Shown here piece by piece: positions 1 to 64,000 of a stretch of DNA of 64,000 nt. The notes below the pieces were generated by a model. The model did not search any database. It was not told the DNA's origin and worked only from the letters and a program-made list of their open reading frames with translations. Within the stretch, counting starts at the first letter, position 1; each line of letters begins with the position of its first letter. Source of the stretch: Candidatus Heimdallarchaeota archaeon (GTDB lineage: Archaea > Asgardarchaeota > Heimdallarchaeia > Heimdallarchaeales > Heimdallarchaeaceae). The stretch is from assembly GCA_021399345.1 (NCBI GenBank), contig JAAFKI010000112.1, positions 96,001 to 160,000 on the forward strand. The letters are read 5' to 3'. The position numbers and the translations under genes are program-made.

Positions 1-186
1 CAAGAACTTCTTAGCTAATTGTAAATTAGATTGTAGAGACGGCATTTGAAACATCCAAATTAGAGATTTAACACGTTAAATACATTTTTGCATATAAATT
101 TCTTATGCTTAAGAATCAGTACTTACATGAATCAAAACTAAATCTTCAGAAATATAAACAAAAAAAGGAAAAATGAAGGTATTGGA

Positions 187-1530
187 CTATTTCTTCCTAC
201 TTCTTCTAATTACTAGAATTATTATAGAAATTGAGGTTAGGAAAAATACTAAACCAATCTTTTGTGAAAGCTCAGGGACTATAAGGGGGGTTCCTAGAGG
301 ATAAGGGTCAACAGAACTGGCTGTTCCAGCAATGACATAATCTCCGCCGTACCAGTTATTCCACCAGTTTCCTTCGTTGGTAGTAGTATCAAACCAAATG
401 TTGTTAGCTCCAGAATCACTTGCTTGAGAATTTCCAATATTATTATCTATGAAATGATTATGGTGGATAATTATATTAGAAACAGCAACATCAAGAACTA
501 TACCAAAGCTTGGGTGCTGTTGAATAGTATTGTAGGTTATATTGGTGTTAATTGTACTTTGCAATTCTAATCCAAAGACCTCACTTCCAATAAAGGAATT
601 ATTTGAGATTTGAAGATTTTCAGAATTAATAACAAGAAGGTTATTTTTTTCATTTGCTTCAAAGGTATTGTTAATTATATCTGCATAGGAGACAATATTC
701 ATAAATATACCCGCAATTTCCCAATGTTCGAAATCAGGAAGTCCATCCATTGCTATGTTCTTCACTATGTTTTCTTTAACCAAAATTCTATCAGAATTTG
801 TTATATAAATCCCTGCGAAGAGAGTACTTTCTTCAAGATTCATATAGTTCTCTGTAATGTTAGTGTCTGAGCAATCATAAACAAATATTACTGAATAATC
901 TTCGGGGTCATCGCTATATTTAAGATAATTTCCAGGTTCTTCTGGGTTTGATCGAAGTTCGTTTTCAAAGTTGTTTTTGAATGTCAAGCTTGGAGGAACT
1001 AGTTTGTAAATATCATTGTTTTTTATTCTTGAATTAGTACAATTTTTCAGAATGATACCCTTAACATATACGAGAGTATTATCCTCAATTACTGTACCTT
1101 TAGAATCTTCAACATAAATGCCGTTTCCTAATAGCATTAAATTGTTGTTAATTATCTTAGCCGTGTTACTTTTAACATTTTCAATTAATATTCCAGATAA
1201 TGTTGAACTAACTCCTAATCGGGAAATCTCGTTGTTTCTAATTTCAAAGTATTTTGTTGTATTTGCAACAGTAATTCCAGATTCACCTTCCCCCACCTCA
1301 ATATCTTTACCTTGTATGATGTATGGATGTGTTTCATTTCCATATCCAGGATAGCTAGCAAAATCTGAATCATCGTCAATCAATATAATAGGATCAGCCT
1401 TTATAGAGGGCAAAAGATCATTTTGAGAAAAAGCATTAGTGGTGGTAATCATATTACTAGGGAGAAGAAATAACAGAAGTAGTATAGAAAAAATTGTTAT
1501 TGATAGTATTTTTTTATTTTTCATTTTCAC
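187..1530 (-). CDS. Secreted right-handed beta-helix (NosD/PbH1-like) surface protein with C-terminal membrane anchor
   Basis: Signal peptide; repeated I.NN.I/GI.L units; GNWWNNW...DPYPL tail; VPEL + TM + RRSRKK C-terminus. Confidence 0.8.
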   Translation of the reverse strand: MKMKNKKILSITIFSILLLLFLLPSNMITTTNAFSQNDLLPSIKADPIILIDDDSDFASYPGYGNETHPYIIQGKDIEVGEGESGITVANTTKYFEIRNNEISRLGVSSTLSGILIENVKSNTAKIINNNLMLLGNGIYVEDSKGTVIEDNTLVYVKGIILKNCTNSRIKNNDIYKLVPPSLTFKNNFENELRSNPEEPGNYLKYSDDPEDYSVIFVYDCSDTNITENYMNLEESTLFAGIYITNSDRILVKENIVKNIAMDGLPDFEHWEIAGIFMNIVSYADIINNTFEANEKNNLLVINSENLQISNNSFIGSEVFGLELQSTINTNITYNTIQQHPSFGIVLDVAVSNIIIHHNHFIDNNIGNSQASDSGANNIWFDTTTNEGNWWNNWYGGDYVIAGTASSVDPYPLGTPLIVPELSQKIGLVFFLTSISIIILVIRRSRKK

Positions 1531-1632
1531 ACCTTAGTTTTGTAACTTTTTTGTCACACCCTATGTAATGTATTTGCTACATATAAGTATTTTGTAGAAT
1601 AGGTAAACGAAAAGTAAATATAAAAGATTCGT

Positions 1633-2073
1633 TCATTTAGATTCTTCGGATATTGCTTCAGAAACTTCTGTTTTGATCGCTTCGGCTTTAACTTGTTTAA
1701 CAACAATTTTAAGTTTAGGTATCTCAGATAATCCAATCTCTTTTAGAATCTTATTGTGTTGCTTTTGGATTAGGAAGAATTTTCGTAGTTGAAACCATGA
1801 GGTTTTTACTAATAAAGGGACATCTTCAAATTCCAAAATGCAAGAATGATTGATTGTTTCATCCTTAGTTTTTGTATCTCTACCTAGAGTAGTTTTGAGA
1901 ATCAAACCACATTTAAAACAATATCTCCATCTTGCGGGATGAATAAACAGTTCGTTGTTTGTTTTAACATATGCTACAATACCTTTATCAAAAGGGATAG
2001 TCCAAAGCTCTTGAGCATATTTTTTCGCTATTTCCCGAATTTCAGATTTATCTGAAGCAAGTATATCTGGCAT
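1633..2073 (-). CDS. Uncharacterised CxxC...HxC putative Zn-binding protein, paralog 1 of 5
   Basis: ARWRYCFKCG...NHSC...PLLVKTSWFQLRKFF. Start moved to MPDIL (2073) by alignment with paralogs. Confidence 0.8.
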   Translation of the reverse strand: MPDILASDKSEIREIAKKYAQELWTIPFDKGIVAYVKTNNELFIHPARWRYCFKCGLILKTTLGRDTKTKDETINHSCILEFEDVPLLVKTSWFQLRKFFLIQKQHNKILKEIGLSEIPKLKIVVKQVKAEAIKTEVSEAISEESK

Positions 2074-2095
2074 GAGAATCACTCTTCTGTTGAGG

Positions 2096-2116
2096 GTGTA
2101 CTAGAACAAGTTACAT
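2096..2116. promoter_or_regulatory. Imperfect TGT-N13-ACA palindrome overlapping and following the TATA box of paralog 1
   Basis: Minus strand reads ttatATGTAacttgttctagTACAC; same 21-bp geometry as the operators at 14764, 14836 and 15469. Confidence 0.35.
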
Positions 2117-2205
2117 ATAAGTTTTCTTTTATCTGAAAAAACCTCTTTTTGAATCCATTGGAGTAGATTTAAGAAATAATATGCAATAACTGTTATTTGG
2201 TAAAA

Positions 2206-2742
2206 ATGTCACTTCATGATAGAGTAGAATTTTGGTTTATTTCCTTTATTCACGATAAATTATATAGTCTTTCTATGAACCCAAAAAAACTCTTGTTGCC
2301 TGCAGGTTTAAAAGAAGGAGATAATGTTCTTGAAGTAGGGTGTGGTCCAGGATTTTTCACATTACCATCTGCAGAAATTGTTGGTGACAAAGGGTTCATT
2401 TATGCTATAGATATCAATCCTTTTGCTATTAGAAAGGTTAAGAAAAAAATCGCTAAAGCTGGTGTTAAGAATGTTAAAGCTATGATTGTTGATGTAACTG
2501 AAACAACTTTGAAGGATTCCAGTATAGATATAGCTTTCTTCTTTGGTGTTATTCATTCATTATATAGTATCATTGATAGGGTCATATTAGAAATGCATAG
2601 AATCTTGAAGGACGAAGGGATAATTGCTATCCAGAAGTCAGGAAAGTCTAAGGATTGTTTGGTAGACATCATAACACAGAATAATAAGTTCAAGTTCATA
2701 GAGGAAAAAAAGAGCGTGTTAGTATTTCAAAAAATAGAATAG
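2206..2742 (+). CDS. Class I SAM-dependent methyltransferase (UbiE-like)
   Basis: VLEVGCGPGFF motif I, YAIDI, EMHRILK.GII. Confidence 0.85.
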   Translation: MSLHDRVEFWFISFIHDKLYSLSMNPKKLLLPAGLKEGDNVLEVGCGPGFFTLPSAEIVGDKGFIYAIDINPFAIRKVKKKIAKAGVKNVKAMIVDVTETTLKDSSIDIAFFFGVIHSLYSIIDRVILEMHRILKDEGIIAIQKSGKSKDCLVDIITQNNKFKFIEEKKSVLVFQKIE

Positions 2743-2802
2743 AAAAAGAGAGTAAATTAGCTCAGTTTATTCTGGAATTATTTAAAAAAAAAGATAGAAG
2801 AA

Positions 2803-3843
2803 TTACTTCTTCACAATTTTTCTACTTAACAATGTTATTGCTAAAACTGATACTGAAGTAATTGTCACTATTTCGATTACTCCAAAACCTGCTTTATCAA
2901 TTACAGGATCTTCTAATGTTCCAACTGAAGGGTCATATGTTACTTCATCATCAAAGTGCTCAAAGCTCAAGTATGTTTGGACAGAACCATCGCCTAAGGA
3001 AGAGACTGAACAATTAACTGTCTTGTATTCATAAGAATTGTTAATCAAGTATTGGGCTTGATTTGCATAAGCGAAGAATGCTTGGTATTGTTCTTCACCA
3101 ATAGAGATCTGCTCTTTTACTGCGTCTCCATGGTTGAGTACTTTGTATTCATAGCCGGTTGTGTTTTCATTTGCGTTTATAGGATTACCATTAGTATCGT
3201 TGAGTCTATAATTGTATGCTGTATTCATTGGTATGAAATCGAATCGTAATGCAAGGTTTGAATCTTCTCTTTGCCATGGCCAATTATCCATGATAATATC
3301 AAATTTCATCTCTTGACCACCCTTTAATTCATATCCATCGATTACTTGATCAGCTAGATATAGATGAACAACAATTGTGATCTCAAAATCACCATAATTA
3401 GGTGCATTGATTGTTTCAGAAGTATAGTTGAAATGAACAGCAGATAGTTCTTCAGTTCCTTCAGTATATTCAACATCAAAACCACTGAAAATGAATCTTA
3501 CACTTGATAATGGGAGTGTGTTTGAGAATACTGGACCTGGTGGAGCTTCTTCCTTCCATAAACCTGTTTCATTAAACTGGAATACTCCATCTTCATTATA
3601 ATCTAGATATTCAGTAAGTGAATGGAACATAACATTGTATTCAAATCCTGCATCTGTCATAAATTGGAATTTAGGAACTTGCCCTCCAGCTTTGGCAATA
3701 AAGTGCATGTCATAATAAGAAAATGTCACTTGGTTGTTATCTTCTATCCATAAGAAGTCTTGATCATCTGCACTTACTTGAGTAACTACAAGTAATGCTA
3801 GAAACGCTAAACCGATTGTTATTTTGATTGCTTTGTGTTTCAT
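2803..3843 (-). CDS. Secreted, C-terminally anchored cell-surface protein
   Basis: Signal peptide; KFDI.M.NWPW and YDPSVG motifs; AGFG + TM + RKIVKK tail. Confidence 0.7.
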   Translation of the reverse strand: MKHKAIKITIGLAFLALLVVTQVSADDQDFLWIEDNNQVTFSYYDMHFIAKAGGQVPKFQFMTDAGFEYNVMFHSLTEYLDYNEDGVFQFNETGLWKEEAPPGPVFSNTLPLSSVRFIFSGFDVEYTEGTEELSAVHFNYTSETINAPNYGDFEITIVVHLYLADQVIDGYELKGGQEMKFDIIMDNWPWQREDSNLALRFDFIPMNTAYNYRLNDTNGNPINANENTTGYEYKVLNHGDAVKEQISIGEEQYQAFFAYANQAQYLINNSYEYKTVNCSVSSLGDGSVQTYLSFEHFDDEVTYDPSVGTLEDPVIDKAGFGVIEIVTITSVSVLAITLLSRKIVKK

Positions 3844-3966
3844 TTTTGCTCAGCATTTCTTATTCTTCCCTTTTTGAATAGGTTCTCATTTATACAACCA
3901 AAGTTTGATTACTTTAGAAAACTAAAGTTAGTGAAAATAAGAAAAAAAGAAGAAAATAACATAACA

Positions 3967-5334
3967 TTATGTTATGCTCATATCTAAAGTTAGAAAGGCA
4001 TGAGAATCTGAGATAGACCAGTAAACAGGAGGAAGTGGATAGCCATATAGTGGAAACATCCAATAATTTGTCCCTACTATAGCCATAGTTCCATAACCTG
4101 CCACATTTAGATAGAGAAGGTCATCTTCTAGTGGTGGGAATTCAGATTTCGCAATTTTGAACTCAAACATCCTATGATCTTCTGCACAATTTTCACTAGA
4201 ACCATAAGAATAACCAATATCATAGTTTCCAGAAGCAATGGTGTTACCAACTATCGATGCTATGTCACCCCCTGTGATTCTAAGTGAAAGTTTATCGATT
4301 TGGAGTTCATATGCAGTTGGAACTACATCTTCATCATTCCAGCAGTGAATTGTGAAATAAAACATTCCATTTGAAGCATTGATATTATTATGATTGAGGT
4401 CTACTGAACCGCTTACTATTGTATCTGCAGCGAAACTTATTTCGTTAACATCATTTAGAAATGTACCTTCACTCATGTTTCCTGGTATTCCACCGTGTTC
4501 TGCAAAAGAGCAATAAAACTCATCAGGTACTCCAAAGTGTCCTACTGGATTTGAGGTTAAATTAGCTTTTAGTCTATATTCTAAATCCATATCAGTTACA
4601 CTTGCCATGAACAATCCAATTATTTCATCTGGGATCTTTTCAGTGATATTGACTCCAAATTGGATATCTAAGAAGTCTCCTGCCAACCAAAATCCACCAC
4701 TCTCATAATTATAAGAACTTCCTGTATAGTTGCTGTTATCATATTCTGTCCAGAAATCATAAAAATCTCCAGTTGTATTTCCTCTAAGTACTTCTAATGT
4801 ATCCATTTCTGGTACAATCGGGATATCTGGGTAAACATGTGTGCTAGGAATTGGATTTAATTCAAAATCGAACACATTATCACCACTTACATTATAGAAT
4901 AAATACTCATATCCATAATCTTCTAATGAAAACAAAGCGAGTTTCGAATCCCAAGTATCAGGTAAACGATTTGCTAAGTGAAAAGCAAGCCATTCACCGT
5001 CTTCATTATTCGTTCTGTCAGAACATAAGTCTAATGCAATATAGTAGAAATCATCATCTTCCGCTACCGAAAGGTAATTCCATCCATCTACATTGGCCAA
5101 GTCTACGACTGGATCAATTTCATTATCTATATCTAAGTAAAATGGTATATTATAGTACGAACTTTGTAACCATTCACGTTTCTCAATTACACCATCAATT
5201 GTTGGAGTAATTTTAGCTGGGTCACTATTAAACTGCCAATCATTCCCCATTAGCCATCCTACAAAGAAAGCACCCCCACCAATAGCTAAAACAAGGACAA
5301 TTGCAGTTACTTTAATACTTGAACTTTTTGACAT
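3967..5334 (-). CDS. N-terminally anchored extracellular protein with CBM9/DOMON-like motifs
   Basis: N-terminal TM; PTIDGVI..REW, LSVAEDDDFYYIAL and FEFKIAKS; very acidic. Confidence 0.55.
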   Translation of the reverse strand: MSKSSSIKVTAIVLVLAIGGGAFFVGWLMGNDWQFNSDPAKITPTIDGVIEKREWLQSSYYNIPFYLDIDNEIDPVVDLANVDGWNYLSVAEDDDFYYIALDLCSDRTNNEDGEWLAFHLANRLPDTWDSKLALFSLEDYGYEYLFYNVSGDNVFDFELNPIPSTHVYPDIPIVPEMDTLEVLRGNTTGDFYDFWTEYDNSNYTGSSYNYESGGFWLAGDFLDIQFGVNITEKIPDEIIGLFMASVTDMDLEYRLKANLTSNPVGHFGVPDEFYCSFAEHGGIPGNMSEGTFLNDVNEISFAADTIVSGSVDLNHNNINASNGMFYFTIHCWNDEDVVPTAYELQIDKLSLRITGGDIASIVGNTIASGNYDIGYSYGSSENCAEDHRMFEFKIAKSEFPPLEDDLLYLNVAGYGTMAIVGTNYWMFPLYGYPLPPVYWSISDSHAFLTLDMSIT

Positions 5335-5468
5335 ATTTTTGACCTTTTTTATTTTTTAACCTTTTTAATTTGTAAAAAGATAGATACAATTATAGCGAGA
5401 GATGATATATACTTTTCCCAAAATTTTAAGCCTAGATAATGCGAAAGTCATAAAAGAGGGGAAAGGAA

Positions 5469-6167
5469 ATGAAATTGATGAAGAAAATAGGTATAATAGG
5501 TGGACTGAGTGCTGAATCTACTATTGAGTATTATAAGATACTAATCAAGGAATATAACAAACGAAAAGGGGGAAAGTCTTCACCTCTACTCATAATAGAT
5601 AGTCTAGATTTAGAAGAAGCTGTAAATTTAATGAGTAATAACGATTGGGATGGAGTTTTTAATATCATTTTCCAATCTGCTAAAAATCTAGAACATGCAG
5701 GTGCAGAAGTTATCATCATTGCAACCAATACCATTCACAAAGTCTTTGAAAGATTACAAAAGAAAATCAAGACCCCGATGATTAGTATATTGGATGTAAC
5801 TGCAGAAGCTGCTAAATCCAAAAATCTGAAGAAAATAGGTCTTTTGGGGACAATTTTCACAATGCAATCAGATTTCTTTCAAAAAGCATTCCAAAGATAT
5901 AATCTAGAAATTATTGTACCTAACCAAGAAGATCAAGAATTTATTAATGAAATCATTTTCAACGAACTGACGTTTAATATAATAAAGTCTGAATCTAAAA
6001 GAGGATATCTAGAAGTAATTGAAAGATTACAACAAGAGGGAGCTGAAGGAGTTATCCTAGGATGTACTGAAATCCCCTTATTAATTAAGCAGAAAGACAG
6101 TCCCATACCTGTATTTGACACAACCACCCTTCATGCAATGGCTGCTCTAGAATATGCAATGAAGTAA
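5469..6167 (+). CDS. Aspartate/glutamate racemase family protein (YgeA/RacX-like)
   Basis: IGIIGGLSAEST, TNTIH, LLGTIFTM, ILGCTEIP, FDTT. Confidence 0.92.
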   Translation: MKLMKKIGIIGGLSAESTIEYYKILIKEYNKRKGGKSSPLLIIDSLDLEEAVNLMSNNDWDGVFNIIFQSAKNLEHAGAEVIIIATNTIHKVFERLQKKIKTPMISILDVTAEAAKSKNLKKIGLLGTIFTMQSDFFQKAFQRYNLEIIVPNQEDQEFINEIIFNELTFNIIKSESKRGYLEVIERLQQEGAEGVILGCTEIPLLIKQKDSPIPVFDTTTLHAMAALEYAMK

Positions 6168-6306
6168 GATTCTCTTTCAAATACATTTATCCGGCATTAC
6201 TCATATTTTACTACTAAAACAAGATATAAATACATTTCAACTCTCTGTAGCTTACTTATAGTGAAATCTCTACATAGTGATAACTCAAAATGACATGGTG
6301 AACATA

Positions 6307-6699
6307 ATGACTGCTGAAACTGTGGAGTTGAAATTCGATCAAGAAGAGATAGATAAAGCTGAGGAAGAATACAAGAAGCTTCATCTAGATCCTGCTCAAC
6401 AAGACATGGTTGACTCCATAACAAAAATCATGAATGAACTGGTGCCAATACCTGAAGCAGCTATTAAGGGATTCACATGGAAAGTCATGAGTAATTGGCA
6501 GAGGATGCGTAGAATTACAATAGCCGAGTTAAATAATAGACCTCTAAGAGATAGAATAGAGGTAACTAAAGAGATGATTAAGCAAGCAAAGAAATTTTTT
6601 GTTAGTCTTCTTTCAGAATCTACACCTGAGCAGAGAGAGATACTGGAAAGAAAGTTTGATACGGTTTTAAAACAAAGCTCAGAGTTATTGAAAAATTAG
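6307..6699 (+). CDS. Hypothetical all-helical protein
   Basis: Open frame with GGTGA RBS before ATG 6307; convergent 4-nt overlap with the next gene. Confidence 0.6.
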   Translation: MTAETVELKFDQEEIDKAEEEYKKLHLDPAQQDMVDSITKIMNELVPIPEAAIKGFTWKVMSNWQRMRRITIAELNNRPLRDRIEVTKEMIKQAKKFFVSLLSESTPEQREILERKFDTVLKQSSELLKN

Positions 6700-8642
6700 A
6701 CAAAGATTGATTCTAAATAATCAGATAATCTTGTTCTGTCAGACAAACTCAGTTCTTGATTGGAGTTTATTTTTGTGCTTAAATCACCCCAGATTTCTGA
6801 AAATGTGCTAAAATCAGTGATAAGTTTCTTTATTTTCTGTACAGCAGAATAAGATTTACCAACAAAGACATAACTAAGTAGCATATTTTCACTGTGATAA
6901 AGAACTATGCCAAAATTCCTAAATTGAAGACGATAAGAAGTGTTTTTATCAGGTTCTTTTTCTTCTAGAAAGTCATGTATTGTAGTTATTATCCCCTCAA
7001 CTAAATCATTTTCTAGAGGAATATCTTCAAAATTATCTGAAAAGACAACATGACCAGTTTTATCCATAATCAGGAAAATACTTGGATCTTCAATTTCATG
7101 AGAAACATCTGCAAAGCTTATTCTATTCTTAATTAGCTTATTCATCATATCCTCTAAATGAGTTAACTCCATACGATCAGCAATATTTGGAAGTTTAGTA
7201 GTGAAACTTTCCCAGCTGCTAATTTGTTCTAGAAGATGATCGTATTCATTAGAAATTAGTGTCGCTAAGCGAGTTATACCTTTTTCATCTGCAATATTTT
7301 GGGCTTTTTCTAACATTATTTTTGCTTCTTCAATTTTAAGTTCTATTAGTGCTAAATGAGATTTGAGCATATAGGTTTCAGCAAGTAAAACCGATGATTT
7401 CTGCTTTTTTGCAAGTTCATCTAGTTGATTTATAGTTTGTTTAAGAGGTAAAAGCAATTCTAAATCGTTGGTCTGTTTCAATCTTCGAAGATAAAAATCA
7501 CATAAATGAAATAAAGCCATCCTGTTCATTTCTATATAAATCAACTTCTCTTGAACAATCTCCTTCAACATTTTTTCTATTTTATCTTGATTATCATCAA
7601 AAGAACGCGCTTTAAGATAGATAGATTGAGCTAGATTGTAAATATGCACTAAGGGATAGCTTTCAACACTTGCATCTTGCAAACTTCTAATAGTAGCGAC
7701 TATTTCCATTTTTTCTAAGTTTTGTTTTATATCTTCGTATTTTCCTTGTTCAAGATAAACTAAATTTGTTCTGAAAAGTACAGCAAGATAATGTCTATTT
7801 CCAAAAAGCTTCCCTCTTTTTATTTGCCCTAACGATTTCTTATAATATTGTAATGAAGTTTCCAATTCCCCTTTTTGCCAATAATAGAACCCTAAATCAG
7901 CATATATTGCACCCAAGCTGTAAGAAGAATCAATCTCTTCCGCATATGATAGTGCCTTCAATGAGTATCTAAGATATTCGTCTAGTTCTCCTTTTTGAAT
8001 AAAAACTGCTGCAATATTAGTTGTACATGCAATAATTCCCACAATATTACCTAGTTCTGTAAAAATCTTCAAACTTTGATTATAATAATTCCCACTCTTA
8101 GAATAATCCCCCTGTTCAAAAAAAGCATAAGCTTTGCCAAATAGATGCCAAGCTTTCTGATACTCGTCTCCTACTTGTTCAAATATATCTATAGCTTGAT
8201 CTATTTTATCCATGTATTTTTCTGATCTACTACTAATCCCAAATGTAAGAATTCTTGCTTTCCTTTTGAGATATTCTGGTGATTCTTTATCCTTGTATTT
8301 TTCAAGAACTTCTATTGCATGCTTCATTTTTTCGCTAGCTGATTCGCCTATGCCTAAGTAGCTAGAGGATCGAGCATAAGCCATAGCTGAATCGAAAATT
8401 AAGAATGTATCACCGATTTTGACACTTTTTTCATAAGCTTGTTTAGCATTTTCTAATGCCTCAGAGAATGGTTGAATATCGAGAAATATTTTTGCTTTGA
8501 GGATTTTTGCTTGAATAATTTCTTCTTCAAGAAGTTCCTTTCTTTTCAGAAGATTATTCAATTGTTTTAGAGATTCTTGATACTTACTGCTAATAATTAA
8601 TTGTTCTATTTCTTTTAGTTCAGTAGAAAATACCCCTTTCAT
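6696..8642 (-). CDS. TPR-repeat protein with C-terminal longin/roadblock-like domain
   Basis: TPR-type helices (GDYSKSGNYYNQSL, GELETSLQYYKKSL); C-terminal IFLIMDKTG.VVFS...YVFVGKSYSAVQKI alpha/beta pattern. Confidence 0.7.
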   Translation of the reverse strand: MKGVFSTELKEIEQLIISSKYQESLKQLNNLLKRKELLEEEIIQAKILKAKIFLDIQPFSEALENAKQAYEKSVKIGDTFLIFDSAMAYARSSSYLGIGESASEKMKHAIEVLEKYKDKESPEYLKRKARILTFGISSRSEKYMDKIDQAIDIFEQVGDEYQKAWHLFGKAYAFFEQGDYSKSGNYYNQSLKIFTELGNIVGIIACTTNIAAVFIQKGELDEYLRYSLKALSYAEEIDSSYSLGAIYADLGFYYWQKGELETSLQYYKKSLGQIKRGKLFGNRHYLAVLFRTNLVYLEQGKYEDIKQNLEKMEIVATIRSLQDASVESYPLVHIYNLAQSIYLKARSFDDNQDKIEKMLKEIVQEKLIYIEMNRMALFHLCDFYLRRLKQTNDLELLLPLKQTINQLDELAKKQKSSVLLAETYMLKSHLALIELKIEEAKIMLEKAQNIADEKGITRLATLISNEYDHLLEQISSWESFTTKLPNIADRMELTHLEDMMNKLIKNRISFADVSHEIEDPSIFLIMDKTGHVVFSDNFEDIPLENDLVEGIITTIHDFLEEKEPDKNTSYRLQFRNFGIVLYHSENMLLSYVFVGKSYSAVQKIKKLITDFSTFSEIWGDLSTKINSNQELSLSDRTRLSDYLESIFV

Positions 8643-8783
8643 GTTCTCACTTCATAATCTCAAATTGCTTATAGTAATTCTTCACTTCTTATTAGTTTTT
8701 TGTAAAAATCTAGAATCTTAAGGATGTGTTCATGAAAAAGATTAAAACTAAGCCAATAGACTTCTCTTCATAAGGTATTTACA

Positions 8784-10244
8784 ATGACTAATTCCTCCGA
8801 CATAATTCACTGGATTGATGCTAATCAACAAAGATTCATAGATATTTCTGATAAAATCTGGGAATATGCAGAAATTCGCTTTGAAGAAATCAAATCTGCT
8901 AAGCTGCAAATCAAGGTTTTGGAAGAGGAAGGTTTTGAAGTTACTAAAGGTGTAGCAGATATGCCTACAGCTTTTGTTGCTTCTTATGGAGAAGAAGGAC
9001 CTATTATAGCTGTTTTAGGTGAATACGACGCCTTATCAGGTTTAAGTCAAAAATCAGGAGTATTTGAAAAAACTCCTGTGGAAGAAGGAGCTAGTGGTCA
9101 TGGCTGTGGTCATAATCTACTTGGAGCAGGGAGTCTAGCAGCTGCGATCGCTGTTAAACACTATCTTGAATCTCATAAAATTCCAGGTATCATTCAATAT
9201 TATGGATGTCCTGGGGAGGAAGGTGGATCTGGCAAAACATACATGGTTAGAGAAGGATTATTCGATGCTGTTGATATTGCTTTGTGTTGGCATCCCTTTA
9301 GTACAAACTTCATATTCAACTTATCTAGTTTATCCAATATTCAAGTATACTTCCGTTTTAAGGGTATAAGTGCCCATGCAGCAGCAGCACCTCATATGGG
9401 TCGATCGGCTTTGGATGCAGTTGAACTCATGAATATAGGTGCGAACTACTTACGAGAGCATATTATAACTCAGGCTAGATTGCATTACGCTATCACAAAT
9501 ACAGGAGGAAATGCGCCTAATGTAGTCCAAGCAGATGCCGAAGTATTGTATTTAATTCGTGCTCCGACTTCTTCACAAACAAAAGAAATTTACGAAAGGG
9601 TGAAAAAAATAGCTAAAGGAGCAGCATTAATGACAGAAACTGAAGTTGAGATAATCTTCGATAAAGCTGCATCTAATCTTATACCAAATAATGTTGTAGG
9701 GGAAGTACTATTTGAGAAATTCAAAGAAGTGGGAGCCCCCCAATATACAGAAGAAGAAATAGAATTCGGTAAGAAACTTCGTCAAACCTTCAATGAAGGA
9801 GAACTTCCTGAACTAAACACATTTGGAGCATTTAAAGAAGAACTGGGAGAAGATATGATTGAAAAGATCAAAACTAAAATTATCTTTGATGCTATCCTCC
9901 CAAATACTTTACCAGAGTTTACTCTTCCTGGTTCAACTGATGTAGGGGATGTAAGCTGGGTAGTACCGACTTCACAAATAGGAACATCTTGTGTCATTTT
10001 AGGCACTCCCGGTCATTCTTGGCAAGAGGTAACTCAATGTACAACTAGTATAAGCCACAAAGGAATGATAGCAGCTGCAAAAGTGATGTCTTTAACAGCA
10101 TTGGAGTTTATGGAAAATGTTGAACTTGTTAATGAGGCCAAAGCTGAATTGAAAAAGAGACTAGGTTCAACAAAATATGAGTCTCCAATTGCATCTGAAG
10201 TAAAACCAAATGTCCCTGAATGGGTTTATGAAGCAATGAAATAG
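8784..10244 (+). CDS. abgB: M20 amidohydrolase, aminobenzoyl-glutamate hydrolase subunit B-like
   Basis: GEYDAL, GHGCGHNLLG, PGEEGGSGK, GRSALDAVELM, GSTDVGDVSW, PGHSWQ. Confidence 0.85.
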   Translation: MTNSSDIIHWIDANQQRFIDISDKIWEYAEIRFEEIKSAKLQIKVLEEEGFEVTKGVADMPTAFVASYGEEGPIIAVLGEYDALSGLSQKSGVFEKTPVEEGASGHGCGHNLLGAGSLAAAIAVKHYLESHKIPGIIQYYGCPGEEGGSGKTYMVREGLFDAVDIALCWHPFSTNFIFNLSSLSNIQVYFRFKGISAHAAAAPHMGRSALDAVELMNIGANYLREHIITQARLHYAITNTGGNAPNVVQADAEVLYLIRAPTSSQTKEIYERVKKIAKGAALMTETEVEIIFDKAASNLIPNNVVGEVLFEKFKEVGAPQYTEEEIEFGKKLRQTFNEGELPELNTFGAFKEELGEDMIEKIKTKIIFDAILPNTLPEFTLPGSTDVGDVSWVVPTSQIGTSCVILGTPGHSWQEVTQCTTSISHKGMIAAAKVMSLTALEFMENVELVNEAKAELKKRLGSTKYESPIASEVKPNVPEWVYEAMK

Positions 10245-10299
10245 TACATAGAACCCAATAGACGATAGAAAACGAGATCTACATCTAGGTACTTGAATC

Positions 10300-10587
10300 T
10301 TAGTTGGAAAGTTGTTTAATTACATCAAAAATTCTAACTTCTGGCAATCCTACTAAATCATAAACTTCCTTAATGCTTTTTACTAATTCGGAAGTTCGAA
10401 AATTATTCAAATTGGTCTCATTGTCAAAGAACATAATACTTCCATATTGATTTATTCGTTCATCTTTCATATAGACAATCTGTGTTAATCCTGGTACATC
10501 CTTGTATTGACTTTCCCTAGACTCTGCTAATTTCATTATCTCGTCAAATGACATATTACTTCTAAAGTGATAAGTAAGCACTTTCAT
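10300..10587 (-). CDS. YdhR-like / dimeric alpha+beta barrel small protein
   Basis: VPGL..IVYM, YGSIMFFD, PEVRIFDV pattern. Confidence 0.6.
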   Translation of the reverse strand: MKVLTYHFRSNMSFDEIMKLAESRESQYKDVPGLTQIVYMKDERINQYGSIMFFDNETNLNNFRTSELVKSIKEVYDLVGLPEVRIFDVIKQLSN

Positions 10588-10691
10588 AAAGAGACTTAGT
10601 TCGTTTTTTCTTTTTAATGTAGTTATTTACCAAAAAATAGATTTTTGTTAATCCACAACACTCATAATTTGTGATTGGGAGAATTATCAAT

Positions 10692-10886
10692 ATGAGTGAA
10701 CAGACTAAATTACTAAAAACATGCTGTGGGGGAGAACTTCCTGCAAAAGAAGTCACAACGATCTATAAAGGTAAGAAATTGTTTTTTTGCGATACACCTT
10801 GCTTAGATCTTTTCATAAAAAATCCTGAAAGGTTTTTGGCTTCGACTCATTTTCGTCTTAATTTTGAAGAACTAGAAGATGAGTAA
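10692..10886 (+). CDS. YHS/TRASH domain metal-binding protein
   Basis: CCGG...YKGKKLFFCDTPCLDLFIKNPERF. Confidence 0.8.
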   Translation: MSEQTKLLKTCCGGELPAKEVTTIYKGKKLFFCDTPCLDLFIKNPERFLASTHFRLNFEELEDE

Positions 10887-10936
10887 AGCAAGTTTACTAA
10901 CTGAAGAAATTTTATCAATATAAAAAGAAAAAAAGA

Positions 10937-12235
10937 TCATCCATAAATTGATGTATCTGCGAATGTTTCAGGAAAGTCTTCGTCTTCGAAATCTTCTGGT
11001 TTCTGACTTGGTGAAGATTTTTTATCTTGTGAAGGTTTAGTCTTAGGAAATCGACCATGTCTTTCACGATCTTGTTCTCTTTCTTGTTTGTATAAGTAAT
11101 ATCTTCGGATGTCTTTCTTCATAAACATCTCAATACGTCTAATCATATTCCTTTCTTCGCCATCTATTAGAGAGATTGCGACACCTGCTCTTTCCATCCT
11201 TGAAGTTCTTCCTATTCTATGAATATAATTTTCAGGATTTCCGATAGGTAGATCATAATTGAAGATATGAGAAACGTGAGGGATGTCTAATCCTCTTGCT
11301 GCGACATCTGTAGCAATAAGACATGTGATTTTATCTTTTCTAAACTCTCGCATAGAAATTTCTCTTTGTCTTTGTGACATATCTCCCTGAAGCGCACCTA
11401 CCCTCATATGGATTCTTTTATCGTTGGTCAGTTTTCGCTCCAGGTTTGCACCCCATCTTTTAGTATTAACAAAAACAATACTTGATTTTGGTTTTTCTCT
11501 TAATAGAATATTAACAAAGGAGTTGTATTTTTTCTTAGGATCCGGTACTTCATAGTAATATTGTTTGCAAGAACCTACAGTCAAATCATCTCTACTAACA
11601 TCTATCTCTACGATGTTCTCTTCTAAACTATAATCAAGCATTATGTCTTTTACTTCAGGTAGCATAGTAGCTGAGAACAGAAGAAATCTAGGGTAGACAT
11701 CTTTCATTGCTTCAAATAGAATATAATTAACATCTGGGAGAAATCCCATATCGAGCATGCGATCAGCCTCGTCAAGTACTACAAAACTCACTTCTCTGAA
11801 AGAAATTGCTTTTCTATTGAATAAATCTATTAGTCTTCCAGGAGTGGCTACAACAATCTGAGCTCCTGAGCGGATATTTTCTATTTGTCTGTTGATGGAA
11901 ACTCCTCCATAAACCTCAACAGCTTTTAATCTTCTATGTGTATTCAGTTTGGTAATTACTGTATAAACTTGTTTACATAACTCTCTTGTAGGAACTAAAA
12001 TTACTGCTTGAACTTTTCTTAGTGTGGGGTCGAGTTCTTCGGTAATTGGTATAGCGAAAGCTAATGTCTTTCCTGTACCTGTTTTAGCTTGCGATAAAAT
12101 ATGTGTTTTTTCTCCCTTTAGTATCTCGGGAATAGCTTTTTCTTGAATATCTGTGGGTGTATGAATTCCCATTTCTTGTAAAGCTTGCTTTATTTGGTCA
12201 TTAATCTTGTAATCTTTAAATTTCATTAGTATCAT
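10937..12235 (-). CDS. DEAD-box RNA helicase
   Basis: Q motif, AKTGTGKT, PTREL, TPGRL, DEAD, SAT, ARGLD, HRIGRTSR. Confidence 0.96.
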   Translation of the reverse strand: MILMKFKDYKINDQIKQALQEMGIHTPTDIQEKAIPEILKGEKTHILSQAKTGTGKTLAFAIPITEELDPTLRKVQAVILVPTRELCKQVYTVITKLNTHRRLKAVEVYGGVSINRQIENIRSGAQIVVATPGRLIDLFNRKAISFREVSFVVLDEADRMLDMGFLPDVNYILFEAMKDVYPRFLLFSATMLPEVKDIMLDYSLEENIVEIDVSRDDLTVGSCKQYYYEVPDPKKKYNSFVNILLREKPKSSIVFVNTKRWGANLERKLTNDKRIHMRVGALQGDMSQRQREISMREFRKDKITCLIATDVAARGLDIPHVSHIFNYDLPIGNPENYIHRIGRTSRMERAGVAISLIDGEERNMIRRIEMFMKKDIRRYYLYKQEREQDRERHGRFPKTKPSQDKKSSPSQKPEDFEDEDFPETFADTSIYG

Positions 12236-12486
12236 TCGTGTATCTTTTTAATCAAACTAAGTATCATTATGACGAATGTTTTCGCTTCAAATTTTTTCAT
12301 AGTTTTAATTTTTGAACAAGATAGAAATTCTATTTTTCTTATCTTCTTCAACTCTAAGCTACTTAATTTTTCTAGCTTTAAAAGACTTTGTTATTGCAAC
12401 TTTAAGAGCTAAACCTTCTAATACTGAAATTCATCAGAATGGAAAAATTTAGGAGAAAGAAAGAGGTCACTACATAATACTTATAA

Positions 12487-12510
12487 TTTGTACAGTATTC
12501 CAAGTACAAA
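12487..12510. promoter_or_regulatory. Palindrome TTTGTAC-N10-GTACAAA directly after the TTATAA box of paralog 2
   Basis: ttataa(12481)tttgtac agtattccaa gtacaaa; ATG at 12525. Confidence 0.5.
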
Positions 12511-12524
12511 AAGTTGAATGAAGA

Positions 12525-12886
12525 ATGCCAGATATACCAAATAAAGAAAAACAAGAGATCAGAATATTGGCAGAGGATTTCAGTTGTTTAATTGCAACCC
12601 TTTCATTCAAAAAGGCTCTTATATCTTCTATGAAGTTTTCAAGTCTCTCTATAGTAGATCAGCTAGATGGAGATATTGTTTGATTTGTGGTAATATAGAT
12701 TTACCTACGGATTTTATCCATAAGGATCCAAACTACCCCCAAGTATCTTGTCACAAAATCCAGTCACTAATACCAACTTCTTGGATGAAACTAAGAGATT
12801 TCTTCATTAAAAGTAATTATAAGAAACTCCTCAAAGCAATGGGGGTTCAAAATGTAGAAAAAAAGACAACCAGTGCCTCTAATTAA
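12525..12886 (+). pseudogene. CxxC family paralog 2, split by a 1-nt deletion near 12621 (pseudogene or sequencing error)
   Basis: Frame from ATG 12525 gives MPDIPNKEKQEIRILAEDFSCLIATLSFKKAL, which aligns without gaps to the paralog N-termini. The family core IFYEVFKSLYSRSARWRYCLICG...TSWMKLRDFF is in the 12584 frame. Confidence 0.75.
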
Positions 12887-12913
12887 ATAAAATGTAAGAA
12901 TAATCCTTTAGAT

Positions 12914-13390
12914 TTAGGATGTCTCCCCAATTTTTATTGCTTCAGGCAATTTGTTTTCTTCTGCAACTGCAAATATTTCGCGTATTATTGGTATCTGATC
13001 CGGTTTGTCTGTTACTCCTGCATTTTCTAGAGCTCTTATATGCTTCTTTGACATGAAGAAGTCTCTCAGTTTATACCATGATGTAGTAATTAAAACAGGA
13101 AAACGATTCGTACCTAAAGTGCATTCATGGATTCTCTCTTTTAATTCAGATTTCTTCTCTTCTGAATACTTATCACCACCAAGCTCTCCATCATCAATCA
13201 TCAACTCGGTGGGTTCAATAATCCCACACTTAAGACAGAATTTCCACCTGGCAGATCTAATATACAGTGCTTCAAAAGTTTCTGAATAAACTAATAGCCC
13301 TTCATTGAAGGGAGATACCCATAATCCCATTGCATAGCGTCTTGCAATTGATTTTATAAATGATTTTTCAGCATTTGATATTTTTGGCAT
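12914..13390 (-). CDS. CxxC...HxC family paralog 3 (158 aa)
   Basis: MPKISNAEK start with GGGGTG RBS; RSARWKFCLKCG...IHEC...PVLITTSWYKLRDFF. Confidence 0.85.
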   Translation of the reverse strand: MPKISNAEKSFIKSIARRYAMGLWVSPFNEGLLVYSETFEALYIRSARWKFCLKCGIIEPTELMIDDGELGGDKYSEEKKSELKERIHECTLGTNRFPVLITTSWYKLRDFFMSKKHIRALENAGVTDKPDQIPIIREIFAVAEENKLPEAIKIGETS

Positions 13391-13601
13391 ACTACACCCC
13401 TTGCCATTATGATTGAATCCATACCGACATATTAAGGTATCTCTATAACCTCTGCATAGATATCCGAAGATATAATAGTGAATCTGAAAGCACTCTTCCA
13501 AAATAGGTAAATATGAGGTATATATTATGTAAAAAATAATTGATTCTCGTTTCAAGATTCAAAAAAAAAAATGAATTAAGGACTAATATTCAACATGATA
13601 C

Positions 13602-13751
13602 TTAAAATGACTGAGATAAAGCAGATAAGGAGAGCAATCCAATTACTATTAAAACACATATGGAGATAGCATAAACTAGAAACATACCAAAATAGGATCT
13701 TGCTTTTTCCATTCTAGCTTTTCTTTTTATCTGATTAATATTTGACATCAT
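13602..13751 (-). CDS. 49-aa basic + single-TM microprotein (operon A, last gene)
   Basis: MMSNINQIKRKARMEKARSYFGMFLVYAISICVLIVIGLLSLSALSQSF; GAGGTGA RBS; same length as, and homologous to, 15563..15712. Confidence 0.8.
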   Translation of the reverse strand: MMSNINQIKRKARMEKARSYFGMFLVYAISICVLIVIGLLSLSALSQSF

Positions 13752-13769
13752 TTTTATTTCACCTCTTTT

Positions 13770-13910
13770 GTGATCAGCTTCTTTGTACTCCACCAGAAGA
13801 GGATGGGTACTTTCCTGACCGTGCACAACTGTTTGTGGTGAAGTTGACTAATCTTGCCATGCGTCCTCTACCTAGTTATGGGGAGATGTAGGAAAGAGAA
13901 GCATGGGTGT
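13770..13910 (-). ncRNA. Putative structured 5' leader or small RNA upstream of the 49-aa gene
   Basis: Minus-strand stems ccatgc/gcatgg + ttctc/gagga + ccta/tagg, caact/agttg, ggtcag/ctgatc + gtac/gtac; G-U pairs favour minus strand; starts about 20 nt after TATATAAA (13926-13933). Confidence 0.45.
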
Positions 13911-13925
13911 TTTTTTTTCTTCGGG

Positions 13926-13934
13926 TTTATATAT
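13926..13934. promoter_or_regulatory. TATA box, possibly bidirectional, between the two structured regions
   Basis: TTTATATAT, flanked on both sides by structured GC-rich DNA starting 20-30 nt away. Confidence 0.5.
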
Positions 13935-13949
13935 GAAAGTACACATAGA

Positions 13950-14345
13950 AAGCTAGATAGTGTGCGCTTCAGCACCTGCCTGTTTCGCAACTACACAAGT
14001 GGTTGTCTCTCAGTGAACTTACAATGAAACGGGGAGCCTAGCTAGCTCTATGCTGAAGGTCCACTTACTATTCCAGAACAAAGTCTGGATGACTTCCCCT
14101 CAACGCACGTGAGGGGACCCACTTAAACGACGGTTAGAAAGCCTCTGGCAAGTTTAACCAAGTTTCATAACGTGCGTGATACAGGTATCAGGGGAGCAAG
14201 ATGAAAAACTTGCAGCACACGAACATTCATCTTAGCTCAGATCCTGATCCTTAGCAGACGAAGTGTCTGCGGTAGTGAGTGTTTCAGCAAGAAACAATCA
14301 GCGCGATAGAGATCAACCAGATAGAAGGTTGATCAAGATATAATC
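13950..14345 (+). ncRNA. Large (~400 nt) structured non-coding RNA of unknown class
   Basis: No ORF; about 45-50% GC by hand count in an AT-rich window; 8 or more stems, 2-3 long-range/pseudoknot pairings; G-U pairs favour the + strand. Confidence 0.65.
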
Positions 14346-14399
14346 ATAAATGCAAGAAGAATAAGAAGAGGAAAAGTGGTTAAATCACTTCTCTAAATC

Positions 14400-14543
14400 T
14401 TATAGATATCTTACTGCTACTAGAGCTCCTCCAAAAACTACACCAAGAGCATATAGAAATACTGGCAGAGCGATTCGGAGAATTCTCCAGAGATGTACAA
14501 CTGGTCTTTCAATTTTATAGATCCATTGTGGTCTGTTTATCAT
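14400..14543 (-). CDS. 47-aa single-TM microprotein (operon A), not in the ORF track
   Basis: MINRPQWIYKIERPVVHLWRILRIALPVFLYALGVVFGGALVAVRYL; GGAGGTGAAAAAGA-ATG identical to the RBS of 16205; RP..L.RIL...LP shared with the N-terminus of 15789..16205. Confidence 0.8.
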   Translation of the reverse strand: MINRPQWIYKIERPVVHLWRILRIALPVFLYALGVVFGGALVAVRYL

Positions 14544-14589
14544 TCTTTTTCACCTCCAAGTCGATTATAGAAAAAGGGAAAGCTTCAGC

Positions 14590-14736
14590 TTACCCTGCAA
14601 GAGGGTATTGCTGAAAAGCTAAACTTAAACGAGCTTTAGATCTGAGGGCGCGACGAGCTTTCTTGAGCTGCTTTAACTCCTTTTGGAGTCCCCTAACCTT
14701 TTGATCCAACAAGTTTGAAACTTCATCATGGTTCAT
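14590..14736 (-). CDS. 48-aa basic coiled-coil microprotein (operon A, first gene), not in the ORF track
   Basis: MNHDEVSNLLDQKVRGLQKELKQLKKARRALRSKARLSLAFQQYPLAG; AGGTGA RBS; paralog of 16644..16790. Confidence 0.85.
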   Translation of the reverse strand: MNHDEVSNLLDQKVRGLQKELKQLKKARRALRSKARLSLAFQQYPLAG

Positions 14737-14763
14737 TTTTTTTCACCTTGTGAATTCTTTCAC

Positions 14764-14977
14764 ATGTAGGACTTGTTGCGACATCATATATAAGGGGCTT
14801 TGAGTAGGAAAATGTTGTCACAAAGAAAAAGGCTAATGTCGGACTATGTGCGACATCTTAAACATATGTGTAAAGGCTTGCACACACGCAATTCACCTAT
14901 TTAGAAACGTTAAACAACAGTTAAAGGGCTTTTCAGATTTGCGGTAAAAATTACCTATAATATTAATAAGATGTCGC
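14764..14977 (-). promoter_or_regulatory. Operon A promoter with type-A operators ATGT(C/A)GGA-N5-TGCGACAT
   Basis: atgtaggacttgttgcgacat 14764-14784 next to TATA 14786-14793; atgtcggactatgtgcgacat 14836-14856; half-site gatgtcgc 14970-14977. Confidence 0.7.
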
Positions 14978-15017
14978 CTTTAAGACAACTTGAAAGAACA
15001 AAAAAAAGATTATAAAA

Positions 15018-15458
15018 CTACCCTATTCGATCAGTGGAATCAGCTTTAGATTTTGCCTTAGATGAGGAAGAGGCTACAATCTCTGAAACCTCAGGATAAG
15101 TGGTAACTGTAACTGCTTCAACTTCTTGATCTGTCTCTACTCCAATCTTATGAAGTGCCTTAACACGTTTATCTGTTAAGAAGAAGTCAGCCATTTTAAT
15201 CCAACTAGTAGTCACCAAAACAGGGAAACTATTAAAATCTAATGCACAATTATGGGTATCTTCAGTTAAATCTTGTATTGTATCAATAGCTCCACATTTC
15301 AAACATATTCTTAAGCGAGAAGATTTTTTGTATAAATCATTCATTGTTTCCTGATACAAATGTAAGCCTTGATTAAGCGGAGCATCCCATAAGTCAATAG
15401 CAAAGTGTTTTGCTCGGGATCGAATTACTTTCTTTTTTGCATTAGACATATCTGCCAT
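15018..15458 (-). CDS. CxxC...HxC family paralog 4
   Basis: MADMSNAKK start (GAGGA RBS; alternative ATG 15470); KSSRLRICLKCG...THNC...PVLVTTSWIKMADFF. Confidence 0.85.
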   Translation of the reverse strand: MADMSNAKKKVIRSRAKHFAIDLWDAPLNQGLHLYQETMNDLYKKSSRLRICLKCGAIDTIQDLTEDTHNCALDFNSFPVLVTTSWIKMADFFLTDKRVKALHKIGVETDQEVEAVTVTTYPEVSEIVASSSSKAKSKADSTDRIG

Positions 15459-15468
15459 TTGTATCCTC

Positions 15469-15498
15469 ATGTATTATTAAGTCCTACATCATTTAAAG
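15469..15498 (-). promoter_or_regulatory. Promoter of paralog 4: TTTAAAT followed by a type-A operator
   Basis: Minus strand ctttaaat-g-ATGTAGGACTTaataaTACAT; first 11 nt identical to the 14764 operator. Confidence 0.65.
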
Positions 15499-15562
15499 TT
15501 TGTCCCTTTGGCACAAATTTCCTATTCTTGGTTAAAGTATTAAATTTATAAAAAAAGAGAGC

Positions 15563-15712
15563 TTAAGATAAGTTTGCTAGAGATAAAAATGCTACTACAA
15601 ACAAAGCAACTGAAAACACTATGAGTATTGTATACCCCAGGAGTGTTCCTACGTTTGTTCTTGTTTTTTCTATCCACATTTTTCTTCTAGTGTTATTTAC
15701 GTTTTTAGCCAT
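15563..15712 (-). CDS. 49-aa basic + single-TM microprotein (operon B, last gene), not in the ORF track
   Basis: MAKNVNNTRRKMWIEKTRTNVGTLLGYTILIVFSVALFVVAFLSLANLS; GAGGTGG RBS; homologous to 13602..13751. Confidence 0.8.
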   Translation of the reverse strand: MAKNVNNTRRKMWIEKTRTNVGTLLGYTILIVFSVALFVVAFLSLANLS

Positions 15713-15788
15713 TTATACCACCTCGGTTTTGTTTCTAAAAAAATTCGAAAGAAGAAAATGATTTTGATCACTTTCTTCCTCGTTACAA

Positions 15789-16205
15789 TTATCTAACTAC
15801 ATATATGTCAGCATTTGTTTTAGTAGACCTAACTAAAACACATTCTACACCATCAACTATAGATATTCTAGTTAATTCCTCAGTCACATCATCAACTGCA
15901 TCTAATCTAACTAAATCAACAACAGCTGTGTTACCTAAAGCTGCTCTAACCACATATATATCAGCATAATTAATCTCATTAGTTCTGAGTACTTCAATTG
16001 CAGCATTATCTACTGAAGCAATTATCACATATTCAGAGTAATTTTCATTTGCAGCTACAACATTATTATAGGATAAGTTTATACTGGCTAGAGATACAAT
16101 CAAAGCTACGATCAATGGTAGAGATACTAATAATATTCTAGTTAGGTTAATTTCAGGTCTAGTAAAATTTAGTCGAGCTAATAATTCTTTAACAGATCTT
16201 TTCAT
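15789..16205 (-). CDS. Single-TM protein followed by about six 13-residue beta-type repeats (operon B)
   Basis: TM LTRILLVSLPLIVALIVSLA; repeats end in IEVLR, IYVVR, VDLVR, EELTR, CVLVR, IYVVR; 39-bp DNA periodicity. Confidence 0.8.
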   Translation of the reverse strand: MKRSVKELLARLNFTRPEINLTRILLVSLPLIVALIVSLASINLSYNNVVAANENYSEYVIIASVDNAAIEVLRTNEINYADIYVVRAALGNTAVVDLVRLDAVDDVTEELTRISIVDGVECVLVRSTKTNADIYVVR

Positions 16206-16336
16206 TCTTTTTCACCTCCTAGAATTTTTCTTTTTTCTCCTGAATCTTTTTCAAGTAATTGTAAAAAATTAATGAACCCTTCATGGGCTCGGATTTGATC
16301 GTTCAGAGAGAGAGTTGTTTTAAACAGTGTATTCAC
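16202..16336 (-). CDS. Possible 44-aa microprotein (operon B)
   Basis: GTG start after GGTGA; MNTLFKTTLSLNDQIRAHEGFINFLQLLEKDSGEKRKILGGEKE; stop overlaps the next ATG (ATGA) and the ORF fills the gap. Confidence 0.5.
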   Translation of the reverse strand: MNTLFKTTLSLNDQIRAHEGFINFLQLLEKDSGEKRKILGGEKE

Positions 16337-16345
16337 CTTCACCAA

Positions 16346-16606
16346 TTAATAGTAAAGCGACCCAAACAGGAGCAATTTTTGAGCAAGTGCTTTGTCCTTA
16401 GCCTTTCTCACTTTGTTCTCTATGCTTTCCCTGGAAATCTCTTTATCAGGTCGGGACTTTTTGTTATCGCGATCAGATAATCCTTCCATAAGTTGCTTGA
16501 TGAAAGAATAATAGAGATCCTCATCAATAAATTCAAAATCATACAAAACTTTCATATTGTCAATTACTATTTGGCGCACTGTTTCTACTTGAACTTTGGA
16601 TGCCAT
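16346..16606 (-). CDS. 86-aa hypothetical protein (operon B)
   Basis: GAGGTGA RBS; acidic/aromatic N-half, basic helical C-half. Confidence 0.75.
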   Translation of the reverse strand: MASKVQVETVRQIVIDNMKVLYDFEFIDEDLYYSFIKQLMEGLSDRDNKKSRPDKEISRESIENKVRKAKDKALAQKLLLFGSLYY

Positions 16607-16643
16607 TCATTTCACCTCTATTTGAAAATGGTAAGACTCTAGC

Positions 16644-16790
16644 TTACCCGTAAATCAGGTATTTCCTGATTGGAAATCTAGAACGAGCTTTTGCTCTTCT
16701 AGTGCGACGAGCTCTTTTGAGCTTATTCAACTCCTTGCGGAGTGCCTTAATCTTTCGGTCCAAAATTATACTTACTTCTTGTTTATACAT
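16644..16790 (-). CDS. 48-aa highly basic coiled-coil microprotein (operon B), not in the ORF track
   Basis: MYKQEVSIILDRKIKALRKELNKLKRARRTRRAKARSRFPIRKYLIYG; GAGGTG RBS; same length and DNA-level similarity to 14590..14736. Confidence 0.85.
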   Translation of the reverse strand: MYKQEVSIILDRKIKALRKELNKLKRARRTRRAKARSRFPIRKYLIYG

Positions 16791-16801
16791 TTCTTTACAC
16801 C

Positions 16802-16990
16802 TCAAATGTTTGCAAATCTCCTCAGGTTCAGGTTAGAGTAGAAGCTAATGGTTGCAGTCAGGTATTGCTCATAGATATCCAAGTTCTTGTCTGAATATCG
16901 GTTGGATAGAGTTTTCATGAGTTTATTGAGATCCTCGTAAAGTCTTCGAACCTCGGGATCCAGCAGTTTTTTTATTTCGTTTTTGTTCAT
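16802..16990 (-). CDS. 62-aa helical microprotein (operon B, first gene), distant paralog of the 48-aa proteins
   Basis: MNKNEIKKLLDPEVRRLYEDLNKL aligns with MNHDEVSNLLDQKVRGLQKELKQL; AGGTG RBS. Confidence 0.75.
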   Translation of the reverse strand: MNKNEIKKLLDPEVRRLYEDLNKLMKTLSNRYSDKNLDIYEQYLTATISFYSNLNLRRFANI

Positions 16991-17016
16991 TTTTTTACAC
17001 CTTAGGATTGGTTCTA

Positions 17017-17271
17017 TTACAGCATTGTGCAGTAACCTATTTAAGCATCGTTGTGCAGTAATAAATTACCGCATTTTGCAGTAATAAAAGAAATATTATT
17101 AAAAACGACAAAATGACCATATAGGCGATATTTATGCTTATGAACTCGTATAACCCCTTCAATAAATGCCATAAATAGGGGCAAATATTTCCGCTTAAGT
17201 GATTTTATTTGCAGTAATAATATGACTTTGGGAAATTATTACCTTGAGATATACATATATATATTACTGCA
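17017..17271. promoter_or_regulatory. Divergent promoter region with five TGCAGTAA(TA) type-B operator elements
   Basis: TTACaGCA-ttg-TGCAGTAA 17017-17035 next to TATA 17038-17044; TGCAGTAATA at 17054; TTACcGCA-ttt-TGCAGTAA from 17066; TGCAGTAATA at 17210; inverted TATTACTGCA 17262-17271 just after the TATA run of paralog 5. Confidence 0.8.
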
Positions 17272-17299
17272 AACAATAATATAGATAGGAGGTAAAATC

Positions 17300-26449: not shown

Positions 26450-27474
26450 ACAACAATAATCGTTTCGTCCTTTTTCGTTTTAAATAAAGGTAAAATTAAT
26501 CCAGAAATAGCTACTATAACTAATCCAATCCACTGGATTCCTGAAGGTCTCTCGGCGAGAAAAATCACTGCCAGTATTGTTATTTGAAACAACATAGTAT
26601 TATTGATAATTGAGATTTCAACAGCTCTCAGTTTCTGCATAGCATGGTTCCAAAGAGTAAAAGCTAAAGCAGTATTTACAATGCTTAACCAGAGTATATA
26701 TCCTACGGAGACAGGGGATAGTTTAGGTATTCCTTCTACAATAAGACCAGAAATTAGTAAAATCACAGATCCTATAAACATGCTAACTGAAGTGATAACA
26801 ACTGAACTTACTTCTTTAGATTGGTTTATTGATCTTCCAATAATTGCTGAAAACGCATTTGCTAAAACCCCCACAATGACAATTATAAGTCCTAAAATAC
26901 GCAAATTAAGTGGAATTGAACCAGAAGAGGATATGAAAAGTTGCATATATCCTGAGACTATGTTAAATTGAGTACTGATTAATTCAGGACTTAGAAGAAA
27001 GTAAAGTAAAGCTCCTCCCAAAGCAACAATAACTAATAGAAATTGTACCGCGTTTGACTTCTCCTTTAGTAGTGTGTTCGCAAAAAAGAGGACAATAATG
27101 GGAGTAAAACTAAGTAAGAGACTTACAGTGATTGCAGGAAGATACTGTAAACCAAGAAATTGTGCACCTTGAGTTATAGAATAAAAAATAACCCCATAAA
27201 ATACTAGTTTTGACCACCATCTCACTGATAGATTCTTAATTTCATGTCTATATTTTGAAAAAGAAAATACATAGATAAGAAGGATAGCTGAAGCAACAAA
27301 ATATCTCATCCCCGCAAAAATTAGTGGGGGAATCTCCTCAAGACCGAATTTTATTATTGGCCAAGATGATGACCACAGGATTGTAACAAAAAACGCTTGA
27401 AAAACGGTAAATCCCCGCTTATTTGTCAATCTAGATATTCGATGCATACTTGTTTCACACCTATCCACAAACAA
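26440..27474 (-). CDS. DMT/EamA family transporter
   Basis: LWSSSWPIIKFGL...PPLIFAGMRY; 10 TM in two repeats; LAERPSGIQWIG. Confidence 0.92.
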   Translation of the reverse strand: MFVDRCETSMHRISRLTNKRGFTVFQAFFVTILWSSSWPIIKFGLEEIPPLIFAGMRYFVASAILLIYVFSFSKYRHEIKNLSVRWWSKLVFYGVIFYSITQGAQFLGLQYLPAITVSLLLSFTPIIVLFFANTLLKEKSNAVQFLLVIVALGGALLYFLLSPELISTQFNIVSGYMQLFISSSGSIPLNLRILGLIIVIVGVLANAFSAIIGRSINQSKEVSSVVITSVSMFIGSVILLISGLIVEGIPKLSPVSVGYILWLSIVNTALAFTLWNHAMQKLRAVEISIINNTMLFQITILAVIFLAERPSGIQWIGLVIVAISGLILPLFKTKKDETIIVVQE

Positions 27475-27502
27475 TTAAGAGATTACAACTAAATTAAATT
27501 TT

Positions 27503-27520
27503 TCCCGTCATAAGACGGGA
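27503..27520. promoter_or_regulatory. Perfect inverted repeat TCCCGTC-ATAA-GACGGGA upstream of the EamA gene
   Basis: GC-rich palindrome in AT-rich intergenic DNA just upstream of an AT box; operator or hairpin. Confidence 0.5.
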
Positions 27521-27590
27521 GTACAAAAAGAATGAAAAAGGAAAAGGATAAGAAAAAAAGAAAAACAAAGACCCCAGATCTAAAGGAAGA

Positions 27591-28019
27591 TTAGGGAATG
27601 TATCTGAGAGTTTCAAGAAAATCTATAACTCCAGGAGCGCCTTTTTTGATTCCAAATACTCTAAAGGATTCGACAGTTTCCTTAACAAGGTCTACATCAA
27701 TATCCCGTGCAAATCTACAAGCACCAATAGCAAAAATCTTCATTTTTGTTCCAGCTTGAAGATGCTTTTCAAGAGTAGGTCTAGTAATATTTGCAGCTCC
27801 AATTACAAAAAAAGAACCAGATACGCTGGATGTTTCTTTTGTTACTGTTTCAAATGTAAAGGAATTCTTTTCAATCTCCTGTTTGATTGCTGTTCGGATG
27901 AACTCAGTTCGAGTGTTGTAAAAACCTTGATCTACTAGGTAATCAATCTTTCCCAAATCTACAGCGGGAAGGTTTATAGTTATCTTTTCATAGTTTTTTT
28001 CTGCTTTTTTGTCAGACAT
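27591..28019 (-). CDS. CopG/ribbon-helix-helix transcriptional regulator
   Basis: EKITINLPAVDLGKIDYLVDQGFYNTRTEFIRTAIKQEI. Confidence 0.88.
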   Translation of the reverse strand: MSDKKAEKNYEKITINLPAVDLGKIDYLVDQGFYNTRTEFIRTAIKQEIEKNSFTFETVTKETSSVSGSFFVIGAANITRPTLEKHLQAGTKMKIFAIGACRFARDIDVDLVKETVESFRVFGIKKGAPGVIDFLETLRYIP

Positions 28020-28043
28020 AAATACCACCAAAGGATGTTCGAT

Positions 28044-28070
28044 ACCATCCGTGTGGATGGTTATTTATAA
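28044..28070 (-). promoter_or_regulatory. Likely autoregulatory operator ACCATCC-N4-GGATGGT directly downstream of TTATAAAT
   Basis: Perfect palindrome 28044-28061 between the TATA box (28063-28070) and the RHH start. Confidence 0.65.
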
Positions 28071-28276
28071 GTATTTTGATGTACGATTTCGGAAAAAGGG
28101 AGCAGATTTTTCAAAAACGAAGCGTGTAATATGGTTAAATTCTTTGTTACTTTACTTCCGTATGGTTTTGTTTTTTATCAGAGATTATTTCTTCTTCAAA
28201 GTAGCAATAATCTATTTAGTTCGAATATTATAGAAGATAAGCCTTTTATTTAAGCTTAACCTTCACAGTATCACGA

Positions 28277-29212
28277 ATGCAAGAAGACATAGAAGCGGTT
28301 CTGGAAAGGCAAACAGTCTTAGGTAAATTTCTCGATAGGTTAAACTATCGAACACTCCGCTACATATATACATTGATGAATAGAATGTTATCCTCTATTG
28401 ATCGTTTTCTAAGTTCAAATGAAGATAGCATTTATACATTAAGAACAACCCTTTTGTCTTCAATGTCCATGCTTGCACGAACATTTTATCAAAGCTCATT
28501 AGTTGATTATCTTCGTTCAGGAGGTAGAACAGCTACAGAATTTGAAGAAGAGGTAGAACGAGCTTATTTGAAAGGCATGAATGAACGTGAGATGATAGTT
28601 CAAAAAATTGAAAATACGCTAGTTAGAGGCGGGGAACTACTAGAATTAAAAGAGATTGTCAACAAAACTTGGCAGGATATTTATTACAGGACTTCACCAG
28701 AATCCTCAGCGGAGGAAAATCTTCGAAATAACCTATCCTTAGTAATGGAGAAACAAGATGAATATATAACACTGCATAAATCAAATGTAACAAGAATAGA
28801 AAGTCAAGAAGTACAAAAAGATTTGATAAAACAAATAACAGATTTATCATACCAGGCAATTGACCTTGGGGACAAAGCACAAATGACTTTACATGAATTG
28901 CTTGATATCTGTATATTACCGCTAGTATCAATCTATGATGATGAATCCTTGAGCGCAGAAAAAATCTTATCTCAAATTCAGATGCTTGAAACAAAATCCA
29001 AGGATGTTCTAAGTGAGGATGAAATAGGAAAGTTGTGTGATGTTCTTTCTTGGGGATTAGATGATATCAGCAGTTTTGATGATCTAATCAATCTGGGGAA
29101 AGAATTAAGAAATGAATATGCGGCTTTGCTTTCGGAATTTCTGGTATATTTGGTTGATATTGATCTGGGCATTCAAGAGCTTGAATCTTTTATTTTAGAG
29201 AGTGCTGAATAG
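28277..29212 (+). CDS. Hypothetical acidic all-helical protein
   Basis: 311-aa ORF, no recognised motif. Confidence 0.65.
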   Translation: MQEDIEAVLERQTVLGKFLDRLNYRTLRYIYTLMNRMLSSIDRFLSSNEDSIYTLRTTLLSSMSMLARTFYQSSLVDYLRSGGRTATEFEEEVERAYLKGMNEREMIVQKIENTLVRGGELLELKEIVNKTWQDIYYRTSPESSAEENLRNNLSLVMEKQDEYITLHKSNVTRIESQEVQKDLIKQITDLSYQAIDLGDKAQMTLHELLDICILPLVSIYDDESLSAEKILSQIQMLETKSKDVLSEDEIGKLCDVLSWGLDDISSFDDLINLGKELRNEYAALLSEFLVYLVDIDLGIQELESFILESAE

Positions 29213-29261
29213 CAGATGAAAGAAAGAAGGATTTTTATTAAAATCGAAGAACCATAAACTA

Positions 29262-29756
29262 ATGACTTATAATTTATTTCTAAATAGGGATTACTTAACT
29301 TTCTCTTGTGCACATTTTGTAATTGGAGAAAACTTCTATGAACCGCTTCATGGACATAATTATAAGATTTTAATCAATGTTTATGGAACACAAGGAAAAG
29401 ATAACATGGTCATTGATTTCCATGACATTAAAAAAATCTTGAAACCTTTTGTTGATTCTCTGGATCACTATGTTCTTGTACCATCTAATAACAAGTTTCT
29501 AGAAATTACAGAAAAAGATGAACAAGTGATAATCAAAATCCCTCACCTCGATAAAGAATATGAACTTCCTAAATCAGATGTTGTTTTACTCCCTATTGAA
29601 AACACAACTGTAGAAGAGATGAGCCATTATTTTGTTAAACTCCTAGCACAAAGTGAGGAAATTAAAAGAGAAAACATAAGCCAAGTTACAGTTACTGTTT
29701 ATGAGTATGAAGGGCAAGGAGTAACAACTGAATTATTCCCAGTTCATGAGGATTAA
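29262..29756 (+). CDS. 6-pyruvoyl-tetrahydropterin synthase family, PTPS-III-type signature
   Basis: FSCAHF, E-x2-HGH (YEPLHGHNY), LDH, NTTVEE. Confidence 0.8.
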   Translation: MTYNLFLNRDYLTFSCAHFVIGENFYEPLHGHNYKILINVYGTQGKDNMVIDFHDIKKILKPFVDSLDHYVLVPSNNKFLEITEKDEQVIIKIPHLDKEYELPKSDVVLLPIENTTVEEMSHYFVKLLAQSEEIKRENISQVTVTVYEYEGQGVTTELFPVHED

Positions 29757-29757
29757 T

Positions 29758-30519
29758 CTATTTTTTAACTAAAAAAATATCTTGACCAGTGTTAGAACAC
29801 CAATTGATAATTGACTTAGCAATAGTAAATTTTTTCAGTTTTCGTTCTTTGGCTTCTTTGTTCAATTCCGACATTTTAGAATACTTACCTATTTTTGTCC
29901 CAAAATCAAACCCAATTAAGCCAATTTTTGATGCCGACATAAGAGTAGATAAACAAATTATTCTGTCCCCATCAGTAAATCCAAAGAAGTTGAATGAACC
30001 AGGTAAAGGAGTTGTCTGTGTGGAAATTATGAAAGACCCTTTAGAAATTTGAGTAATATTGGCTTTAACGGTGTCTAAGTTATCTCCATGTACATGAACA
30101 ATAGGTATAGATCCTTTAAGTTGAGCAGTTAGTTGATCACCAATTGCCCCATCTAAATCAGTAACTATGAAATTTGGGATAATTCCTTGGGAAATAAGAA
30201 AGGAAGTAGCCCCATCAGCTGATATTAAGATATCTGAAGCCTTAGCATGGTTTTCGAGATATTCCGAAAAGTCTTCTTCTAAATGGATACCAGGAGCAAT
30301 TGCATAAACCAATTTTTCTTCAAGCATGTTTCGCAATTTAATTTCAGAATAATTACTTGGATGGAATCGTATAATTTGTTGAAGGGATTTTAGGTCTTCA
30401 TTATCATCAATATCTAGAAATTCGCAAATCTTTGGATACCAATGTTCATTCCATATTTGTAAAGAAAATTTAAGTTTCTCCAGTTCATTGAAAGAAGATT
30501 TAACTGTGTCAAAAATCAT
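29758..30519 (-). CDS. mptE: 6-hydroxymethyl-7,8-dihydropterin pyrophosphokinase
   Basis: SADGAT, VTDLDG, VHVHGDN, FGFTDGDR, IGFDF...GKYSK...KLKK. Confidence 0.85.
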   Translation of the reverse strand: MIFDTVKSSFNELEKLKFSLQIWNEHWYPKICEFLDIDDNEDLKSLQQIIRFHPSNYSEIKLRNMLEEKLVYAIAPGIHLEEDFSEYLENHAKASDILISADGATSFLISQGIIPNFIVTDLDGAIGDQLTAQLKGSIPIVHVHGDNLDTVKANITQISKGSFIISTQTTPLPGSFNFFGFTDGDRIICLSTLMSASKIGLIGFDFGTKIGKYSKMSELNKEAKERKLKKFTIAKSIINWCSNTGQDIFLVKK

Positions 30520-30817
30520 TTAAATCCCCTTCATCACTTTCTAATTCTTCTATAGTAAATGACCTTCTACTGTGTATACGAGTAAGCTCTGATTCATAGC
30601 GTGCTTCAATATCTCTAAATGTTAGGAAACCAACAATTGTCTTTTGATCCGTTCTATCAACAACTGGAAGACATTCTATTCTATGAGTAGTTAATCGATC
30701 AAAAACTACCGTAAGTGTTTCATCAGGATATGCTACAATGACTTCAGATGTCATACATTCACCAACAGTACTCTTACCTTTTGAGAAACCTTTCTCTGTT
30801 TTTTCCTTCTCTGTCAC
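30509..30817 (-). CDS. CBS domain protein
   Basis: VGECMTSEVIVAYPDETL...LPVVD...VGFLTFRDI. Confidence 0.85.
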   Translation of the reverse strand: MTEKEKTEKGFSKGKSTVGECMTSEVIVAYPDETLTVVFDRLTTHRIECLPVVDRTDQKTIVGFLTFRDIEARYESELTRIHSRRSFTIEELESDEGDLNDF

Positions 30818-31021
30818 AAAGTAATAATAGATTTTAGTGATTTAACTTTATTTGTCATTTTATGTCTTCCATAGATGAATTTGAGTGTTAAGTTCAAACA
30901 ACCAAAGAAGAAGAATAATAAAGGTTTGAACTTGTCCATGACAAAGATTGATTAATTTCTAAGTATTGTATATATTAGGAACCCTCATCTTGAATTAGCT
31001 GTAAAGAAGTAGTGTGGTATC

Positions 31022-33190
31022 ATGCATAAAAAACATCAGAGATTTTTTTCAATGTTTTTCGTTATTTTATTCTTTTTTGTAATATTTAATGGATTGAATG
31101 TTGGAACTGGGGAAGTGCAGATTTACAACAAAACCCTTTCTTCTGAAAACTCTGATGTGAGATTCATTTATATTGATGATCAAGACAGATTGATAGTTCT
31201 TCCACAGGAGGATTCTTACGGAGTTCAACCCTTCGTGCTTGATATTGACGATGATTCTCTTCTTGAAACAGTTATAGTTGCTGATATGGGCGAAACACAG
31301 GGTAAAATAGTATATTTGATTAAAGATGAAAGTGTTGCAAGTGGTTGGCCATTAAAGCTTTACTGGGATATGAATGATGTTGAAATCCTAGGCAGAATGG
31401 ACTTAAACAATGGTAATGATCCTAGGATAATCATACGTTACACTAAAGACATTCTTGATAATATCACAACTTCATTCATTGCAATAGATGTTGAAGGGAA
31501 TATTGATGTATCTTGGGGATTCGAACTTCCCGGTTCCTTTATTTCTCACACAATAGTTTCTGATTTAAATAAAGATGGTAACAAGGAATTTGTTCTCATT
31601 GATAAAAATGAAACAGTATATTATTTGGATAACTTGGGGAACAACATGATGAATTGGCCAATGAAAGTAAATGATTCTACAAATTTCATTCCACCAGTAG
31701 CGGAGGATATCACAAATGATGGAGAAAAGGAGATAATTGTCACCACTGATAAAGGATTCATCTATGCATGGTTCTTAAATGGTTCAATTATAGAGGGGTT
31801 TCCACTTAAAATTAATGTCACATATCCAGTCTTTGAGGAATTTAGGGAGATGCCAATGATAAGTGATTTTAATCTTGATGGTGATGTAGATTTATTCATA
31901 GCGTCCACTGATGCGTATATGTATGGAATAACACTTGATTCTGAGAATAACAAAACATGGGTAGAAGCAATTCCTAATTCAGTGTATACAACTCAAGGCA
32001 TATCGTATGATATTGATAATGATGGACACCAGGAGATTCTTCAATTACTCTACTATGGGCTAGCTGTATATAATGTAACAGAATCTATCAATCTAGAATT
32101 CTACTTTGATGCTGGAAGTAATTATATAGGATCACCAGCAATTGCTGACATAGATGGGGATAATGAAGTAGAAATCATAATCATGAACACCATTTATGCA
32201 TATATTCTTGAACATGATGGAGAAGTTCTTGAACAAATACCAAATTGGATCACAACCGCTAACAAAGTATCACCGATAGTATATGATATTGATAGGGATA
32301 ATGAAATTGAGATCGTACATTTATCATTAGGGGGAGTGATTTTGATTAAGGAAACTAATGATTTTGGAATAGCCCCTTGGGTTTATCCTTTAGGCTCGCC
32401 AACTCACACATCAAATACCGATTTAGATGAAGATGGATTATTAGATTTTGAAGAAGAGATAATAGGTACAGATGTGAATAACAGTGACACAGATGGTGAT
32501 ACAGTGCTAGATGGTCTAGAGGTTAATCAATATGTGCTGAATCCACAAGTTCCGGATACAGACTGGGACAGTGACAGTGATGGGTTGACAAATATTGATG
32601 AAATTGATGTATACCTAACAAACCCGTTGAACCCAGATTCAGATTTTGATACTTTAAACGATGGGGATGAGATTTATGTTTATTTTACCAGCCCATTTTC
32701 TTCAGATTCCGACGAAGATGGAATGCCAGATAACTATGAAATCCTATATGAAAGTCACGACCCGAATGATCCTTCTGATGCACAAGAAGACCCAGATAAT
32801 GACAATCTGATAAATCTAGATGAGAGAGCTATGGGGACTCATCCTGAAGATCCTGACACAGATGGTGATTCTTTACTCGATGGGGATGAGATAAATCGGT
32901 ATTATACTAATCCTCTCCAACCCGATGCTAATTTCGATATGGATGGCGATGGTTTAACCAATGTTGAGGAAGTTGACATCTACGGTACTAATCCTGGTGA
33001 TCCAGACAGTGATCAAGATGGTTATACTGACAAAGAAGAGATTAACGCCAAATCTGATCCTCTTGATCCCAACAGCATTCCTAAAGAAAGATCCAACAAT
33101 TGGATGTATAGTTTCATTGCCATTGTACCTATTGTTATTCTTACTCCCATTTATGTTCGCAGATTATATTCAAGAAGGCTATTGAAATGA
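31022..33190 (+). CDS. Anchored surface protein: FG-GAP-like propeller repeats plus DxDxDG Ca-binding repeats
   Basis: Signal; SDLNKDGNKE, ADIDGDNEVEI, GWP/GFP motifs; about 9 D(T/S)DGDGL.D..E....TNP repeats; C-terminal TM. Confidence 0.8.
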   Translation: MHKKHQRFFSMFFVILFFFVIFNGLNVGTGEVQIYNKTLSSENSDVRFIYIDDQDRLIVLPQEDSYGVQPFVLDIDDDSLLETVIVADMGETQGKIVYLIKDESVASGWPLKLYWDMNDVEILGRMDLNNGNDPRIIIRYTKDILDNITTSFIAIDVEGNIDVSWGFELPGSFISHTIVSDLNKDGNKEFVLIDKNETVYYLDNLGNNMMNWPMKVNDSTNFIPPVAEDITNDGEKEIIVTTDKGFIYAWFLNGSIIEGFPLKINVTYPVFEEFREMPMISDFNLDGDVDLFIASTDAYMYGITLDSENNKTWVEAIPNSVYTTQGISYDIDNDGHQEILQLLYYGLAVYNVTESINLEFYFDAGSNYIGSPAIADIDGDNEVEIIIMNTIYAYILEHDGEVLEQIPNWITTANKVSPIVYDIDRDNEIEIVHLSLGGVILIKETNDFGIAPWVYPLGSPTHTSNTDLDEDGLLDFEEEIIGTDVNNSDTDGDTVLDGLEVNQYVLNPQVPDTDWDSDSDGLTNIDEIDVYLTNPLNPDSDFDTLNDGDEIYVYFTSPFSSDSDEDGMPDNYEILYESHDPNDPSDAQEDPDNDNLINLDERAMGTHPEDPDTDGDSLLDGDEINRYYTNPLQPDANFDMDGDGLTNVEEVDIYGTNPGDPDSDQDGYTDKEEINAKSDPLDPNSIPKERSNNWMYSFIAIVPIVILTPIYVRRLYSRRLLK

Positions 33191-33621
33191 GATGTCCTTA
33201 TTGCGGTTATACCAAAACTGTAAACAAAGAAGGTAAAATACGTGTTTTTACTTGTCCTCGATGTGATTATTTATTTGAAGAACCCCTTAGTAAAGTACTT
33301 CTAGAAAAAGTTCTTTCTGTGCCTTTCTCCAGTTTGATTTATACGCCTCTTTTACTAGTAATAAATTATTACTTTACTCAATTAATCTACAGTGAAAGCA
33401 GTCCTTTATCTTCTGGAGCATTACTGATGTTTCTTATCTTATTAACCGCCATAGTATTGCTTCTTGTGTTCTATATCACAGCGGGAGGAAGCTCTAGGAT
33501 TTTCATTGTTAAACCAACAGAGAATAGAAACTTGATCAAGCAACTAATGGATATTAATTCACTTGTTAAGATTTCAGTTTTTCTGATTATATCCTCCATT
33601 TTTGCTGGAATTTACTTTTGA
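33187..33621 (+). CDS. Zn-ribbon + 3-TM membrane protein
   Basis: CPYC...CPRC then hydrophobic helices; ATGA overlap with the upstream gene. Confidence 0.65.
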   Translation: MRCPYCGYTKTVNKEGKIRVFTCPRCDYLFEEPLSKVLLEKVLSVPFSSLIYTPLLLVINYYFTQLIYSESSPLSSGALLMFLILLTAIVLLLVFYITAGGSSRIFIVKPTENRNLIKQLMDINSLVKISVFLIISSIFAGIYF

Positions 33622-33784
33622 TATAGAATGAATTATATACCAACCCATTTGTTCTTTTCAACTTTATAGAGTATAGCTTTATTGGATATAGAACAACATA
33701 CTACACCAACTTAGTTAACTGACAAATAATTTTGTTTTTCGAGTTAGTTAAAAAGAAAAAGAAAAAGAAAAAGGGAATTAAAAC

Positions 33785-35716
33785 TTATTTCCTTTTGCGG
33801 AAGAATGCAATAAATGCGGCAGCACCTATAGCAGCAATTATTCCAAAGACTGGGAACGGAGTTCTCTCAGGTATTGGATATCCAGCAGCTTCTAACCATT
33901 CGAATGAAGCGTCAATGTCATAATTGTACTTGACGATATCATTGAAGTAGAAGTATGCTTGAGAGGGATATACTACGCTATGAGCGACTTGATATTCACC
34001 GTCATGAATGACAGCGTTAATCTCATCTCTGTTAATAGCATAATTTATTGCTTTTCTAACGGCTACACCTACAGTATATTCTTCTTTACCAGATTCAGAC
34101 AAGTAATCAAAGTTATCAACACCACCGATAAATGGTCTACGAAGATTGTAGAACATAAAAGTCAATGATGAACCGACATAAGTTTGTACTTGGAACTTAG
34201 CGTCTGCTTGCATTTGCTTTCTTTCAGCTGGGAATTCACCTAGACCAACAACGTCTAGTTTTCCTGCTTTGAATTCAGCAAGTGCAGCAGAACTATCTGG
34301 AATTACACGCACGTTAATGTTTTTAACGAATGGAGTCATACCAGTTGTTCCGTCGATTGCACCTTTGCCATACCAGCCATCCCATCTTTCCATTACAGTT
34401 ACAGAGCTTTTGATGGAGTAGTCTAAACTATATTTACCACAACCAAAAGCTGAGGTACTGAAAGCTACCCATTGATCTGTTAAGATCATATTGGCGTATA
34501 AACCGGTTGTTTCAACACCACCTTCTGTGTAAGTAACGGTTGGGTCTGTGGAGTTTAAGAAGAACTCAGGTAAGACATACCATGGGAGCATAGCCCACAT
34601 GTCAGCAAATGGTTCGATTTCTACAGAATCTGGGTCACCATCTATATGGACGTGGAAGGATAACTCATCAAGTGGGTCTACATATATGTCAGATATCCAC
34701 TCATGATAGCTTGTACTTTCACTTATTACTTTATTAGCCCAAGCGACATATGTGAAAACTGCATCTTTTGCAGTAACCTGTTGGTTAGTTCCATCACTGT
34801 ATTCTCCATTCTTCAAACCGACCATTAATTCACCAGTTGGAATGTCTGCTAATGGATCAGAATTTGCATCTCTATCTGTAGAGTTGTAAGATGGGTTCCA
34901 ATAGATATCGTCCATCATCCAGAATTGGTAATGGGTTTCATCAATTTGATCCCAATCATATACGAGTCCTGTCTTCAATGGAGCATAGTCTGGGTTCATT
35001 TGAACAATTGGTTCCATCATCAAACCATAAATGAATGAACTGGAGGCATCATCTGAGAATAATGGATTTAGCTCTTTCCAATTTGCATCTGCATCGTTGT
35101 ATTCGTCAAGACTGTCTTGACCATCATGATAACCAGCATAGCTCATGTATGGTAGGGAATCAGATAATCCCCAACGGGAATCATAACCTAGTGTATTAGC
35201 CCATAGACCAACATATGATCTGGAAGAGTATAATGGTAGAATTGGAATAATTTTGTCCATCATTAACTGTTGCCAATCATAAAGTAATGCTTGTCTTTCT
35301 ACTGGGTCTACTAAGGTTACACTTAGATCCTGCATAATTTCAGATTGGTTACCATATGGTAAATCTGGACCTAACCCGAATATGTTCAATGAACCGTCTT
35401 CCATCCAAACATCTCTTGCGCCTGGAGTAGCACCACCACCAGTTAATGTGACGACACCTAGATCGTAGTTGTGTGTTAGAAATAGTGTTCCTAGGAATAC
35501 TACCCATTCTTCTACTTTGACTTCAACCTCAATACCTATATCTCGCAAGTATTGTGCAATGTACAATCCATAATCAGGCCTTACTCCACCGCCGTTTGTT
35601 TTAAATGTTAAATTTGCGATGGGTTCTTGGGCTTGAAGAGTATTTGCATTAAATGCACTCATCACGATCAAGCTAGAGAGAATAAAAATTGCGAAAATTA
35701 TTGGTTTTTTCTTCAT
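33785..35716 (-). CDS. ABC transporter peptide/nickel substrate-binding protein (family 5)
   Basis: LNPLFSDD, VTAKDAVFTY, GCGKY, AEFKAGKLD, VRKAINYAINRDEI; PFP + TM + RKRK anchor. Confidence 0.85.
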   Translation of the reverse strand: MKKKPIIFAIFILSSLIVMSAFNANTLQAQEPIANLTFKTNGGGVRPDYGLYIAQYLRDIGIEVEVKVEEWVVFLGTLFLTHNYDLGVVTLTGGGATPGARDVWMEDGSLNIFGLGPDLPYGNQSEIMQDLSVTLVDPVERQALLYDWQQLMMDKIIPILPLYSSRSYVGLWANTLGYDSRWGLSDSLPYMSYAGYHDGQDSLDEYNDADANWKELNPLFSDDASSSFIYGLMMEPIVQMNPDYAPLKTGLVYDWDQIDETHYQFWMMDDIYWNPSYNSTDRDANSDPLADIPTGELMVGLKNGEYSDGTNQQVTAKDAVFTYVAWANKVISESTSYHEWISDIYVDPLDELSFHVHIDGDPDSVEIEPFADMWAMLPWYVLPEFFLNSTDPTVTYTEGGVETTGLYANMILTDQWVAFSTSAFGCGKYSLDYSIKSSVTVMERWDGWYGKGAIDGTTGMTPFVKNINVRVIPDSSAALAEFKAGKLDVVGLGEFPAERKQMQADAKFQVQTYVGSSLTFMFYNLRRPFIGGVDNFDYLSESGKEEYTVGVAVRKAINYAINRDEINAVIHDGEYQVAHSVVYPSQAYFYFNDIVKYNYDIDASFEWLEAAGYPIPERTPFPVFGIIAAIGAAAFIAFFRKRK

Positions 35717-35733
35717 TTTAAGCTCACCTTATT

Positions 35734-36993
35734 TTATTTTCTACGACGCACAAAATATAGCATCGATGCTAGCCCGAGTATTGAGACACTTATAAGTATG
35801 CCGAATCCCAAACCAGTTGATTCTGGTAGTTCGCCAATCCATATGTGGAATATTGCTAAGTCTACTTGTAATCTTGGTGCGGCGTGTCCGTAATCTAGTG
35901 CGATATCATCTGCTGCGAATCCGTATACGAGGAAGTATACATAGTTCTGTCCTACGTTCAATCCAGGTAGTGTATTAGTATGAGATATCAATCCTTTATC
36001 GTTCTCGTAACTGTCTCTGGTAGCATTGTAAAATACATTGTCCATAGCTATGTTTGCACTTCCATTCCATATTACTCCAGGATTGTTATTTACTACCCAC
36101 ATAGTTGTCATTGGCCCCATTTCATAGATACTGTCAATAACAACACCATATATATTGGGTACAAGATTCAGATTTGTATCTGAAGCGTTGAAGTTAGCTT
36201 CTATGCTAGCAGTTACATTTGTTCCTTCTATACCTTCGTCTACCTCTGAGTATTGTGTTGCAAATACTGCTTCGGCAACTGGTCTTGGAGCGTCTAACCA
36301 ATTTGTAATATTGTATCCTTGAGAAGGCAAATCTTCGGAAGCGACTGCGTTAGCTGTAACATTTACATTATTGAAGTATGCTGTTTCTACTAACGTTGGA
36401 ATTATATCTTTGTTTTCTCCGACATAGAATCTCTTCGAATCATGAGAATATTCCCAATGCCAACTTGTGTGATTTGCATCAGATACCAATTCCGCTGCGG
36501 TTATTGTTAGATAGTGCCAACCTATATCCATTTGTAATGGAATATCTTGATAGGTTCCTCTATCTGCTCCAACGTCAAAGTTGCTCATACCCATATCATA
36601 TCCATCGAGTAAAACATCCATTGTTCCTGTAAATCGAGTTGAATTGTAAAGATCGGTTCCTGTGTAACCGGCTGTCCAGTTATTTTGGTCTTCAAAGAAC
36701 CATGCATCAGTTTGGAGACCACCACCTAGGGCAACGGCTCCGAACCAAGCTTCAATTGCAACATCGTAGGAAAATGAAAAACTTATGACATCGTTTTGAC
36801 CGAAGACGGAATTGTCATCTAAGAATCTCTCGTCAAATTCAACCCAACAATAGCCCATATCTATATAAGCTGATGGTACGTAGTTGATTGTGACGTCTAC
36901 TTTGTTGTCGTCAGTTGCTGCATTTGATAAAGCAACAAATCCGACAGTAGATACTACAAAAAGGAAAATTAAAATTAGTCCTTTCTTATTCAT
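35734..36993 (-). CDS. Secreted acidic glycoprotein with C-terminal anchor
   Basis: Signal peptide; many NxS/T sequons; GLGFG + TM + RRRK. Confidence 0.7.
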   Translation of the reverse strand: MNKKGLILIFLFVVSTVGFVALSNAATDDNKVDVTINYVPSAYIDMGYCWVEFDERFLDDNSVFGQNDVISFSFSYDVAIEAWFGAVALGGGLQTDAWFFEDQNNWTAGYTGTDLYNSTRFTGTMDVLLDGYDMGMSNFDVGADRGTYQDIPLQMDIGWHYLTITAAELVSDANHTSWHWEYSHDSKRFYVGENKDIIPTLVETAYFNNVNVTANAVASEDLPSQGYNITNWLDAPRPVAEAVFATQYSEVDEGIEGTNVTASIEANFNASDTNLNLVPNIYGVVIDSIYEMGPMTTMWVVNNNPGVIWNGSANIAMDNVFYNATRDSYENDKGLISHTNTLPGLNVGQNYVYFLVYGFAADDIALDYGHAAPRLQVDLAIFHIWIGELPESTGLGFGILISVSILGLASMLYFVRRRK

Positions 36994-37188
36994 TTTTTAT
37001 TTCACCTTTGCTTACATCGTTGTAAGCAAATAATTCAACCAATATATAATATAAAAGTATTATGCAATAATATACACTATTAACATATGGTGAGTTGAAT
37101 TTTGAATCTCAAAAAACAAATAATTGCTCAAGAAGGTATTCACAGAACGTTATGCTTCAATCTATGTAAGTAAGCTCTTTTACTTGAC

Positions 37189-37926
37189 TTATTTCAAGTT
37201 GTTAATTATTTTTTTCACTTCATTCAAATCATTGTGAAGGTTGAACATTTTGTTTTCCAGTTCTTCTAGCATTTGTACAATCTTCCCTATTGACTCATCA
37301 GTTTTGGTTGATTCAGTTTTAGTTTTTTGTTCAATTTCAGGAGTTTTCTCGATTTCCTGTACTTCCATCTGCTCCTCCTTTTTATCATCACCGATAATTA
37401 GTCTTCTACTCATATTTTCAAAAAGCTCAATAATATTTTCTCCAGTTAATGCAGATGTTTCATATAATTCTACTGGGAAATTCAGCGATTCCCTGAACTG
37501 CTCAGCTATAGTTTCTATGTCTTCAGGTTGTACTAATCTATCATCTTCGAGGTCTATTTTATTTCCAATAAGATAGATGTTTTTGAGAGAGTTCTTTGAA
37601 TAATTTGATGCCTCTTGTGCCCATTTGTAGCAATTTTCTAAAGATTTAGGATTAGTTACATCAAACACTACAAGTGCACATTTACATCCATGGTAGAAGG
37701 ATGATCTCATTCCATGAAAGATTGATTGTCCTGCAAGATCCCATATTGTTAGAAGTACAGATTCTCCTTCAACAACCACTTTCTGAGCTGCGAAATCAGC
37801 ACCAAGAGTCTTGAGATAATCAGCTCGGAATGACTTTCCCATATATTTTCTGCGAATTGATGTCTTGCCAACCTCTGGATCGCCAATCAAAACAATTTTG
37901 TATGCTCTTTTGGGTTCAAGTGACAT
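37189..37926 (-). CDS. Rab/Ras-like small GTPase with C-terminal coiled-coil tail
   Basis: GDPEVGKTS, TLGADF, WDLAGQ, NKID, ETSAL. Confidence 0.92.
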   Translation of the reverse strand: MSLEPKRAYKIVLIGDPEVGKTSIRRKYMGKSFRADYLKTLGADFAAQKVVVEGESVLLTIWDLAGQSIFHGMRSSFYHGCKCALVVFDVTNPKSLENCYKWAQEASNYSKNSLKNIYLIGNKIDLEDDRLVQPEDIETIAEQFRESLNFPVELYETSALTGENIIELFENMSRRLIIGDDKKEEQMEVQEIEKTPEIEQKTKTESTKTDESIGKIVQMLEELENKMFNLHNDLNEVKKIINNLK

Positions 37927-38020
37927 ACTATCCCTGCCTTATTTCTTGTTACTTTATTTTAATTCTTTTGTAAATATTATTTGCAAATATATAAGTTAAG
38001 CTGAATCAATTTGCTTTATC

Positions 38021-39373
38021 TCAGCTTTTATTAATCAATTGAGAATACAACCTAAAATAAAATTCTCTTACAACCTCTAAGCTGGATAGTTCTACATATT
38101 CGTTTGCTCCATGCACATTTCCTCCAAGCGGGCCAAATTCTATTGAAGGAACCCCTTTAGCACTAAACCATCTAGAATCTGTTGCTCCTCCCATTTCAAT
38201 CGGATAATCAGATAGTCCCATTTCTTTAGCTACTGCAATGCTTTTTTTAACAAGTGTTGAATCCTTTTTGGTATAAACTGGACCTATGCTCCCTTTTGTT
38301 TCAATTTCAGCATCTATAGTTGAAGAGCTAGCGAATTCCTCAAAATAAGTTCTTACATCATCTATTGTTTTGCTCATGATTCTCAGATCCATCTGACAGA
38401 GATGATAATCCTCTTCTTCGCGATAGTAGTTGAATGTCAAATTTATACCATAGTCACTAGGTGCTGAAGGTATATCAACCTCCTTAAACTTCGTAACCTT
38501 GAGTAAGAACTTAGTTAAATTTTGGTCGTATTCATATTCTTGTTCACTATTCTCGTCTGGGATGATATATTCAATGCTAATCTCGGAGGGTAGAACATTA
38601 TTTTTGACAAAATTGCCTTTTAAAGTTTGAACTACATATGAATTCTCTCTCAAGAAATCAGAAGCTTTATCCATACAATGAACGTCTATTTCTCTCATGA
38701 AATATGCAGCATGCATTGTTCTTTTTCCTGCTATATCTGTAACAAAAGTTTTGCTCGCCTTTCTTCCTTGAATTTTATATGATGTTTTTCTTAGCTTAAG
38801 ATTTGCTACATACGAATTTCTTCGTCTATTGACTACTTGAAGTCCATTTGCATCACCATTTATTACATAATCAGGAATAAGGTTGTTGCTCTCGAGATAC
38901 TTACTTGCTTCTTCTGCACCATTTTTCCCCCCCGATTCCTCATCTAGATTAATGAGATAAATTACAGACCCTTTTTCAGTATTCACAAAATCTTTAGCTA
39001 GACTAATCATGATTGAAACAGCACTTTTCATATCTGCTGTTCCTCTTCCATAGGCTTTATCTTCCTTAATTGTCATCTCAAATGGATCTGTGTTCCAACC
39101 TGGTCCCTCAGGAACAACATCACAATGTCCCAAGAATAAAATTTTAGGAGAACCCCTATCCAAATAAGAAATTAGAGAGGAGTATCCATTTTTTTCATAA
39201 AACAAATTCCTATACCCAAGAGGTTCCAAAAGATCGTCCCCTATAAAATGAAGGATTTCCTTTGAAGGAATTTTGTTTTCGATAGGATTGTTAACAGTAG
39301 GAAATGAAACTAATTTCTTTAAAATCTCAATATAAGATAACAAGCAAATTTCCTCGTTTCTTGATGATTTCAA
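38021..39373 (-). CDS. M20 family metallopeptidase (DapE/ArgE-like)
   Basis: GHCDVVP, GRGTADMK, DEESGG, GGATDSRW, HGANE. Confidence 0.9.
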   Translation of the reverse strand: MKSSRNEEICLLSYIEILKKLVSFPTVNNPIENKIPSKEILHFIGDDLLEPLGYRNLFYEKNGYSSLISYLDRGSPKILFLGHCDVVPEGPGWNTDPFEMTIKEDKAYGRGTADMKSAVSIMISLAKDFVNTEKGSVIYLINLDEESGGKNGAEEASKYLESNNLIPDYVINGDANGLQVVNRRRNSYVANLKLRKTSYKIQGRKASKTFVTDIAGKRTMHAAYFMREIDVHCMDKASDFLRENSYVVQTLKGNFVKNNVLPSEISIEYIIPDENSEQEYEYDQNLTKFLLKVTKFKEVDIPSAPSDYGINLTFNYYREEEDYHLCQMDLRIMSKTIDDVRTYFEEFASSSTIDAEIETKGSIGPVYTKKDSTLVKKSIAVAKEMGLSDYPIEMGGATDSRWFSAKGVPSIEFGPLGGNVHGANEYVELSSLEVVREFYFRLYSQLINKS

Positions 39374-39438
39374 CTATTTTTAAGATATTTGAAATTTCCC
39401 TATGAAATTATAAACAAAAGAAAAGGATTTCTTCTCAA

Positions 39439-40017
39439 CTAAGGAGCGATAATTAAAGGATTTTGATAAAAGGTGGATATTTTTCTTAGTTTTCCTCCTA
39501 ATTCTGACATGTAAGAATAATCAATAACTATATGGAAAGAAGTACCACTACTAATTTCTCCTTCATTCAAGTTCAAGTTTTCTACTTGGATTGTAAAAGA
39601 TGCATTAATGAAACCATATTGTAGTGTAAAACCAAAATACTCGTCATTCCATGGCTGTGATGTTCCAGTTATTAACCACGGGTTCAAATCATCCAAAACC
39701 TGCCCTGTTGGAAGAAGCATATCAAAGTCCTGAATGTAAATAGAGGGTGATTCTGCATCTAATGACAGATAGAAACTCATTGTATCGGACAAAGTATCTA
39801 TATCTGTGTCATTTATTATTAGGATGTTTAGAGAGATAGCAACGTCTTTTTCTTGAGGAGTATCTAGATAGCCGAATAAATCTACTACATCTACATTTAA
39901 CAGAATGGATCCAACTAAAGCACTTGCCCCCACAACGAGAGAGATAATAATTACACTGGCAAGAACCTCAGAAACACCTCTAGACGACTTACGTAATCTG
40001 TGAAACATCTGATACAC
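39439..40017 (-). CDS. Archaeal type IV pilin-like protein (class III signal peptide)
   Basis: RKSSRG|VSEVLASVIIISLVVGASALV. Confidence 0.8.
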   Translation of the reverse strand: MYQMFHRLRKSSRGVSEVLASVIIISLVVGASALVGSILLNVDVVDLFGYLDTPQEKDVAISLNILIINDTDIDTLSDTMSFYLSLDAESPSIYIQDFDMLLPTGQVLDDLNPWLITGTSQPWNDEYFGFTLQYGFINASFTIQVENLNLNEGEISSGTSFHIVIDYSYMSELGGKLRKISTFYQNPLIIAP

Positions 40018-40134
40018 TCGATTCTACTTTGAATAGTATATGGCAAACGTAGTTTATAACTTTTGAGGATTCGGGCAACTGAAATTGTAGTTGTTTCAAC
40101 AGAAATGAACTAAAAAGACTTAATCGGTTCTGTT

Positions 40135-41802
40135 TTATTTGTTGAATAATTTTTTAATTCCTATAATTCCTTGTTTCAACTTATTGTAAAAACGAATCAG
40201 TACATTAATGAAGGACGATTTAGCTCTTTTGAGCCCAAATTTTGTTTGGGTATAAATATAAATTACATCAGTTTTTATCATTTTATAATTTCTTTCGTCA
40301 AATATGCTGAGATAAATAAAAGGAGGAAGTAATAGGCTTATAACCACAAATAGAATAAGTAAAAACAGTGGATGCAAATATCTGGATTTGGCAATAATTA
40401 TACAGTTAAAGTAATAGAATAAGGCACTCACAAGTATAAATGCGGTGCTTGTGATACCAAATAAAATTCTATTATTATCTGTCAGCGTATAATTTTCTTT
40501 ATCGGTAGAGAGTTCCATTTTTACATCTGACAGATGCTTGAATTTCTTGGGCTTAATTCTTTTAATCAGATTAGAACTTTTTTCTTCAATGAAAGTTAAT
40601 AAACTGAGTACAACAAATGGAGTAATAAATGCATTATAATATTTGTAAATCCCTCTTGAGATGAATAGATGAGTATTTATTATAATCCATGTAGCGAATA
40701 TAATTTGATAACTTTCATTTCCGCCTATTTTCTTTCCATTAAAGTAAGCAAAAACAGCTGTAAAACCATAAAAGAAGAGGAAGGGAATCATATATTTGTT
40801 AAGTACAAAATAGAACTTTGTTAGACTTAGGTTTCCAAGAAATAAGAAACTATTTGCCAAAGTAACAGTATAACCTAAATGTTCTAAATCAACAAATCCT
40901 AAAGGTTTTCCTGGTCCAAAAACTCTCCAAGTATATTCAACAGGTGTCATGACTAACCAAGGAAGAGAAAGAATTAAGGTTGAAAGTAGAAATGGGAAAA
41001 GAAAATCTCTAAATGCAGCTCGTAAGTCTATTTTCTTCCAAATTATTAGGAACCATGGTATCAGCAGAAATAAAGGCATTTGTTTTGATAACCATGCAAC
41101 TGAAAGAAAGAACCCTGTTAGTTTATACTTGTCTTTAATGAATAGTAACAAGCTAATCAGTGTAAAAAAAGTCATTTGTGGCGTATTCAAGAAAACTGAA
41201 TCAACATATAGAAGATTAATAGGCATCATAGAAAAAATTGCAGCCGCCAAGATTCCCAAAGCATGTTTTGTTGAAGTCTTCTCTTTAAATGTTTTAAGTG
41301 TAATCACAATCAAATAGACCATAACAACCGATAACGCATCAAAGACAATGTGTGTCCATTTTACTGATTCTACAATCATTTCAGGCTTATCAAGTTGAGG
41401 AAAAAATGAACTTACAAAAAGGGAGACAAAATATAATCCATAAATGAACATAGGACCATAAGCATATCCATTGAGTGGTCCTTCACCACCAGCATAAGGA
41501 TTCCAATTCTCATAGCGAAAAGATTCTAAATAAGGTTCATAATAATACGAGGCATCTGAATATGCCTCTAAATACCAAACTCTTACTACCTCTGTCCCTT
41601 CATAGTGTAACCAGTTAAATCCGGCACCATGAACCTTCCAATACCATTCTGAAATTAGATTCTTAACATAGAGGGAAAGTGCAAAAAGGAGAATTGAAAT
41701 TGAAATAATAGTGAGTATTTCATATAATTTCTTTTTGCTGATTCTCCTTTGACTGAATCTTTTGGTTTTGAAGTTTCTCAAAGTAGCCATTCTATTCACC
41801 AT
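40135..41802 (-). CDS. GT-C fold (GT87-like) membrane glycosyltransferase
   Basis: D..YY...NPY...YAYGPMF loop, LSKQMP, multi-TM. Confidence 0.7.
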   Translation of the reverse strand: MVNRMATLRNFKTKRFSQRRISKKKLYEILTIISISILLFALSLYVKNLISEWYWKVHGAGFNWLHYEGTEVVRVWYLEAYSDASYYYEPYLESFRYENWNPYAGGEGPLNGYAYGPMFIYGLYFVSLFVSSFFPQLDKPEMIVESVKWTHIVFDALSVVMVYLIVITLKTFKEKTSTKHALGILAAAIFSMMPINLLYVDSVFLNTPQMTFFTLISLLLFIKDKYKLTGFFLSVAWLSKQMPLFLLIPWFLIIWKKIDLRAAFRDFLFPFLLSTLILSLPWLVMTPVEYTWRVFGPGKPLGFVDLEHLGYTVTLANSFLFLGNLSLTKFYFVLNKYMIPFLFFYGFTAVFAYFNGKKIGGNESYQIIFATWIIINTHLFISRGIYKYYNAFITPFVVLSLLTFIEEKSSNLIKRIKPKKFKHLSDVKMELSTDKENYTLTDNNRILFGITSTAFILVSALFYYFNCIIIAKSRYLHPLFLLILFVVISLLLPPFIYLSIFDERNYKMIKTDVIYIYTQTKFGLKRAKSSFINVLIRFYNKLKQGIIGIKKLFNK

Positions 41803-41883
41803 TAAGTCGCGGTATAGGTTCTTGAATGTATAATTATTTAAAACATTTAATATTTTCCTCTATGGAATCTTATCATATTATAA

Positions 41884-42798
41884 TCAAACAACAGGATTAT
41901 CATCAGAATATTCTTCCTTAATTATCTGATACCACTGACGGATTATTTTTGCAAAATTTTTAAAGGTATTCTGAACATTAGTACCTTCAGTTAAAGATAC
42001 CATCTCACTTACCACTATAGTCCCATAATTGCCCTCTAACTGTTCTCTAAAGAGTTCAACGACAGATTCAAATTCCTTCAACTCACTTTTCTCAAGTAAA
42101 TCAATTTTGGTTCCGAGGAGCAAGATAGGTGGGCACAGATCATAAGAATATACTTCAAGAAAAGTATCTAACCAATATTGTAATTTCTCAAATGTCTGAA
42201 GTTCAGTTACATCATATACTAGAACAACTCCAAAACTTGCTTTTGCATAAATCCACAGAGGAGAATCAGAAGGAATATCTAAAATAATGCATTCAAAATC
42301 AATATTAAAGTCATCAACAGATTGATTGATTTTTCCGAAATAAACGCCAGGAGCTGGCCTATTAAGTGATTCGCCAGTTAAAGCATAAACAAAAGATTGT
42401 TTTCCTGTTTTATCCTCACCAAGAATTACAATTCTAGCAGAGAATGTTTTCACTAAAACACTTTCAATTGTTTTTGGCTGTGGGATAACTTTAATTCTTG
42501 AAGTATCTGCAACTGCTGATCCTTCCTCCCATGCAAGATCACTATAACTAGGCACGTTTTTCAAGTACCAATTCCAAAATGATTCATGTAAATCATCGAT
42601 ATTGTCCCTAATCAATTCGTGGGCAAAAAACAAGGAGCTTCCCTCTTTTATGAAACCCCAGTTTTCAGGTCGGGAAAAAAAATAATCTTTGATTTCTTTT
42701 AAACTGATTTGGATTTTATCACTTAATTTCTCAGCATCAAAGTAGGAATTACTAAAAAGATAGTTATCTAATATCTCGCTAAGCTCTTCCTTTTGCAC
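41884..42798 (-). CDS. Degenerate Ras/Rab-like GTPase domain with N-terminal extension
   Basis: GEDKTGKQS, ILDIPS (no DxxG glycine), VYDVT...F..L..WL, TKID, VSL. Confidence 0.7.
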   Translation of the reverse strand: MQKEELSEILDNYLFSNSYFDAEKLSDKIQISLKEIKDYFFSRPENWGFIKEGSSLFFAHELIRDNIDDLHESFWNWYLKNVPSYSDLAWEEGSAVADTSRIKVIPQPKTIESVLVKTFSARIVILGEDKTGKQSFVYALTGESLNRPAPGVYFGKINQSVDDFNIDFECIILDIPSDSPLWIYAKASFGVVLVYDVTELQTFEKLQYWLDTFLEVYSYDLCPPILLLGTKIDLLEKSELKEFESVVELFREQLEGNYGTIVVSEMVSLTEGTNVQNTFKNFAKIIRQWYQIIKEEYSDDNPVV

Positions 42799-42900
42799 GT
42801 AGTAACCCCCAAGTTATATCGAATCTTAAACTAATCTCAAGATATGCGAACTAAATTTAATATAGGTGCAATGTATTAAAACTTGCTTGTAATTTCTAAA

Positions 42901-43344
42901 TCAAAGAGGCTTCTGAGGGCAAGGGATGGATTTCATCATTGCGTAAGTTTTTTCAGCAGTTTGTAATGACATTCTTAAAAGTTTAATCTCTTCGTTGTTC
43001 AAACCTGCATCTCTAAGTTCAGAAGTAAATGTTTTAGGTGAAATCATGAACCTTCTCCAATTGTCATTTACCTTTAGAAGCTTCTCCATCTTTTTTCTGG
43101 TATTATAGAGATAAGGTCGATTCTTGAAATGTATGAGTGCTTTTCGTATTTCACCCCGTACTATTTCTGCATTTTTTGGTTCAACCTTGCTTTCATTTTC
43201 TTCCAGAAAATGAGTTATTTCCTTAAGAATAGAAGGTTCTATTTCTTCAGTTGAGGGGAAGATACAATTTAAAGCTATATCAATAAACTCCTCAGTATCC
43301 ATTTCAAATGTCATTGTTATGTTTAAAGAACTGAAAAATATCAT
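42901..43344 (-). CDS. Hypothetical protein
   Basis: 147-aa ORF (start uncertain); no motif recognised. Confidence 0.55.
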   Translation of the reverse strand: MIFFSSLNITMTFEMDTEEFIDIALNCIFPSTEEIEPSILKEITHFLEENESKVEPKNAEIVRGEIRKALIHFKNRPYLYNTRKKMEKLLKVNDNWRRFMISPKTFTSELRDAGLNNEEIKLLRMSLQTAEKTYAMMKSIPCPQKPL

Positions 43345-43437
43345 AAAAGCACATGAGATAGAGATATGATTGTAGACATATTCCCAGTATTACACTTCAG
43401 ATTTTTGAGAAACAATCCTGTTAATTAAAATGTATTT

Positions 43438-45984
43438 TCACACATATGCATCATATTCTGCATAGTTATCTATAATCTTCAATTTAGATTGATTTAGAAG
43501 TTTTATTGATTCAATTGCACCAGTCTTGCTCAAAGGTTGATTGTTGTTACCACATTGGTAAGAATAAGTGCATCTTGGACAACCATCAGAGGTTTTACAA
43601 GTGCAGTTTTCCAGAATTTTCAGTGAACGGTTGAGACCTTCTTCTAGCTTATCATATAGAAGTTTGGATAATCCACTTCCACCTTTTGAGCCATCATATA
43701 CAAAAATTGCTCCAGATTTACCCATAGATATTCCTCCAATCTCAGAACTTCCGCCTCCAGTTAACATTGAACTAGATTCAATCACAACATGTTCAACTGC
43801 GTGAAAGGTTCCATTTAGCAAAAGATCTTCGGGTATGTTTGCAAAAGTGTTTAGAAGATTTATTGGTTTTGGCATTGTGAACATGAATCCTTTTGTTCGA
43901 AAAGAGTAAATTATGGGGTCATCAAATTTTTTCGTTTCAAGAAGTTTGTTTGTAAAAATATCATTGACATTATAACCAGTAACTTGTTCAGTTATTTTCA
44001 AATCACAGTAGATAACCTCAGTTCCAAGAACCTTTTTTCTTTCATTCACGGCCAATATAGATGGAATTGCATATCGATTAGCCGTTGTTTTTTGATTTAT
44101 AGGGGGTATAGGCTGCAAGAGTATTTCTCCACCACCAAATCGATTATCATACTTGAAAGTTGAAGACCTGTAATGTTTACCTCCATGGAGATATATAGCC
44201 CCAGGATGTAATTCTCTAGCAGCCATGGGCATTGATCTTTCCCCTAATCTTTTACCAGTTTTATCTTTTAGCAATAAAGTATCCCCAATCCCCCTTATTG
44301 AATAAGCTCGTAATAGTCGCAATATATCAGTTCTAGATTTAGCTTTATATCCCCCATCTGCTGTTTTCAGCAGTTTTTCTTCTCCCTCTAATTGTGTTAA
44401 CATGGTTTTGTGTTCAGTGAATTCTTCTTGTTCTATTGGTTTTTCCAAGACAGCAGCTAAAAGCTGATAATAGGAAACAATTTCATTTTTAGGTTCAACA
44501 TATCCTTGTCTGATGTCAGCAAAGTATGTTTCTGGATAAACTGAATAGAATGTGCTAATGGGGTCATCGTTTCTTAGAATCAGAGAACCAATTGATTCTT
44601 GTCCTTTTCTTCCAGCTCTTCCCAATCTTTGTATAAAACTTGTAATATTGACAATAGAGGAGACTACGCCATCAACATCACCAATATCAATCCCTAATTC
44701 TAGTGTTGGTGTTGACACTAACGCGTCCAAATCGCCTTCCCTAAATTTCTGTTCTACTTTGTTTCTATACTGTCTTGTTAGACCAGCTCTGTGAACAGCT
44801 GATCTTATTCTTGCAGAACGTAAAAGCAAATTTATTATCTCAGCGTTTTTATGACTGTTCTGAAAACAGAGTGTCTTATGACCGGAAGTTACCAGTTGTC
44901 TTGTTATCTCTGAGGTTATGGTATATTGACTGACATTCCAAGGGATTGTAATCAACAAATGGGTTGGTGCTTTTCTAGCTTCTTCAACTATAATTGCTGT
45001 TACTTCTCTATCAAAAAGCTGAGAAGAAAAGTCAAGTGCATTGCCAATTGTTGCAGAAGATCCAATGAATTGGATTTTATTAGATACAAGTCTTTGAAGT
45101 CGTTTTAAAATAAAATAGAGATTAGATCCGAAAGCACCTATAGCTACATGAATTTCATCAATAATTATGAATTTGAGATTTCTTATTATTGAAACAAAAG
45201 GTAAATTTCTCATATGATAATGTAGCATGTCAGGATTAGTGATAAGAATATCAGGAGGAGATTCAAGAATCTTTTCTCTCTTTGTTTTAGGAGTATCACC
45301 GTCATATACTTCACAAGTGATTCCCAAAGGATTCCCATATTTCTTGATTTTCTTCTCTTGATCTTTGGCTAGGGCTTTTGTTGGATATATGATAAGCGCA
45401 GATAAACCCCTTCTCTGGAGTGGATGGGAAGCTTTATTCCAAATCTGTGTTAAAACGGGCAATGTAAAAGCTTCAGTTTTTCCTGTCCCTGTGGGGGCTA
45501 CAATAACAATATCTTCTCCTTTATCAATTAAATCAAAAGCTTCTTGTTGAAATTCATATAGAGAGACCAAATTATTTTTACTTAGAAAGGAACTCAATTT
45601 TTCTGGAAATTCCATCTTTTTTGAGCTATGTTTGGGGAATTTTTGCTCCAGAAATCCATAGTAGATTAACTCAATATCAGGATTGTTAATTATGTTCTTA
45701 ATTGCGGAAGGAATTTTTTGTGGATCATATCCTCCGTTTTGTATTAGTTTTCTCTTCTCCTCCTTTGTTTTCCTTGGAACAGGGAAGAGATTTTCCTCTT
45801 TTTTCTTTTTTAATTGCTTTGCTAAATCCCTTCGAGATTGCTTAGAATCTACTAATTGAGTGTATGCTTCAGTTTTATCAGTAACAAAAATTGTTTCTTT
45901 AAGACCGCAAAAATTACATTGAAACAGAAAGGAATTTGATTGTCTTGTTACATTCAAATCTTTTTTGCAGTCTGGACATTTCAT
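43438..45984 (-). CDS. Hrq1/MrfA-like SF2 helicase with C-terminal DUF1998 and N-terminal Zn ribbon
   Basis: APTGTGKT, YPTKAL, DEIH, SAT, TLELGIDIG, QRLGRAGR, HAVEH, YDG..GG.G, CTCKTSDGCPRC. Confidence 0.9.
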   Translation of the reverse strand: MKCPDCKKDLNVTRQSNSFLFQCNFCGLKETIFVTDKTEAYTQLVDSKQSRRDLAKQLKKKKEENLFPVPRKTKEEKRKLIQNGGYDPQKIPSAIKNIINNPDIELIYYGFLEQKFPKHSSKKMEFPEKLSSFLSKNNLVSLYEFQQEAFDLIDKGEDIVIVAPTGTGKTEAFTLPVLTQIWNKASHPLQRRGLSALIIYPTKALAKDQEKKIKKYGNPLGITCEVYDGDTPKTKREKILESPPDILITNPDMLHYHMRNLPFVSIIRNLKFIIIDEIHVAIGAFGSNLYFILKRLQRLVSNKIQFIGSSATIGNALDFSSQLFDREVTAIIVEEARKAPTHLLITIPWNVSQYTITSEITRQLVTSGHKTLCFQNSHKNAEIINLLLRSARIRSAVHRAGLTRQYRNKVEQKFREGDLDALVSTPTLELGIDIGDVDGVVSSIVNITSFIQRLGRAGRKGQESIGSLILRNDDPISTFYSVYPETYFADIRQGYVEPKNEIVSYYQLLAAVLEKPIEQEEFTEHKTMLTQLEGEEKLLKTADGGYKAKSRTDILRLLRAYSIRGIGDTLLLKDKTGKRLGERSMPMAARELHPGAIYLHGGKHYRSSTFKYDNRFGGGEILLQPIPPINQKTTANRYAIPSILAVNERKKVLGTEVIYCDLKITEQVTGYNVNDIFTNKLLETKKFDDPIIYSFRTKGFMFTMPKPINLLNTFANIPEDLLLNGTFHAVEHVVIESSSMLTGGGSSEIGGISMGKSGAIFVYDGSKGGSGLSKLLYDKLEEGLNRSLKILENCTCKTSDGCPRCTYSYQCGNNNQPLSKTGAIESIKLLNQSKLKIIDNYAEYDAYV

Positions 45985-46109
45985 TGAAATACCTCTCTAT
46001 GTATTATCAGTATTATAATTAATAAAGTTGCAGAGTGCAACATCTTAAAGGATATTTAATGGATAGGTTTAAAATAAGTTATTTGTGTATCGGCACAAGG
46101 TAAGAAAAA

Positions 46110-46367
46110 ATGGCTTCTCAAAGAGTATGTAAATGGAAGCAAGGGATGACTGGAAGAAGTCCTGAAGGAAAGACGCAACAAGTAAAATTTCCCTGCAGAT
46201 ATCCCACAGAAGAACTTACAACCGATTTATGTACATTGTGTCTTCTAGGCGATTTATTTGCAATGTTTTATGCACAGTCAATGAGTTTCAAGAAAAGTTC
46301 AGACATGCAGGAAGAAATTATGGCTTTTCTAAAAGGTTTCACTTCAGAAGATTTTGATATGAGATGA
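46110..46367 (+). CDS. Small Cys-containing hypothetical protein
   Basis: 85-aa ORF with C..C..CTLC; divergent from the helicase. Confidence 0.6.
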   Translation: MASQRVCKWKQGMTGRSPEGKTQQVKFPCRYPTEELTTDLCTLCLLGDLFAMFYAQSMSFKKSSDMQEEIMAFLKGFTSEDFDMR

Positions 46368-46407
46368 TTACATATCTAATTTTATCATCAATGAATCCAA
46401 ATTAATG

Positions 46408-49400
46408 TTATTTTCTAAAGCGTGAGATAAAGATCACAATCACTAAAACACCAGCTAATGCTCCAGTACTTATGAGAGTGTAAAGCCAAGGGAGTGATGA
46501 GAAAGTAATTTCACTATATTTCTCTGAAAATGGTAAATTGATTTTAATAACTGGTGAGAATGAAATCCATAGAAACTTATTTTGATCACTTTCACTCACA
46601 TTTGCAGGAGAAGTCTTAATTGAGAGGTTCATTATATCTTGTGTACTGCTATCAGATTGGATTTCAGTTGATTGAAAATCTGTTGGACGTATTTCGTAAA
46701 TTGAATCATAATTAATTATTATTGGAGGGATAATGAAATCTTCAGCTAAATCAGAAAGCTGAATTCTAATAACTATTCTATCCCCTGGATAAAGGGTTGT
46801 ATTTGTATAACTAATCAGAATGAAATCAGCTCTTGATGTAATCACTGGAGAAAGTATTTGTTCGTCATCATTTTCTAAAATTATTGTGCAGTTTATTTCA
46901 TCAATTTCAGCTGTCTCCTTACCAAACATTTGAGATATTCTCACTTCAGTTGGAGAAAGACCAGTATTTTCAATTTCATATTCAATATACATTGACCGAT
47001 CATTTTCATGTAAAGTATAGTCTGATGCTACAACAATCTCTGGAACGGGAAAACTTGGTCTTAATACATTTTCGAGCGAAATTGGTGGAAATAGTATTCC
47101 AAACGTTAATGTGGAAGTTAGCAAATTTACAGTTTCACCACCGTAAATCCAAGGAACTGTAGCATCAATCCAAGGAACATAAATTTGCTCTGCTGGTTGA
47201 TTCAAATCAGAAATGAAGCTAATTACTGCTACATATGTATTCAAACCAATATAGCTGTTTGCATTAATTGAGAACTCTTGATTTATAGTCTCTCCAACTT
47301 CAATTGCATCGATATCAAAGGATTTCACTACACTCATATCAGTTGGTAACCATAGGTAATTCAGCCTGAGATTTACAATATCAACATGAATATTATAAGC
47401 TCCAGTTGTCCCTAAATTATTGATTTCAAGGGTGAAAGGAACGATCTCTCCCACTCTGTAAGTTGTCCCGTTTATATTTAATATGCTTTCAAGAACAGCT
47501 TCATCATCACCTAATTGAAAATTCAAACCATTGGTTAGCCCATAATAATCTCTACCAGAAGAATCAAAATACTGATAACGACTCCCTAATGAAACAAAGG
47601 AATCAGTTATTGAATCATAGATACTCAAGAATCTACCTGCGCTGTTTAAACTGGTGAATAAAGCCAGCATTAATGTTTTATAATCGCATTCAACTGTTTG
47701 AAAAACAGTATAATCTTCTAGAATAGTAGAAGCTGGAAAAACTGAAAAGAATCCGAACCTGTCTGCAGAAGTAGGAATATCTGTAATTGACCAGAAAACT
47801 TCATAACTCTCATTAACATCAAGATCTGGAATTTTACATTCTAAGTATCCTCCAAACATAGTGGAATTTTTGTAACTGAAATCTGTAGAACTGAATTGGA
47901 AGAGTGTTTTGTTCTTGTAGAATTCATTGAATACAATGTTGTAAGCATCATTTACTGCAAGTTGCAGTTGTTCATTTATTAGTGGTTCATAATAGGACCA
48001 ATTTGCTGCTATTTTTAATATCCCAATATCCAATATTGGAGAAATTCTTGCCAATACAGCATTATACAAATCCTCCGATAAACCGTTTGTAGAATCAATA
48101 GTCACATATTCATTAATCTCTAAAGTTGTGTTATCCAACCATCTTTCAAGAGAAAGAGTAGTAGTGTTTTCATACCAACCTCTTATATCAAGAATGAATA
48201 TTTGAAAATTATGCATACTATACTGAATATCTAATGTTACCCCTGAGTTGAAAGACTCGTTAATTTGTAAATCATCATGTAGAACTGGAACCTCAAGTCC
48301 TTCTTGAATAAATAATTCCAAATCCCCAGGGATTGGGAAAATAATAGTTGTGTCATTAGCTGTATCGGTTCCAGTATTCTCGATCTCATAAGTCATATTT
48401 AAAATCCCATCATTCTCAAGTAAGAAATCGGAATATGAATTTGATACTGCAATCCTTGGAAAGACAAATTCATCATAAGAGAAGGGATAATAGATTATTT
48501 CAGGATTAAAGGAATCATGAACAATTGTACTGAAAAATTTGAGCACCCATTCAAAAGAACCAGTTGTTGAGCCACCTACATTATCAGGTGGGGGGGATAC
48601 ACTAGTTACATTTGCCAAAAACGGCATGCTAAATGAAAATTTTGATACAAACGCATTAGTCTTAGGGATTAAAGAAGAGTGTAAAGATAAGCTTAAATCA
48701 AAAATTCTCTGATTACCAATGGTTTGAATTTTATTTTCTTGTGCAACAACTGCAGTCCTGATGATTCGTGTAATGATTCCAAGTCTTTTTACCAGAGAAA
48801 AACCAAATGCATAAACTGTAGGGGACTCAATTAACATATCCTCGATTATACCTACAGAGTTGCCATTCTCTTCTTGATAGTCAGATTTGAAAATGGCATC
48901 AAATAAAATTAATGCTTGTGAGTATGAAATTGGAGCCACTAGATATAAAACCGTATCAACGAGAGAGGGATTTTGAATATTGAAAACGCCCAAACTTATA
49001 TTATAAAATTGTTGAACAACACTATTCACAAATTGATATATTGCCTTAATACGTTCGTAGTTTTGTGTTCTCAGTGTAAGTTTGATCACTAAACCATCGG
49101 GATACTTCCAGAGAGGATTAGTCCAAATTTTTGAAAATGAGGATTGGTTTGCTACAATGAAATCAATTTGATTGACATATGTGAGTTCGGATCTAGAAAG
49201 GTCAAGAGGTGTTTGAAGTAAACCCCCATCTAGCTCTAGAGAAGCTATAATAGAGTCGGCTTTTCCAACAATAATATCAAATTTTTCTTGAAAAAGAAGT
49301 AATTGTTCTTCAGCCATTACAAAGGATGGGGTTGTATTAGAACTAGCAGAATAAGCACCCCCAATAAGAATAGGTGTTGATACTATAGAAGAGAGGAATA

Positions 49401-49476
49401 AAATGAGTACCACAAGAATTTTATGAAATGGTGGGGCTATTCTATTCTTTAAATGTTGGAGTTTTTTGGTACTCAT
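46408..49476 (-). CDS. Large secreted protein with CARDB/Ig-like repeats and C-terminal TM (envelope/S-layer-like)
   Basis: YEIENTG, LEINNLG, YEIENTG motifs; N-terminal signal; C-terminal TM + RFRK. Confidence 0.7.
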   Translation of the reverse strand: MSTKKLQHLKNRIAPPFHKILVVLILFLSSIVSTPILIGGAYSASSNTTPSFVMAEEQLLLFQEKFDIIVGKADSIIASLELDGGLLQTPLDLSRSELTYVNQIDFIVANQSSFSKIWTNPLWKYPDGLVIKLTLRTQNYERIKAIYQFVNSVVQQFYNISLGVFNIQNPSLVDTVLYLVAPISYSQALILFDAIFKSDYQEENGNSVGIIEDMLIESPTVYAFGFSLVKRLGIITRIIRTAVVAQENKIQTIGNQRIFDLSLSLHSSLIPKTNAFVSKFSFSMPFLANVTSVSPPPDNVGGSTTGSFEWVLKFFSTIVHDSFNPEIIYYPFSYDEFVFPRIAVSNSYSDFLLENDGILNMTYEIENTGTDTANDTTIIFPIPGDLELFIQEGLEVPVLHDDLQINESFNSGVTLDIQYSMHNFQIFILDIRGWYENTTTLSLERWLDNTTLEINEYVTIDSTNGLSEDLYNAVLARISPILDIGILKIAANWSYYEPLINEQLQLAVNDAYNIVFNEFYKNKTLFQFSSTDFSYKNSTMFGGYLECKIPDLDVNESYEVFWSITDIPTSADRFGFFSVFPASTILEDYTVFQTVECDYKTLMLALFTSLNSAGRFLSIYDSITDSFVSLGSRYQYFDSSGRDYYGLTNGLNFQLGDDEAVLESILNINGTTYRVGEIVPFTLEINNLGTTGAYNIHVDIVNLRLNYLWLPTDMSVVKSFDIDAIEVGETINQEFSINANSYIGLNTYVAVISFISDLNQPAEQIYVPWIDATVPWIYGGETVNLLTSTLTFGILFPPISLENVLRPSFPVPEIVVASDYTLHENDRSMYIEYEIENTGLSPTEVRISQMFGKETAEIDEINCTIILENDDEQILSPVITSRADFILISYTNTTLYPGDRIVIRIQLSDLAEDFIIPPIIINYDSIYEIRPTDFQSTEIQSDSSTQDIMNLSIKTSPANVSESDQNKFLWISFSPVIKINLPFSEKYSEITFSSLPWLYTLISTGALAGVLVIVIFISRFRK

Positions 49477-49573
49477 CTAACATTCCCCTCAATATTTCTT
49501 ATGTTTACGTTTATTGATAAACATTTATTTCTATAAATTTTAAAGTATTCAGTTCTAATTTTCTCGAACTTCG

Positions 49574-50443
49574 TCATATTGAGACCTCCAATAGGTTCAT
49601 TATTATGAACGATAAGGCATTAATCATAAAAACCACAAATAGAGCAGTCAGTCCTGCCTTTTCAAATCTTATTTCTTTAATAACTACTATGGCTTCTAAA
49701 AGAAAACCTACAAAAAATAATTGAAAAATAAAAATCAAAATGATAAACCAGACATCAAGCTCAAAAAGTGAAGTAGGGTCCGTAAAATCAAAAACAAATG
49801 ATAGAATCACAGTTAGTAAAATCATTGGAATTTGCACTACAATAACGCTTTGTAGCAGAGCTAGTTTTCCTGAAGTTTTACGAAATAGTAGAGAAAGTAA
49901 AGCCTCACAAATCAAATAAGTAACAACTGTGGTAATCATGAAGATGAAAGGAGCAACGAAATCAGGTGTTATGAATGAAGGGAATAAAAATATAGGAACA
50001 GCTGATATGAAATATGTTGAAACGAGCAATCCTAAGAACAGAAGGAGAGTAAAACCAAGTGATCTAATTGGATCATTTTTTATAAATTTAAAAACTGGAC
50101 GAAGGAAAATATAGTGTAAAAAGGCAAACTTTCCATAAGCTACTTGGCTTGGTGCTGAAACGTCCAATTCATCCTCAATCAATGCATAAGAGCGTTTTCC
50201 TTGTTCTGTTAAGAAATATCGTTTTGTAGAATCCTGTGAAATCAGAAATCCTAGAGTATCAAGATGGTGATAAAGTGTACCTACTTTCATATGAAAGCGA
50301 TCTTGAATCTCTGTGAAGGAAACAATCTTCCCTTCTCCAATAAAGCATAATAAATCTCTTCTAATTTGATTAGAGAGAGCTTTCCAAATTTCAGGAGAAG
50401 ATTGTTTCTTAGAATTCATATTACTAATAAGTAAAATGGACAA
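49574..50443 (-). CDS. ArsR-type winged-HTH fused to a multi-TM (Yip1-like) domain
   Basis: ALSNQIRRDLL...SFTEIQ...GTLYHHL...YFLTEQG then 5 TM. Confidence 0.75.
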   Translation of the reverse strand: MSILLISNMNSKKQSSPEIWKALSNQIRRDLLCFIGEGKIVSFTEIQDRFHMKVGTLYHHLDTLGFLISQDSTKRYFLTEQGKRSYALIEDELDVSAPSQVAYGKFAFLHYIFLRPVFKFIKNDPIRSLGFTLLLFLGLLVSTYFISAVPIFLFPSFITPDFVAPFIFMITTVVTYLICEALLSLLFRKTSGKLALLQSVIVVQIPMILLTVILSFVFDFTDPTSLFELDVWFIILIFIFQLFFVGFLLEAIVVIKEIRFEKAGLTALFVVFMINALSFIIMNLLEVSI

Positions 50444-50466
50444 TCTGTAATTTAAAACTTGGCTTA

Positions 50467-51594
50467 TTATTGATGTCTCTTGATTATGTTGTATAGAGTA
50501 TTTCGCTGCACAGGAATCCTGTTTGCATCACGTATAAGTTCCACAAATTCTTCAATACTTTTTTCTTCTCCAAAAGTACCTCCTGCACTTTTAGTGATTT
50601 CTTCTGTAAAAATGGTTCCACCTAAATCATTCACTCCAGAACCTAATATTACTTGGGAAAATTTTGGGCCCAACTTTACCCATGAAACTTGAAGATTGGG
50701 GATTACCTCTCCTAAATACAGTCTTGCAGTACTGAATAATGCCAAGTCGTGCATCCCCGTACTACTTGGACGAGCTCCAAAGTATTTGTAGAGAACAGTA
50801 TTTGTATGTACAAACGGAAGAGGAACAAATTCAGTAAAACCATTTGAGATTGATTGTATGTGTTTTATTATTGCTAAATGTTCTGCTTCATCAGTAAGAG
50901 ATTCTATGTGGCCATACATCATTGTAGAAGTTGATTTTAAACCACTTAAATGGCCAGTTATTACAATATTTGCCCATTGTTCTGTCGATATTTTATCGGG
51001 ACAGATAATCTTTCTAACATCATCTACAAGAATTTCTGCAGCTGTTCCTGGAAAGGAATCAAGTCCATGATTAGCTAAATCTTTGAATACATCCTCAACA
51101 TTTTCTTCAGATATTTGAGACAAATAAGCTATTTCTGAAGGGGAAAAACCATGGATGTGAATATCATAGGATACAGATTTAATTGTTTTTAGAAGTCCAA
51201 CATAATAATCATAATTCAGCTTAGGATCTAGTCCACCCTGTATGCAAATTTCTGTACACCCGCGAGCTACTGCTTTTTCGGCTTCTAGTTTGATATCATC
51301 AAGAGACAGTCTAGAGTTAGCAACATCCTCTGTTTCACCTCTTAAAATATAAGAGCAGAATCTACAAGTCCCCAAACAATGACGAGAAAAATTGATATTT
51401 TGATTAACCACAAATGAAACATTATCTCCAACTTGTTGAAACCGCAAATCATCAGCTAAAGAGGTTTGAATCCAAAGTTCTTTTCCTCTTTTTTTCAACA
51501 TTTTTGTAAGATCATTAATTTCTTCTTGGTGTGATTCTTTGAATGTAGCTAAATCACATACAAAATCAATTTTCGGAGGTGCTAAATTTTTCAT
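50467..51594 (-). CDS. cofH: FO synthase subunit 2 (radical SAM)
   Basis: NINFSRHCLGTCRFC, EICIQGG, FPGTAAEIL, TMMYGHIE, FTEFVPLPF, QVSWVKLG. Confidence 0.92.
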   Translation of the reverse strand: MKNLAPPKIDFVCDLATFKESHQEEINDLTKMLKKRGKELWIQTSLADDLRFQQVGDNVSFVVNQNINFSRHCLGTCRFCSYILRGETEDVANSRLSLDDIKLEAEKAVARGCTEICIQGGLDPKLNYDYYVGLLKTIKSVSYDIHIHGFSPSEIAYLSQISEENVEDVFKDLANHGLDSFPGTAAEILVDDVRKIICPDKISTEQWANIVITGHLSGLKSTSTMMYGHIESLTDEAEHLAIIKHIQSISNGFTEFVPLPFVHTNTVLYKYFGARPSSTGMHDLALFSTARLYLGEVIPNLQVSWVKLGPKFSQVILGSGVNDLGGTIFTEEITKSAGGTFGEEKSIEEFVELIRDANRIPVQRNTLYNIIKRHQ

Positions 51595-52666
51595 CTACCT
51601 TGAATTCCTCTATTATTCCGCGCATTCTAGTGTTTAAATACTTTTCATATTGAGGATAAACTGGCAGTCTCTCTTTTAGCGAAAATCCTGCTAAATTAAG
51701 TTCTTTAATCAAGTATTGTTCTTCTTGCCATATCATGTTTGGATTAATATAATCAATAGTGATTGGAGAGATTCCCCCCACATCGTTTGCTCCATGATTG
51801 ATAGCAGTAATAATTCTCTCTCGATTAAGATTGGGTGGGACTTGAATACTCACTCCAGCTGGAAGAATTTTACGTGCCAAAGCAATGGTTAGAAGAACAT
51901 CTTCTTCCTTAGGTGCAGGATGGTCTGACATAGGAGTATTTTCTTGAGGATTGAAATTTTGAACAATTACTTCTTGAATATGATTATATTTCCTACTTAT
52001 ATCTGCAATTAGTTGGAGAGATTCTATTCTCTCTTGCCATGTTTCTCCAATTCCGACAAGAATTCCCGTTGTAAATGGAATCTTTAATTTTCCAGCATTT
52101 TCTATTGTATTAATTCGTAAGGTTGGGTTCTTACCTGGGGAATTTTGGTGAGGTTTCCCCTCATCCATCAATCTTAAGCTGTGTGTTTCCAGCATCAAAC
52201 CCATGCTCGCGTTTGTTTGCTTTAATAAGTTTAAATCTGAAGAAGACAATACCCCCAAATTGGAGTGAGGTAAAAGATGTTGTTCCAAAGCTACTCCACA
52301 CAAATAATTAACATACTCCACGGTAGTTTGAAAATTTAATGCTTTAAGAAATTTCAATGCTGATTGATATTTTTCCTCTGGTTTTTCACCTAGTGTGATT
52401 AAAACTTCTTTGCAATCCTCAGCTTTAGCTTTCATTATTATTTCATTGTATTCTTTAGGAAGAATCCAAGTATTGGGATCATCTGAAACAAAACTACAAT
52501 AATCACAACGATTACGACATTGATGAGTTACAGGGACAAAGACATTTCGGGAAAATGTAATATGTTTGCCATATTTTCTTTCTCTCTTGGTTTCAGCTTT
52601 ACATATTAATTCATCTTGATCATTTTTGAGCAAATGTAAAAATTCGTCAAAGCTCATCTTACTCAT
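51566..52666 (-). CDS. cofG: FO synthase subunit 1 (radical SAM)
   Basis: TFSRNVFVPVTHQCRNRCDYC, LPHSN.G, SMGLMLE, PFTTGILVGIGE, QVPPNL, GGISP.T.DYINP. Confidence 0.93.
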   Translation of the reverse strand: MSKMSFDEFLHLLKNDQDELICKAETKRERKYGKHITFSRNVFVPVTHQCRNRCDYCSFVSDDPNTWILPKEYNEIIMKAKAEDCKEVLITLGEKPEEKYQSALKFLKALNFQTTVEYVNYLCGVALEQHLLPHSNLGVLSSSDLNLLKQTNASMGLMLETHSLRLMDEGKPHQNSPGKNPTLRINTIENAGKLKIPFTTGILVGIGETWQERIESLQLIADISRKYNHIQEVIVQNFNPQENTPMSDHPAPKEEDVLLTIALARKILPAGVSIQVPPNLNRERIITAINHGANDVGGISPITIDYINPNMIWQEEQYLIKELNLAGFSLKERLPVYPQYEKYLNTRMRGIIEEFKVDEKFSTSEN

Positions 52667-53339
52667 CTTTCTTCAGTTTTAGAGTAACTAGATAGCCCTC
52701 ATGTAATTTATTCACAGTCTGTATTTCACAGTTAATTGCGTCTCCAATATTGTGAATAGCTTCTTGTTCGAACAAGAGTTTTGCATTCTTTCCTCCAACA
52801 AAAACTGGGGCATAAAAAATGTGCATGATGTCCACCAATCTATTGGTTAAGAACTGTGTAATCACAGTTGAACCTCCTTCTACCAACAATTTATTAATTC
52901 CAAATTGAGTTTTCAAGATTTTCAATACATCAGCCAAATTCAGATATCTTTTATTTTTTTCGAATTCTACTGAAACTACTTTTGCTCCAAGTTTTCTAAT
53001 CTCATCTTGTTTACTTGCTGAAGATTCCTTGGATGTAACAATAATTGATGGTAATCTTTCTTGGTCCTGAAGAACTTTTGCTGTCAACGGAATTCTGCAG
53101 CTAGTATCCAAAATTGTCCTTAATGGAGCAGGTTCTCTAGGTTTGATTTGTCTAACAGATAACAATGGGTCATCCTTGAGAATTGTATTTACACCAACAA
53201 GTATTGCATCAACTGAGTTTCTTAATTCATGCACTCTTACCCAATCTTCAGTGGTTGATAAAATCAGAGCCCCTTCACTAGAAGCGATAGCACCATCTAA
53301 AGAACTAGCAACATTTACAATTACTTCTGGTCTTTCCAC
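52659..53339 (-). CDS. RibD C-terminal type pyrimidine reductase (Rib7/ArfC-like)
   Basis: ASSLDGAI, DAILVGVNTILKDDP, LLVEGGSTV. Confidence 0.88.
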   Translation of the reverse strand: MERPEVIVNVASSLDGAIASSEGALILSTTEDWVRVHELRNSVDAILVGVNTILKDDPLLSVRQIKPREPAPLRTILDTSCRIPLTAKVLQDQERLPSIIVTSKESSASKQDEIRKLGAKVVSVEFEKNKRYLNLADVLKILKTQFGINKLLVEGGSTVITQFLTNRLVDIMHIFYAPVFVGGKNAKLLFEQEAIHNIGDAINCEIQTVNKLHEGYLVTLKLKKDE

Positions 53340-54478
53340 TTTATCACCTTTCCTTTATACATTTGAAGACGTATATCTGTTTGATCTGCTCGCATAGTAA
53401 TTGCAGAATAAACATCTTTAGAGAAGTTTAGATTGTTACTTTCTAAATCTATTGCAAGAAGGTCTCCACTATAATCAACTTCAAGTTGACCAATTTTCTT
53501 TTTAACTATTAAACCAGGATTAACCGTTACCGATTTTAGAACTTCCTTTGGTGAAAGATTTTGGTTATTACTTCGGGCATTGTAAAGTGTGAAAGCCATA
53601 AGTCTAAATGGATCAGGATTACAGAAAAGAACATTATCAGTTCCAAGACCAAGTAGAATTTTATTTTTTGATATAAGTTCCAAAGGGGGAAACTTCAATC
53701 CGTTATACAAGCTCGAAATAGGACAACAAATAATGTTGATTTTGTTTTTACTTAGAAGCTTGAGTTCTTCTTCTTTTGAATAAGTTGCATGAACAATATA
53801 ATCAAATGATTTGTAGTTTCCAATAATTTCTATATCGCGTTTTCCATATTTTGAGATTGATTCTGCGGTAACTTCTTCTGATTCAGAAGCATGTATTGCA
53901 ACAAGTTTAGATGAATTATTCTCTTTTAATTTTGAAATGAGTTTCAAATCATCTTGAGTAATAGAAAAAATATCTCTGATGCCTAAACCATCACTCACCT
54001 TAATAATTTCCTCTAATGTGTCGTTCTTTGTCTGACGACCTAAAATTATTCCGCGAATTGAGTATCTTTCTAGTTCATCTTTTAGTAATTCAATTCCCTC
54101 TATTCCTTCTTCTCTGAAATCTATGAAAGAAGTATAACCATTTTGTACAAGCATTTCTAGAGAATTCTTTATACTTTTAATTTTCTCCTCCTTGGAGCTA
54201 GTTCTGAATTTAGTATGTTTAACACCTTTTGGACCTACAGCATCTTCTAGATTTAATCCATAGGTTTGATCCTTGAGGAAAGAATCTCCAACATGTGTAT
54301 GACCATTGATAAATCCTGGAATTATAACATAAGAAGGAGGTAAAACATATTCAGTAGGTTTCCGTTCCTTGGAAATATTTACTATTATTCCTTCACTATC
54401 AATATGGATACTGACATTTTGAACAAATGTCAAATCAGAGCCTATTAGCGCATTTCCACGTACTGAAACCATTTTCAA
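53321..54478 (-). CDS. Metal-dependent amidohydrolase/deaminase
   Basis: PGFINGHTH, DFREEG, IHASE, VHAT, LGTDN. Confidence 0.85.
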   Translation of the reverse strand: MKMVSVRGNALIGSDLTFVQNVSIHIDSEGIIVNISKERKPTEYVLPPSYVIIPGFINGHTHVGDSFLKDQTYGLNLEDAVGPKGVKHTKFRTSSKEEKIKSIKNSLEMLVQNGYTSFIDFREEGIEGIELLKDELERYSIRGIILGRQTKNDTLEEIIKVSDGLGIRDIFSITQDDLKLISKLKENNSSKLVAIHASESEEVTAESISKYGKRDIEIIGNYKSFDYIVHATYSKEEELKLLSKNKINIICCPISSLYNGLKFPPLELISKNKILLGLGTDNVLFCNPDPFRLMAFTLYNARSNNQNLSPKEVLKSVTVNPGLIVKKKIGQLEVDYSGDLLAIDLESNNLNFSKDVYSAITMRADQTDIRLQMYKGKVIKWKDQK

Positions 54479-54595
54479 GGGAGCGAGAGTATTTCAAGCT
54501 AATAAAGTCTTTGTAGAAATTAAAAAACATAAGAATCACTAAACTTATAATTCAACCTTTTGAAATTAGCCTCAAGGCACAATTATGTGATAAAA

Positions 54596-56827
54596 ATGGT
54601 TCGAGTTAAGAATCCAGACGAAATTAGAGACATGATCAAGAATCACCCCATGGAATTAAGAAGAGTCTTTACCATAGCAGCTCATATTGATCATGGAAAA
54701 ACTACAACAAGTGATTATCTTCTTCGAAAAGCAGGTTTGATGTCAGATGCAGATGCTGGTAAAAAGGTAATGATGGACAGCGATGAAGAGGAACAAGAAA
54801 GAGGTATTACTATCTTCACATCTGTTGTTTTGTTGAACTATGAATATGAGAATAAAGATGGAGATTCAAATTCCTATCTCTTTGAAATTAACGATACACC
54901 TGGTCACATTAGTTTTACAGGCGAGGTAAGTAGAGCTCTTCGTGGTTCAGATGGTGTTATTCTGTTAGTGGACGCTCTTGAAGGCGTAATGACACAAACT
55001 GAAACAAATATCAGATTAAGTTTAAACGAAAAGTGTAAACCTGTTCTTTTCATCAATAAAGTTGACAGGTTAATATCAGAGTTGAGATTAGCACCAGGAG
55101 ATGTATTCCAGAAAATTGATAACATCCTCAATGGTGTTAATAAATTGATCAGAGATAATGCTCCTGAAGGGTTAGGAAAGGCTTGGCAAGTATCCTTTAA
55201 AGATGGTTCTGTTTCAGTAGGAAGTGCAAAAGATGGTTGGGCATTCAACATGTCTACCCTACAAAGATTGCAGATAAAACCCCAAGATGTTTTTGCAAAA
55301 TACGATGTAGATGATAAAGATTGGTTAAAAGAAAATCTTCCATTAGAAGAACCTTTACTTGAAATGGTAATAGAACATCTTCCAAATCCAATTGAAGGAC
55401 AAAAAATGAAAATACCGGCGATTTGGGGTGGAGATTTAACCAGTCCAGAAGGCCAAGCACTAATGAATTGTGACCGAGATGGTCCATTAATGGGAATGAT
55501 CACAAAAATCTTCATTGAACCAAAGTCTAAAAGACCAACACTAATTGGAAGAGTTTTCTCTGGCACTTTAAGAAGTTCAGATAGTCTATATCTTGTTGGT
55601 AAAAAAACATCAGCTAGAATTAAACGTCTAGGTGTGATGGAAATTACGGACATTTTAGATGTTGATGAAGTTCCAGCAGGAAATCTATTCGCTATTTACG
55701 GTTTTATAACACCAGCTGGTGAAACTTTTATCCGTGAGGAAGACAAAGGTAAATTTGTTCCATTCGAAGAAATCTCTTATGTAGCTGAACCTGTTGTTAG
55801 TAGAACCATAAAACCAAAAGATCCACAAGATATTGCTAAACTAGGTGAAGTTGTTTCCAAATGGATTATGGCTGATCCGACAGCAGCATTCAGACACGAT
55901 CAAGAATCTAAAACATATGTTCTATCAGGAATAGATCCTCTTCAGATTGAAATTTTAGTAACCAGAATTCGAGATCAAGTAGCTATTGAAGTAAGTGATC
56001 CTATCATCGTCTATAGAGAAGTACCAACTAAAGCAGGAGTTACTGTCCATGCTAAATCACCAAACGGACATAATAGGCTAATGCTTCACATTCAACCTTT
56101 GAACCAAGCTACTATTGATCTAATCAAATCAGGAAAAGTAAATAACGATCAAGATAGAAGAGATAGGGCAATGATTCTTCAACAGGATGGTGGTTGGGAA
56201 GCTAAAAGAGCTAGAAGGATTTGGTACATTAAAGATTCAAACATGATTATTGATGCAACCACTGGTGTTCAAAGGCTTGACAATATTAAAGCCTACATTA
56301 TTCAGGTTTTCGAAGATTTCTGTGAAGGAGCTACTTTGGCCAAAGAACCATTAATGGGTTCATTGTTTACTATTACAGATGCAACTGTTCACGTTGATCC
56401 AGCTCATACAGGTTTTACTGAAATATTCCAAATGTGTTTAGCAGCGTATCATACAACATTTCTAACCAGTGATCCTCAAATACTTGAACCAATGCTCATA
56501 ATTGATATTAAAGTTCCTTCAGATTATGTAGGAAACATGTCTAAAGTAATAACACAACATAGAGGGATTATTCTAGATATGATACAAGAAGGAGACAACA
56601 CTAGAATACGAGGAAAAGTTCCAACAGCAGAAACTATTGATCTTGCAGATGAAATACGTGGAAGCAGTTCAGGTCGAGCTTTCTTTGGTTATGAATTTAC
56701 AGGATTCGAACGTGTTCCAGTAAATCTTGAAACAGAGATTATTGAATCAATTCGTACTCGTAAAGAATTATCTCCTCAAACTCCAGATGTTTCAAATTGG
56801 GAACGTTTCATGTATAAACGAACCTAA
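54596..56827 (+). CDS. Elongation factor 2, probably the Asgard EF-2 paralog
   Basis: AHIDHGKTT, ERGITI, DTPGH, NKVD, KSPNGHN; diphthamide loop reads HVDPAHTG; no ribosomal protein neighbours. Confidence 0.9.
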   Translation: MVRVKNPDEIRDMIKNHPMELRRVFTIAAHIDHGKTTTSDYLLRKAGLMSDADAGKKVMMDSDEEEQERGITIFTSVVLLNYEYENKDGDSNSYLFEINDTPGHISFTGEVSRALRGSDGVILLVDALEGVMTQTETNIRLSLNEKCKPVLFINKVDRLISELRLAPGDVFQKIDNILNGVNKLIRDNAPEGLGKAWQVSFKDGSVSVGSAKDGWAFNMSTLQRLQIKPQDVFAKYDVDDKDWLKENLPLEEPLLEMVIEHLPNPIEGQKMKIPAIWGGDLTSPEGQALMNCDRDGPLMGMITKIFIEPKSKRPTLIGRVFSGTLRSSDSLYLVGKKTSARIKRLGVMEITDILDVDEVPAGNLFAIYGFITPAGETFIREEDKGKFVPFEEISYVAEPVVSRTIKPKDPQDIAKLGEVVSKWIMADPTAAFRHDQESKTYVLSGIDPLQIEILVTRIRDQVAIEVSDPIIVYREVPTKAGVTVHAKSPNGHNRLMLHIQPLNQATIDLIKSGKVNNDQDRRDRAMILQQDGGWEAKRARRIWYIKDSNMIIDATTGVQRLDNIKAYIIQVFEDFCEGATLAKEPLMGSLFTITDATVHVDPAHTGFTEIFQMCLAAYHTTFLTSDPQILEPMLIIDIKVPSDYVGNMSKVITQHRGIILDMIQEGDNTRIRGKVPTAETIDLADEIRGSSSGRAFFGYEFTGFERVPVNLETEIIESIRTRKELSPQTPDVSNWERFMYKRT

Positions 56828-56932
56828 ATTCCTTTTTCTAATTTTTCTTTCTTTTTATTTACTTTAAAAAGTGCTTTTTCATATTAAAAAAAGAAATTGA
56901 AAAGAGTAAAAGGAAGAATTGAGTGAAGATTT

Positions 56933-58444
56933 TTATTCTTCTTCCCCTTCTCCAAATTCTGTAGTTAATTGTTCATAGAAAGTATCTTCTTCAGATATTG
57001 GCTCAAGTTCACCTTCTGTTATAACTCCTGGTAGCTCTTCTTCCATAAACTCTTGATCTTCAAGCATTGGATCAATTGCATCCTCAAACCTTGATGAGAA
57101 TCTTTCCTGAATATATCCAATTAAAGAGGTCAAAAGTAATACGATGACAACTATCGGAATTAGTAATAAAACTACACCTTCTGGTTGAAGCATTTCTAGA
57201 GAATTGTATATTGAAGGCGGATATCGGAGAATGAACAATAGTATATCTGGATTTAAAATGACATACAATCCACCTAACATAATTAGCACTCTAAAAAGCA
57301 CTGATGTAAGAACATAGACTATAGTCATTAAAGGTTTAATAGTAACTGCAGCACCAACTAATTTTTCGTCAACTCTTGGATCACTATGAACAAGTCCATC
57401 ATGATATCTTTGCAGTCGAGATGTAAGTTTATCTTGTTGACCGCCTGGTCTTGCAAACAGAGAATCCGAAGCTTTCTCCAAGAAGTAAGTCATACCGGAA
57501 ACACCAAATTTTCTTGCGATCGAACTACCTGTTGCTCCTATGGATTGACCAGCTTTTTTCTCTTCTTCATCTTCTTCAGTTTCTGCAGCAAGTATTGGAC
57601 TTGGAGTCGGAGCTCCTGTAATACCTAATCTGAACTCGCTCAACCTATCAAGTGCTCTTAGTACTCTTTGCTGCCTGCTCTGCGCTGGGTTCAATATATG
57701 AGAAATATATGAGATTTGTAACGATATTTCTAAGAATAAATACGACGATAAAGCGATTAATACTACATCATTCGTGAAAAGCTCTCCTATATTCTTTGTA
57801 GGTGAAAATCTGAAATTGCTCTTGAATAGATGTTTTGCACTTCCGTAAAAGACAATAAATTGTATACTTACAAAAGCTGTAGCAGCTGAACGCATATCAG
57901 CTTTGAATAAAAATGCTACCAATGCAATTCCTAATAGGATAACAAAGAACATCAGAATTGATGCTCTGAATATAGCTTTAAGTGGATAGATAGCATTCAT
58001 TTCAAAGAGCTCCCCAAATGGAGAGAATAAATCTGTAGGATCTACCCCAAAGAGTACATCACTATCGATTTCACCTGGAGGTTGAACATTATTAAATAAA
58101 TCACCTGTTAGAAAAGCTCGCGCACCATATAATATTGCCCCCGCATCACTAGATGAAAAAGCTAAAAATATCATTAAAGGTGCAGTGAAAATAATCAGAG
58201 CTATGAGTTCGAGGATTATAAACAGGAATGATAGAGCATCTAACAAATGCCCATCTGGAAATAATGCAGGATTAGCAAAATCAATTAGAGTAAACAGTTC
58301 TACACCGACCCAAACTATAGCACCGATGGCGATTAATCTGCCAATTAGATGAGTTAAAAGGGTCTGAGTTCTTGCTCCTCTTATTCTACTTTGTACTCCT
58401 CTTATTCCCAAGTCAATTATTCTTGTATCTGATAAAGATTCCAT
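56933..58444 (-). CDS. Multi-TM membrane protein, last gene of the MoxR operon
   Basis: About 7 TM, acidic C-tail; start re-set to MESLSD after GGGTGA RBS. Confidence 0.7.
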   Translation of the reverse strand: MESLSDTRIIDLGIRGVQSRIRGARTQTLLTHLIGRLIAIGAIVWVGVELFTLIDFANPALFPDGHLLDALSFLFIILELIALIIFTAPLMIFLAFSSSDAGAILYGARAFLTGDLFNNVQPPGEIDSDVLFGVDPTDLFSPFGELFEMNAIYPLKAIFRASILMFFVILLGIALVAFLFKADMRSAATAFVSIQFIVFYGSAKHLFKSNFRFSPTKNIGELFTNDVVLIALSSYLFLEISLQISYISHILNPAQSRQQRVLRALDRLSEFRLGITGAPTPSPILAAETEEDEEEKKAGQSIGATGSSIARKFGVSGMTYFLEKASDSLFARPGGQQDKLTSRLQRYHDGLVHSDPRVDEKLVGAAVTIKPLMTIVYVLTSVLFRVLIMLGGLYVILNPDILLFILRYPPSIYNSLEMLQPEGVVLLLIPIVVIVLLLTSLIGYIQERFSSRFEDAIDPMLEDQEFMEEELPGVITEGELEPISEEDTFYEQLTTEFGEGEEE

Positions 58445-58451
58445 ACTTTTG

Positions 58452-59900
58452 TCACCCTTGTCTTTGCATCCTGTTAAACTGAGCCATAATTGTTGGTAGA
58501 AAATCATCTGGTCCTACTGAAATAGAAACAGAATCGTACCTTCTCAGTAATTTAAACATGTTCTGTCTTTCTCCTAACTGCTTTTCGACCATTGCATGAC
58601 CAATCATCTGTTCCACTGGAGATAATTGTTGAGAAACAATCTCAAACCAAGGACCAAATGGCGAAATAACGGTTATATTGTGTTTCTGTGCTCTAGCACG
58701 TCTAACAGCTTTCACCAAACGATCGGGATGTGATTCAAGATCAGTTAGAATCACTATATAGGAGGATCTTTTTACTCTTTGAAGTAGGTAGTTTATAGCA
58801 ACTTCAAGATCTGCTTCTCCTTCAGGTTTAGCATAAGCCAAAGCTTCTAGAAATTGGAATAATCTAGTTCGTGTTGAAGTTACATCGATCCAATTCCGAA
58901 CTTTATCGTTATATATACACATCCCAACTAAGTCTTTCTTCTCGAAAGCAAGATGTATTAGTAAAACTGCACTGCGGATTGCATATTCTAGTTTTGTGTT
59001 CCGTGGTAAACCAGCACCCATACTAGCGGAGGAATCTATCAAAACCAGCAAACGGATATTTTCTTCAGATTCAAACTCACGAACCATCATCTTACCAGAA
59101 CGTGAAAAAGCTTTCCAGTCGATGAATTTGAAAGGATCACCAGTTTGATACTTGCGAATACCCCAGAAATCAGATCCCATTCCTTTGAGTTTGGTTCTAT
59201 GGAACCCAAATAGCAATCCAAGTTGCCTCTTCTTACCTACCATATCTAGTTTCTTAATATCCTCATAACTTGGATAAACTAGAATTTCTGTTTTAGATTT
59301 AATTTCACCTTCTGTTGCATAGAAACCCATTCTATCTCTAATTATTACTTTTGTAGGACCGATTTCGAAAAGTCCTCTAATGGGAATTCGAACTACATAT
59401 CCATATGAGATGGTTTGTCTTGGATTAAGTTGCGTTACGATGAAATTTTCTCCAAGAATCAAATCGAAAACTTCTGGTATGGCATCATAGATTTCAATAG
59501 CTGGCAGTTGATTAACTGATTTGTTTCTGGCAGTTACTTCGATATAGACATAATCACCAGCAAAAGCTTTTGGTTTGGACACTCGTCTCTTAATTTCTAT
59601 TGATTTAGGATTAGAGCCCAACCTGTAGAAAGGCAAACCCAATAGAACTGAAAAGATAAGCATCACTCCACCGATAATGAAGAACCAGATGAGAGTTCCT
59701 TGACTATCTACATAAAAATGAAGGAAATCCATAACTCCAAAACCCTCAGGATCTGGGATGAAATCTGGATCATCTATTTGTGGGTTAAAACCAAACGAGT
59801 CAAGCATCACATTGAGTGATAAATATCCCGCTAGTGCAAAGCCTGCGCTAATCATGATGATTCCAGCAAAGATTAGCCAGCCACCTCGGCGAGTAAACAA
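58452..59900 (-). CDS. DUF58 / VWA-like MoxR partner
   Basis: G.DFWGIRKYQTGDPFKFIDWKAFSR..KMMVREFE, DSSASM, TKLEYA. Confidence 0.9.
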   Translation of the reverse strand: MFTRRGGWLIFAGIIMISAGFALAGYLSLNVMLDSFGFNPQIDDPDFIPDPEGFGVMDFLHFYVDSQGTLIWFFIIGGVMLIFSVLLGLPFYRLGSNPKSIEIKRRVSKPKAFAGDYVYIEVTARNKSVNQLPAIEIYDAIPEVFDLILGENFIVTQLNPRQTISYGYVVRIPIRGLFEIGPTKVIIRDRMGFYATEGEIKSKTEILVYPSYEDIKKLDMVGKKRQLGLLFGFHRTKLKGMGSDFWGIRKYQTGDPFKFIDWKAFSRSGKMMVREFESEENIRLLVLIDSSASMGAGLPRNTKLEYAIRSAVLLIHLAFEKKDLVGMCIYNDKVRNWIDVTSTRTRLFQFLEALAYAKPEGEADLEVAINYLLQRVKRSSYIVILTDLESHPDRLVKAVRRARAQKHNITVISPFGPWFEIVSQQLSPVEQMIGHAMVEKQLGERQNMFKLLRRYDSVSISVGPDDFLPTIMAQFNRMQRQG

Positions 59901-59923
59901 TATTTTCCACCTAGTTTTTGATT

Positions 59924-60934
59924 CTATACGGGTACTGGTAGATTTCTCAATATTTCATTGACAACCATTGTACCAGTTGTTCCTTCTAATTCTGCTTCTG
60001 GTTTCATCATTAACCTGTGTGCGGAAGCTACTCTTGCAATACGTTTGATATCGTCAGGAATAACATAATCTCGACCACGCATTGCAGCAACGGATTTAGC
60101 AGCATTTAACAAAGCAATACTACAACGAGGACTACCTCCAAGAGAAAGTCTGGGATCGGTTCGGGTTGAGACGGTCAGGTCTTTGATGTACTCCATAAGA
60201 TCCTCATGGATGTAAATTCTAGACTCAACGGTTTCTTTCATCTTGACAATAGTCATGGGAGTGGTAACTCGTCTGACGGTTTCTCGAACCTGACTGTGTT
60301 TCAACTTAATGATATCCATCTCTTCTTCAGGGGAAGGCAAGTCAACTAGCAGTTTGAACATAAAACGATCAACTTGAGCCTCAGGTAAAGGATACGTCCC
60401 TTCTTGCTCGATGGGATTCTGAGTTGCTATAACCAAAAATGGATCGTCCAGTTTGAATGTTGTTCCTTCTACTGTCACTTGTTTTTCTGCCATTGCTTCC
60501 AATAGAGCTGCTTGTGTCTTTGGCGGACTTCTATTTATTTCGTCTGCTAGAAGTATGTTTGTGAATATTGGTCCTTTTCTCATCTTGAAAGTCCCTGCTT
60601 TTGGATCATATATTGTTGTTCCAACCACATCTGATGGTAGTAAATCTGGAGTGAATTGCACTCTTTTAAACTCACACCCTAGTGTTTGAGCAAACGATTT
60701 CGCCATCACTGTTTTAGCTATTCCTGGAACACCTTCTAACAAAGCGTGTCCTCCTCCAAGTAGCGAGATGAACATATCTTCTAGCACATCCAGTTTTCCA
60801 ATGATCACTCTAGCTAGTTCGTTGTATATTTCATCCCATACTCTCTTTACGTCTTTTGGAGTTACAACTGCTTCAGTAGCTGCTTTCGCTTTTCCTTTTA
60901 CTTCTTCATTTTTTTCTTCACTCATTTTTTTCAC
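59924..60934 (-). CDS. moxR: MoxR family AAA+ ATPase
   Basis: LLEGVPGIAKT, RVQFTPDLLPSD, DEINRSPPKTQAALLEAM, ATQNPIEQEGTYPLPEAQ.DRF. Confidence 0.95.
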   Translation of the reverse strand: MKKMSEEKNEEVKGKAKAATEAVVTPKDVKRVWDEIYNELARVIIGKLDVLEDMFISLLGGGHALLEGVPGIAKTVMAKSFAQTLGCEFKRVQFTPDLLPSDVVGTTIYDPKAGTFKMRKGPIFTNILLADEINRSPPKTQAALLEAMAEKQVTVEGTTFKLDDPFLVIATQNPIEQEGTYPLPEAQVDRFMFKLLVDLPSPEEEMDIIKLKHSQVRETVRRVTTPMTIVKMKETVESRIYIHEDLMEYIKDLTVSTRTDPRLSLGGSPRCSIALLNAAKSVAAMRGRDYVIPDDIKRIARVASAHRLMMKPEAELEGTTGTMVVNEILRNLPVPV

Positions 60935-60947
60935 TTTTCCTTTTTAA

Positions 60948-62612
60948 TTAACCGGGCAATCTATCGATTAAACCCTTTATGAATGTCATATATTTCATAA
61001 ACATGTGTTCTGGTATAATACGTGGTTTTGCCAAATAGGCCTCAATTCTAATTAATGTGTCAAGCAGATCTTTTTGACTTAGTGATGGATCTCTTATACT
61101 GAAGTACTCTGCTATTTCTTGAGGTGAGGACATTGATTGTTTTGTCACCTTTCTCAATCCTCTCAACATTGTTCTGTGAAGTAGACCCACTGCCTCACTA
61201 TATGCCCCCGTGTCAACTATCCTCCGTATCTCTCTTTCAAACCTTGACCTTCCTTTTTCTCCTCTATACTTTGTCCAAAGTATTGGAGTCAGACGGGTTT
61301 TCTTTGGTATCAAACGATATCCCAATATAGCAAAAATAATAGGTATAAATGGTGCATATAGAGGAAACATGGACATTTCTGTAATAAATCTCATTAAAAC
61401 CATGGAGTATACTGTAGCACTATAGAACTTCTGATGTGCGTGCCCTTCATCAAAAATTATGGGTACGGATTTTGGATCAGTTGTATTCATATCTGCTGTA
61501 AGATAATTGAATAAATTGATCGAGAATTGTGCATTATCATTCTCTGTTGGTTGGTCAATCCATTTATTGATAAATATGTCTGGATCTCCAATCATAACTA
61601 TTTTTCCTCGGCCTATTGGTAGAGTCATAATAGGCGCAAACATGGCATTACCCCATTCATCAGCATCAGGTGTTGCTGTTCCTTCCTTTGCAGATTGGAA
61701 ATCTGATTCTAACCAAGATGATTCGGTTGTGTAAAAAGGTAGGAATGGCAAGAAGAAATAACCTGCATCAATACCTAGATGTTCAAGCAAGTTAATAGCT
61801 TGCAGCGGCATCCAATCTGTTCTGTAAGCTTTGACTGTTTCAGCCTCATCTAGAAAGAATGAATGATTTATAGCAACGCTTAATGCTGTTCCAAATTCCA
61901 TCTGAAGTCTATCAACACCAGATGTTAACGGTGTTGAAACAGCTGGGGTTAGAATTGGCTGGGCAGGATTAACTGTATAACTTTCAGCATCCATCAATAC
62001 AGAACCATTAAAAGCAATACCTTTCATCATACCTAGCAGTTCGAAGAAAATGGTTTCTTCTGTTACTCCACCACCCTCTTCACCAAATCCGAACATTTCA
62101 GCTAAGGAAGGTATACCACCCTGCATCATAGCGATTTGATCCCAAGTATTAATTATATTAAATAATGGTTCGAATATTTCAGCCCCTGTTCCATAATCGT
62201 CAGCAACTAGTAAACTTCCTCCTCTCGCTAGGAAAGTTATTAGTGAGATTGTGTCAGTTGTGCTATACTGTGTAGCTGGTCCGATTATCGCAAAAACACC
62301 GGGTTCATATACTCTATTCAACAAAGATAAAGAAGACATACCATTGGTAATACCAGTAAAACCATCATTTTCAAGCACTTGACGTACACTAGATAAACCA
62401 TCCCAACTATCACTATAAATACTGAATTTTGTCCCATATCCACCTAGACCTACAAGACCTAGAAAGATAGGTACTACTACGATCATGAACAGAATAGACA
62501 TCACAATTGTGTATTTTGTGAAACTAAATTTAGGTAATTTAAATCTAGTTCTTGCTCTTGATTGTCTTTCTTGTTCTGCCTTTGCTCTTGGTTGGTTTCC
62601 TTGTTGGCTCAA
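60948..62612 (-). CDS. DUF4350-like membrane-anchored protein (MoxR operon)
   Basis: FSIYSDSWDGLS, GGSLLVADD.G, GRGKIVMIGDPDIFIN, IIFDEGH. Confidence 0.75.
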   Translation of the reverse strand: MSQQGNQPRAKAEQERQSRARTRFKLPKFSFTKYTIVMSILFMIVVVPIFLGLVGLGGYGTKFSIYSDSWDGLSSVRQVLENDGFTGITNGMSSLSLLNRVYEPGVFAIIGPATQYSTTDTISLITFLARGGSLLVADDYGTGAEIFEPLFNIINTWDQIAMMQGGIPSLAEMFGFGEEGGGVTEETIFFELLGMMKGIAFNGSVLMDAESYTVNPAQPILTPAVSTPLTSGVDRLQMEFGTALSVAINHSFFLDEAETVKAYRTDWMPLQAINLLEHLGIDAGYFFLPFLPFYTTESSWLESDFQSAKEGTATPDADEWGNAMFAPIMTLPIGRGKIVMIGDPDIFINKWIDQPTENDNAQFSINLFNYLTADMNTTDPKSVPIIFDEGHAHQKFYSATVYSMVLMRFITEMSMFPLYAPFIPIIFAILGYRLIPKKTRLTPILWTKYRGEKGRSRFEREIRRIVDTGAYSEAVGLLHRTMLRGLRKVTKQSMSSPQEIAEYFSIRDPSLSQKDLLDTLIRIEAYLAKPRIIPEHMFMKYMTFIKGLIDRLPG

Positions 62613-63000
62613 CTACTTCTACACCCTGTTCTCTTATTCCTCTGAAACAGATATCTAGTCTCTGAATTGCTTCTTGATAATCGTCATAAGATATATCGGC
62701 ATCAGTATAACGTGCTATCTCAAATGATGTTAAGTATTCATCCATAACTTCATGTGAAATATTAGCTGTGTTTGCTACATTAATACCAAATTCTCGTCCT
62801 GTTTCATAAGGAGCACGAGCCATGCTAAGAAGACCATCAGCGATGTTTGTTAAACCTCCAAAAGAGGCTATTACAGCACCTCTATAGTCTTGTCGTTGCT
62901 CGAAAATTCTAACATCTGCCATTACAGATGTAAACATTTGGTTTAAAGCCTTAACTTGTTTTCTTCTTTTAAAGAATCCAGAGGATTTACTACGACTCAA
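62545..63000 (-). CDS. DUF4129-like small protein
   Basis: ETGREF...LTSFEIARY. Confidence 0.7.
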   Translation of the reverse strand: MSRSKSSGFFKRRKQVKALNQMFTSVMADVRIFEQRQDYRGAVIASFGGLTNIADGLLSMARAPYETGREFGINVANTANISHEVMDEYLTSFEIARYTDADISYDDYQEAIQRLDICFRGIREQGVEVVEPTRKPTKSKGRTRKTIKSKN

Positions 63001-64000
63001 TTTTCATTTCACCTACTTCAATTTTATCTACTATTTTTAATAATGCACGCACTCCAGCATTGAAATCTTTTTCAGTGATTTCCTCAAAACCATATCGTGC
63101 TTTTTCGAAATACTCTAAAAGAGTACCAATGAGCTCGCGCTCAATTTTACTTTTGTAAGCTAATAATCTTGCAAATTCTGTAGGAGTCTGACTCCTATAT
63201 CTTGGGAGATCATAGAATTCTCTACCAATACCCTCCACAACACTCCATGTCTTTAACAAACCCTGTTTATATCTTCCCTCTAGCCCATCTTTCTTAATAT
63301 CATCAATTATCTCTCGCAGATAATCTCTCAATCTTCTTCTGAATGTTTGTTTCTGGGCATATGTTTTGATTGTATGTCTATTGAACCAGAGGAATAAACC
63401 TGCTAGAATAAGAACAACTGCACCAGCTGCTCCACCTATAATTGCTCCTAAATTACCTATTCCTAATCCACTGCTTTCATAGACTACTGATAAGCTTCTT
63501 AATACAGAACCCGTATTTTCAACTGCATCAGTTGCTGCTATCGTATAAAGGAGAGCATATGTTCCTGAAGTTCTGAATCTAAATTGTGACAAATCTACTG
63601 TTGCTGTGAAAATATCACTAGTACCTATTCTAGTCATTTCTACAGAATAATCTTCAACAACAATTGTAGTTCCAAGTGAAATTGTAATATTAATAGTAAC
63701 AGTAGAAACATTGGTTAATATGTCTATTACTGATGCATTGAATGTTAAAACAGAATCAGGATCAGCTGTACCATTAATTGCATTTACAGTAATTGCGAAA
63801 ATGTTAGGACTATCAGAATCATCTGTAATGAAAAACATTGAAGGAAATAATCCTAGATTAGGCTGAGGTAATGCATTATCATAAGCTCCATAATACCAAG
63901 TATAGTTGTAATTATAATCTAAATCTATATGGTAAGTCCATTCATTTGTAAATGGAACATTTATCATAAGATCTTGAAAGTTTACATCTACAACATTTGT
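62990..64000 (-). CDS. Membrane protein with extracellular Ig-like region and C-terminal DUF4129 (5' part outside window)
   Basis: Frame open to the window edge; TM; SQTPTEF...FEKARYG. Confidence 0.75.
   Translation of the reverse strand, partial: TNVVDVNFQDLMINVPFTNEWTYHIDLDYNYNYTWYYGAYDNALPQPNLGLFPSMFFITDDSDSPNIFAITVNAINGTADPDSVLTFNASVIDILTNVSTVTINITISLGTTIVVEDYSVEMTRIGTSDIFTATVDLSQFRFRTSGTYALLYTIAATDAVENTGSVLRSLSVVYESSGLGIGNLGAIIGGAAGAVVLILAGLFLWFNRHTIKTYAQKQTFRRRLRDYLREIIDDIKKDGLEGRYKQGLLKTWSVVEGIGREFYDLPRYRSQTPTEFARLLAYKSKIERELIGTLLEYFEKARYGFEEITEKDFNAGVRALLKIVDKIEVGEMKIES

What the first reader, a model, noticed from the sequence alone, without database searches (positions are those of the whole stretch)
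13950..14345. ~400-nt GC-rich, ORF-free, pseudoknotted putative ncRNA embedded antisense in operon A
Stems seen: cttcagca/tgctgaag (13967-74/14051-58); caactac-acaa-gtggttg (13988-14005); tccaga/tctgga (14072-89); tcccctca-acgcacg-tgagggga (14095-14117); ggttaga/tttaacc (14132-59); a long arm atcagg..gagc-aagatgaa / ttcatctt-a-gctc..cctgat (14187-14248); gcagac/gtctgc (14254-70); tgtttc/gaaaca (14280-96); gatcaacc/ggttgatc (14311-34). The 7-nt loop acgcacg (14103-09) is perfectly complementary to cgtgcgt (14171-77). Loop gcacac (14215-20) is complementary to gtgtgc near the 5' end (13960-65). atgaaac (14024-30) pairs with gtttcat (14162-68). Three G-U pairs favour the + strand, and a TATA box lies about 25 nt upstream. 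Operon B lacks this element at the equivalent position. Inference: a large tertiary-structured RNA (ribozyme, scaffold or antitoxin) of a class I do not recognise.
Basis: partly seen in the sequence, partly recalled or inferred. Interest (0 to 1): 0.9.

Follow-up and report, generated by a model that had tools for sequence, protein, structure and literature searches.

The report
Guide-RNA mini-transposon beside a resident RNA
The supposed single 400-nt novel RNA is really two unrelated things side by side: a 355-bp jumping element that carries only the guide-RNA gene of a TnpB-type transposon, and the conserved folded RNA motif of the host locus it landed next to.

Summary
The stems are real and fold better than shuffles (z -5.8), but the region is a chimera. 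Six related genomes have the same locus with window 13822 joined directly to 14178.

**Left part, 13823-14177 (355 bp).** This is an inserted, ORF-less mobile element. At least 17 copies occur in 10 genomes, each after a 5'-ACCGT target. Each copy has a left end, its own conserved TATA box and a ~220-nt covarying RNA. The last 85 nt of that RNA, including the loop-to-3'-end pseudoknot, are the right end found after every 642-646-aa TnpB/Cas12-fold gene of this Heimdall-group archaeon. I read it as a standalone, mobilised omega-RNA (guide-RNA) gene. That is a known kind, and this scan has already met the same transposon family in sister genomes.

**Right part, 14178-14345.** This is resident DNA: a covarying ~130-165-nt RNA motif with no Rfam match. 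I found 16 copies in 12 of 25 genomes of one genus. It always lies between two small membrane-protein genes of a micro-protein cassette. Its strand and function are unresolved.

One crosses the insertion boundary, and the other loses to a covarying local helix.

The parts
13818..13822 (+). Target / TAM-like motif 5'-ACCGT immediately left of the inserted element
   Evidence: Present at the left flank of 16 of 17 mini-element copies. It is also present in the uninterrupted site of G018, which reads CTGACCGT|GATACAGG.
13823..14177 (+). Inserted ORF-less mini-transposon (355 bp): a standalone omega-RNA element
   Evidence: Six related genomes join 13822 directly to 14178. At least 17 copies at unrelated loci in 10 genomes. 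Because CGTG occurs at both junctions, the boundaries are ambiguous by up to 4 nt.
13823..13912 (+). Left end of the element, containing the conserved AAGTTGACTAATCTTGCCAT block
   Evidence: Conserved in all copies. A similar left end after CCGT lies upstream of the TnpB-like genes in C88 and C129.
13926..13935 (+). Element-borne archaeal TATA box (GGGTTTATATATG context) preceded by a T-run
   Evidence: Invariant or nearly so in 17 copies and in the second mini-element type. It resembles the TATA box in front of the TnpB-like ORFs. Transcription was not shown.
13956..14092 (+). 5' domain of the element RNA: long-range helix cttcagca/tgctgaag enclosing CCTGTTTC/GAAACGGG, hairpin caactac/gtggttg, GAGC/GCTC, then hairpin tccaga/tctgga
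   Evidence: RNAalifold and pair counts on 16 copies: 9 pairs with compensatory changes, 93% of cells paired, 0/500 shuffles reach the score.
14093..14177 (+). Shared 85-nt right end / omega-RNA 3' scaffold: hairpin 14095-14117, stem 14132-14159, and a pseudoknot between loop 14103-14109 and 14171-14177
   Evidence: 12 copies in this genome. Four of them directly follow 642-646-aa TnpB-like ORFs whose stop codon lies in the hairpin. More than 200 matches in relatives. Pseudoknot compensatory changes.
14178..14197 (+). Predicted guide segment of the omega-RNA (flanking DNA just outside the right end)
   Evidence: Inferred from the known OMEGA layout (PMC10691335). The sequence after the right end differs in every copy. 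Preceded by ACCGT, it matches the uninterrupted allele of G018.
14183..14251 (.). Resident motif, long hairpin arm (ATCAGG.../...CCTGAT base, conserved GCACAC apical loop)
   Evidence: Present without the insertion in six genomes. Diverged copies keep the base helix and the loop motif, with compensatory changes.
14254..14304 (.). Resident motif hairpins 2 and 3 (gcagac/gtctgc; tga-tgtttc/gaaaca-tca with conserved AGCAA loop and CAGCG tail)
   Evidence: TGA/TCA becomes TGT/ACA in the diverged subgroup.
14311..14334 (.). Perfect 8-bp inverted repeat GATCAACC-N8-GGTTGATC, seen only in the close subgroup
   Evidence: Absent or replaced in the diverged copies. It lies between a minus-strand A/T box and the motif, so it may be a DNA operator rather than RNA (inference).
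14337..14349 (-). Conserved A/T box TTTATGATTAT(AT), a possible minus-strand promoter element
   Evidence: Recurs next to the motif in 10 of 11 copies inspected. Spacing to the motif is not conserved and function was not shown.
14371..14393 (-). Terminator-like hairpin plus T-rich tract after the 47-aa gene
   Evidence: The hairpin is conserved in diverged copies.
14400..14543 (-). 47-aa membrane micro-protein gene (cassette gene 2)
   Evidence: ORF. Homologues flank every motif copy.
13602..13751 (-). 49-aa membrane micro-protein gene (cassette gene 3), now separated from the resident motif by the insertion
   Evidence: ORFs. Homologues flank every motif copy.

Best explanation
The finding is two RNAs joined by a transposition event.

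**(1) Window 13823-14177: a non-autonomous mini-transposon.** It belongs to the family whose full-length members carry a 642-646-aa TnpB/Cas12-fold protein. It keeps the family's left end, a TATA promoter and the right end. In place of the protein gene it has a compact, covarying 5' RNA domain. Transcription from its own promoter would give a ~220-nt omega-RNA scaffold ending in the conserved pseudoknot, followed by a guide copied from the flanking DNA (14178 onward). Loaded in trans onto the TnpB-like protein encoded elsewhere in the genome, this RNA would direct the protein to the uninterrupted allele (ACCGT plus the flank sequence). That promotes retention or homing of the element, as described for OMEGA systems. 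Movement itself would need a transposase supplied in trans, probably an IS607-type serine recombinase.

**(2) Window 14178-14345: resident DNA.** It is a genus-specific structured RNA motif belonging to a three-gene micro-protein cassette. Most likely it is a cis-acting leader or intercistronic element of the 49-aa membrane-peptide gene, or an antisense RNA to that leader.

**Shown:** the insertion, multi-copy status, the shared right end, the protein fold, and covariation in both RNAs.
**Inferred:** transcription, loading onto TnpB, guide function, which transposase moves it, and the function of the resident motif.
For: **Empty sites.** Six sister genomes align continuously across 13822|14178. 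In a 31-genome search the query splits exactly at 14177.

**Mobility.**
- At least 17 copies at unrelated loci, each after ACCGT and each ending ...AACGTGCGT.
- The second copy in this genome splits an MBL-fold gene. Precise excision restores a 278-aa ORF, and an intact 295-aa homologue exists in G008.

**Link to TnpB.**
- The last 85 nt equal the sequence that overlaps the stop codon of four 642-646-aa ORFs here.
- Those ORFs hit Pfam PF07282 and the NCBIfam TnpB and Cas12f2 models, all weakly and over the C-terminal ~55 residues only, and PDB Cas12f/TnpB chains by sequence.
- An AlphaFold model (pLDDT 86) has as its top 50 Foldseek hits only Cas12f, TnpB, Fanzor and other Cas12-type effectors.

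**RNA structure.** 93% of cells are paired, 9 pairs are compensatory, and 0/500 shuffles reach the score. The pseudoknot covaries twice.

**Selection on the RNA.** The promoter is conserved in all copies, and a second mini-element type has a different 5' domain but the same hairpin-CCCTCAG module.

**Known kind.** PMC10691335 states that mobilised standalone omega-RNAs lacking effector and transposase exist and work in trans.

**Resident motif.**
- 16 copies in 12 of 25 genomes of the genus, none in 22 other genomes of the order.
- Every copy whose flanks I inspected lies between the same two micro-protein genes.
- 90% of cells are paired and 23 pairs are compensatory, with a covariation score of 0.237 against 0.115 for shuffles and 0.02-0.05 for slid controls.
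- Fold z is -5.6 on the + strand and -6.5 on the - strand.
Against: - Transcription, RNA ends and TnpB binding are therefore untested.
- The canonical third RuvC aspartate of the TnpB-like family is histidine, so nuclease activity is uncertain.
- Only one broken serine-recombinase gene lies next to a family member, and no Y1 transposase was found in an 88.6%-complete assembly. The mobilising enzyme is not identified.
- The alignments used for the resident motif were fitted to the model, which inflates pair counts.
- Strand indicators for the motif conflict. G-U versus A-C counts (55 vs 18) and summed MFE (-715 vs -687 kcal/mol) lean to the + strand. Gene order, the minus-strand A/T box, the gene-2 terminator and the T-run that follows gene 3 on the minus strand (13561-13571) lean to the - strand.
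Confidence: 0.85

Rival explanations
1. One large, tertiary-structured non-coding RNA of a new class spanning 13950-14345.
For: The whole stretch folds well beyond shuffles. There is no Rfam match. Read-through from the element promoter into the resident motif is physically possible because both are drawn on the + strand.
Against: The two halves occur separately in other genomes: the left half at more than 15 unrelated loci, the right half in 6 uninterrupted orthologous loci. The only proposed contact across the junction (gcacac/gtgtgc) therefore cannot be a conserved feature. The left half is the omega-RNA end of a TnpB element.
Confidence: 0.03
2. The 355-bp element is a decaying internal-deletion remnant (a MITE) that is moved passively. 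Its RNA has no function of its own.
For: It has no ORF. Internal-deletion derivatives of insertion sequences are common. No expression data.
Against: The promoter and a ~130-nt 5' domain that is absent from the parent's coding sequence are conserved, with compensatory changes, over copies that are only 74-85% identical. A second mini-element type keeps the same architecture with a different 5' domain. Standalone omega-RNAs are reported to work in trans (PMC10691335).
Confidence: 0.12
3. The left part is a self-splicing element (a group I or group II intron fragment or a similar ribozyme). An earlier first reader suggested this for the same repeat in another genome.
For: A loop-to-end 7-nt pairing and stacked hairpins superficially resemble intron tertiary contacts.
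Against: No match to any Rfam intron or ribozyme model, even at E up to 10. The element carries its own promoter and a transposon left end. The same 85 nt is the right end of TnpB genes. In C16 the insertion introduces in-frame stops and no splice signals were recognised.
Confidence: 0.01
4. The resident motif (14178-14345) is the antisense-RNA component of a type I toxin-antitoxin-like module. Its toxin would be the 49-aa membrane peptide, and the motif region would be transcribed on both strands.
For: The small basic-plus-hydrophobic peptide gene always lies about 60 nt from the motif. Structure is strong on both strands. G-U counts lean to the strand opposite the gene.
Against: No transcription data and no recognisable + strand terminator. 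The micro-proteins match no known toxin family. The alignment is biased toward the modelled strand.
Confidence: 0.2

Closest known systems
Standalone (effector-less) mobilised omega-RNAs of OMEGA/TnpB systems (Altae-Tran et al. 2021, as summarised in PMC10691335)
   Same: No effector or transposase gene. Shares the right-end RNA scaffold with effector-carrying copies in the same genome. Multi-copy with empty sites. The guide position is immediately outside the right end.
   Different: Found in a Heimdall-group Asgard archaeon. It carries its own archaeal TATA promoter and a dedicated 5' RNA domain that replaces the part normally embedded in the tnpB 3' coding region. The partner protein is unusually long (642-646 aa) and has His instead of the third RuvC Asp.
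ISDra2 / ISFba1 TnpB omega-RNA (reRNA) (PDB 8h1j, 8iaz)
   Same: Transposon right-end RNA overlapping the 3' end of tnpB. A pseudoknot involves the nucleotides just before the guide. The partner protein has the TnpB/Cas12f fold.
   Different: No detectable sequence similarity of the RNA, and no Rfam model matches. The target motif is ACCGT. The transposase context looks IS607-like rather than Y1.
IS607-family insertion sequences (MerR-HTH serine recombinase TnpA plus TnpB)
   Same: One family member (C89) lies next to a MerR-HTH/resolvase gene fragment. The same dinucleotide (GT, within CGTG) is found at both junctions, as expected for a serine-recombinase crossover. No target duplication beyond that.
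   Different: Most copies, and all mini-elements, lack tnpA. The adjacent recombinase gene is broken. Recombinase involvement was not shown.
Structured 5' leaders / type I toxin-antitoxin antisense RNAs next to small membrane peptides
   Same: The resident motif lies at a fixed distance from a ~49-aa basic-plus-transmembrane peptide gene and is strongly structured.
   Different: No sequence or Rfam relation to any described family. Strand and transcription are unknown. It is confined to one archaeal genus.

Membership tests
Standalone mobilised omega-RNA element (OMEGA/TnpB) | RNA scaffold / right end shared with effector-encoding copies in the same genome | tested here: met
   The 85 nt are 89-98% identical to the sequence after three of the four TnpB-like ORFs, and about 85% to the fourth (C129).
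Standalone mobilised omega-RNA element (OMEGA/TnpB) | No effector or transposase gene inside the element | tested here: met
   The element is 355 bp. Only chance ORFs of up to 57 aa overlap it.
Standalone mobilised omega-RNA element (OMEGA/TnpB) | Evidence of mobilisation (multiple loci, empty sites) | tested here: met
Standalone mobilised omega-RNA element (OMEGA/TnpB) | Partner protein is a TnpB/Cas12-type RuvC protein | tested here: met
   Pfam PF07282 sits exactly at its cut-off (26.3 bits), and the NCBIfam TnpB (24 bits vs 100) and Cas12f2 (27 bits vs 450) hits fall far below theirs. Foldseek top 50 hits are all Cas12f/TnpB/Fanzor/Cas12. D433 and E532 are invariant, but the third catalytic position is His.
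Standalone mobilised omega-RNA element (OMEGA/TnpB) | Conserved RNA secondary structure with a pseudoknot next to the guide | tested here: met
Standalone mobilised omega-RNA element (OMEGA/TnpB) | RNA is expressed, binds the effector and guides it in trans | not testable with these tools
This needs RNA-seq, RIP and a targeting assay.
IS607 family | MerR-HTH serine recombinase TnpA encoded with tnpB | tested here: inconclusive
   Only C89 has an adjacent recombinase fragment, and it is broken (103-aa ORF, one stop). C88, C4 and C129 have none. No Y1 transposase in the genome.
Known large structured RNAs in Rfam (RNase P, SRP, group I/II introns, OLE, ROOL, GOLLD, HEARO etc.) | Match to the family covariance model | tested here: not met
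   No hit at gathering score in the 64-kb window. In the region and in an uninterrupted orthologue, only chance-level hits at E of about 0.9 or above.
Type I toxin-antitoxin module (for the resident motif) | Small hydrophobic toxin peptide plus an antisense RNA overlapping its mRNA | tested here: inconclusive
   A peptide of the right kind is always adjacent. Antisense transcription is untestable here and the strand indicators conflict.

The most novel reading that the evidence does not exclude
The resident ~130-165-nt motif (14178-14345) is a new, genus-restricted regulatory RNA family of a three-gene micro-protein cassette in Heimdall-group Asgard archaea. It could be, for example, an archaeal type I toxin-antitoxin-like antisense RNA or a ligand- or protein-sensing leader controlling a 49-aa membrane peptide. 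In this genome the omega-RNA mini-transposon has landed 5 nt from it, and its promoter now reads into the motif.
Probability: 0.3. Interest if true: 0.5.

Novelty: new member of a known kind. Interest (0 to 1): 0.3.

Why it matters
**It removes a false lead.** A "new 400-nt pseudoknotted RNA class" is shown to be a chimera created by a transposon insertion.

**The mini-element.**
- It is a clean natural example of a promoter-bearing, effector-less guide-RNA gene that travels as its own transposon in Asgard archaea.
- Its TAM-like motif (ACCGT), scaffold and guide position are now mapped, which helps anyone who wants to test this long, His-variant TnpB family.

**The resident motif.** It is a small but genuinely unannotated covarying RNA tied to a conserved micro-protein cassette. 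It is worth an Rfam-style description and an expression test.

Tried and rejected
- **Rfam.** Gathering and E-value scans of the window, the region and an uninterrupted orthologue found nothing.
- **tRNA/tmRNA scan.** None found.
- **Coding explanations.** The flanking micro-ORFs have no Pfam hit. A 42-aa + strand ORF crosses the empty site in two relatives, but it is frameshifted in G012, G008 and this window, so I rejected it.
- **C/D-box sRNA.** The only hint is a non-significant sR33 hit at E 5. Rejected.
- **Group II intron reading.** No model match. Rejected.
- **Autonomous-element left end.** A search for the mini-element's left-end motif in this genome found it only in the two mini-element copies. 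Weaker similarity was seen upstream of the C88 and C129 copies.
- **Protein-atlas look-ups** of two cassette micro-proteins gave nothing informative.
- **Strand of the resident motif.** G-U/A-C counts and MFE lean to +, while gene layout leans to -. Left unresolved.
- **Order-level search for the resident motif.** No copy outside the genus.

Full report
**Observation.** All listed stems are at the stated coordinates. G+C rises to 44-48% against a 30-37% background. No ORF of 40 aa or more lies in 14028-14399, and TTTATATA sits at 13927-13934. The + strand of 13940-14345 folds at -137 kcal/mol against -104 +/- 5.8 for dinucleotide shuffles (z -5.8). The - strand gives z -3.2. Rfam gives no match at gathering score in the whole window and only chance-level hits in the region.

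**The region is composite.** A search of the window's own assembly showed that only part of the region is repeated. Window 14093-14177 recurs 12 times, often at contig ends, and 13913-14177 recurs once more at 84% identity. In 31 genomes of the family, the query 13900-14400 splits exactly at 14177. The left part matches many unrelated loci, and the right part matches one locus per genome.

Six sister genomes (G018, G016, G024, G023, G008, G012) align continuously across window 13822|14178. Their site reads CTGACCGT|GATACAGG or a variant of it. So 13823-14177 (355 bp) is an insertion. Its ends are ambiguous by up to 4 nt because CGTG occurs at both junctions. 14178-14345 is resident DNA.

**What the insertion is.** In four contigs the 85-nt repeat directly follows, and overlaps the stop codon of, a 642-646-aa ORF that ends ...NTHxNAAxNIA...DSFPSPHV*.
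- That protein hits Pfam PF07282 and the NCBIfam TnpB and Cas12f2 models only weakly, and only at its C-terminus.
- It hits Cas12f/TnpB chains of the PDB by sequence.
- An AlphaFold model built on 31 family members (mean pLDDT 86) has as its 50 best Foldseek matches in the PDB only Cas12f, TnpB, Fanzor2 and other Cas12-type effectors (best 8hr5_A, E 2.6e-10).
- Source names place its homologues in Heimdallarchaeota/Heimdallarchaeaceae, with a few in Thorarchaeota.

The 85 nt are therefore the right end and 3' omega-RNA scaffold of a TnpB-type element.

The 355-bp insertion has no gene. It has:
- a left end with a conserved AAGTTGACTAATCTTGCCAT block, resembling the left ends seen after CCGT upstream of the C88 and C129 copies;
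- a T-run and a TATA box conserved in all copies, resembling the one in front of the TnpB-like ORFs;
- a ~220-nt RNA-like part.

I collected 17 copies from 10 genomes. Sixteen follow 5'-ACCGT. Every copy whose right end lies within its contig (16 of the 17) ends ...AACGTGCGT, and the sequence beyond the right end differs in every copy. The other copy in this genome (C16) splits an MBL-fold gene. Removing exactly the element restores a 278-aa frame, and G008 has an intact 295-aa homologue.

**RNA structure of the mini-element.** On 16 copies (74-99% identical) RNAalifold predicts 61 pairs, 7 with compensatory changes. In this structure 93% of cells are paired, 9 pairs have compensatory changes, and 0 of 500 shuffles reach the covariation score. 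Slid controls give 33-42% pairing.

The loop-to-3'-end pseudoknot (ACGCACG with CGTGCGT) is invariant among mini-elements. It shows two independent compensatory changes in TnpB-linked copies: ATGCACG/CGTGCAT and ACACACG/CGTGTGT.

The GAAAC pairs with CCTGTTTC, and that helix covaries, while the long-range pair breaks in the same sequences. The gcacac/gtgtgc pairing joins inserted and resident DNA and cannot be a conserved feature.

A second mini-element type has the same ends and promoter but a different 5' domain. It retains a hairpin followed by CCCTCAG. This argues for selection on the RNA.

**Mechanism (inferred).** PMC10691335 states two things. [quoted passage not shown] Mobilised standalone omega-RNAs lacking effector and transposase occur in genomes with effector-containing loci and function in trans. 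The present element fits that description.

Its predicted guide (14178 onward), together with the ACCGT motif, matches the uninterrupted allele seen in G018. This is the geometry expected for TnpB-assisted retention or homing.

The mobilising enzyme is not identified.
- No Y1 transposase was found (the assembly is 88.6% complete).
- Three serine recombinases are present. One is broken and lies next to the C89 family member.

An IS607-type affiliation is therefore likely but unproven.

The family's third RuvC residue is His where TnpB and Cas12f have Asp. D-to-H variants are described in PMC10691335. Whether this family cleaves DNA is open.

**The resident part.** 14178-14345 alone folds with z -5.6 on the + strand and -6.5 on the - strand. 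It is more conserved than the flanking micro-genes.

A covariance model built from 7 orthologues found diverged copies. After one iteration there were 16 copies in 12 of 25 genomes of the genus and none in 22 other genomes of the order.

Every copy whose flanks I inspected (11 of the 16, including all of the diverged subgroup in the first search) lies between a 47-51-aa membrane-protein gene and a 46-49-aa membrane-peptide gene. A ~50-aa basic coiled-coil gene lies one step further out, and all three are on the opposite strand to the motif as drawn.

Two relatives also carry the motif in the 'operon B' paralogue, which has lost it in this genome.

On the model-fitted alignment 90% of cells pair and 23 pairs show compensatory changes. 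The covariation score is 0.237, against 0.115 for shuffles and 0.02-0.05 for slid controls.

Conserved single-stranded motifs are the GCACAC apical loop and CAGCAAGAAACAATCAGCG. They suggest a specific partner. Hairpin 4 (GATCAACC-N8-GGTTGATC) occurs only in the close subgroup and may be a DNA operator.

**Strand of the resident motif: unresolved.** G-U versus A-C counts (55 vs 18, from a biased alignment) and summed MFE (-715 vs -687 kcal/mol) lean to the + strand. The gene order, a terminator-like hairpin after gene 2, a conserved minus-strand A/T box and a T-run after gene 3 on the minus strand (13561-13571) lean to a minus-strand leader. No expression data could be obtained.

**Comparison and novelty.** The left part is a new member of a known kind, a standalone mobilised omega-RNA. 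Earlier follow-ups of this scan reached the same reading for the full-length element, its right-end scaffold and its pseudoknot in sister genomes. First-stage notes in other genomes had flagged the mini-element itself. I re-derived these points independently here.

The resident motif is unannotated and genus-specific, and its function is unknown. It carries whatever novelty remains.

**Verdict.** The interpretation as one novel large RNA is not supported. Interest is modest.

Noticed in passing
L010:1246-3174 (G000:C89), L011:1195-3123 (C88), L009:692-2632 (C4): The 642-646-aa TnpB-like family has an invariant Asp (D433) and Glu (E532). It has His where TnpB and Cas12f have the third RuvC Asp (VNTHxNAAxNIA versus NADxNAA). 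Its zinc-ribbon positions read H-C...C-C.
   Followed up: partly
L027:1501-1985(-), L028:1501-1985(-), L031:1505-1989(-); G000:C104:1-103: A second type of ORF-less mini-element. It has the same ACCGT target, left end, TATA box and 85-nt right end, but a different ~190-nt 5' RNA domain that still contains a hairpin followed by CCCTCAG.
   Followed up: partly
L012:2747-3098 (G000:C16): The second type-1 copy in this genome interrupts an MBL-fold (Lactamase_B) gene. Precise excision restores a 278-aa frame, and G008:C46 has the intact 295-aa gene.
   Followed up: yes
window 13818-13826 versus 14127-14135; most copies: In most copies the left junction reads AACCGT|CGT. This is the reverse complement of the invariant ACGACGGTT inside the right-end scaffold. 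In the window copy only the ACCGT part matches. It may be a recombinase site or an RNA-DNA contact.
   Followed up: no
window 14204-14208: This genome has five A's in the long-arm loop where all six orthologues have four, a 1-nt insertion in the resident motif.
   Followed up: no
window 13823-13934, minus strand: Another first-stage note reads 13602-13934 as a minus-strand structured leader of the 49-aa peptide gene starting at a TATA box at 13926-33. Most of that stretch is the left end of the inserted mini-element and is absent from the orthologous loci.
   Followed up: yes
L057:1501-1666 (G012:C85), L070:1501-1666 (G008:C54); window about 15713-15788: Relatives carry a second copy of the resident motif in the paralogous cassette ('operon B'), between a ~126-aa TM/repeat protein gene and a 49-aa peptide gene. 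In this genome that gap is only ~76 nt and the motif is missing.
   Followed up: partly
G000 whole assembly: 21 TnpB-type (PF07282) genes are present. 17 are of ordinary size (open frames 210-537 aa, several cut by contig ends) and four belong to the 645-aa family. There are three serine recombinases and no Y1 transposase. A truncated 61-nt right-end remnant lies at C81:137-197.
   Followed up: partly

What the first reader, a model, noticed from the sequence alone, without database searches (positions are those of the whole stretch)
14590..16990. Three paralogous coiled-coil microproteins, two with protamine-like basic tails
14590-14736 and 16644-16790 (both 48 aa, unannotated) share E-V-S-x-x-L-D-x-K-x-x-x-L-x-K-E-L-x-x-L-K-x-ARR-x-x-R-x-KAR...Y...G-stop, with visible DNA similarity (gcgacgagct, aactcctt, ttaccc). 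The 62-aa ORF 16802-16990 shares only the N-terminal heptad helix and has a non-basic tail. Inference: dimerising nucleic-acid binders resembling an inverted bZIP, with the 62-aa protein as a possible heterodimer partner or antagonist. They could bind the neighbouring RNA or condense DNA.
Basis: partly seen in the sequence, partly recalled or inferred. Interest (0 to 1): 0.7.

Follow-up and report, generated by a model that had tools for sequence, protein, structure and literature searches.

The report
Basic-zipper microproteins of a Heimdall archaeon
Three tiny genes (48, 48 and 62 codons) in a Heimdall-group Asgard archaeon are real, selected members of a lineage-restricted family of leucine-zipper peptides, two with arginine-rich tails; they sit in small operons with membrane peptides beside an orphan zinc-protein gene, and their function is still untested.

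Summary
All three ORFs lie on the minus strand at the stated coordinates, each behind an AAGGTG/GAGGTG ribosome-binding site. A and B are 46% identical without gaps. C shares only the N-terminal helix (hhalign probability 95.6%). They are kept open in more than 15 species and are under purifying selection (median dN/dS 0.29, 0.56 and 0.31). They are not unannotated: the exact sequences are already in NCBI nr, where close relatives are named 'hypothetical protein'.

The family is an orphan. A profile search of 1.84 billion proteins found about 30 small relatives and nothing of known function. It was found in 20 of 24 genomes of one genus and 2 of 2 of a sister genus, and in none of 57 other genomes of the class.

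AlphaFold2 gives one helix (residues 3-43). Leu10, Leu17 and Leu24 form a heptad seam, followed by a uniformly basic Arg-rich stretch.

My best reading, at low confidence, is a parallel zipper dimer with Arg-rich arms that bind nucleic acid non-specifically. C would be its arm-less partner. Promoter operators change between cassettes while the basic region stays identical, so these peptides are unlikely to read the operators.

This scan found the same system earlier on other DNA (e1-5718578).

The parts
14590..14736 (-). Microprotein A, 48 aa: zipper (L10, L17, L24, L31), then a basic stretch, ending in P-x-x-G
   Evidence: ORF. SD CACC/AAGGTG at 14744-14749. Orthologues in 9 loci, median dN/dS 0.29. 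AF2 gives a helix over residues 3-43.
16644..16790 (-). Microprotein B, 48 aa: zipper (L10, L17, L24) plus an Arg-rich stretch (KRARRTRRAKARSR), ending in G
   Evidence: ORF. The ATG at 16788-16790 is preferred over the TTG at 16805 because of the 48-aa orthologues and the SD GAGGTG at 16798-16803. Median dN/dS 0.56.
16802..16990 (-). Microprotein C, 62 aa: same N-terminal zipper helix, non-basic tail; always directly upstream of a B-type gene
   Evidence: ORF. Its stop codon (16802-16804) overlaps the SD of B. hhalign against the A/B family gives probability 95.6%. Median dN/dS 0.31. The C-B tandem is seen in 14 loci.
16346..16606 (-). p86, an orphan 86-aa helical protein, third gene of operon B
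   Evidence: Follows the B-type gene in 10 of the 15 C-B/AB cassettes examined. All relatives found are unnamed or called 'hypothetical protein'. The AF2 model is poor, pLDDT 60.
15789..16205 (-). TM138, a single-pass membrane protein of operon B; its N-terminal part is paralogous to TM47
   Evidence: Alignment A12 shows the shared L-x-R-x-L motif before the TM segment. Synteny.
15563..15712 (-). TM49, a 49-aa tail-anchored membrane peptide at the end of operon B; paralogue of the peptide at 13602-13751
   Evidence: ORF. Orthologues are 65-100% identical.
14400..14543 (-). TM47, a 47-aa membrane peptide, second gene of operon A
   Evidence: ORF. Conserved immediately after A in every A cassette examined. 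Family alignment.
13602..13751 (-). 49-aa tail-anchored membrane peptide of cassette A (start at the internal ATG, behind an AGAGGTG SD)
   Evidence: ORF 13602-13826. The start was placed by alignment with relatives.
15018..15470 (-). Zn3, an orphan CxxC...HxC protein just upstream of operon A
   Evidence: Paralogue alignment A2. Synteny.
17300..17698 (+). Zn4, an orphan CxxC...HxC protein divergent from operon B
   Evidence: A divergent Zn gene accompanies the C-AB operon in every species examined.
17017..17045 (-). Operon B promoter: TATA-like box (17037-17045) directly followed by the palindromic operator TTACTGCA-N3-TGCTGTAA (17017-17035)
   Evidence: Read. The operator class is conserved in close relatives and replaced in others.
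14764..14794 (-). Operon A promoter: TATA-like box (14785-14794) directly followed by the operator ATGTCGCA-N5-TCCTACAT (14764-14784)
   Evidence: Read.
14943..14955 (.). 13-bp palindrome GGTAA-N3-TTACC upstream of operon A, the universal distal site of all cassettes
   Evidence: Found in all 19 cassette promoters: 30 hits against 1.2 in shuffles. It is the only intergenic exact match in the 3.27-Mb genome.

Best explanation
Shown: A, B and C are translated, selectively maintained paralogues of an orphan family restricted to one family-level clade of Heimdall-group Asgard archaea. They are chromosomal and vertically inherited. They form the first genes of small operons that also encode single-pass membrane peptides, next to a gene of an orphan zinc-protein family.

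Inferred mechanism: residues about 6-27 form a short parallel two-stranded leucine zipper. In A and B the same helix continues into an Arg-rich, non-amphipathic stretch (consensus KRARRxRRAKA, residues 25-38). A dimer would therefore present two basic arms at the C-terminal end of the zipper, the reverse of bZIP geometry. These arms would bind nucleic acid, RNA more likely than DNA, mainly through the phosphate backbone and without reading the cassette-specific operators.

C keeps the zipper but has no basic arm. It is probably made in step with B, because its stop codon overlaps B's ribosome-binding site. It would pair with B or A to give a one-armed dimer, or titrate them. The likely role is post-transcriptional or structural control of the co-encoded membrane peptides. 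The operators would be read by the zinc proteins.
For: Reality and selection:
- Good SD sites precede all three genes.
- The 48-aa and 62-aa frames are kept, with the same stop position, in more than 15 species although dS is near or past saturation. Median dN/dS is 0.29, 0.56 and 0.31.
- The locus is syntenic between the DEAD-box helicase gene and the GlcD/ETF genes.

Coiled coil:
- L10, L17, L24 and E20 are invariant, and L21, D11 and A27 nearly so, across 22-30 family members.
- The g-e' pair E20-K/R25 is conserved.
- AF2 gives a single helix over residues 3-43, with pLDDT 97 for residues 11-30.
- The best PDB sequence matches are designed dimeric or trimeric coiled coils.

Basic arm:
- B carries +14.5 net charge. 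Over residues 21-42 its mean hydrophobicity is about -1.05 and its hydrophobic moment only 0.18-0.32, so it is not a membrane-type amphipathic helix.
- The segment from E20 to K34 is the best-conserved part of the family.

Not the operator reader:
- The window's B and the G001 B orthologue have an identical RARRTRRAKARSR stretch. Their TATA-proximal operators belong to different classes: TTRCTGCA-N3-TGCWGTAA against ATGTCATC-N6-ATKACAT.

Feasibility and analogy:
- reverseGCN4, with its basic region C-terminal to the zipper, binds DNA with high affinity (PMC3783159).
- The Arg-rich small protein CcaF1 (DUF1127) binds RNA and acts on RNAs of its own operon (PMC12501420).
Against: - There is no direct evidence of dimerisation or of nucleic-acid binding. 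No multimer prediction could be run.
- Three heptads make a short zipper.
- A preference of C for pairing with B is not conserved in the e/g charges.
- The only conserved non-coding element nearby is absent from the window's cassette B and from the distant single-cassette species, so it cannot be the universal target. Its predicted structure shows no compensatory changes.
- Every cassette couples the peptides to membrane peptides. A family branch with the same basic stretch precedes an MFS transporter gene. This fits a membrane or protein partner equally well.
- In G021 the counterpart carries a Lys-rich tail with spaced hydrophobic residues rather than an Arg-rich one.
- Some DUF1127 proteins act through membrane proteins, not RNA.
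Confidence: 0.35

Rival explanations
1. Membrane-proximal adaptor. The zipper peptides assemble with the co-encoded single-pass membrane peptides, or with the MFS transporter in the related branch. The polybasic stretch and the hydrophobic or aromatic C-terminus sit on anionic lipid headgroups or on a protein partner. The peptides would then regulate or scaffold a small membrane complex rather than bind nucleic acid.
For: Every cassette pairs an A/B-type gene with an 'L-x-R-x-L plus TM' peptide. The minimal version in G021 is just a divergent Zn gene, one zipper-basic peptide and one TM peptide. In the related 55-aa branch, the peptide pair precedes an MFS transporter (Pfam MFS_1, E 9e-35). 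The C-terminal motif is conserved (Pro at -4, hydrophobic at -3, Gly last), which suggests a specific protein contact. There is a precedent: the DUF1127 small Arg-rich proteins SDP and YjiS act via the membrane kinase PhoR or at the membrane (PMC12501420).
Against: The basic stretch of B has no hydrophobic face (hydrophobic moment 0.18-0.32). The cytosolic parts of the TM peptides are themselves basic and only about 20 residues long, so neither charge complementarity nor a long coiled coil is evident. The 42-46-aa branch sits with soluble coiled-coil and wHTH proteins, not with membrane proteins.
Confidence: 0.25
2. Sequence-specific transcription factor of 'inverted bZIP' type. A/B dimers read a palindromic DNA site in their own promoters and autoregulate the operon, and C acts as an Id-like or LITTLE-ZIPPER-like inhibitor.
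For: The architecture is the mirror image of bZIP. reverseGCN4 shows that this arrangement can bind DNA specifically. All cassette promoters carry palindromes, including an invariant 13-bp site, GGYAA-N3-TTRCC, that matches the near-invariance of the basic stretch. Archaea have a leucine-zipper-type activator, GvpE (PMC6737238).
Against: The TATA-proximal operators fall into three classes that do not co-vary with the basic stretch. The invariant palindrome is absent from promoters of the 55-aa branch, which carries the same KRARRARRAKA stretch but no Zn gene, so the site tracks the Zn cassettes and not the peptides. Operator half-sites are 13 bp centre to centre, far wider than a basic-zipper fork usually spans. 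The bZIP signature Asn is absent, and no bZIP Pfam model matches even at E up to 1.
Confidence: 0.1
3. Exported cationic peptides: a leaderless, two-peptide archaeocin-like system, with the small TM proteins providing immunity or export.
For: The gene order recalls two-peptide bacteriocin loci: a dedicated regulator, two adjacent small cationic helical peptides, small TM proteins, and in one branch an MFS exporter-type gene.
Against: There is no signal or leader sequence. The peptides are not amphipathic in their cationic half. The locus is a vertically inherited core-like locus and not a variable island. No hit in PHROGs, PADLOC or NCBIfam.
Confidence: 0.05
4. The ORFs are not translated, and their conservation reflects RNA or DNA elements.
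For: The ORFs are very short, and there is no proteomic evidence.
Against: dN/dS is below 1, with frame and stop position kept across saturated synonymous divergence. Each ORF has an SD site at the right distance. The conservation pattern is at the amino-acid level, with heptad leucines and Arg/Lys exchanges.
Confidence: 0.03

Closest known systems
Eukaryotic bZIP domain (GCN4, C/EBP, Maf)
   Same: One continuous helix combines a leucine heptad zipper with an adjoining basic stretch. A parallel dimer is expected, and a g-e' salt bridge is present.
   Different: The order is reversed, with the zipper N-terminal and the basic stretch C-terminal. There are only about three heptads. The basic region has no invariant Asn or N-x7-R signature. 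No Pfam bZIP model matches. The whole protein is 48 aa. There is no evidence of specific DNA binding.
[quoted passage not shown] 2001, cited in PMC3783159)
   Same: The same zipper-then-basic topology. It shows that this topology can bind DNA tightly and specifically, to inverted half-sites.
   Different: It is an artificial construct with the GCN4 basic region. The natural peptides have a different, Ala/Arg-only basic stretch. The palindromes in their promoters do not track them.
DUF1127 small arginine-rich proteins (CcaF1, SDP1-3, YjiS) of proteobacteria
   Same: They are 47-71 aa, Arg-rich and occur as multi-copy paralogues. CcaF1 binds RNA and acts on RNAs of its own operon, while others work through a membrane protein. 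This is the same RNA-versus-membrane ambiguity as here (PMC12501420).
   Different: No sequence relationship: no Pfam DUF1127 hit. They are bacterial and have no leucine zipper.
Arginine-rich-motif RNA-binding peptides (lambda N, HIV Rev and Tat)
   Same: A short helical Arg-rich stretch with interspersed Ala, Thr or Gln (own knowledge of these motifs).
   Different: Those act as monomeric peptide segments on a defined hairpin. Here the motif hangs on a dimerising zipper, and no RNA target is identified.
GvpE, the leucine-zipper-type transcriptional activator of haloarchaeal gas-vesicle genes
   Same: An archaeal protein described as resembling a basic-region leucine zipper (Kruger et al. 1998, cited in PMC6737238).
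   Different: GvpE is about 190 aa with the usual basic-then-zipper order (own knowledge). It is unrelated in sequence and lineage.
Dominant-negative microProteins (Id, plant LITTLE ZIPPER)
   Same: C resembles a partner that keeps only the dimerisation helix and lacks the basic part (own knowledge of these families).
   Different: C is co-transcribed with B and probably translationally coupled to it, which suggests a stoichiometric partner rather than a separately regulated inhibitor. The heterodimer preference is unproven.

Membership tests
bZIP (Pfam bZIP_1, bZIP_2, bZIP_Maf) | Significant match to a bZIP profile | tested here: not met
   No bZIP family is listed for A, B or C even at E up to 1. 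The MafG match in the PDB search has E 0.08 and covers a non-homologous stretch.
bZIP (Pfam bZIP_1, bZIP_2, bZIP_Maf) | Basic region immediately N-terminal to the leucine zipper | tested here: not met
   The order is reversed: the zipper spans residues about 6-27 and the basic stretch residues 25-38.
bZIP (Pfam bZIP_1, bZIP_2, bZIP_Maf) | Invariant Asn and Arg (N-x7-R) in the basic region | tested here: not met
   The family consensus KRARRxRRAKA contains no Asn.
bZIP (Pfam bZIP_1, bZIP_2, bZIP_Maf) | Leu at every seventh position over at least 3-4 heptads in a continuous helix | tested here: met
   L10, L17 and L24 are invariant, plus L31 in the A type. AF2 gives a helix over residues 3-43.
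bZIP (Pfam bZIP_1, bZIP_2, bZIP_Maf) | Sequence-specific binding of a palindromic DNA site as a dimer | not testable with these tools
   Indirect tests are negative. The operators do not co-vary with the basic stretch, and the invariant palindrome is absent from the related branch that has the same stretch.
DUF1127 (PF06568) small Arg-rich proteins | Match to the DUF1127 profile | tested here: not met
   No such hit in Pfam at E up to 1, nor in NCBIfam.
Arginine-rich-motif RNA binders | Short helical stretch dominated by Arg | tested here: met
   B has 12 K/R among residues 23-38, and the stretch is modelled as helix.
Arginine-rich-motif RNA binders | Binding to a defined structured RNA | not testable with these tools
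   No Rfam family in the window. The nearby conserved element is not universal and shows no compensatory pairs.
Heimdall basic-zipper microprotein family (defined here) | 35-79 aa; N-terminal E-h-x-x-x-L-D followed by L17, E20, L21, L24 | tested here: met
   A, B and C all carry it. The profile recovers them at E 1e-26 to 1e-28.
Heimdall basic-zipper microprotein family (defined here) | First genes of an operon with 'L-x-R-x-L plus TM' peptides, beside a CxxC...HxC protein gene | tested here: met
   This arrangement is seen in the window and in all 18 related loci fetched around A/B/C-type hits that extend far enough to show it.

The most novel reading that the evidence does not exclude
These are a natural 'inverted bZIP' system in the archaeal lineage closest to eukaryotes. 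A zipper-then-basic microprotein would bind DNA or RNA as a dimer. A co-translated arm-less paralogue (C) would set its activity, and the pair would be tethered to or control a small membrane-peptide complex. This would be a minimal dimeric nucleic-acid-binding module that arose independently of eukaryotic bZIP.
Probability: 0.12. Interest if true: 0.7.

Novelty: new variant of a known kind. Interest (0 to 1): 0.45.

Why it matters
Small proteins under 70 residues are largely unexplored in archaea, and almost nothing is known about them in Asgard archaea. Here a whole module of them is conserved at one chromosomal locus across a genus. The module comprises zipper peptides with and without an Arg-rich arm and two kinds of membrane peptide, under tightly organised promoters next to an orphan zinc protein.

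If the peptides dimerise and bind nucleic acid, they would be the smallest natural zipper-plus-basic-arm proteins known, and the first with the reversed order that has so far been seen only in an engineered GCN4. If they instead work on the membrane peptides, they define a new type of microprotein membrane complex. Either result is cheaply testable with synthetic peptides. The restricted distribution and unknown function limit the wider impact for now.

Tried and rejected
- Known-family searches gave nothing: Pfam, PHROGs, NCBIfam and PADLOC, PDB sequences (only designed coiled coils at E above 0.03), ESM Atlas and Rfam.
- Searches in genome contigs failed with the family alignment (no stretch conserved enough) and with B alone. 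The second scan, with the neighbouring GlcD gene, named the relatives as Candidatus Heimdallarchaeota, including AB_125.
- The p86 fold prediction was too poor (pLDDT 60) to justify a fold search.
- Operator reading by A/B was rejected: identical basic stretches go with different operator classes.
- The invariant GGYAA-N3-TTRCC palindrome as the A/B site was rejected: it is absent from the 55-aa branch promoters that have the same basic stretch.
- The neighbouring conserved non-coding element as an obligatory RNA target was rejected: there is one copy in this genome, none in the window's cassette B and none in distant species, and no compensatory covariation.
- A conserved heterodimer charge code for C:B was not found.
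- A mobile-element or viral origin was rejected because of conserved synteny between housekeeping genes.
- HbYX-like or PDZ-ligand readings of the C-termini were considered. They fit only subsets of the family, so they were dropped.
Full report
**Observation.** The minus strand carries three short ORFs: 14590-14736 (A, 48 aa), 16644-16790 (B, 48 aa from the ATG) and 16802-16990 (C, 62 aa). Each ATG lies 7-8 bases downstream of AAGGTG or GAGGTG. The stop codon of C (16802-16804) overlaps the ribosome-binding site of B (16798-16803), an arrangement typical of translational coupling.

A and B are 46% identical over all 48 residues without a gap (BLASTP E 4e-6), and their coding DNA is 66% identical. 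C aligns with them only over its first 22-45 residues. A profile-profile comparison of the C family with the A/B family nevertheless gives 95.6% probability (E 1.2e-8).

The one error is 'unannotated'. The exact sequences are in NCBI nr, and close relatives are deposited as hypothetical proteins of Candidatus Heimdallarchaeota.

**Organism and distribution.** The window is part of a 3.27-Mb, 88.6%-complete assembly with about 33% G+C. The neighbouring GlcD-like gene finds its closest relatives (72-96% identity) only in MAGs named Candidatus Heimdallarchaeota, including AB_125.

A family profile finds matches in 20 of 24 genomes of the same genus and 2 of 2 of a sister genus. It finds none in the other 57 genomes of the class that were searched; many of these genomes are incomplete. 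HMMER read all 1.84 billion representative proteins and returned 33 hits. Thirty are proteins of 35-79 aa of this same family. The other three are long generic coiled-coil proteins matched only over their heptads. No member has a known function.

**Are they genes?** Yes. At the syntenic locus the 48-aa and 62-aa frames, including the stop position, are preserved in 9 (A), 15 (B) and 14 (C) loci. This holds although synonymous divergence reaches or exceeds saturation. Median pairwise dN/dS is 0.29, 0.56 and 0.31. Substitutions respect the heptad leucines and exchange Arg for Lys.

**Anatomy.**
- Across 22-30 members, L10, L17, E20 and L24 are invariant or nearly so. D11, L21, A27, R28 and R29 are invariant or nearly so among the A/B-type members.
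- With L10 at a heptad 'd' position, the seam is V6, L10, V/I14, L17, L21, L24, plus L31 in the A type. The conserved E20 (g) faces K/R25 (e'), as expected for a parallel dimer.
- AlphaFold2 with the family alignment gives one helix from residue 3 to 43 (mean pLDDT 87, and 97 for residues 11-30). Only the last five residues are non-helical.
- The best PDB sequence matches are designed coiled-coil peptides, all with E above 0.03.
- The basic stretch (consensus KRARRxRRAKA) directly continues the zipper helix. It is uniformly polar in B: mean hydrophobicity about -1.05 and hydrophobic moment 0.18-0.32. The zipper part scores 0.6-0.7.
- B carries 18 K/R (net charge about +14.5) and A carries 11.
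- A/B-type proteins end in a conserved motif: Pro at -4, a hydrophobic residue at -3 and a C-terminal Gly.
- C has the same N-terminal helix, then a non-basic tail that is variable except for a terminal F..x-N-L-R-R patch.

**Context.** The locus lies between a DEAD-box helicase gene and GlcD/ETF genes, and it is syntenic across the genus.
- Close relatives share the window's two cassettes. Cassette B is Zn4 (divergent), then C-B-p86-(p47)-TM138-TM49. Cassette A is Zn3, then A-TM47-49-aa peptide.
- A is paralogous to B, TM47 to the N-terminus of TM138, and the two 49-aa peptides to each other.
- More distant species have a single cassette: a divergent Zn gene, then C-AB-p86-TM51.
- One species (G021) has a minimal version with a 77-aa C-like zipper carrying a Lys-rich tail, followed by one TM peptide.
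- The sister genus has helicase-Zn-GlcD with no cassette.

The system is therefore chromosomal and vertically inherited, not a mobile element. No PHROGs, PADLOC or NCBIfam family matches any component.

Two further branches of the family sit elsewhere in the genomes.
- A 42-46-aa type is also present in this genome on another contig (L004). It precedes an 81-aa coiled-coil protein and a 445-aa coiled-coil protein with a weak ArsR-type wHTH match.
- A 55-aa type carries the same KRARRARRAKA stretch. It is preceded by a 54-aa basic partner and lies between a divergent wHTH-like gene and an MFS transporter gene.

**Tests of the DNA-reading idea.** Each cassette promoter has a TATA-like box directly followed by a palindromic operator, with a second copy upstream. 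Three operator classes occur:
- ATGTCGSA-N5-TCCKACAT;
- ATGTCATC-N6-ATKACAT;
- TTRCTGCA-N3-TGCWGTAA.

The window's B and the G001 orthologue have identical basic stretches but operators of different classes. The basic stretch therefore does not determine operator specificity, and the variable Zn paralogues are the simpler candidates.

I also found a 13-bp palindrome, GGYAA-N3-TTRCC, in all 19 cassette promoters. It lies about 185-220 bp upstream of the first microprotein ATG, with 30 hits at up to 1 mismatch against 1.2 expected in shuffles. The copy at 14943-14955 is the only intergenic exact match in the whole genome. Its invariance would suit the invariant basic stretch. However, it is absent from the promoters of the 55-aa branch, which has the same stretch but no Zn gene. 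So the site tracks the Zn cassettes and not the peptides.

**Test of the 'neighbouring RNA' idea.** A strongly conserved non-coding element lies between the TM47-type gene and the 49-aa peptide gene.
- In the window it is split by an insertion of about 355 bp at 13820-14174.
- It occurs in cassette A of eight relatives and in cassette B of four.
- It occurs only once in this genome. It is missing from the window's cassette B and from the distant single-cassette species.
- RNAalifold finds one long-range helix kept through G-U pairs and no compensatory double changes.

The element cannot be the universal partner of the peptides.

**Mechanism.** What is shown: real, selected, helical, zipper-like peptides with an Arg-rich continuation, embedded in a conserved operon with membrane peptides.

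What I infer, with about 0.35 confidence, is a parallel zipper dimer whose two basic arms bind nucleic acid without operator specificity. RNA is more likely than DNA. C would be a co-translated, arm-less partner. The physical feasibility of the reversed order is shown by reverseGCN4 (PMC3783159). A functional precedent for small Arg-rich proteins acting on RNAs of their own operon is CcaF1 (PMC12501420).

The main rival (about 0.25) is a membrane-proximal adaptor for the co-encoded peptides. It is supported by the invariable genetic coupling, the conserved C-terminal motif and the MFS-linked branch. The same DUF1127 literature shows that Arg-rich microproteins can work through membrane proteins. 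An operator-reading inverted bZIP (about 0.1), an exported cationic peptide (about 0.05) and non-translation (about 0.03) are less likely, for the reasons given above.

**Comparison and novelty.** The peptides are not members of bZIP. They have no profile match, the order is reversed and the signature Asn is absent. They are not DUF1127 members either. They resemble bZIP, ARM peptides and Id-type microProteins only in principle. I rate them a new variant of a known kind: small dimerising basic-helix proteins.

An earlier follow-up of this scan on another genome (e1-5718578) reached the same general picture, and it also left the function open. My work agrees with it. It adds the family-wide searches, the selection statistics, the two negative operator tests, the universal palindrome, the extra family branches and the minimal G021 module.

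**Limits.** Most genomes searched are incomplete MAGs, so 'not found' does not mean absent.

Noticed in passing
window 14175-14399 and 13752-13819 (minus strand), split by an insertion at about 13820-14174: A strongly conserved non-coding element lies between the TM47-type gene and the 49-aa peptide gene. It has invariant blocks such as GCTGATTGTTTCTTGCTGAA and GGATCAGG...CCTGATCC. It begins after a terminator-like hairpin and a TATA-like box, so it may be a long 5' leader of the 49-aa peptide mRNA. It is present in cassettes A and B of relatives but lost from the window's cassette B.
   Followed up: partly
window 14943-14955; looser copies upstream of operon B near 17070-17250: A 13-bp palindrome, GGYAA-N3-TTRCC, occurs in all 19 cassette promoters examined, often 4 bp from an operator half-site. 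The copy at 14943-14955 is the only intergenic exact match in the 3.27-Mb genome. It probably forms a composite site for the Zn proteins.
   Followed up: partly
window 14764-14784 and 17017-17035; loci L034-L051: TATA-proximal operators fall into three sequence classes among cassettes and species, with the same placement directly after the TATA box. This is a natural series for studying how regulator and operator specificity change.
   Followed up: partly
L004:503-631 (own genome, contig C95); L052:6769-8487: A third family branch (42-46 aa, hydrophobic or aromatic C-terminus) heads an operon with an 81-aa coiled-coil protein and a 445-aa coiled-coil protein that has a weak ArsR-type wHTH match. 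It is the only branch also found in the sister genus.
   Followed up: partly
L043:4696-7319 (G020): A fourth branch consists of a 54-aa basic peptide ending in GG and a 55-aa peptide with the same KRARRARRAKA stretch, ending S-x-M or S-x-I. The pair lies between a divergent wHTH-like gene and an MFS transporter gene, and the promoter has its own palindrome, GTGAGAAC-N-GTTCTCAC.
   Followed up: partly
L099:7804-8158 (G021): At the syntenic locus there is only a 77-aa C-like zipper protein with a Lys-rich tail, plus one TM peptide, divergent from the Zn gene. This is a minimal or highly diverged form of the module.
   Followed up: no
window 15563-15712: The 49-aa tail-anchored peptide gives a weak sub-threshold match to the juxtamembrane and TM end of Synaptobrevin (PF00957, E 0.019). 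The match is probably compositional.
   Followed up: no
window 15789-16205: TM138 is much longer than its counterparts (47-53 aa) in cassette A and in other species. Its extra C-terminal part is Val/Ile-rich, and its gain coincides with loss of the conserved non-coding element downstream in the window and in G018.
   Followed up: no

What the first reader, a model, noticed from the sequence alone, without database searches (positions are those of the whole stretch)
14764..15498. Type-A operator links operon A with paralog 4 (and paralog 3)
The 21-bp palindrome ATGT(C/A)GGA-N5-TGCGACAT occurs twice, 72 bp apart (14764, 14836), with a half-site at 14970. The first copy abuts the TATA box on its downstream side, which is repressor geometry. 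The 11-mer ATGTAGGACTT recurs exactly one base after the TATA box of paralog 4 (15479-89) within another 21-bp ATGTA...TACAT palindrome. ATGTCGG follows the AT box of paralog 3 (13424-30). Together these define a small regulon.
Basis: seen in the sequence. Interest (0 to 1): 0.75.

Follow-up and report, generated by a model that had tools for sequence, protein, structure and literature searches.

The report
Conserved repressor-type operator pair in Heimdallarchaeon
Two copies of a 21-bp palindrome flank the promoter of a tiny-protein operon in an Asgard (Heimdall-group) archaeon, and a third copy lies in the promoter of the neighbouring zinc-protein gene. All are conserved in 14 related genomes in the way protein-binding "off-switch" sites are, but no recognisable regulator is encoded nearby.

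Summary

- **The sites.** O1 (14764-14784) starts one base after the TATA box of the minus-strand microprotein operon A. O2 (14836-14856) lies 72 bp upstream. A related site (15469-15489) lies one base after the TATA box of paralog 4, called p4 here.
- **Genome-wide rank.** A weight matrix built only from distant relatives ranks these three sites first, second and third in the 3.27-Mb genome.
- **Conservation.** In 14 genomes of the genus the half-sites (ATGTCGGA / TCCkACAT) are kept while the central 5 bp vary. The O1-O2 distance is 41, 51-52 or 72-73 bp, which is 4, 5 or 7 helical turns.
- **Rivals excluded.** The site is not a general promoter feature, not an RNA hairpin and not a repeat element.
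- **Most likely mechanism.** A dimeric repressor bound between the TATA box and the transcription start blocks RNA polymerase recruitment, as LrpA does, helped by cooperative binding at O2.
- **The binder is not shown.** The best candidate is p4 itself, a member of a clade-restricted C2HC zinc-protein family with no known fold. Most promoters of this family carry the same kind of palindrome, with bases specific to each paralog group.
The link to paralog 3 is weak, because its element has a 22-bp frame and only one matching half-site. The regulon is local, not genome-wide.
- **Earlier reports.** The scan has already reported this zinc-protein and microprotein system, with palindromic operators, on other DNA (notes e1-5503992 and e1-5504002).

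The parts
14764..14784 (-). O1, the promoter-proximal operator. On the minus strand it reads ATGTCGCA-ACAAG-TCCTACAT. It fills the 21 bp between the TATA box and the predicted TSS (about 14763-14760).
   Evidence: It is conserved in 14 genomes with a variable spacer. Matrix score 25.6 against a null maximum of 17.0.
14786..14793 (-). TATA box of operon A (TTATATAT on the minus strand), one base upstream of O1.
   Evidence: Read from the sequence. TTTATATAGG or TTTATAAAGG sits at the same place in all relatives.
14836..14856 (-). O2, the auxiliary upstream operator. On the minus strand it reads ATGTCGCA-CATAG-TCCGACAT. It lies 72 bp upstream of O1.
   Evidence: Matrix score 29.3, the best in the genome. 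It is conserved, and the O1-O2 distances fall into classes of 72/73, 51/52 and 41 bp.
14971..14977 (+). Isolated half-site ATGTCGC (minus strand GCGACAT), in the region 3' of p4.
   Evidence: It is kept as (G/A)C(G/T)ACATCTT in four close relatives. ATGTCGC occurs only 60 times genome-wide. Its function is uncertain.
14590..14747 (-). First gene of operon A: a 48-aa basic coiled-coil microprotein (pI 10.7), with its GGTG Shine-Dalgarno sequence (14744-14747) and A-run leader.
   Evidence: Orthologues lie behind every type-A promoter.
14400..14543 (-). Second gene of operon A: a 47-aa protein with a hydrophobic C-terminal stretch, read here as a membrane microprotein.
   Evidence: It is covered by a contig of an RNA library at 14300-14557.
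15469..15489 (-). Operator in the p4 promoter (ATGTAGGA-CTTAA-TAATACAT). It has one consensus half-site and one degenerate half-site, and lies between the TATA box and GAGG-N6-ATG.
   Evidence: It is the third best matrix hit in the genome, at 18.9. ATGTA-N11-TACAT is kept in all p4 orthologues.
15491..15497 (-). TATA-like box of p4 (TTTAAAT on the minus strand), one base upstream of its operator.
   Evidence: It is conserved as TTTATAA or TTTTAAA in relatives.
15018..15458 (-). p4 (paralog 4): a 146-aa C2HC zinc-protein family member and the candidate binder. Its true start is MADMSNAKK.
   Evidence: AF2 gives about 90 pLDDT over residues 1-113. It always lies next to the type-A promoter.
13409..13430 (-). 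Related 22-bp element after the TTAAT box of paralog 3 (ATGTCGGT-N6-TCAATCAT). Only the left half resembles type A.
   Evidence: ATGT-N14-(A/T)CAT is conserved in p3 orthologues.

Best explanation
O1, O2 and the p4-promoter site are operators, meaning binding sites for a sequence-specific protein that binds as a dimer. That protein would repress the microprotein operon A and the adjacent gene p4.

O1 fills the 21 bp between the TATA box and the predicted transcription start. A protein bound there would let TBP and TFB bind but would sterically block recruitment of RNA polymerase. This is the mechanism shown for Pyrococcus LrpA.

O2 lies on the same face of the helix (4, 5 or 7 turns away, depending on the species). 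It would raise occupancy of O1 through cooperative contact or DNA looping.

The p4 site has one good half-site and one degenerate half-site, so it would be filled only at higher protein levels, giving negative feedback.

Shown: the existence of the sites, their rarity, their position next to the TATA box, their conservation pattern and their phasing.

Inferred: protein binding, the sign of regulation, the TSS position, and the identity of the binder. My preferred binder is p4 itself, at roughly 45%.
For: 1. Rarity. The sites are the three best matches in the genome to a matrix built without this genome or its close kin. They are the only near-perfect palindromes of this type in 3.27 Mb.

2. 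Footprint. In 15 loci of 14 genomes (68-94% DNA identity) O1 follows the TATA box by 1-2 bases. Positions 5-8 and 14-17 are kept (C 11/11, G 11/11, A 11/11, C 10/11), while the four central positions 9-12 vary most.

3. O2 is present in all of these loci. Start-to-start distances are 72, 72, 72, 72, 73, 51, 52, 51, 51, 51, 41, 41, 41, 41 and 41 bp. These are 7, 5 and 4 turns of about 10.3 bp.

4. It is not a basal promoter element. ATGT-N13-ACAT occurs 66 times genome-wide, and only 8 of 132 oriented occurrences follow an A/T box. Of those, only the two in this locus are followed by a Shine-Dalgarno sequence and start codon at operon distance.

5. [quoted passage not shown]

6. Evidence for p4 as the binder.
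- p4 neighbours the type-A promoter in every locus, in tandem or divergent orientation.
- 22 of 52 non-redundant promoters of the C2HC family carry TGT-N13-ACA, against 1.7% expected. The inner bases are specific to each orthologous group.
- Operon B and its neighbouring paralog share a different palindrome (TTACTGCA type) in the same geometry.
- Paralogs pA, pC and pD have such palindromes but no coiled-coil microprotein gene nearby.

7. Contigs of metatranscriptome-labelled libraries cover the bodies of operon A (to 14695) and p4 (14930-15405) but not the 14696-14929 promoter region, whereas a DNA run is continuous across it. This is a weak hint only.
Against: - No TSS is mapped, so 'between TATA and TSS' rests on the usual archaeal TATA-to-start distance of about 25 nt.
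- No protein-DNA binding is shown.
- No recognisable DNA-binding domain is encoded in the locus.
- p4 has no Pfam family, no sequence match to solved structures and no convincing fold match. Its overall pI is 6.9.
- The 48-aa and 53-aa coiled-coil microproteins are much more basic, at pI 10.7 and 11.4, and could be the binders instead.
- Orthologous promoters are not independent samples, so the conservation statistics overstate significance.
- The outer ATGT/ACAT bases were partly a search criterion. G008 shows they can change.
Confidence: 0.68

Rival explanations
1. The operators function as described, but the binder is the 48-aa basic coiled-coil microprotein encoded by the first gene of operon A. 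It would act as an autorepressor that dimerises through its zipper and grips DNA with its basic tail. p4 would then be only a co-regulated target.
For: The 48-aa protein and its operon-B paralog are extremely basic, at pI 10.7 and 11.4. Its sequence looks like an N-terminal heptad (coiled-coil) segment followed by an Arg/Lys-rich tail (translation; my reading; no Pfam match reached its threshold). It is the first gene behind every type-A promoter. It has paralogs in operon B, which has a different palindrome.
Against: C2HC-family genes far from any coiled-coil microprotein gene (pA, pC, pD) carry the same kind of post-TATA palindrome. To my knowledge, no described DNA-binding family has a zipper followed by a basic tail in this order. 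The half-site centres lie 13 bp apart, which is far for a single continuous coiled-coil fork (inference).
Confidence: 0.17
2. The sites bind a regulator encoded elsewhere in the genome, either a classical HTH or RHH protein or an activator. The whole zinc-protein and microprotein cluster would be its target set.
For: No known DNA-binding domain was found in the locus. O2 lies upstream of the TATA box, where archaeal activators usually bind (established knowledge).
Against: No other site in the genome exceeds the null, so such a regulator would have only this locus as its target. The palindromes differ between paralogous units in step with the neighbouring C2HC paralog, which would need several unlinked regulators. 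The position of O1 argues for repression, not activation.
Confidence: 0.1
3. The palindromes are not protein-binding sites. They could be RNA hairpins in a leader or terminator, relics of the segmental duplication that made the paralogous units, or ends of a small mobile element.
For: The locus is made of duplicated units. A 355-bp mobile insertion lies nearby. Palindromes can fold.
Against: Stem positions 5/17 and 7/15 of O1 are mismatched in 7/11 and 5/11 unique orthologous sequences, and there are almost no compensatory changes. The site lies upstream of the predicted TSS. There are no further copies anywhere in the genome. The flanking promoter sequence has diverged to 68-73% identity while the half-sites stay put and the spacer varies, which neutral relics would not do.
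Confidence: 0.05

Closest known systems
LrpA autoregulatory operator of Pyrococcus furiosus. MDR1 of Archaeoglobus and Phr of Pyrococcus are similar (from my own knowledge).
   Same: The site borders the TATA box on its downstream side. TBP and TFB can still bind, and RNA polymerase recruitment is blocked (PMC2995911). If p4 is the binder, the regulator's own gene is also a target.
   Different: No Lrp/AsnC, MarR/DtxR or wHTH protein is encoded here. The site is a 21-bp 8-N5-8 palindrome with its own sequence. There is also an upstream auxiliary operator at phased distances.
NrpR operators of the Methanococcus maripaludis nif and glnA promoters (GGAA-N6-TTCC; from my own knowledge, not checked in a paper here).
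   Same: Two palindromic operators at one archaeal promoter are used cooperatively, and the first overlaps the start-site region.
   Different: The second NrpR operator lies downstream, not upstream. NrpR is a large wHTH protein. No NrpR homologue was seen in the locus.
Small C(P)XCG zinc-finger proteins of haloarchaea, such as Brz (named in earlier scan notes e1-1465095 and e1-5503992; not read by me).
   Same: The protein is small, and its CxxCG knuckle (CLKCG) together with a second ligand pair suggests one zinc site. A regulatory role is proposed.
   Different: The second pair is HxC. There is no detectable sequence or fold similarity. The family is confined to a narrow Heimdall-group clade: 25 representatives in 1.84 billion proteins.
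Paralogous repressor and operator sets with diverged specificity, such as lambdoid phage repressors or Ss-LrpB-type autoregulators.
   Same: Each paralogous unit keeps the same promoter geometry but has its own palindrome. Type A is ATGTCGGA, type B is TTACTGCA, and other types begin ATGTCATC, ATGTATC or ATGTAATC.
   Different: The binder family is unidentified, and there is no experimental specificity data.

Membership tests
Archaeal repressor operator bordering the TATA box downstream (LrpA/MDR1/Phr type) | Dyad-symmetric site of about 15-25 bp | tested here: met
   The 21-bp 8-N5-8 palindromes match 6/8 (O1) and 7/8 (O2) between their arms.
Archaeal repressor operator bordering the TATA box downstream (LrpA/MDR1/Phr type) | [quoted passage not shown] | tested here: inconclusive
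   TATA adjacency (a 1-2 nt gap) holds in all 15 loci. The TSS is not mapped, because only contigs were available.
Archaeal repressor operator bordering the TATA box downstream (LrpA/MDR1/Phr type) | Half-sites conserved across orthologous promoters while the spacer and flanks drift | tested here: met
   Column counts: positions 5, 6, 8 and 15 are (near-)invariant, and positions 9-12 are variable. The flanks are 68-83% identical.
Archaeal repressor operator bordering the TATA box downstream (LrpA/MDR1/Phr type) | A specific protein binds the site and represses transcription | not testable with these tools
   This needs EMSA or footprinting and in vitro transcription.
Target of a known transcription-factor family encoded in cis (Lrp/AsnC, MarR, ArsR, TrmB, RHH, AbrB, PadR) | A neighbouring gene carries the family's DNA-binding domain | tested here: not met
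   Pfam found no such domain in the 8 small ORFs scanned between 12584 and 16205 or in 10 flanking genes. The operon B microproteins at 16346-16990 were not scanned.
RNA hairpin (leader or terminator) | Base pairs are maintained by compensatory change | tested here: not met
   Mismatches persist at 5/17 (7 of 11 sequences) and 7/15 (5 of 11), and there is one double change in all.
Terminal inverted repeats or a repeat family of a mobile element | Further copies elsewhere in the genome | tested here: not met
   No other site lies within 2 mismatches in 3.27 Mb, and no matrix hit exceeds the null outside the locus.
C(P)XCG small zinc-finger proteins (for p4, the candidate binder) | CPxCG-type knuckles forming a zinc site, with detectable homology | tested here: inconclusive
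   CLKCG and HxC are invariant. There is no Pfam, PDB-sequence or fold match. Zinc binding was not tested.

The most novel reading that the evidence does not exclude
The C2HC zinc proteins (p4 and its 7 paralogs here, 1-8 copies in all 25 genomes of the genus) are a previously unrecognised family of sequence-specific DNA-binding autoregulators with a new fold. Each paralog would recognise its own variant of a (A)TGT-N13-ACA(T) palindrome placed between the TATA box and the start site. Together they would form a set of orthogonal repressor and operator pairs that control microprotein operons in Asgard archaea.
Probability: 0.4. Interest if true: 0.72.

Novelty: new variant of a known kind. Interest (0 to 1): 0.58.

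Why it matters

This locus offers a compact and directly testable circuit:
- three short, well-defined operators with a clear consensus;
- a natural series of spacing variants (41, 51 and 72 bp);
- paralogous units with different operator sequences;
- only a handful of small candidate binders, all easy to synthesise.

If the zinc protein is the binder, it adds a new DNA-binding fold and a ready-made set of orthogonal repressor and operator pairs. If it is not, the operators are bait for finding the true regulator.

The mechanism itself, a repressor sitting just downstream of the TATA box, is textbook for archaea. The cis-element alone is therefore solid rather than surprising.

Tried and rejected
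- Rfam at gathering thresholds found nothing in the window, and there are no tRNAs.
- Pfam on p4, p3, the frameshifted paralog at 12584-12886 (pE) and five small ORFs of the cluster gave no hit above threshold.
- Fold searches with the p4 model found nothing convincing. Foldseek against the PDB gave no match at E<=0.001, and VIA-align wide gave a best Z of 5.0 to unrelated helical proteins. This does not show that the fold is new.
- A profile search of PDB sequences gave nothing below E 0.37.
- ESM Atlas returned unnamed clusters only, at scores of 0.91-0.93.
- The homodimer prediction for p4 residues 1-113 returned 'no answer' (score 0.05). It is not evidence either way.
- The family profile against 1.84 billion representatives gave 25 hits. 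One weak hit (P0047, E 1.3e-4) is a protein of 7 Helicase-associated (PF03457) repeats matched by p4 positions 87-113. p4 itself gives no HA hit in Pfam, so I did not use this.
- An apparent genome-wide excess of TGT-N13-ACA (1057 against about 800) is codon periodicity. The gaps 7, 10, 13, 16 and so on are all raised.
- The other matrix hits lie within the null range. C112:9484 scores 17.4 and C110:14868 scores 15.5. On my reading of the flanking sequence both lie inside coding sequence.
- Reads: only Logan contigs were available, so no starts, ends or strand could be read. The first attempt failed and the second worked.
The single-protein scan gave 4 public MAG loci.
- My first TATA regular expression missed the operon A promoter and was redone.
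- My ATGT/ACAT regular expression missed the G008 pair, which I found by eye.

Full report
**Setting**

- The window is G000:C41:96001-160000 of a 3.27-Mb draft genome in 199 contigs with 33.5% G+C.
- Public contigs that encode near-identical p4 protein are titled Candidatus Heimdallarchaeota MAGs.
- Around the finding, the minus strand carries a cluster of small genes. Paralog 4 (p4) runs from 15458 to 15018. Then comes a 280-bp intergenic region. Then comes 'operon A': a 48-aa basic coiled-coil protein (14736-14590) and a 47-aa protein with a hydrophobic C-terminal stretch, which I read as a membrane protein (14543-14400).
- Flanking genes are ordinary cellular genes: a DEAD-box helicase, an M20 peptidase, ETF subunits and an FAD oxidase.

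**Observation**

- O1 (14764-14784) and O2 (14836-14856) fit ATGTMGGA-N5-TGCGACAT exactly.
- With up to 3 mismatches, the only other hit in the window is the p4 promoter site at 15469-15489. That makes 5 matches against 0.41 expected, and 0 of 100 shuffles reach 5.
- CG-containing words are depleted in this genome. ATGTCGCA occurs 19 times against about 63 expected from composition, which makes the cluster more striking.
- Across the whole genome, only O1 and O2 lie within 2 mismatches of the ideal palindrome.

**Promoter geometry (read on the minus strand)**

- Operon A reads TTATATAT-G-[O1, 21 bp]-GTGAAAGAATTCACAA-GGTG-A7-ATG.
- p4 reads TTTAAAT-G-[21-bp site]-GAGGATACAA-ATG.
- With the usual archaeal distance of about 25 nt from TATA to start (established knowledge), both palindromes fill the space between the TATA box and the transcription start.
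[quoted passage not shown] This was shown for Pyrococcus LrpA (PMC2995911).

**Comparative test**

- A DNA search of 40 relatives found the region in 15 other genomes, all of the same genus, at 68-94% identity. I fetched further loci.
- In 15 loci of 14 genomes, the orthologous promoter has a TATA box, 1-2 bases, and then ATGTCG(G/C)A-N5-(T)(C)C(T/G/A)ACAT. The genomes are G000, G018, G009, G013, G006, G020, G016, G023, G001 (two loci), G017, G012, G022, G005 and G008.
- G008 keeps the core but has changed outer bases, so TGTCGGA is the real core.
- Column counts over 11 unique O1 sequences give C5 11/11, G6 11/11, A8 11/11 and C15 10/11. Positions 9-12 take three or four different bases. Conserved arms around a free spacer are the signature of a dimeric DNA-binding protein.
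- The arms do not co-vary to keep pairing. Positions 5/17 are C·T in 7 of 11 sequences, and 7/15 is unpaired in 5 of 11 (C·C in 4). This speaks against an RNA hairpin.

**O2 and spacing**

- An upstream second site is present in every locus.
- Its distance from O1 falls into three classes: 72-73 bp in the five closest genomes, 51-52 bp in five loci, and 41 bp in G017, G012, G022, G005 and G008.
- These are 7.0, 5.0 and 4.0 turns of 10.3 bp.
- Three independent classes all falling within 1 bp of whole turns has a chance of roughly 0.29 cubed, about 0.02. This is my estimate.
- The pattern fits two dimers on one face of the DNA that touch or loop. In the 41-bp class the two sites bracket the BRE and TATA box.

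**Independent ranking**

- I built a weight matrix from 14 sites of the more distant genomes only, leaving out G000 and its close kin.
- It scores O2 at 29.3, O1 at 25.6 and the p4 site at 18.9. The p4 site type was never in the training set. These are the three best scores in the genome.
- Three second-order Markov genomes give maxima of 14.8-17.0.
- The next hits (17.4 and 15.5) lie within the null range. On my reading of the flanking sequence both lie in coding sequence.
- The regulon is therefore local.

**Not a basal promoter feature**

- ATGT-N13-ACAT occurs 66 times in the genome.
- Only 8 of the 132 oriented occurrences follow an A/T box. Of these, only the two in this locus are followed by a Shine-Dalgarno sequence and start codon at operon distance.
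- An apparent excess of TGT-N13-ACA genome-wide is codon periodicity.

**The p4 site, paralog 3 and the half-site**

- In all p4 orthologues the promoter keeps a TATA box, ATGTA(G/T)G...(T/A)ACAT, and then GAG. One arm matches type A and the other is degenerate, so it is a weaker site.
- Paralog 3 keeps ATGT-N14-(A/T)CAT, a 22-bp frame, after TTAAT. Only its left arm resembles type A in G000, so I regard it as a related but distinct site.
- The isolated ATGTCGC at 14971 is kept as (G/A)C(G/T)ACATCTT in four close relatives. It lies 3' of the p4 stop codon, and its role is open.

**Who binds?**

- No known DNA-binding domain is encoded in the cluster.
- p4 belongs to a family of 8 paralogs, all on this contig. 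The family is present in 25 of 25 genomes of the genus, at 1-8 copies each.
- The family is tiny overall: 24 clusters in one database and 25 representatives among 1.84 billion proteins.
- Invariant residues include CxKCG and HxC.
- The AF2 model is confident for residues 1-113. It shows two long N-terminal helices, a zinc-knuckle hairpin and three short helices.
- That model has no convincing match in the PDB.

Four observations favour p4 as the binder.
1. It always lies beside the type-A promoter, in tandem or divergent orientation.
2. Of 52 non-redundant family promoters, 22 carry TGT-N13-ACA, against 1.7% expected. The inner bases are typical of each orthologous group: ATGTAGG for p4, ATGTATC..AGTACAC for pC, ATGTAATC-N5-GATTACAC for distant paralog-5-like genes, and ATGTCATC for pB-like genes. 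These promoters are kin, so the P-value is only indicative.
3. Operon B (TATA at 17036-17044, palindrome TTACTGCA-CAA-TGCTGTAA at 17017-17035) and its neighbouring paralog 5 share a different half-site in the same geometry.
4. Paralogs pA, pC and pD have such palindromes but no coiled-coil microprotein gene nearby.

Against p4: its pI is 6.9, with only the N-terminal 45 residues basic. The 48-aa and 53-aa coiled-coil microproteins have pI 10.7 and 11.4, and they remain a real alternative.

**Expression hints**

- Only assembled contigs of public runs could be laid on the region.
- Two libraries labelled metatranscriptomic come from one study and may in fact be DNA. They cover 13635-13820 joined to 14177-14455, then 14426-14695, then 14930-15405. 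They do not cover 14696-14929 or 15406-16000.
- A DNA run is continuous from 14176 to 16000.
- One RNA library holds a contig at 14300-14557.
- This fits two transcription units separated by a silent promoter region, but it is weak evidence.

**Comparison and novelty**

- The cis-logic is that of known archaeal repressors (LrpA, MDR1, Phr, NrpR-like double operators). The element is a new instance of a known kind.
- What is unusual is that no known regulator family is attached to it. The most plausible binder is a clade-restricted zinc protein with an unmatched predicted fold, and paralogous units carry diverged palindromes in identical geometry.
- Earlier notes of this scan describe the same zinc-protein, microprotein and operator system in other genomes (e1-5503992, e1-5504002). 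The system as such has therefore been seen before in the scan.
- This report adds the genus-wide footprint, the genome-wide ranking, the spacing classes, and the exclusion of the hairpin, repeat and basal-promoter readings for the type-A sites.

**Verdict**

- The operator interpretation is well supported by comparison. About 0.85 that these are protein-binding regulatory sites, and about 0.68 for the full repressor model.
- The binder is unproven.
- The paralog-3 link is weak.

Noticed in passing
window 13821-14176: Contigs of three other runs join 13820 directly to 14176/14177. In this genome, therefore, a 355-356-bp stretch is an insertion inside operon A, between the 47-aa gene and the 49-aa membrane gene. 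An earlier scan note reads it as a gene-less IS607/TnpB-type element.
   Followed up: partly
window 15501-15513: The element TGCCAAAGGGACA (minus strand) lies just upstream of the p4 TATA box. It is kept in p4 orthologues of distant relatives, often as a TGCCAATTGGCA-like palindrome. It may be a second regulatory site in an activator position.
   Followed up: partly
window 14868-14895: An ATGTGTG...CACACAT-type palindrome lies directly upstream of O2 and is conserved in close relatives. Distant relatives have GTGCAAT-N-TTGCAC at the same place. It could be a site for another paralog or the p4 terminator.
   Followed up: no
window 17017-17044: The operon B promoter has the 19-bp palindrome TTACTGCA-CAA-TGCTGTAA abutting its TATA box, the same geometry as O1. 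Paralog 5 (17300-17698) has a TTACTGCA half-site after its own TATA run.
   Followed up: partly
G000:C95:530-760 (outside the window): A fourth coiled-coil microprotein gene lies here. Its TATA box is flanked by a 12-bp inverted repeat, TCTGTAAGTTAT / ATAACTTACAGA, which is a different operator layout.
   Followed up: no
window 12584-12886: This family copy is frameshifted: the MPDIPNKEK start lies in another frame upstream. It still has a TTGTACAG-N-..GTACAA palindrome after a TATA-like box.
   Followed up: no
L010 (G023:C148) about 3120-3190, and L033 (G001:C7) about 290-330: Further microprotein operons in relatives have a TATA box followed by ATGTCATC...ATGACAT-type palindromes, with a second copy 47 bp upstream. 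This is a third operator specificity in the same layout.
   Followed up: no
window 14748-14761: GTGAAAGAATTCAC is an inverted repeat in the predicted 5' leader of operon A. It is kept in close relatives (GTGAA..TTCAC) but not in distant ones.
   Followed up: no

What the first reader, a model, noticed from the sequence alone, without database searches (positions are those of the whole stretch)
17017..17271. Type-B operator array: five TGCAGTAA elements between operon B and divergent paralog 5
Two near-palindromes TTAC(a/c)GCA-N3-TGCAGTAA plus three single TGCAGTAATA sites lie within 255 bp. Sites flank the operon B TATA box, and one follows the paralog 5 TATA run. The architecture matches promoter A, but the half-site (TGCAGTAA vs TGCGACAT) and spacer (3 vs 5) differ. 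Inference: after duplication the two cassettes evolved insulated, orthogonal regulator-operator pairs.
Basis: partly seen in the sequence, partly recalled or inferred. Interest (0 to 1): 0.75.

Follow-up and report, generated by a model that had tools for sequence, protein, structure and literature searches.

The report
Conserved operator array of orphan zinc regulator
Five copies of the 8-letter word TGCAGTAA lie in one 310-bp gap between two divergent genes of a Heimdall-group Asgard archaeon. They are strongly conserved protein-binding sites on both promoters, most likely read by the small orphan zinc protein encoded next door. Binding itself has not been tested.

Summary
There are five exact TGCAGTAA copies at 17028, 17054, 17077 and 17210 (+) and 17264 (-). 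Two of them form TTACNGCA-N3-TGCAGTAA palindromes.

- **Uniqueness:** this is the only cluster of three or more copies in the 3.27-Mb genome.
- **Conservation:** in orthologous gaps of 7 genomes, 37 of 40 site columns are invariant, against 33% for the rest of the gap. Five metagenome contigs show the same array.
- **Co-occurrence:** every complete array found lies next to a B-clade copy of the CxxC/HxC "paralog 5" gene.
- **Layout:** one palindrome sits between the TATA box and the inferred start of operon B, and a pair sits just upstream of that TATA box. One site follows the paralog-5 TATA run directly, and one lies about 35 bp upstream of it.
- **Concerted switching:** sister cassettes in the genus keep the same five positions with other half-sites (ATGTAGGA/TCCGACAT, ATGTAAT/ATGACAT). 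The half-site type follows the paralog clade.

Best reading (0.6): a dimer of paralog 5 binds these sites, repressing operon B and its own gene. The homodimer model passes its controls. The protein has no known DNA-binding fold, so the binder is inferred, not shown.

Type B arose from ATGTAAT-type ancestors, not from the tandem neighbour A. The scan noted the same zinc-regulator and microprotein system in another genome. I class it as a new variant of a known kind, of moderate interest.

The parts
16802..16990 (-). First gene of operon B (62-aa helical microprotein). Its promoter is one target of the array.
   Evidence: ORF. Orthologs are 74-97% identical in 6 other genomes and always divergent from the paralog-5 ortholog.
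17017..17035 (.). O1, the palindrome TTACAGCA-TTG-TGCAGTAA. It lies between the operon B TATA box and the inferred transcription start, which is repressor geometry.
   Evidence: 13 of its 16 half-site columns are invariant in 7 genomes, and the variation is symmetric (TGCAG[T/C]AA).
17038..17044 (-). Inferred TATA box of operon B (TTAAATA on the minus strand, within the conserved block CCTATTTAA).
   Evidence: Mean pairwise identity of the block is 0.97. It lies about 50 bp upstream of the ATG at 16990. It has not been mapped experimentally.
17054..17063 (+). O2, a single site TGCAGTAATA just upstream of the TATA/BRE of operon B.
   Evidence: Invariant in all 12 aligned sequences.
17066..17086 (.). 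O3, the palindrome TTACCGCA-TTT-TGCAGTAATA. Its right half starts 23 bp after O2.
   Evidence: Conserved as TT[A/G]CCGC[A/T]-N3-T[G/A]CAG[T/C]AA. The left half, ATTACCGC, is also present in the G001 cassette that uses a different half-site, so it may be older than type B.
17106..17114 (.). Conserved block CGACAAAAT of unknown role.
   Evidence: Nearly invariant in 11 of 12 aligned gaps and flanked by poorly conserved sequence.
17180..17193 (.). GGCAAATATTTCCG, a copy of the quasi-palindrome GGNAA-N-TTNCC that recurs in all cassette types.
   Evidence: It always lies just upstream of the fourth operator position.
17210..17219 (+). O4, a single site TGCAGTAATA about 35 bp upstream of the paralog-5 TATA run.
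   Evidence: Invariant in all 12 sequences. The O3-to-O4 spacing is held at 132-134 bp although the sequence between them is only 30-50% identical.
17230..17243 (.). GGGAAATTATTACC, the second copy of the type-independent GGNAA-N-TTNCC element, just upstream of the paralog-5 TATA run.
   Evidence: Mean pairwise identity 0.90. Equivalent elements occur in other cassette types.
17246..17263 (+). Conserved GAGATATACATATATATA block holding the inferred TATA box of paralog 5.
   Evidence: Mean pairwise identity 0.95. It lies about 40 bp upstream of the TTG start, which has an AGGAGG ribosome-binding site.
17262..17271 (-). O5, TGCAGTAATA on the minus strand, directly after the paralog-5 TATA run (autoregulation geometry).
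   Evidence: TTACTGCA is invariant in all 12 sequences.
17300..17698 (+). Paralog 5, a 132-aa orphan CxxC...HxC zinc protein and the proposed cognate regulator.
   Evidence: Model pLDDT is 81, showing four helices plus a zinc ribbon. The homodimer model passes its controls.

Best explanation
The five TGCAGTAA elements are operators of a dedicated, single-locus transcription switch. A symmetric dimer of the adjacent orphan zinc protein (paralog 5, 17300-17698) recognises the half-site TGCNG[T/C]AA, best as TGCAGTAATA.

At the operon B promoter, O1 covers the stretch between the TATA box and the transcription start and would block RNA polymerase recruitment. O2 and O3, just upstream of the TATA/BRE, would add cooperative occupancy. 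At its own promoter, O5 directly follows the TATA run and gives negative autoregulation, with O4 as an upstream helper.

The fixed 132-134-bp distance between the two groups of sites is compatible with looping between them.

Shown here: the sites exist, are unique in the genome, are under purifying selection, always travel with the B-clade paralog, and all switched together when the paralog clade changed.

Inferred: that paralog 5 is the binder, that it represses, and that looping occurs.
For: 1. **Cluster uniqueness.**
2. **Phylogenetic footprint.** 37 of 40 site columns are invariant against 33% of the remaining gap, and 0 of 20000 random site sets match this. The footprint holds in 12 sequences, including a 70%-identity relative.
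3. **Symmetric degeneracy.** T/C at half-site position 6 is mirrored by A/G at position 3 of the left halves, as expected for a two-fold symmetric binder.
4. **Co-occurrence.** The 19-mer made of O2 plus its linker occurs once in each of 7 of 25 genus genomes. These are exactly the genomes with a B-clade paralog and an intact gap. In metagenomes, 5 of 5 contigs with an array carry the paralog, and 17 lone hits carry neither.
5. **Concerted switching.** Cassettes of other paralog clades keep the same five positions but with ATGTAGGA/TCCGACAT or ATGTAAT/ATGACAT. The operator type follows the paralog tree. Cassettes beside the same FAD-oxidase gene carry different types in different species. A factor that differs between cassettes within one genome must be encoded in the cassette.
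6. **Other family members.** The other paralog promoters examined mostly have a short inverted or repeated element starting ATGT directly after their TATA-like box.
7. **Homodimer prediction supports pairing.** The score is 0.52 against 0.24 for the best of 3 controls. That mark was reached by 20 of 30 proteins solved as pairs of one chain and by 1 of 23 solved as single chains. The runs agree in 100% of contacts and the partner pLDDT is at least 86. The interface uses the family-invariant DAPL..GL..Y segment.
8. **Half-site spacing.** Half-site centres are 11 bp apart, one helical turn.
9. **Known archaeal precedent.** Archaeal repressors act either by occluding TBP/TFB binding or by preventing RNA polymerase recruitment (Mdr1, LrpA, PhrA, Lrs14, TrmB, NrpR; review PMC5569661). 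Which named repressor uses which geometry is from my own knowledge, not from the passage read.
Against: - Paralog 5 has no Pfam, PDB-sequence or structural match to any DNA-binding fold, and no HTH was recognised.
- Only three residues are B-clade-specific (H43, L83, I88). They do not mark an obvious recognition helix.
- Linkage alone would make any cassette gene covary with the gap, so the basic microproteins of the operon remain candidate binders.
- The TATA boxes and transcription starts are inferred, not mapped. The direction of regulation is unknown.
- The left half of O3 (ATTACCGC) also exists in a non-B cassette, so not every element called type B is type-specific.
Confidence: 0.6

Rival explanations
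1. The sites are true operators, but they are read by another cassette-encoded protein. The candidate is the 48-aa zipper peptide with an arginine-rich tail (16644-16790, minus strand), alone or with the 62-aa helical peptide. Paralog 5 would then have a different role.
For: The microprotein genes are as tightly linked to the gap as the paralog is, and they diverge between cassette types. The 48-aa peptides carry a heptad region followed by a basic tail. All gaps with a multi-site array face a microprotein operon.
Against: The basic tails of the A and B peptides are similar (LK[R/K]ARR..R.KAR), whereas the half-sites differ at most positions. Eight-bp half-sites with centres 11 bp apart fit a globular dimer better than a zipper fork. 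That last point rests on general knowledge of bZIP sites. The other paralog promoters examined, including copies elsewhere on the contig, mostly carry an ATGT-type element right after a TATA-like box; their neighbouring genes were not checked for microprotein genes. The paralog is predicted to form a symmetric dimer.
Confidence: 0.15
2. The sites are operators for an unlinked transcription factor encoded elsewhere in the genome.
For: No DNA-binding fold is recognisable in paralog 5. A second conserved element, GGNAA-N-TTNCC, is shared by all cassette types and must be read by something that is not type-specific.
Against: The array is the only TGCAGTAA cluster in the genome, so such a factor would have a single target. 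Presence of the array matches presence of the B-clade paralog exactly. All five sites switched together with the paralog clade, while tandem cassettes in one genome keep different words.
Confidence: 0.08
3. The repeats act at the RNA level, as hairpins formed by the inverted copies in a leader or an antisense transcript, not as protein-binding DNA sites.
For: The minus-strand gap folds better than shuffles (-68 kcal/mol, z = -3.6), pairing O4 with O5 and the O1-O3 copies with each other.
Against: That fold is the trivial result of inverted repeats. The sites are invariant and show no compensatory change, and their flanks do not covary. O4 and O5 lie on opposite sides of the paralog-5 TATA run, and O2 and O3 lie upstream of the operon B TATA box, so they would not share a transcript. 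There is no Rfam match.
Confidence: 0.04
4. The repeats are replication iterons or origin-recognition boxes, or the ends of a mobile element.
For: O1R, O2 and O3R are direct repeats spaced 26 and 23 bp apart in AT-rich DNA. Cumulative GC skew has a local minimum near 18 kb.
Against: The three Orc1/Cdc6 genes lie on other contigs. The skew turn coincides with divergent gene orientation. The gap is syntenic between the same two genes in 12 sequences, with no transposase. Paralogous cassettes have the same layout with other words.
Confidence: 0.02

Closest known systems
Archaeal repressors that occlude TBP/TFB or block RNA polymerase recruitment (Archaeoglobus Mdr1, Pyrococcus LrpA and PhrA, Lrs14, TrmB, NrpR; review PMC5569661)
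   Same: [quoted passage not shown] Further sites abut the TATA/BRE. The regulator gene sits next to its target and carries a site on its own promoter.
   Different: The proposed regulator has none of the HTH, wHTH or RHH folds of those proteins. It is an orphan four-helix plus zinc-ribbon protein restricted to one Heimdall-group genus. Binding is untested.
Divergent-promoter switches of bacteria and phages with multiple operators and swappable specificity (tetR/tetA; lambdoid immunity regions OR1-OR3)
   Same: One gap serves two divergent promoters through several copies of one half-site. Related cassettes in the same or sister genomes use non-cross-matching operator words, so the pairs are orthogonal.
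   Different: This is an archaeal TATA-type promoter, an unrelated protein, and a chromosomal syntenic locus without phage genes. Orthogonality is shown only at sequence level.
Type-A cassette of the same window (ATGTAGGAC-N3-TTGCGACAT sites at 14764-14856, with paralog 4)
   Same: The position plan relative to the TATA boxes is the same, and so are the protein family and the type of target operon.
   Different: The half-site word differs (TGCGACAT/ATGTAGGA against TGCAGTAA) and the spacer is 5 against 3. Paralog 4 lies in tandem upstream of its operon, not divergent from it. The two paralog clades are only about 50% identical and separated deep in the tree.

Membership tests
Archaeal autoregulated repressor-operator switch (promoter occlusion type) | Operator overlaps or directly follows the TATA box or transcription start of the target | tested here: met
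   O1 (17017-17035) abuts the conserved TTAAATA box. O5 abuts the TATA run of paralog 5. The TATA boxes and starts are inferred, not mapped.
Archaeal autoregulated repressor-operator switch (promoter occlusion type) | Sites under purifying selection relative to the surrounding intergenic DNA | tested here: met
   37 of 40 site columns are invariant against 33% elsewhere. 0 of 20000 random site sets reach this. The result holds in 12 sequences.
Archaeal autoregulated repressor-operator switch (promoter occlusion type) | Dyad symmetry matched by a dimeric regulator | tested here: met
   There are two palindromes with half-site centres 11 bp apart. The homodimer model scores 0.52 against 0.24 for the best control. 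That mark was reached by 20 of 30 true pairs and 1 of 23 single chains. Contact agreement is 100% and partner pLDDT is at least 86. This is a prediction only.
Archaeal autoregulated repressor-operator switch (promoter occlusion type) | Regulator binds the operator sequence-specifically | not testable with these tools
   No protein-DNA assay or co-folding tool was available.
Archaeal autoregulated repressor-operator switch (promoter occlusion type) | Regulator carries a known DNA-binding fold (HTH, wHTH, RHH, AbrB, zinc ribbon of the TFB type) | tested here: inconclusive
   No Pfam hit. No PDB sequence hit. Foldseek E-values exceed 1 and the best VIA Z-score is 5.0, to helical bundles only. A zinc ribbon is present but has no named relative.
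Replication iterons or archaeal origin (ORB elements) | Initiator gene (orc1/cdc6 or rep) adjacent to the repeats | tested here: not met
   The Cdc6_C matches are on contigs C199, C194 and C177, not on C41. The neighbours are microprotein genes, the paralog and an FAD oxidase.
IS or transposon terminal repeats | Inverted ends flanking a transposase, with patchy occurrence between genomes | tested here: not met
   The gap lies between the same two genes in 12 sequences and holds no transposase ORF.
RNA polymerase subunit B C-terminal clamp domain (Pfam RNA_pol_Rpb2_7), as a possible origin of the paralog's zinc ribbon | Profile-level sequence homology | tested here: inconclusive
   The Atlas feature score is 0.90 with 156 shared features, which is a lead only. 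hhalign gives probability 9% against the genome's own RpoB C-terminus and 2.4% against a 21-sequence profile.

The most novel reading that the evidence does not exclude
The CxxC...HxC proteins are a previously undescribed, non-HTH class of sequence-specific archaeal transcription factor confined to one Heimdall-group genus. Their DNA specificity and all five cognate operators have been re-programmed together at genes in the same chromosomal position: TGCAGTAA in some species, ATGTAAT or ATGTCGGA in others. This yields orthogonal switches within one genome, analogous to phage immunity-region diversification but occurring in the chromosome of a close relative of eukaryotes.
Probability: 0.45. 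Interest if true: 0.7.

Novelty: new variant of a known kind. Interest (0 to 1): 0.58.

Why it matters
Almost nothing is known experimentally about gene-specific regulation in Asgard archaea. [quoted passage not shown]

This locus offers a compact, directly testable case. It has a 310-bp control region with five invariant sites and a 132-aa candidate regulator of unknown fold. It also has natural specificity variants (types A, B, C/D) that predict which protein should bind which DNA.

If confirmed, it would add a new DNA-binding family and a natural set of orthogonal archaeal switches. It would also give a handle on the still-unknown function of the microprotein and membrane-peptide operons under its control.

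If paralog 5 does not bind, the sites remain a well-defined bait for finding the real factor.

Tried and rejected
Orthologous loci came from the genome search and the DNA search instead.
- **Fold identity of paralog 5.** Foldseek against the PDB found nothing below E = 1. The VIA wide search gave a best Z of 5.0, to designed and other generic helical bundles. Pfam at E up to 10 gave only scattered chance families. The PDB sequence profile search found nothing below E = 0.5.
- **Rpb2_7 lead.** The lead from the protein atlas was followed by fetching RpoB C-termini and running hhalign, which gave probabilities of 9% and 2.4%. It is not supported.
- **HA-domain lead.** The weak likeness of the C-terminal helices to helicase-associated (HA) domain repeats rests on one 752-aa protein. 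No paralog hits PF03457 directly. It remains a lead only.
- **Specificity residues.** Only H43, L83 and I88 are B-specific, and no recognition helix emerged.
- **Expression and start mapping.** No RNA holder was listed for this stretch. The contigs laid from runs labelled RNA-like cover parts of operon B and of paralog 5 but cannot show starts or strands. No conclusion was drawn.
- **Known RNAs.** Rfam gave no match.
- **RNA-structure reading.** Rejected, see the rival explanations.
- **Other TGCAGTAA pairs in the genome and the best mismatch palindromes.** All lie inside ORFs and are treated as chance.
- **Seventeen lone metagenome hits of the 19-mer.** They have neither an array nor the paralog and are treated as chance.
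- **Literature.** One search timed out. Another found nothing on this family.
- **Half-site homology.** Aligning type B with ATGTAAT half-sites on a shared GTAAT core reverses the half-site orientation relative to the dyad, so positional homology is left open.

Full report
**Context.** The window is contig C41:96001-160000 of a 3.27-Mb, 33% GC assembly. Public sources name homologues of the flanking gene as Heimdallarchaeota proteins. The finding lies in the 309-bp gap 16991-17299. On the minus strand is the 62-aa first gene of a microprotein operon, "operon B" (16802-16990). On the plus strand is a 132-aa gene with a TTG start and an AGGAGG ribosome-binding site, "paralog 5" (17300-17698).

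**Observation.** Exact TGCAGTAA occurs at 17028, 17054, 17077 and 17210 (+) and at 17264 (-). Only two other copies exist in the 64 kb, and shuffles give 2.1 per window. Two copies have an inverted partner with one mismatch and a 3-bp spacer, at 17017-17035 and 17066-17084. Four copies extend to TGCAGTAATA. In the whole genome there are 185 copies, and this is the only place with three or more in 300 bp. The pattern TTACNGCA-N3-TGCNGTAA matches perfectly only here. Every other close pair or near-match lies inside a long ORF.

**Selection on the sites.** The paralog family occurs in 24 of 24 sampled genomes of the genus and in 0 of 16 genomes from other genera of the order. Only 24 representatives were found among 1.84 billion proteins.

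Seven genomes carry a paralog-5 ortholog (about 75-89% identical) divergent from a 62-aa gene ortholog. In the alignment of these gaps, 37 of the 40 columns of the five words are invariant, against 33% of the other 269 columns. None of 20000 random sets of five 8-column windows reaches that.

Stretches between the sites are only 30-50% identical. The variation that does occur is symmetric: TGCAG[T/C]AA on right halves and TT[A/G]C... on left halves. That pattern fits a two-fold symmetric reader.

A metagenome scan for the 19-mer made of O2 plus its linker gave 22 contigs. Five have the whole array, and all five have the paralog directly downstream, one at only 70% identity. The other 17 are single hits with neither feature. 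In the 12-sequence alignment, O2, O4 and O5 remain invariant. Some of these sequences are near-duplicates, so the count overstates independence.

In the genus, the 19-mer occurs exactly once in each of 7 of 25 genomes. These are the genomes with a B-clade paralog and an intact gap. An eighth genome, G011, has the paralog and O5, but unrelated sequence begins just upstream of O5, about 200 bp from the end of the fetched locus.

**Promoter geometry (inferred).** The block CCTATTTAA (17036-17044; TTAAATA on the minus strand) has 0.97 pairwise identity and lies about 50 bp before the ATG at 16990.
- O1 fills the space between this TATA box and the expected transcription start.
- O2 and O3 lie immediately on the other side of it.
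- For paralog 5, the conserved GAGATATACATATATATA block (17246-17263) is directly followed by O5.
- O4 lies about 35 bp upstream of that block, preceded by a GGCA...TTTCCG element.

The spacings O1R-O2-O3R (26 and 23 bp), O3R-O4 (132-134 bp) and O4-O5 (54-56 bp) are kept across genomes, even though the 133-bp spacer sequence drifts. According to the review read here, archaeal repressors act either by occluding TBP/TFB binding or by preventing RNA polymerase recruitment (PMC5569661). I did not map any transcription start.

**Concerted switching across cassettes.** Gaps of more distant family members have the same five-position plan but different words.
- ATGTAGGA-N5-TCCGACAT type in G005, G012, G017, G022 and others.
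- ATGTAAT/ATGACAT or TGTAATC-N5-GATTACA type in G001, G003, G007, G015, G021 and G023.
- ATGTAGGAC/TGCGACAT type in the window's own cassette A.

On a protein tree, the operator word follows the paralog clade. The B clade is nested among ATGTAAT/ATGACAT-type relatives. Its long-branch sister from G004 has degenerate B-like sites. The FAD-linked oxidase gene that follows paralog 5 also follows ATGTCGGA-type and C-type paralogs in other species. Cassettes in the same chromosomal position therefore carry different operator words in different species.

Linkage alone would make any gap motif follow the adjacent gene. The informative point is that all five separated sites changed to the same new word, while a tandem cassette in the same genome kept another word. 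Gap B has no type-A half-site even with one mismatch.

**Which protein.** Paralog 5 has no Pfam family and no PDB relative by sequence.
- The AlphaFold model is confident (pLDDT 81, above 90 for most of residues 1-110). It shows four helices with an inserted three-stranded zinc ribbon that carries the invariant C52, C55, H69 and C71, followed by a disordered lysine-rich tail.
- It has no convincing structural neighbour.
- A two-copy prediction supports a symmetric homodimer. The score is 0.52 against 0.24 for the best of three controls. That mark was reached by 20 of 30 proteins solved as pairs of one chain and 1 of 23 solved as single chains. The runs agree in 100% of contacts and the partner pLDDT is at least 86. 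The interface is formed by the family-invariant segment 23-43 plus residues 54 and 74-80. This is a model, not a measurement.
- The other family promoters examined mostly have a short ATGT-type element right after a TATA-like box; whether those copies lack a nearby microprotein operon was not checked.

The main rival binder is the 48-aa zipper peptide with an arginine-rich tail. Its basic tail is similar in operons A and B although the operators differ.

Two leads to known domains failed or stayed weak. The first was RNA polymerase subunit B domain 7. The second was helicase-associated domain repeats.

**Other rivals.**
- **Origin or iterons:** the Orc1/Cdc6 genes are on other contigs, and the GC-skew turn matches divergent gene orientation.
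- **IS ends:** the locus is syntenic and has no transposase.
- **RNA structure:** the fold z-score of -3.6 is what inverted repeats give by themselves. There is no covariation, no shared transcript is expected, and there is no Rfam hit.

**Verdict.** The array is real, unique in its genome, selected, and a cassette-specific operator set; I hold that part at about 0.85-0.9. That paralog 5 is the binder and acts as an autorepressor and a repressor of operon B is the best-supported mechanism (0.6), but it is inferred.

It agrees with this reading, but I did not test it.

Noticed in passing
window 17180-17193 and 17230-17243; also 14938-14952; L017, L011, L019, L021 gaps: A second quasi-palindrome, GGNAA-N3-5-TTNCC (for example GGCAAATATTTCCG, GGGAAATTATTACC, GGTAAAAATTACC, GGCAATTTTTGCC), recurs in every cassette type whatever the half-site word. 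It always sits just upstream of the fourth operator position and of the paralog TATA box. It looks like a site for a type-independent factor, or for an invariant part of the family.
   Followed up: partly
window 17106-17114: The block CGACAAAAT is nearly invariant in 11 of 12 orthologous gaps, in the middle of otherwise poorly conserved spacer. Its role is unknown.
   Followed up: no
window 17085-17209 and orthologous gaps (L002-L008): The distance between O3 and O4 is held at 132-134 bp in all genomes, although the sequence between them is only 30-50% identical. This suggests a constraint on length or helical phase, possibly looping.
   Followed up: partly
L015, L017, L018, L020, L022 compared with window 17300-19728: The FAD-linked oxidase / EtfB / EtfA-ferredoxin operon downstream of paralog 5 is also downstream of paralogs from other clades, with other operator words, in other species. 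Cassettes in the same position therefore differ in specificity type.
   Followed up: partly
L005 (G011:C15:12800-14920), about 40 bp upstream of the paralog start: In G011 the B-clade paralog and O5 are present, but the sequence just upstream of O5, including the TATA run, is replaced by unrelated DNA about 200 bp from the end of the fetched locus. This could be a rearrangement, an insertion or an assembly join.
   Followed up: no
L010 (G004:C62:44162-47491): The long-branch sister of the B clade has one exact TGCAGTAATA after a GGAAATTATTACC element, and a degenerate TTACTGCT-AAT-TGCAACAA. It lacks the full five-site plan. It may be a decaying or transitional cassette.
   Followed up: partly
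P0047 (752-aa metagenome protein): The family profile weakly matches seven helicase-associated (PF03457) repeats of this protein through the motif W...FF/L..E..KALQ.LGV.P of the paralog's last two helices.
   Followed up: partly
window 16644-16805 (-) and 14590-14736 (-): The two 48-aa basic peptides of operons B and A share the tail LK[R/K]ARR..R.KAR. The 62-aa first gene of operon B gives no BLASTP alignment with the first gene of operon A. The gene order at the head of the two operons therefore differs.
   Followed up: partly
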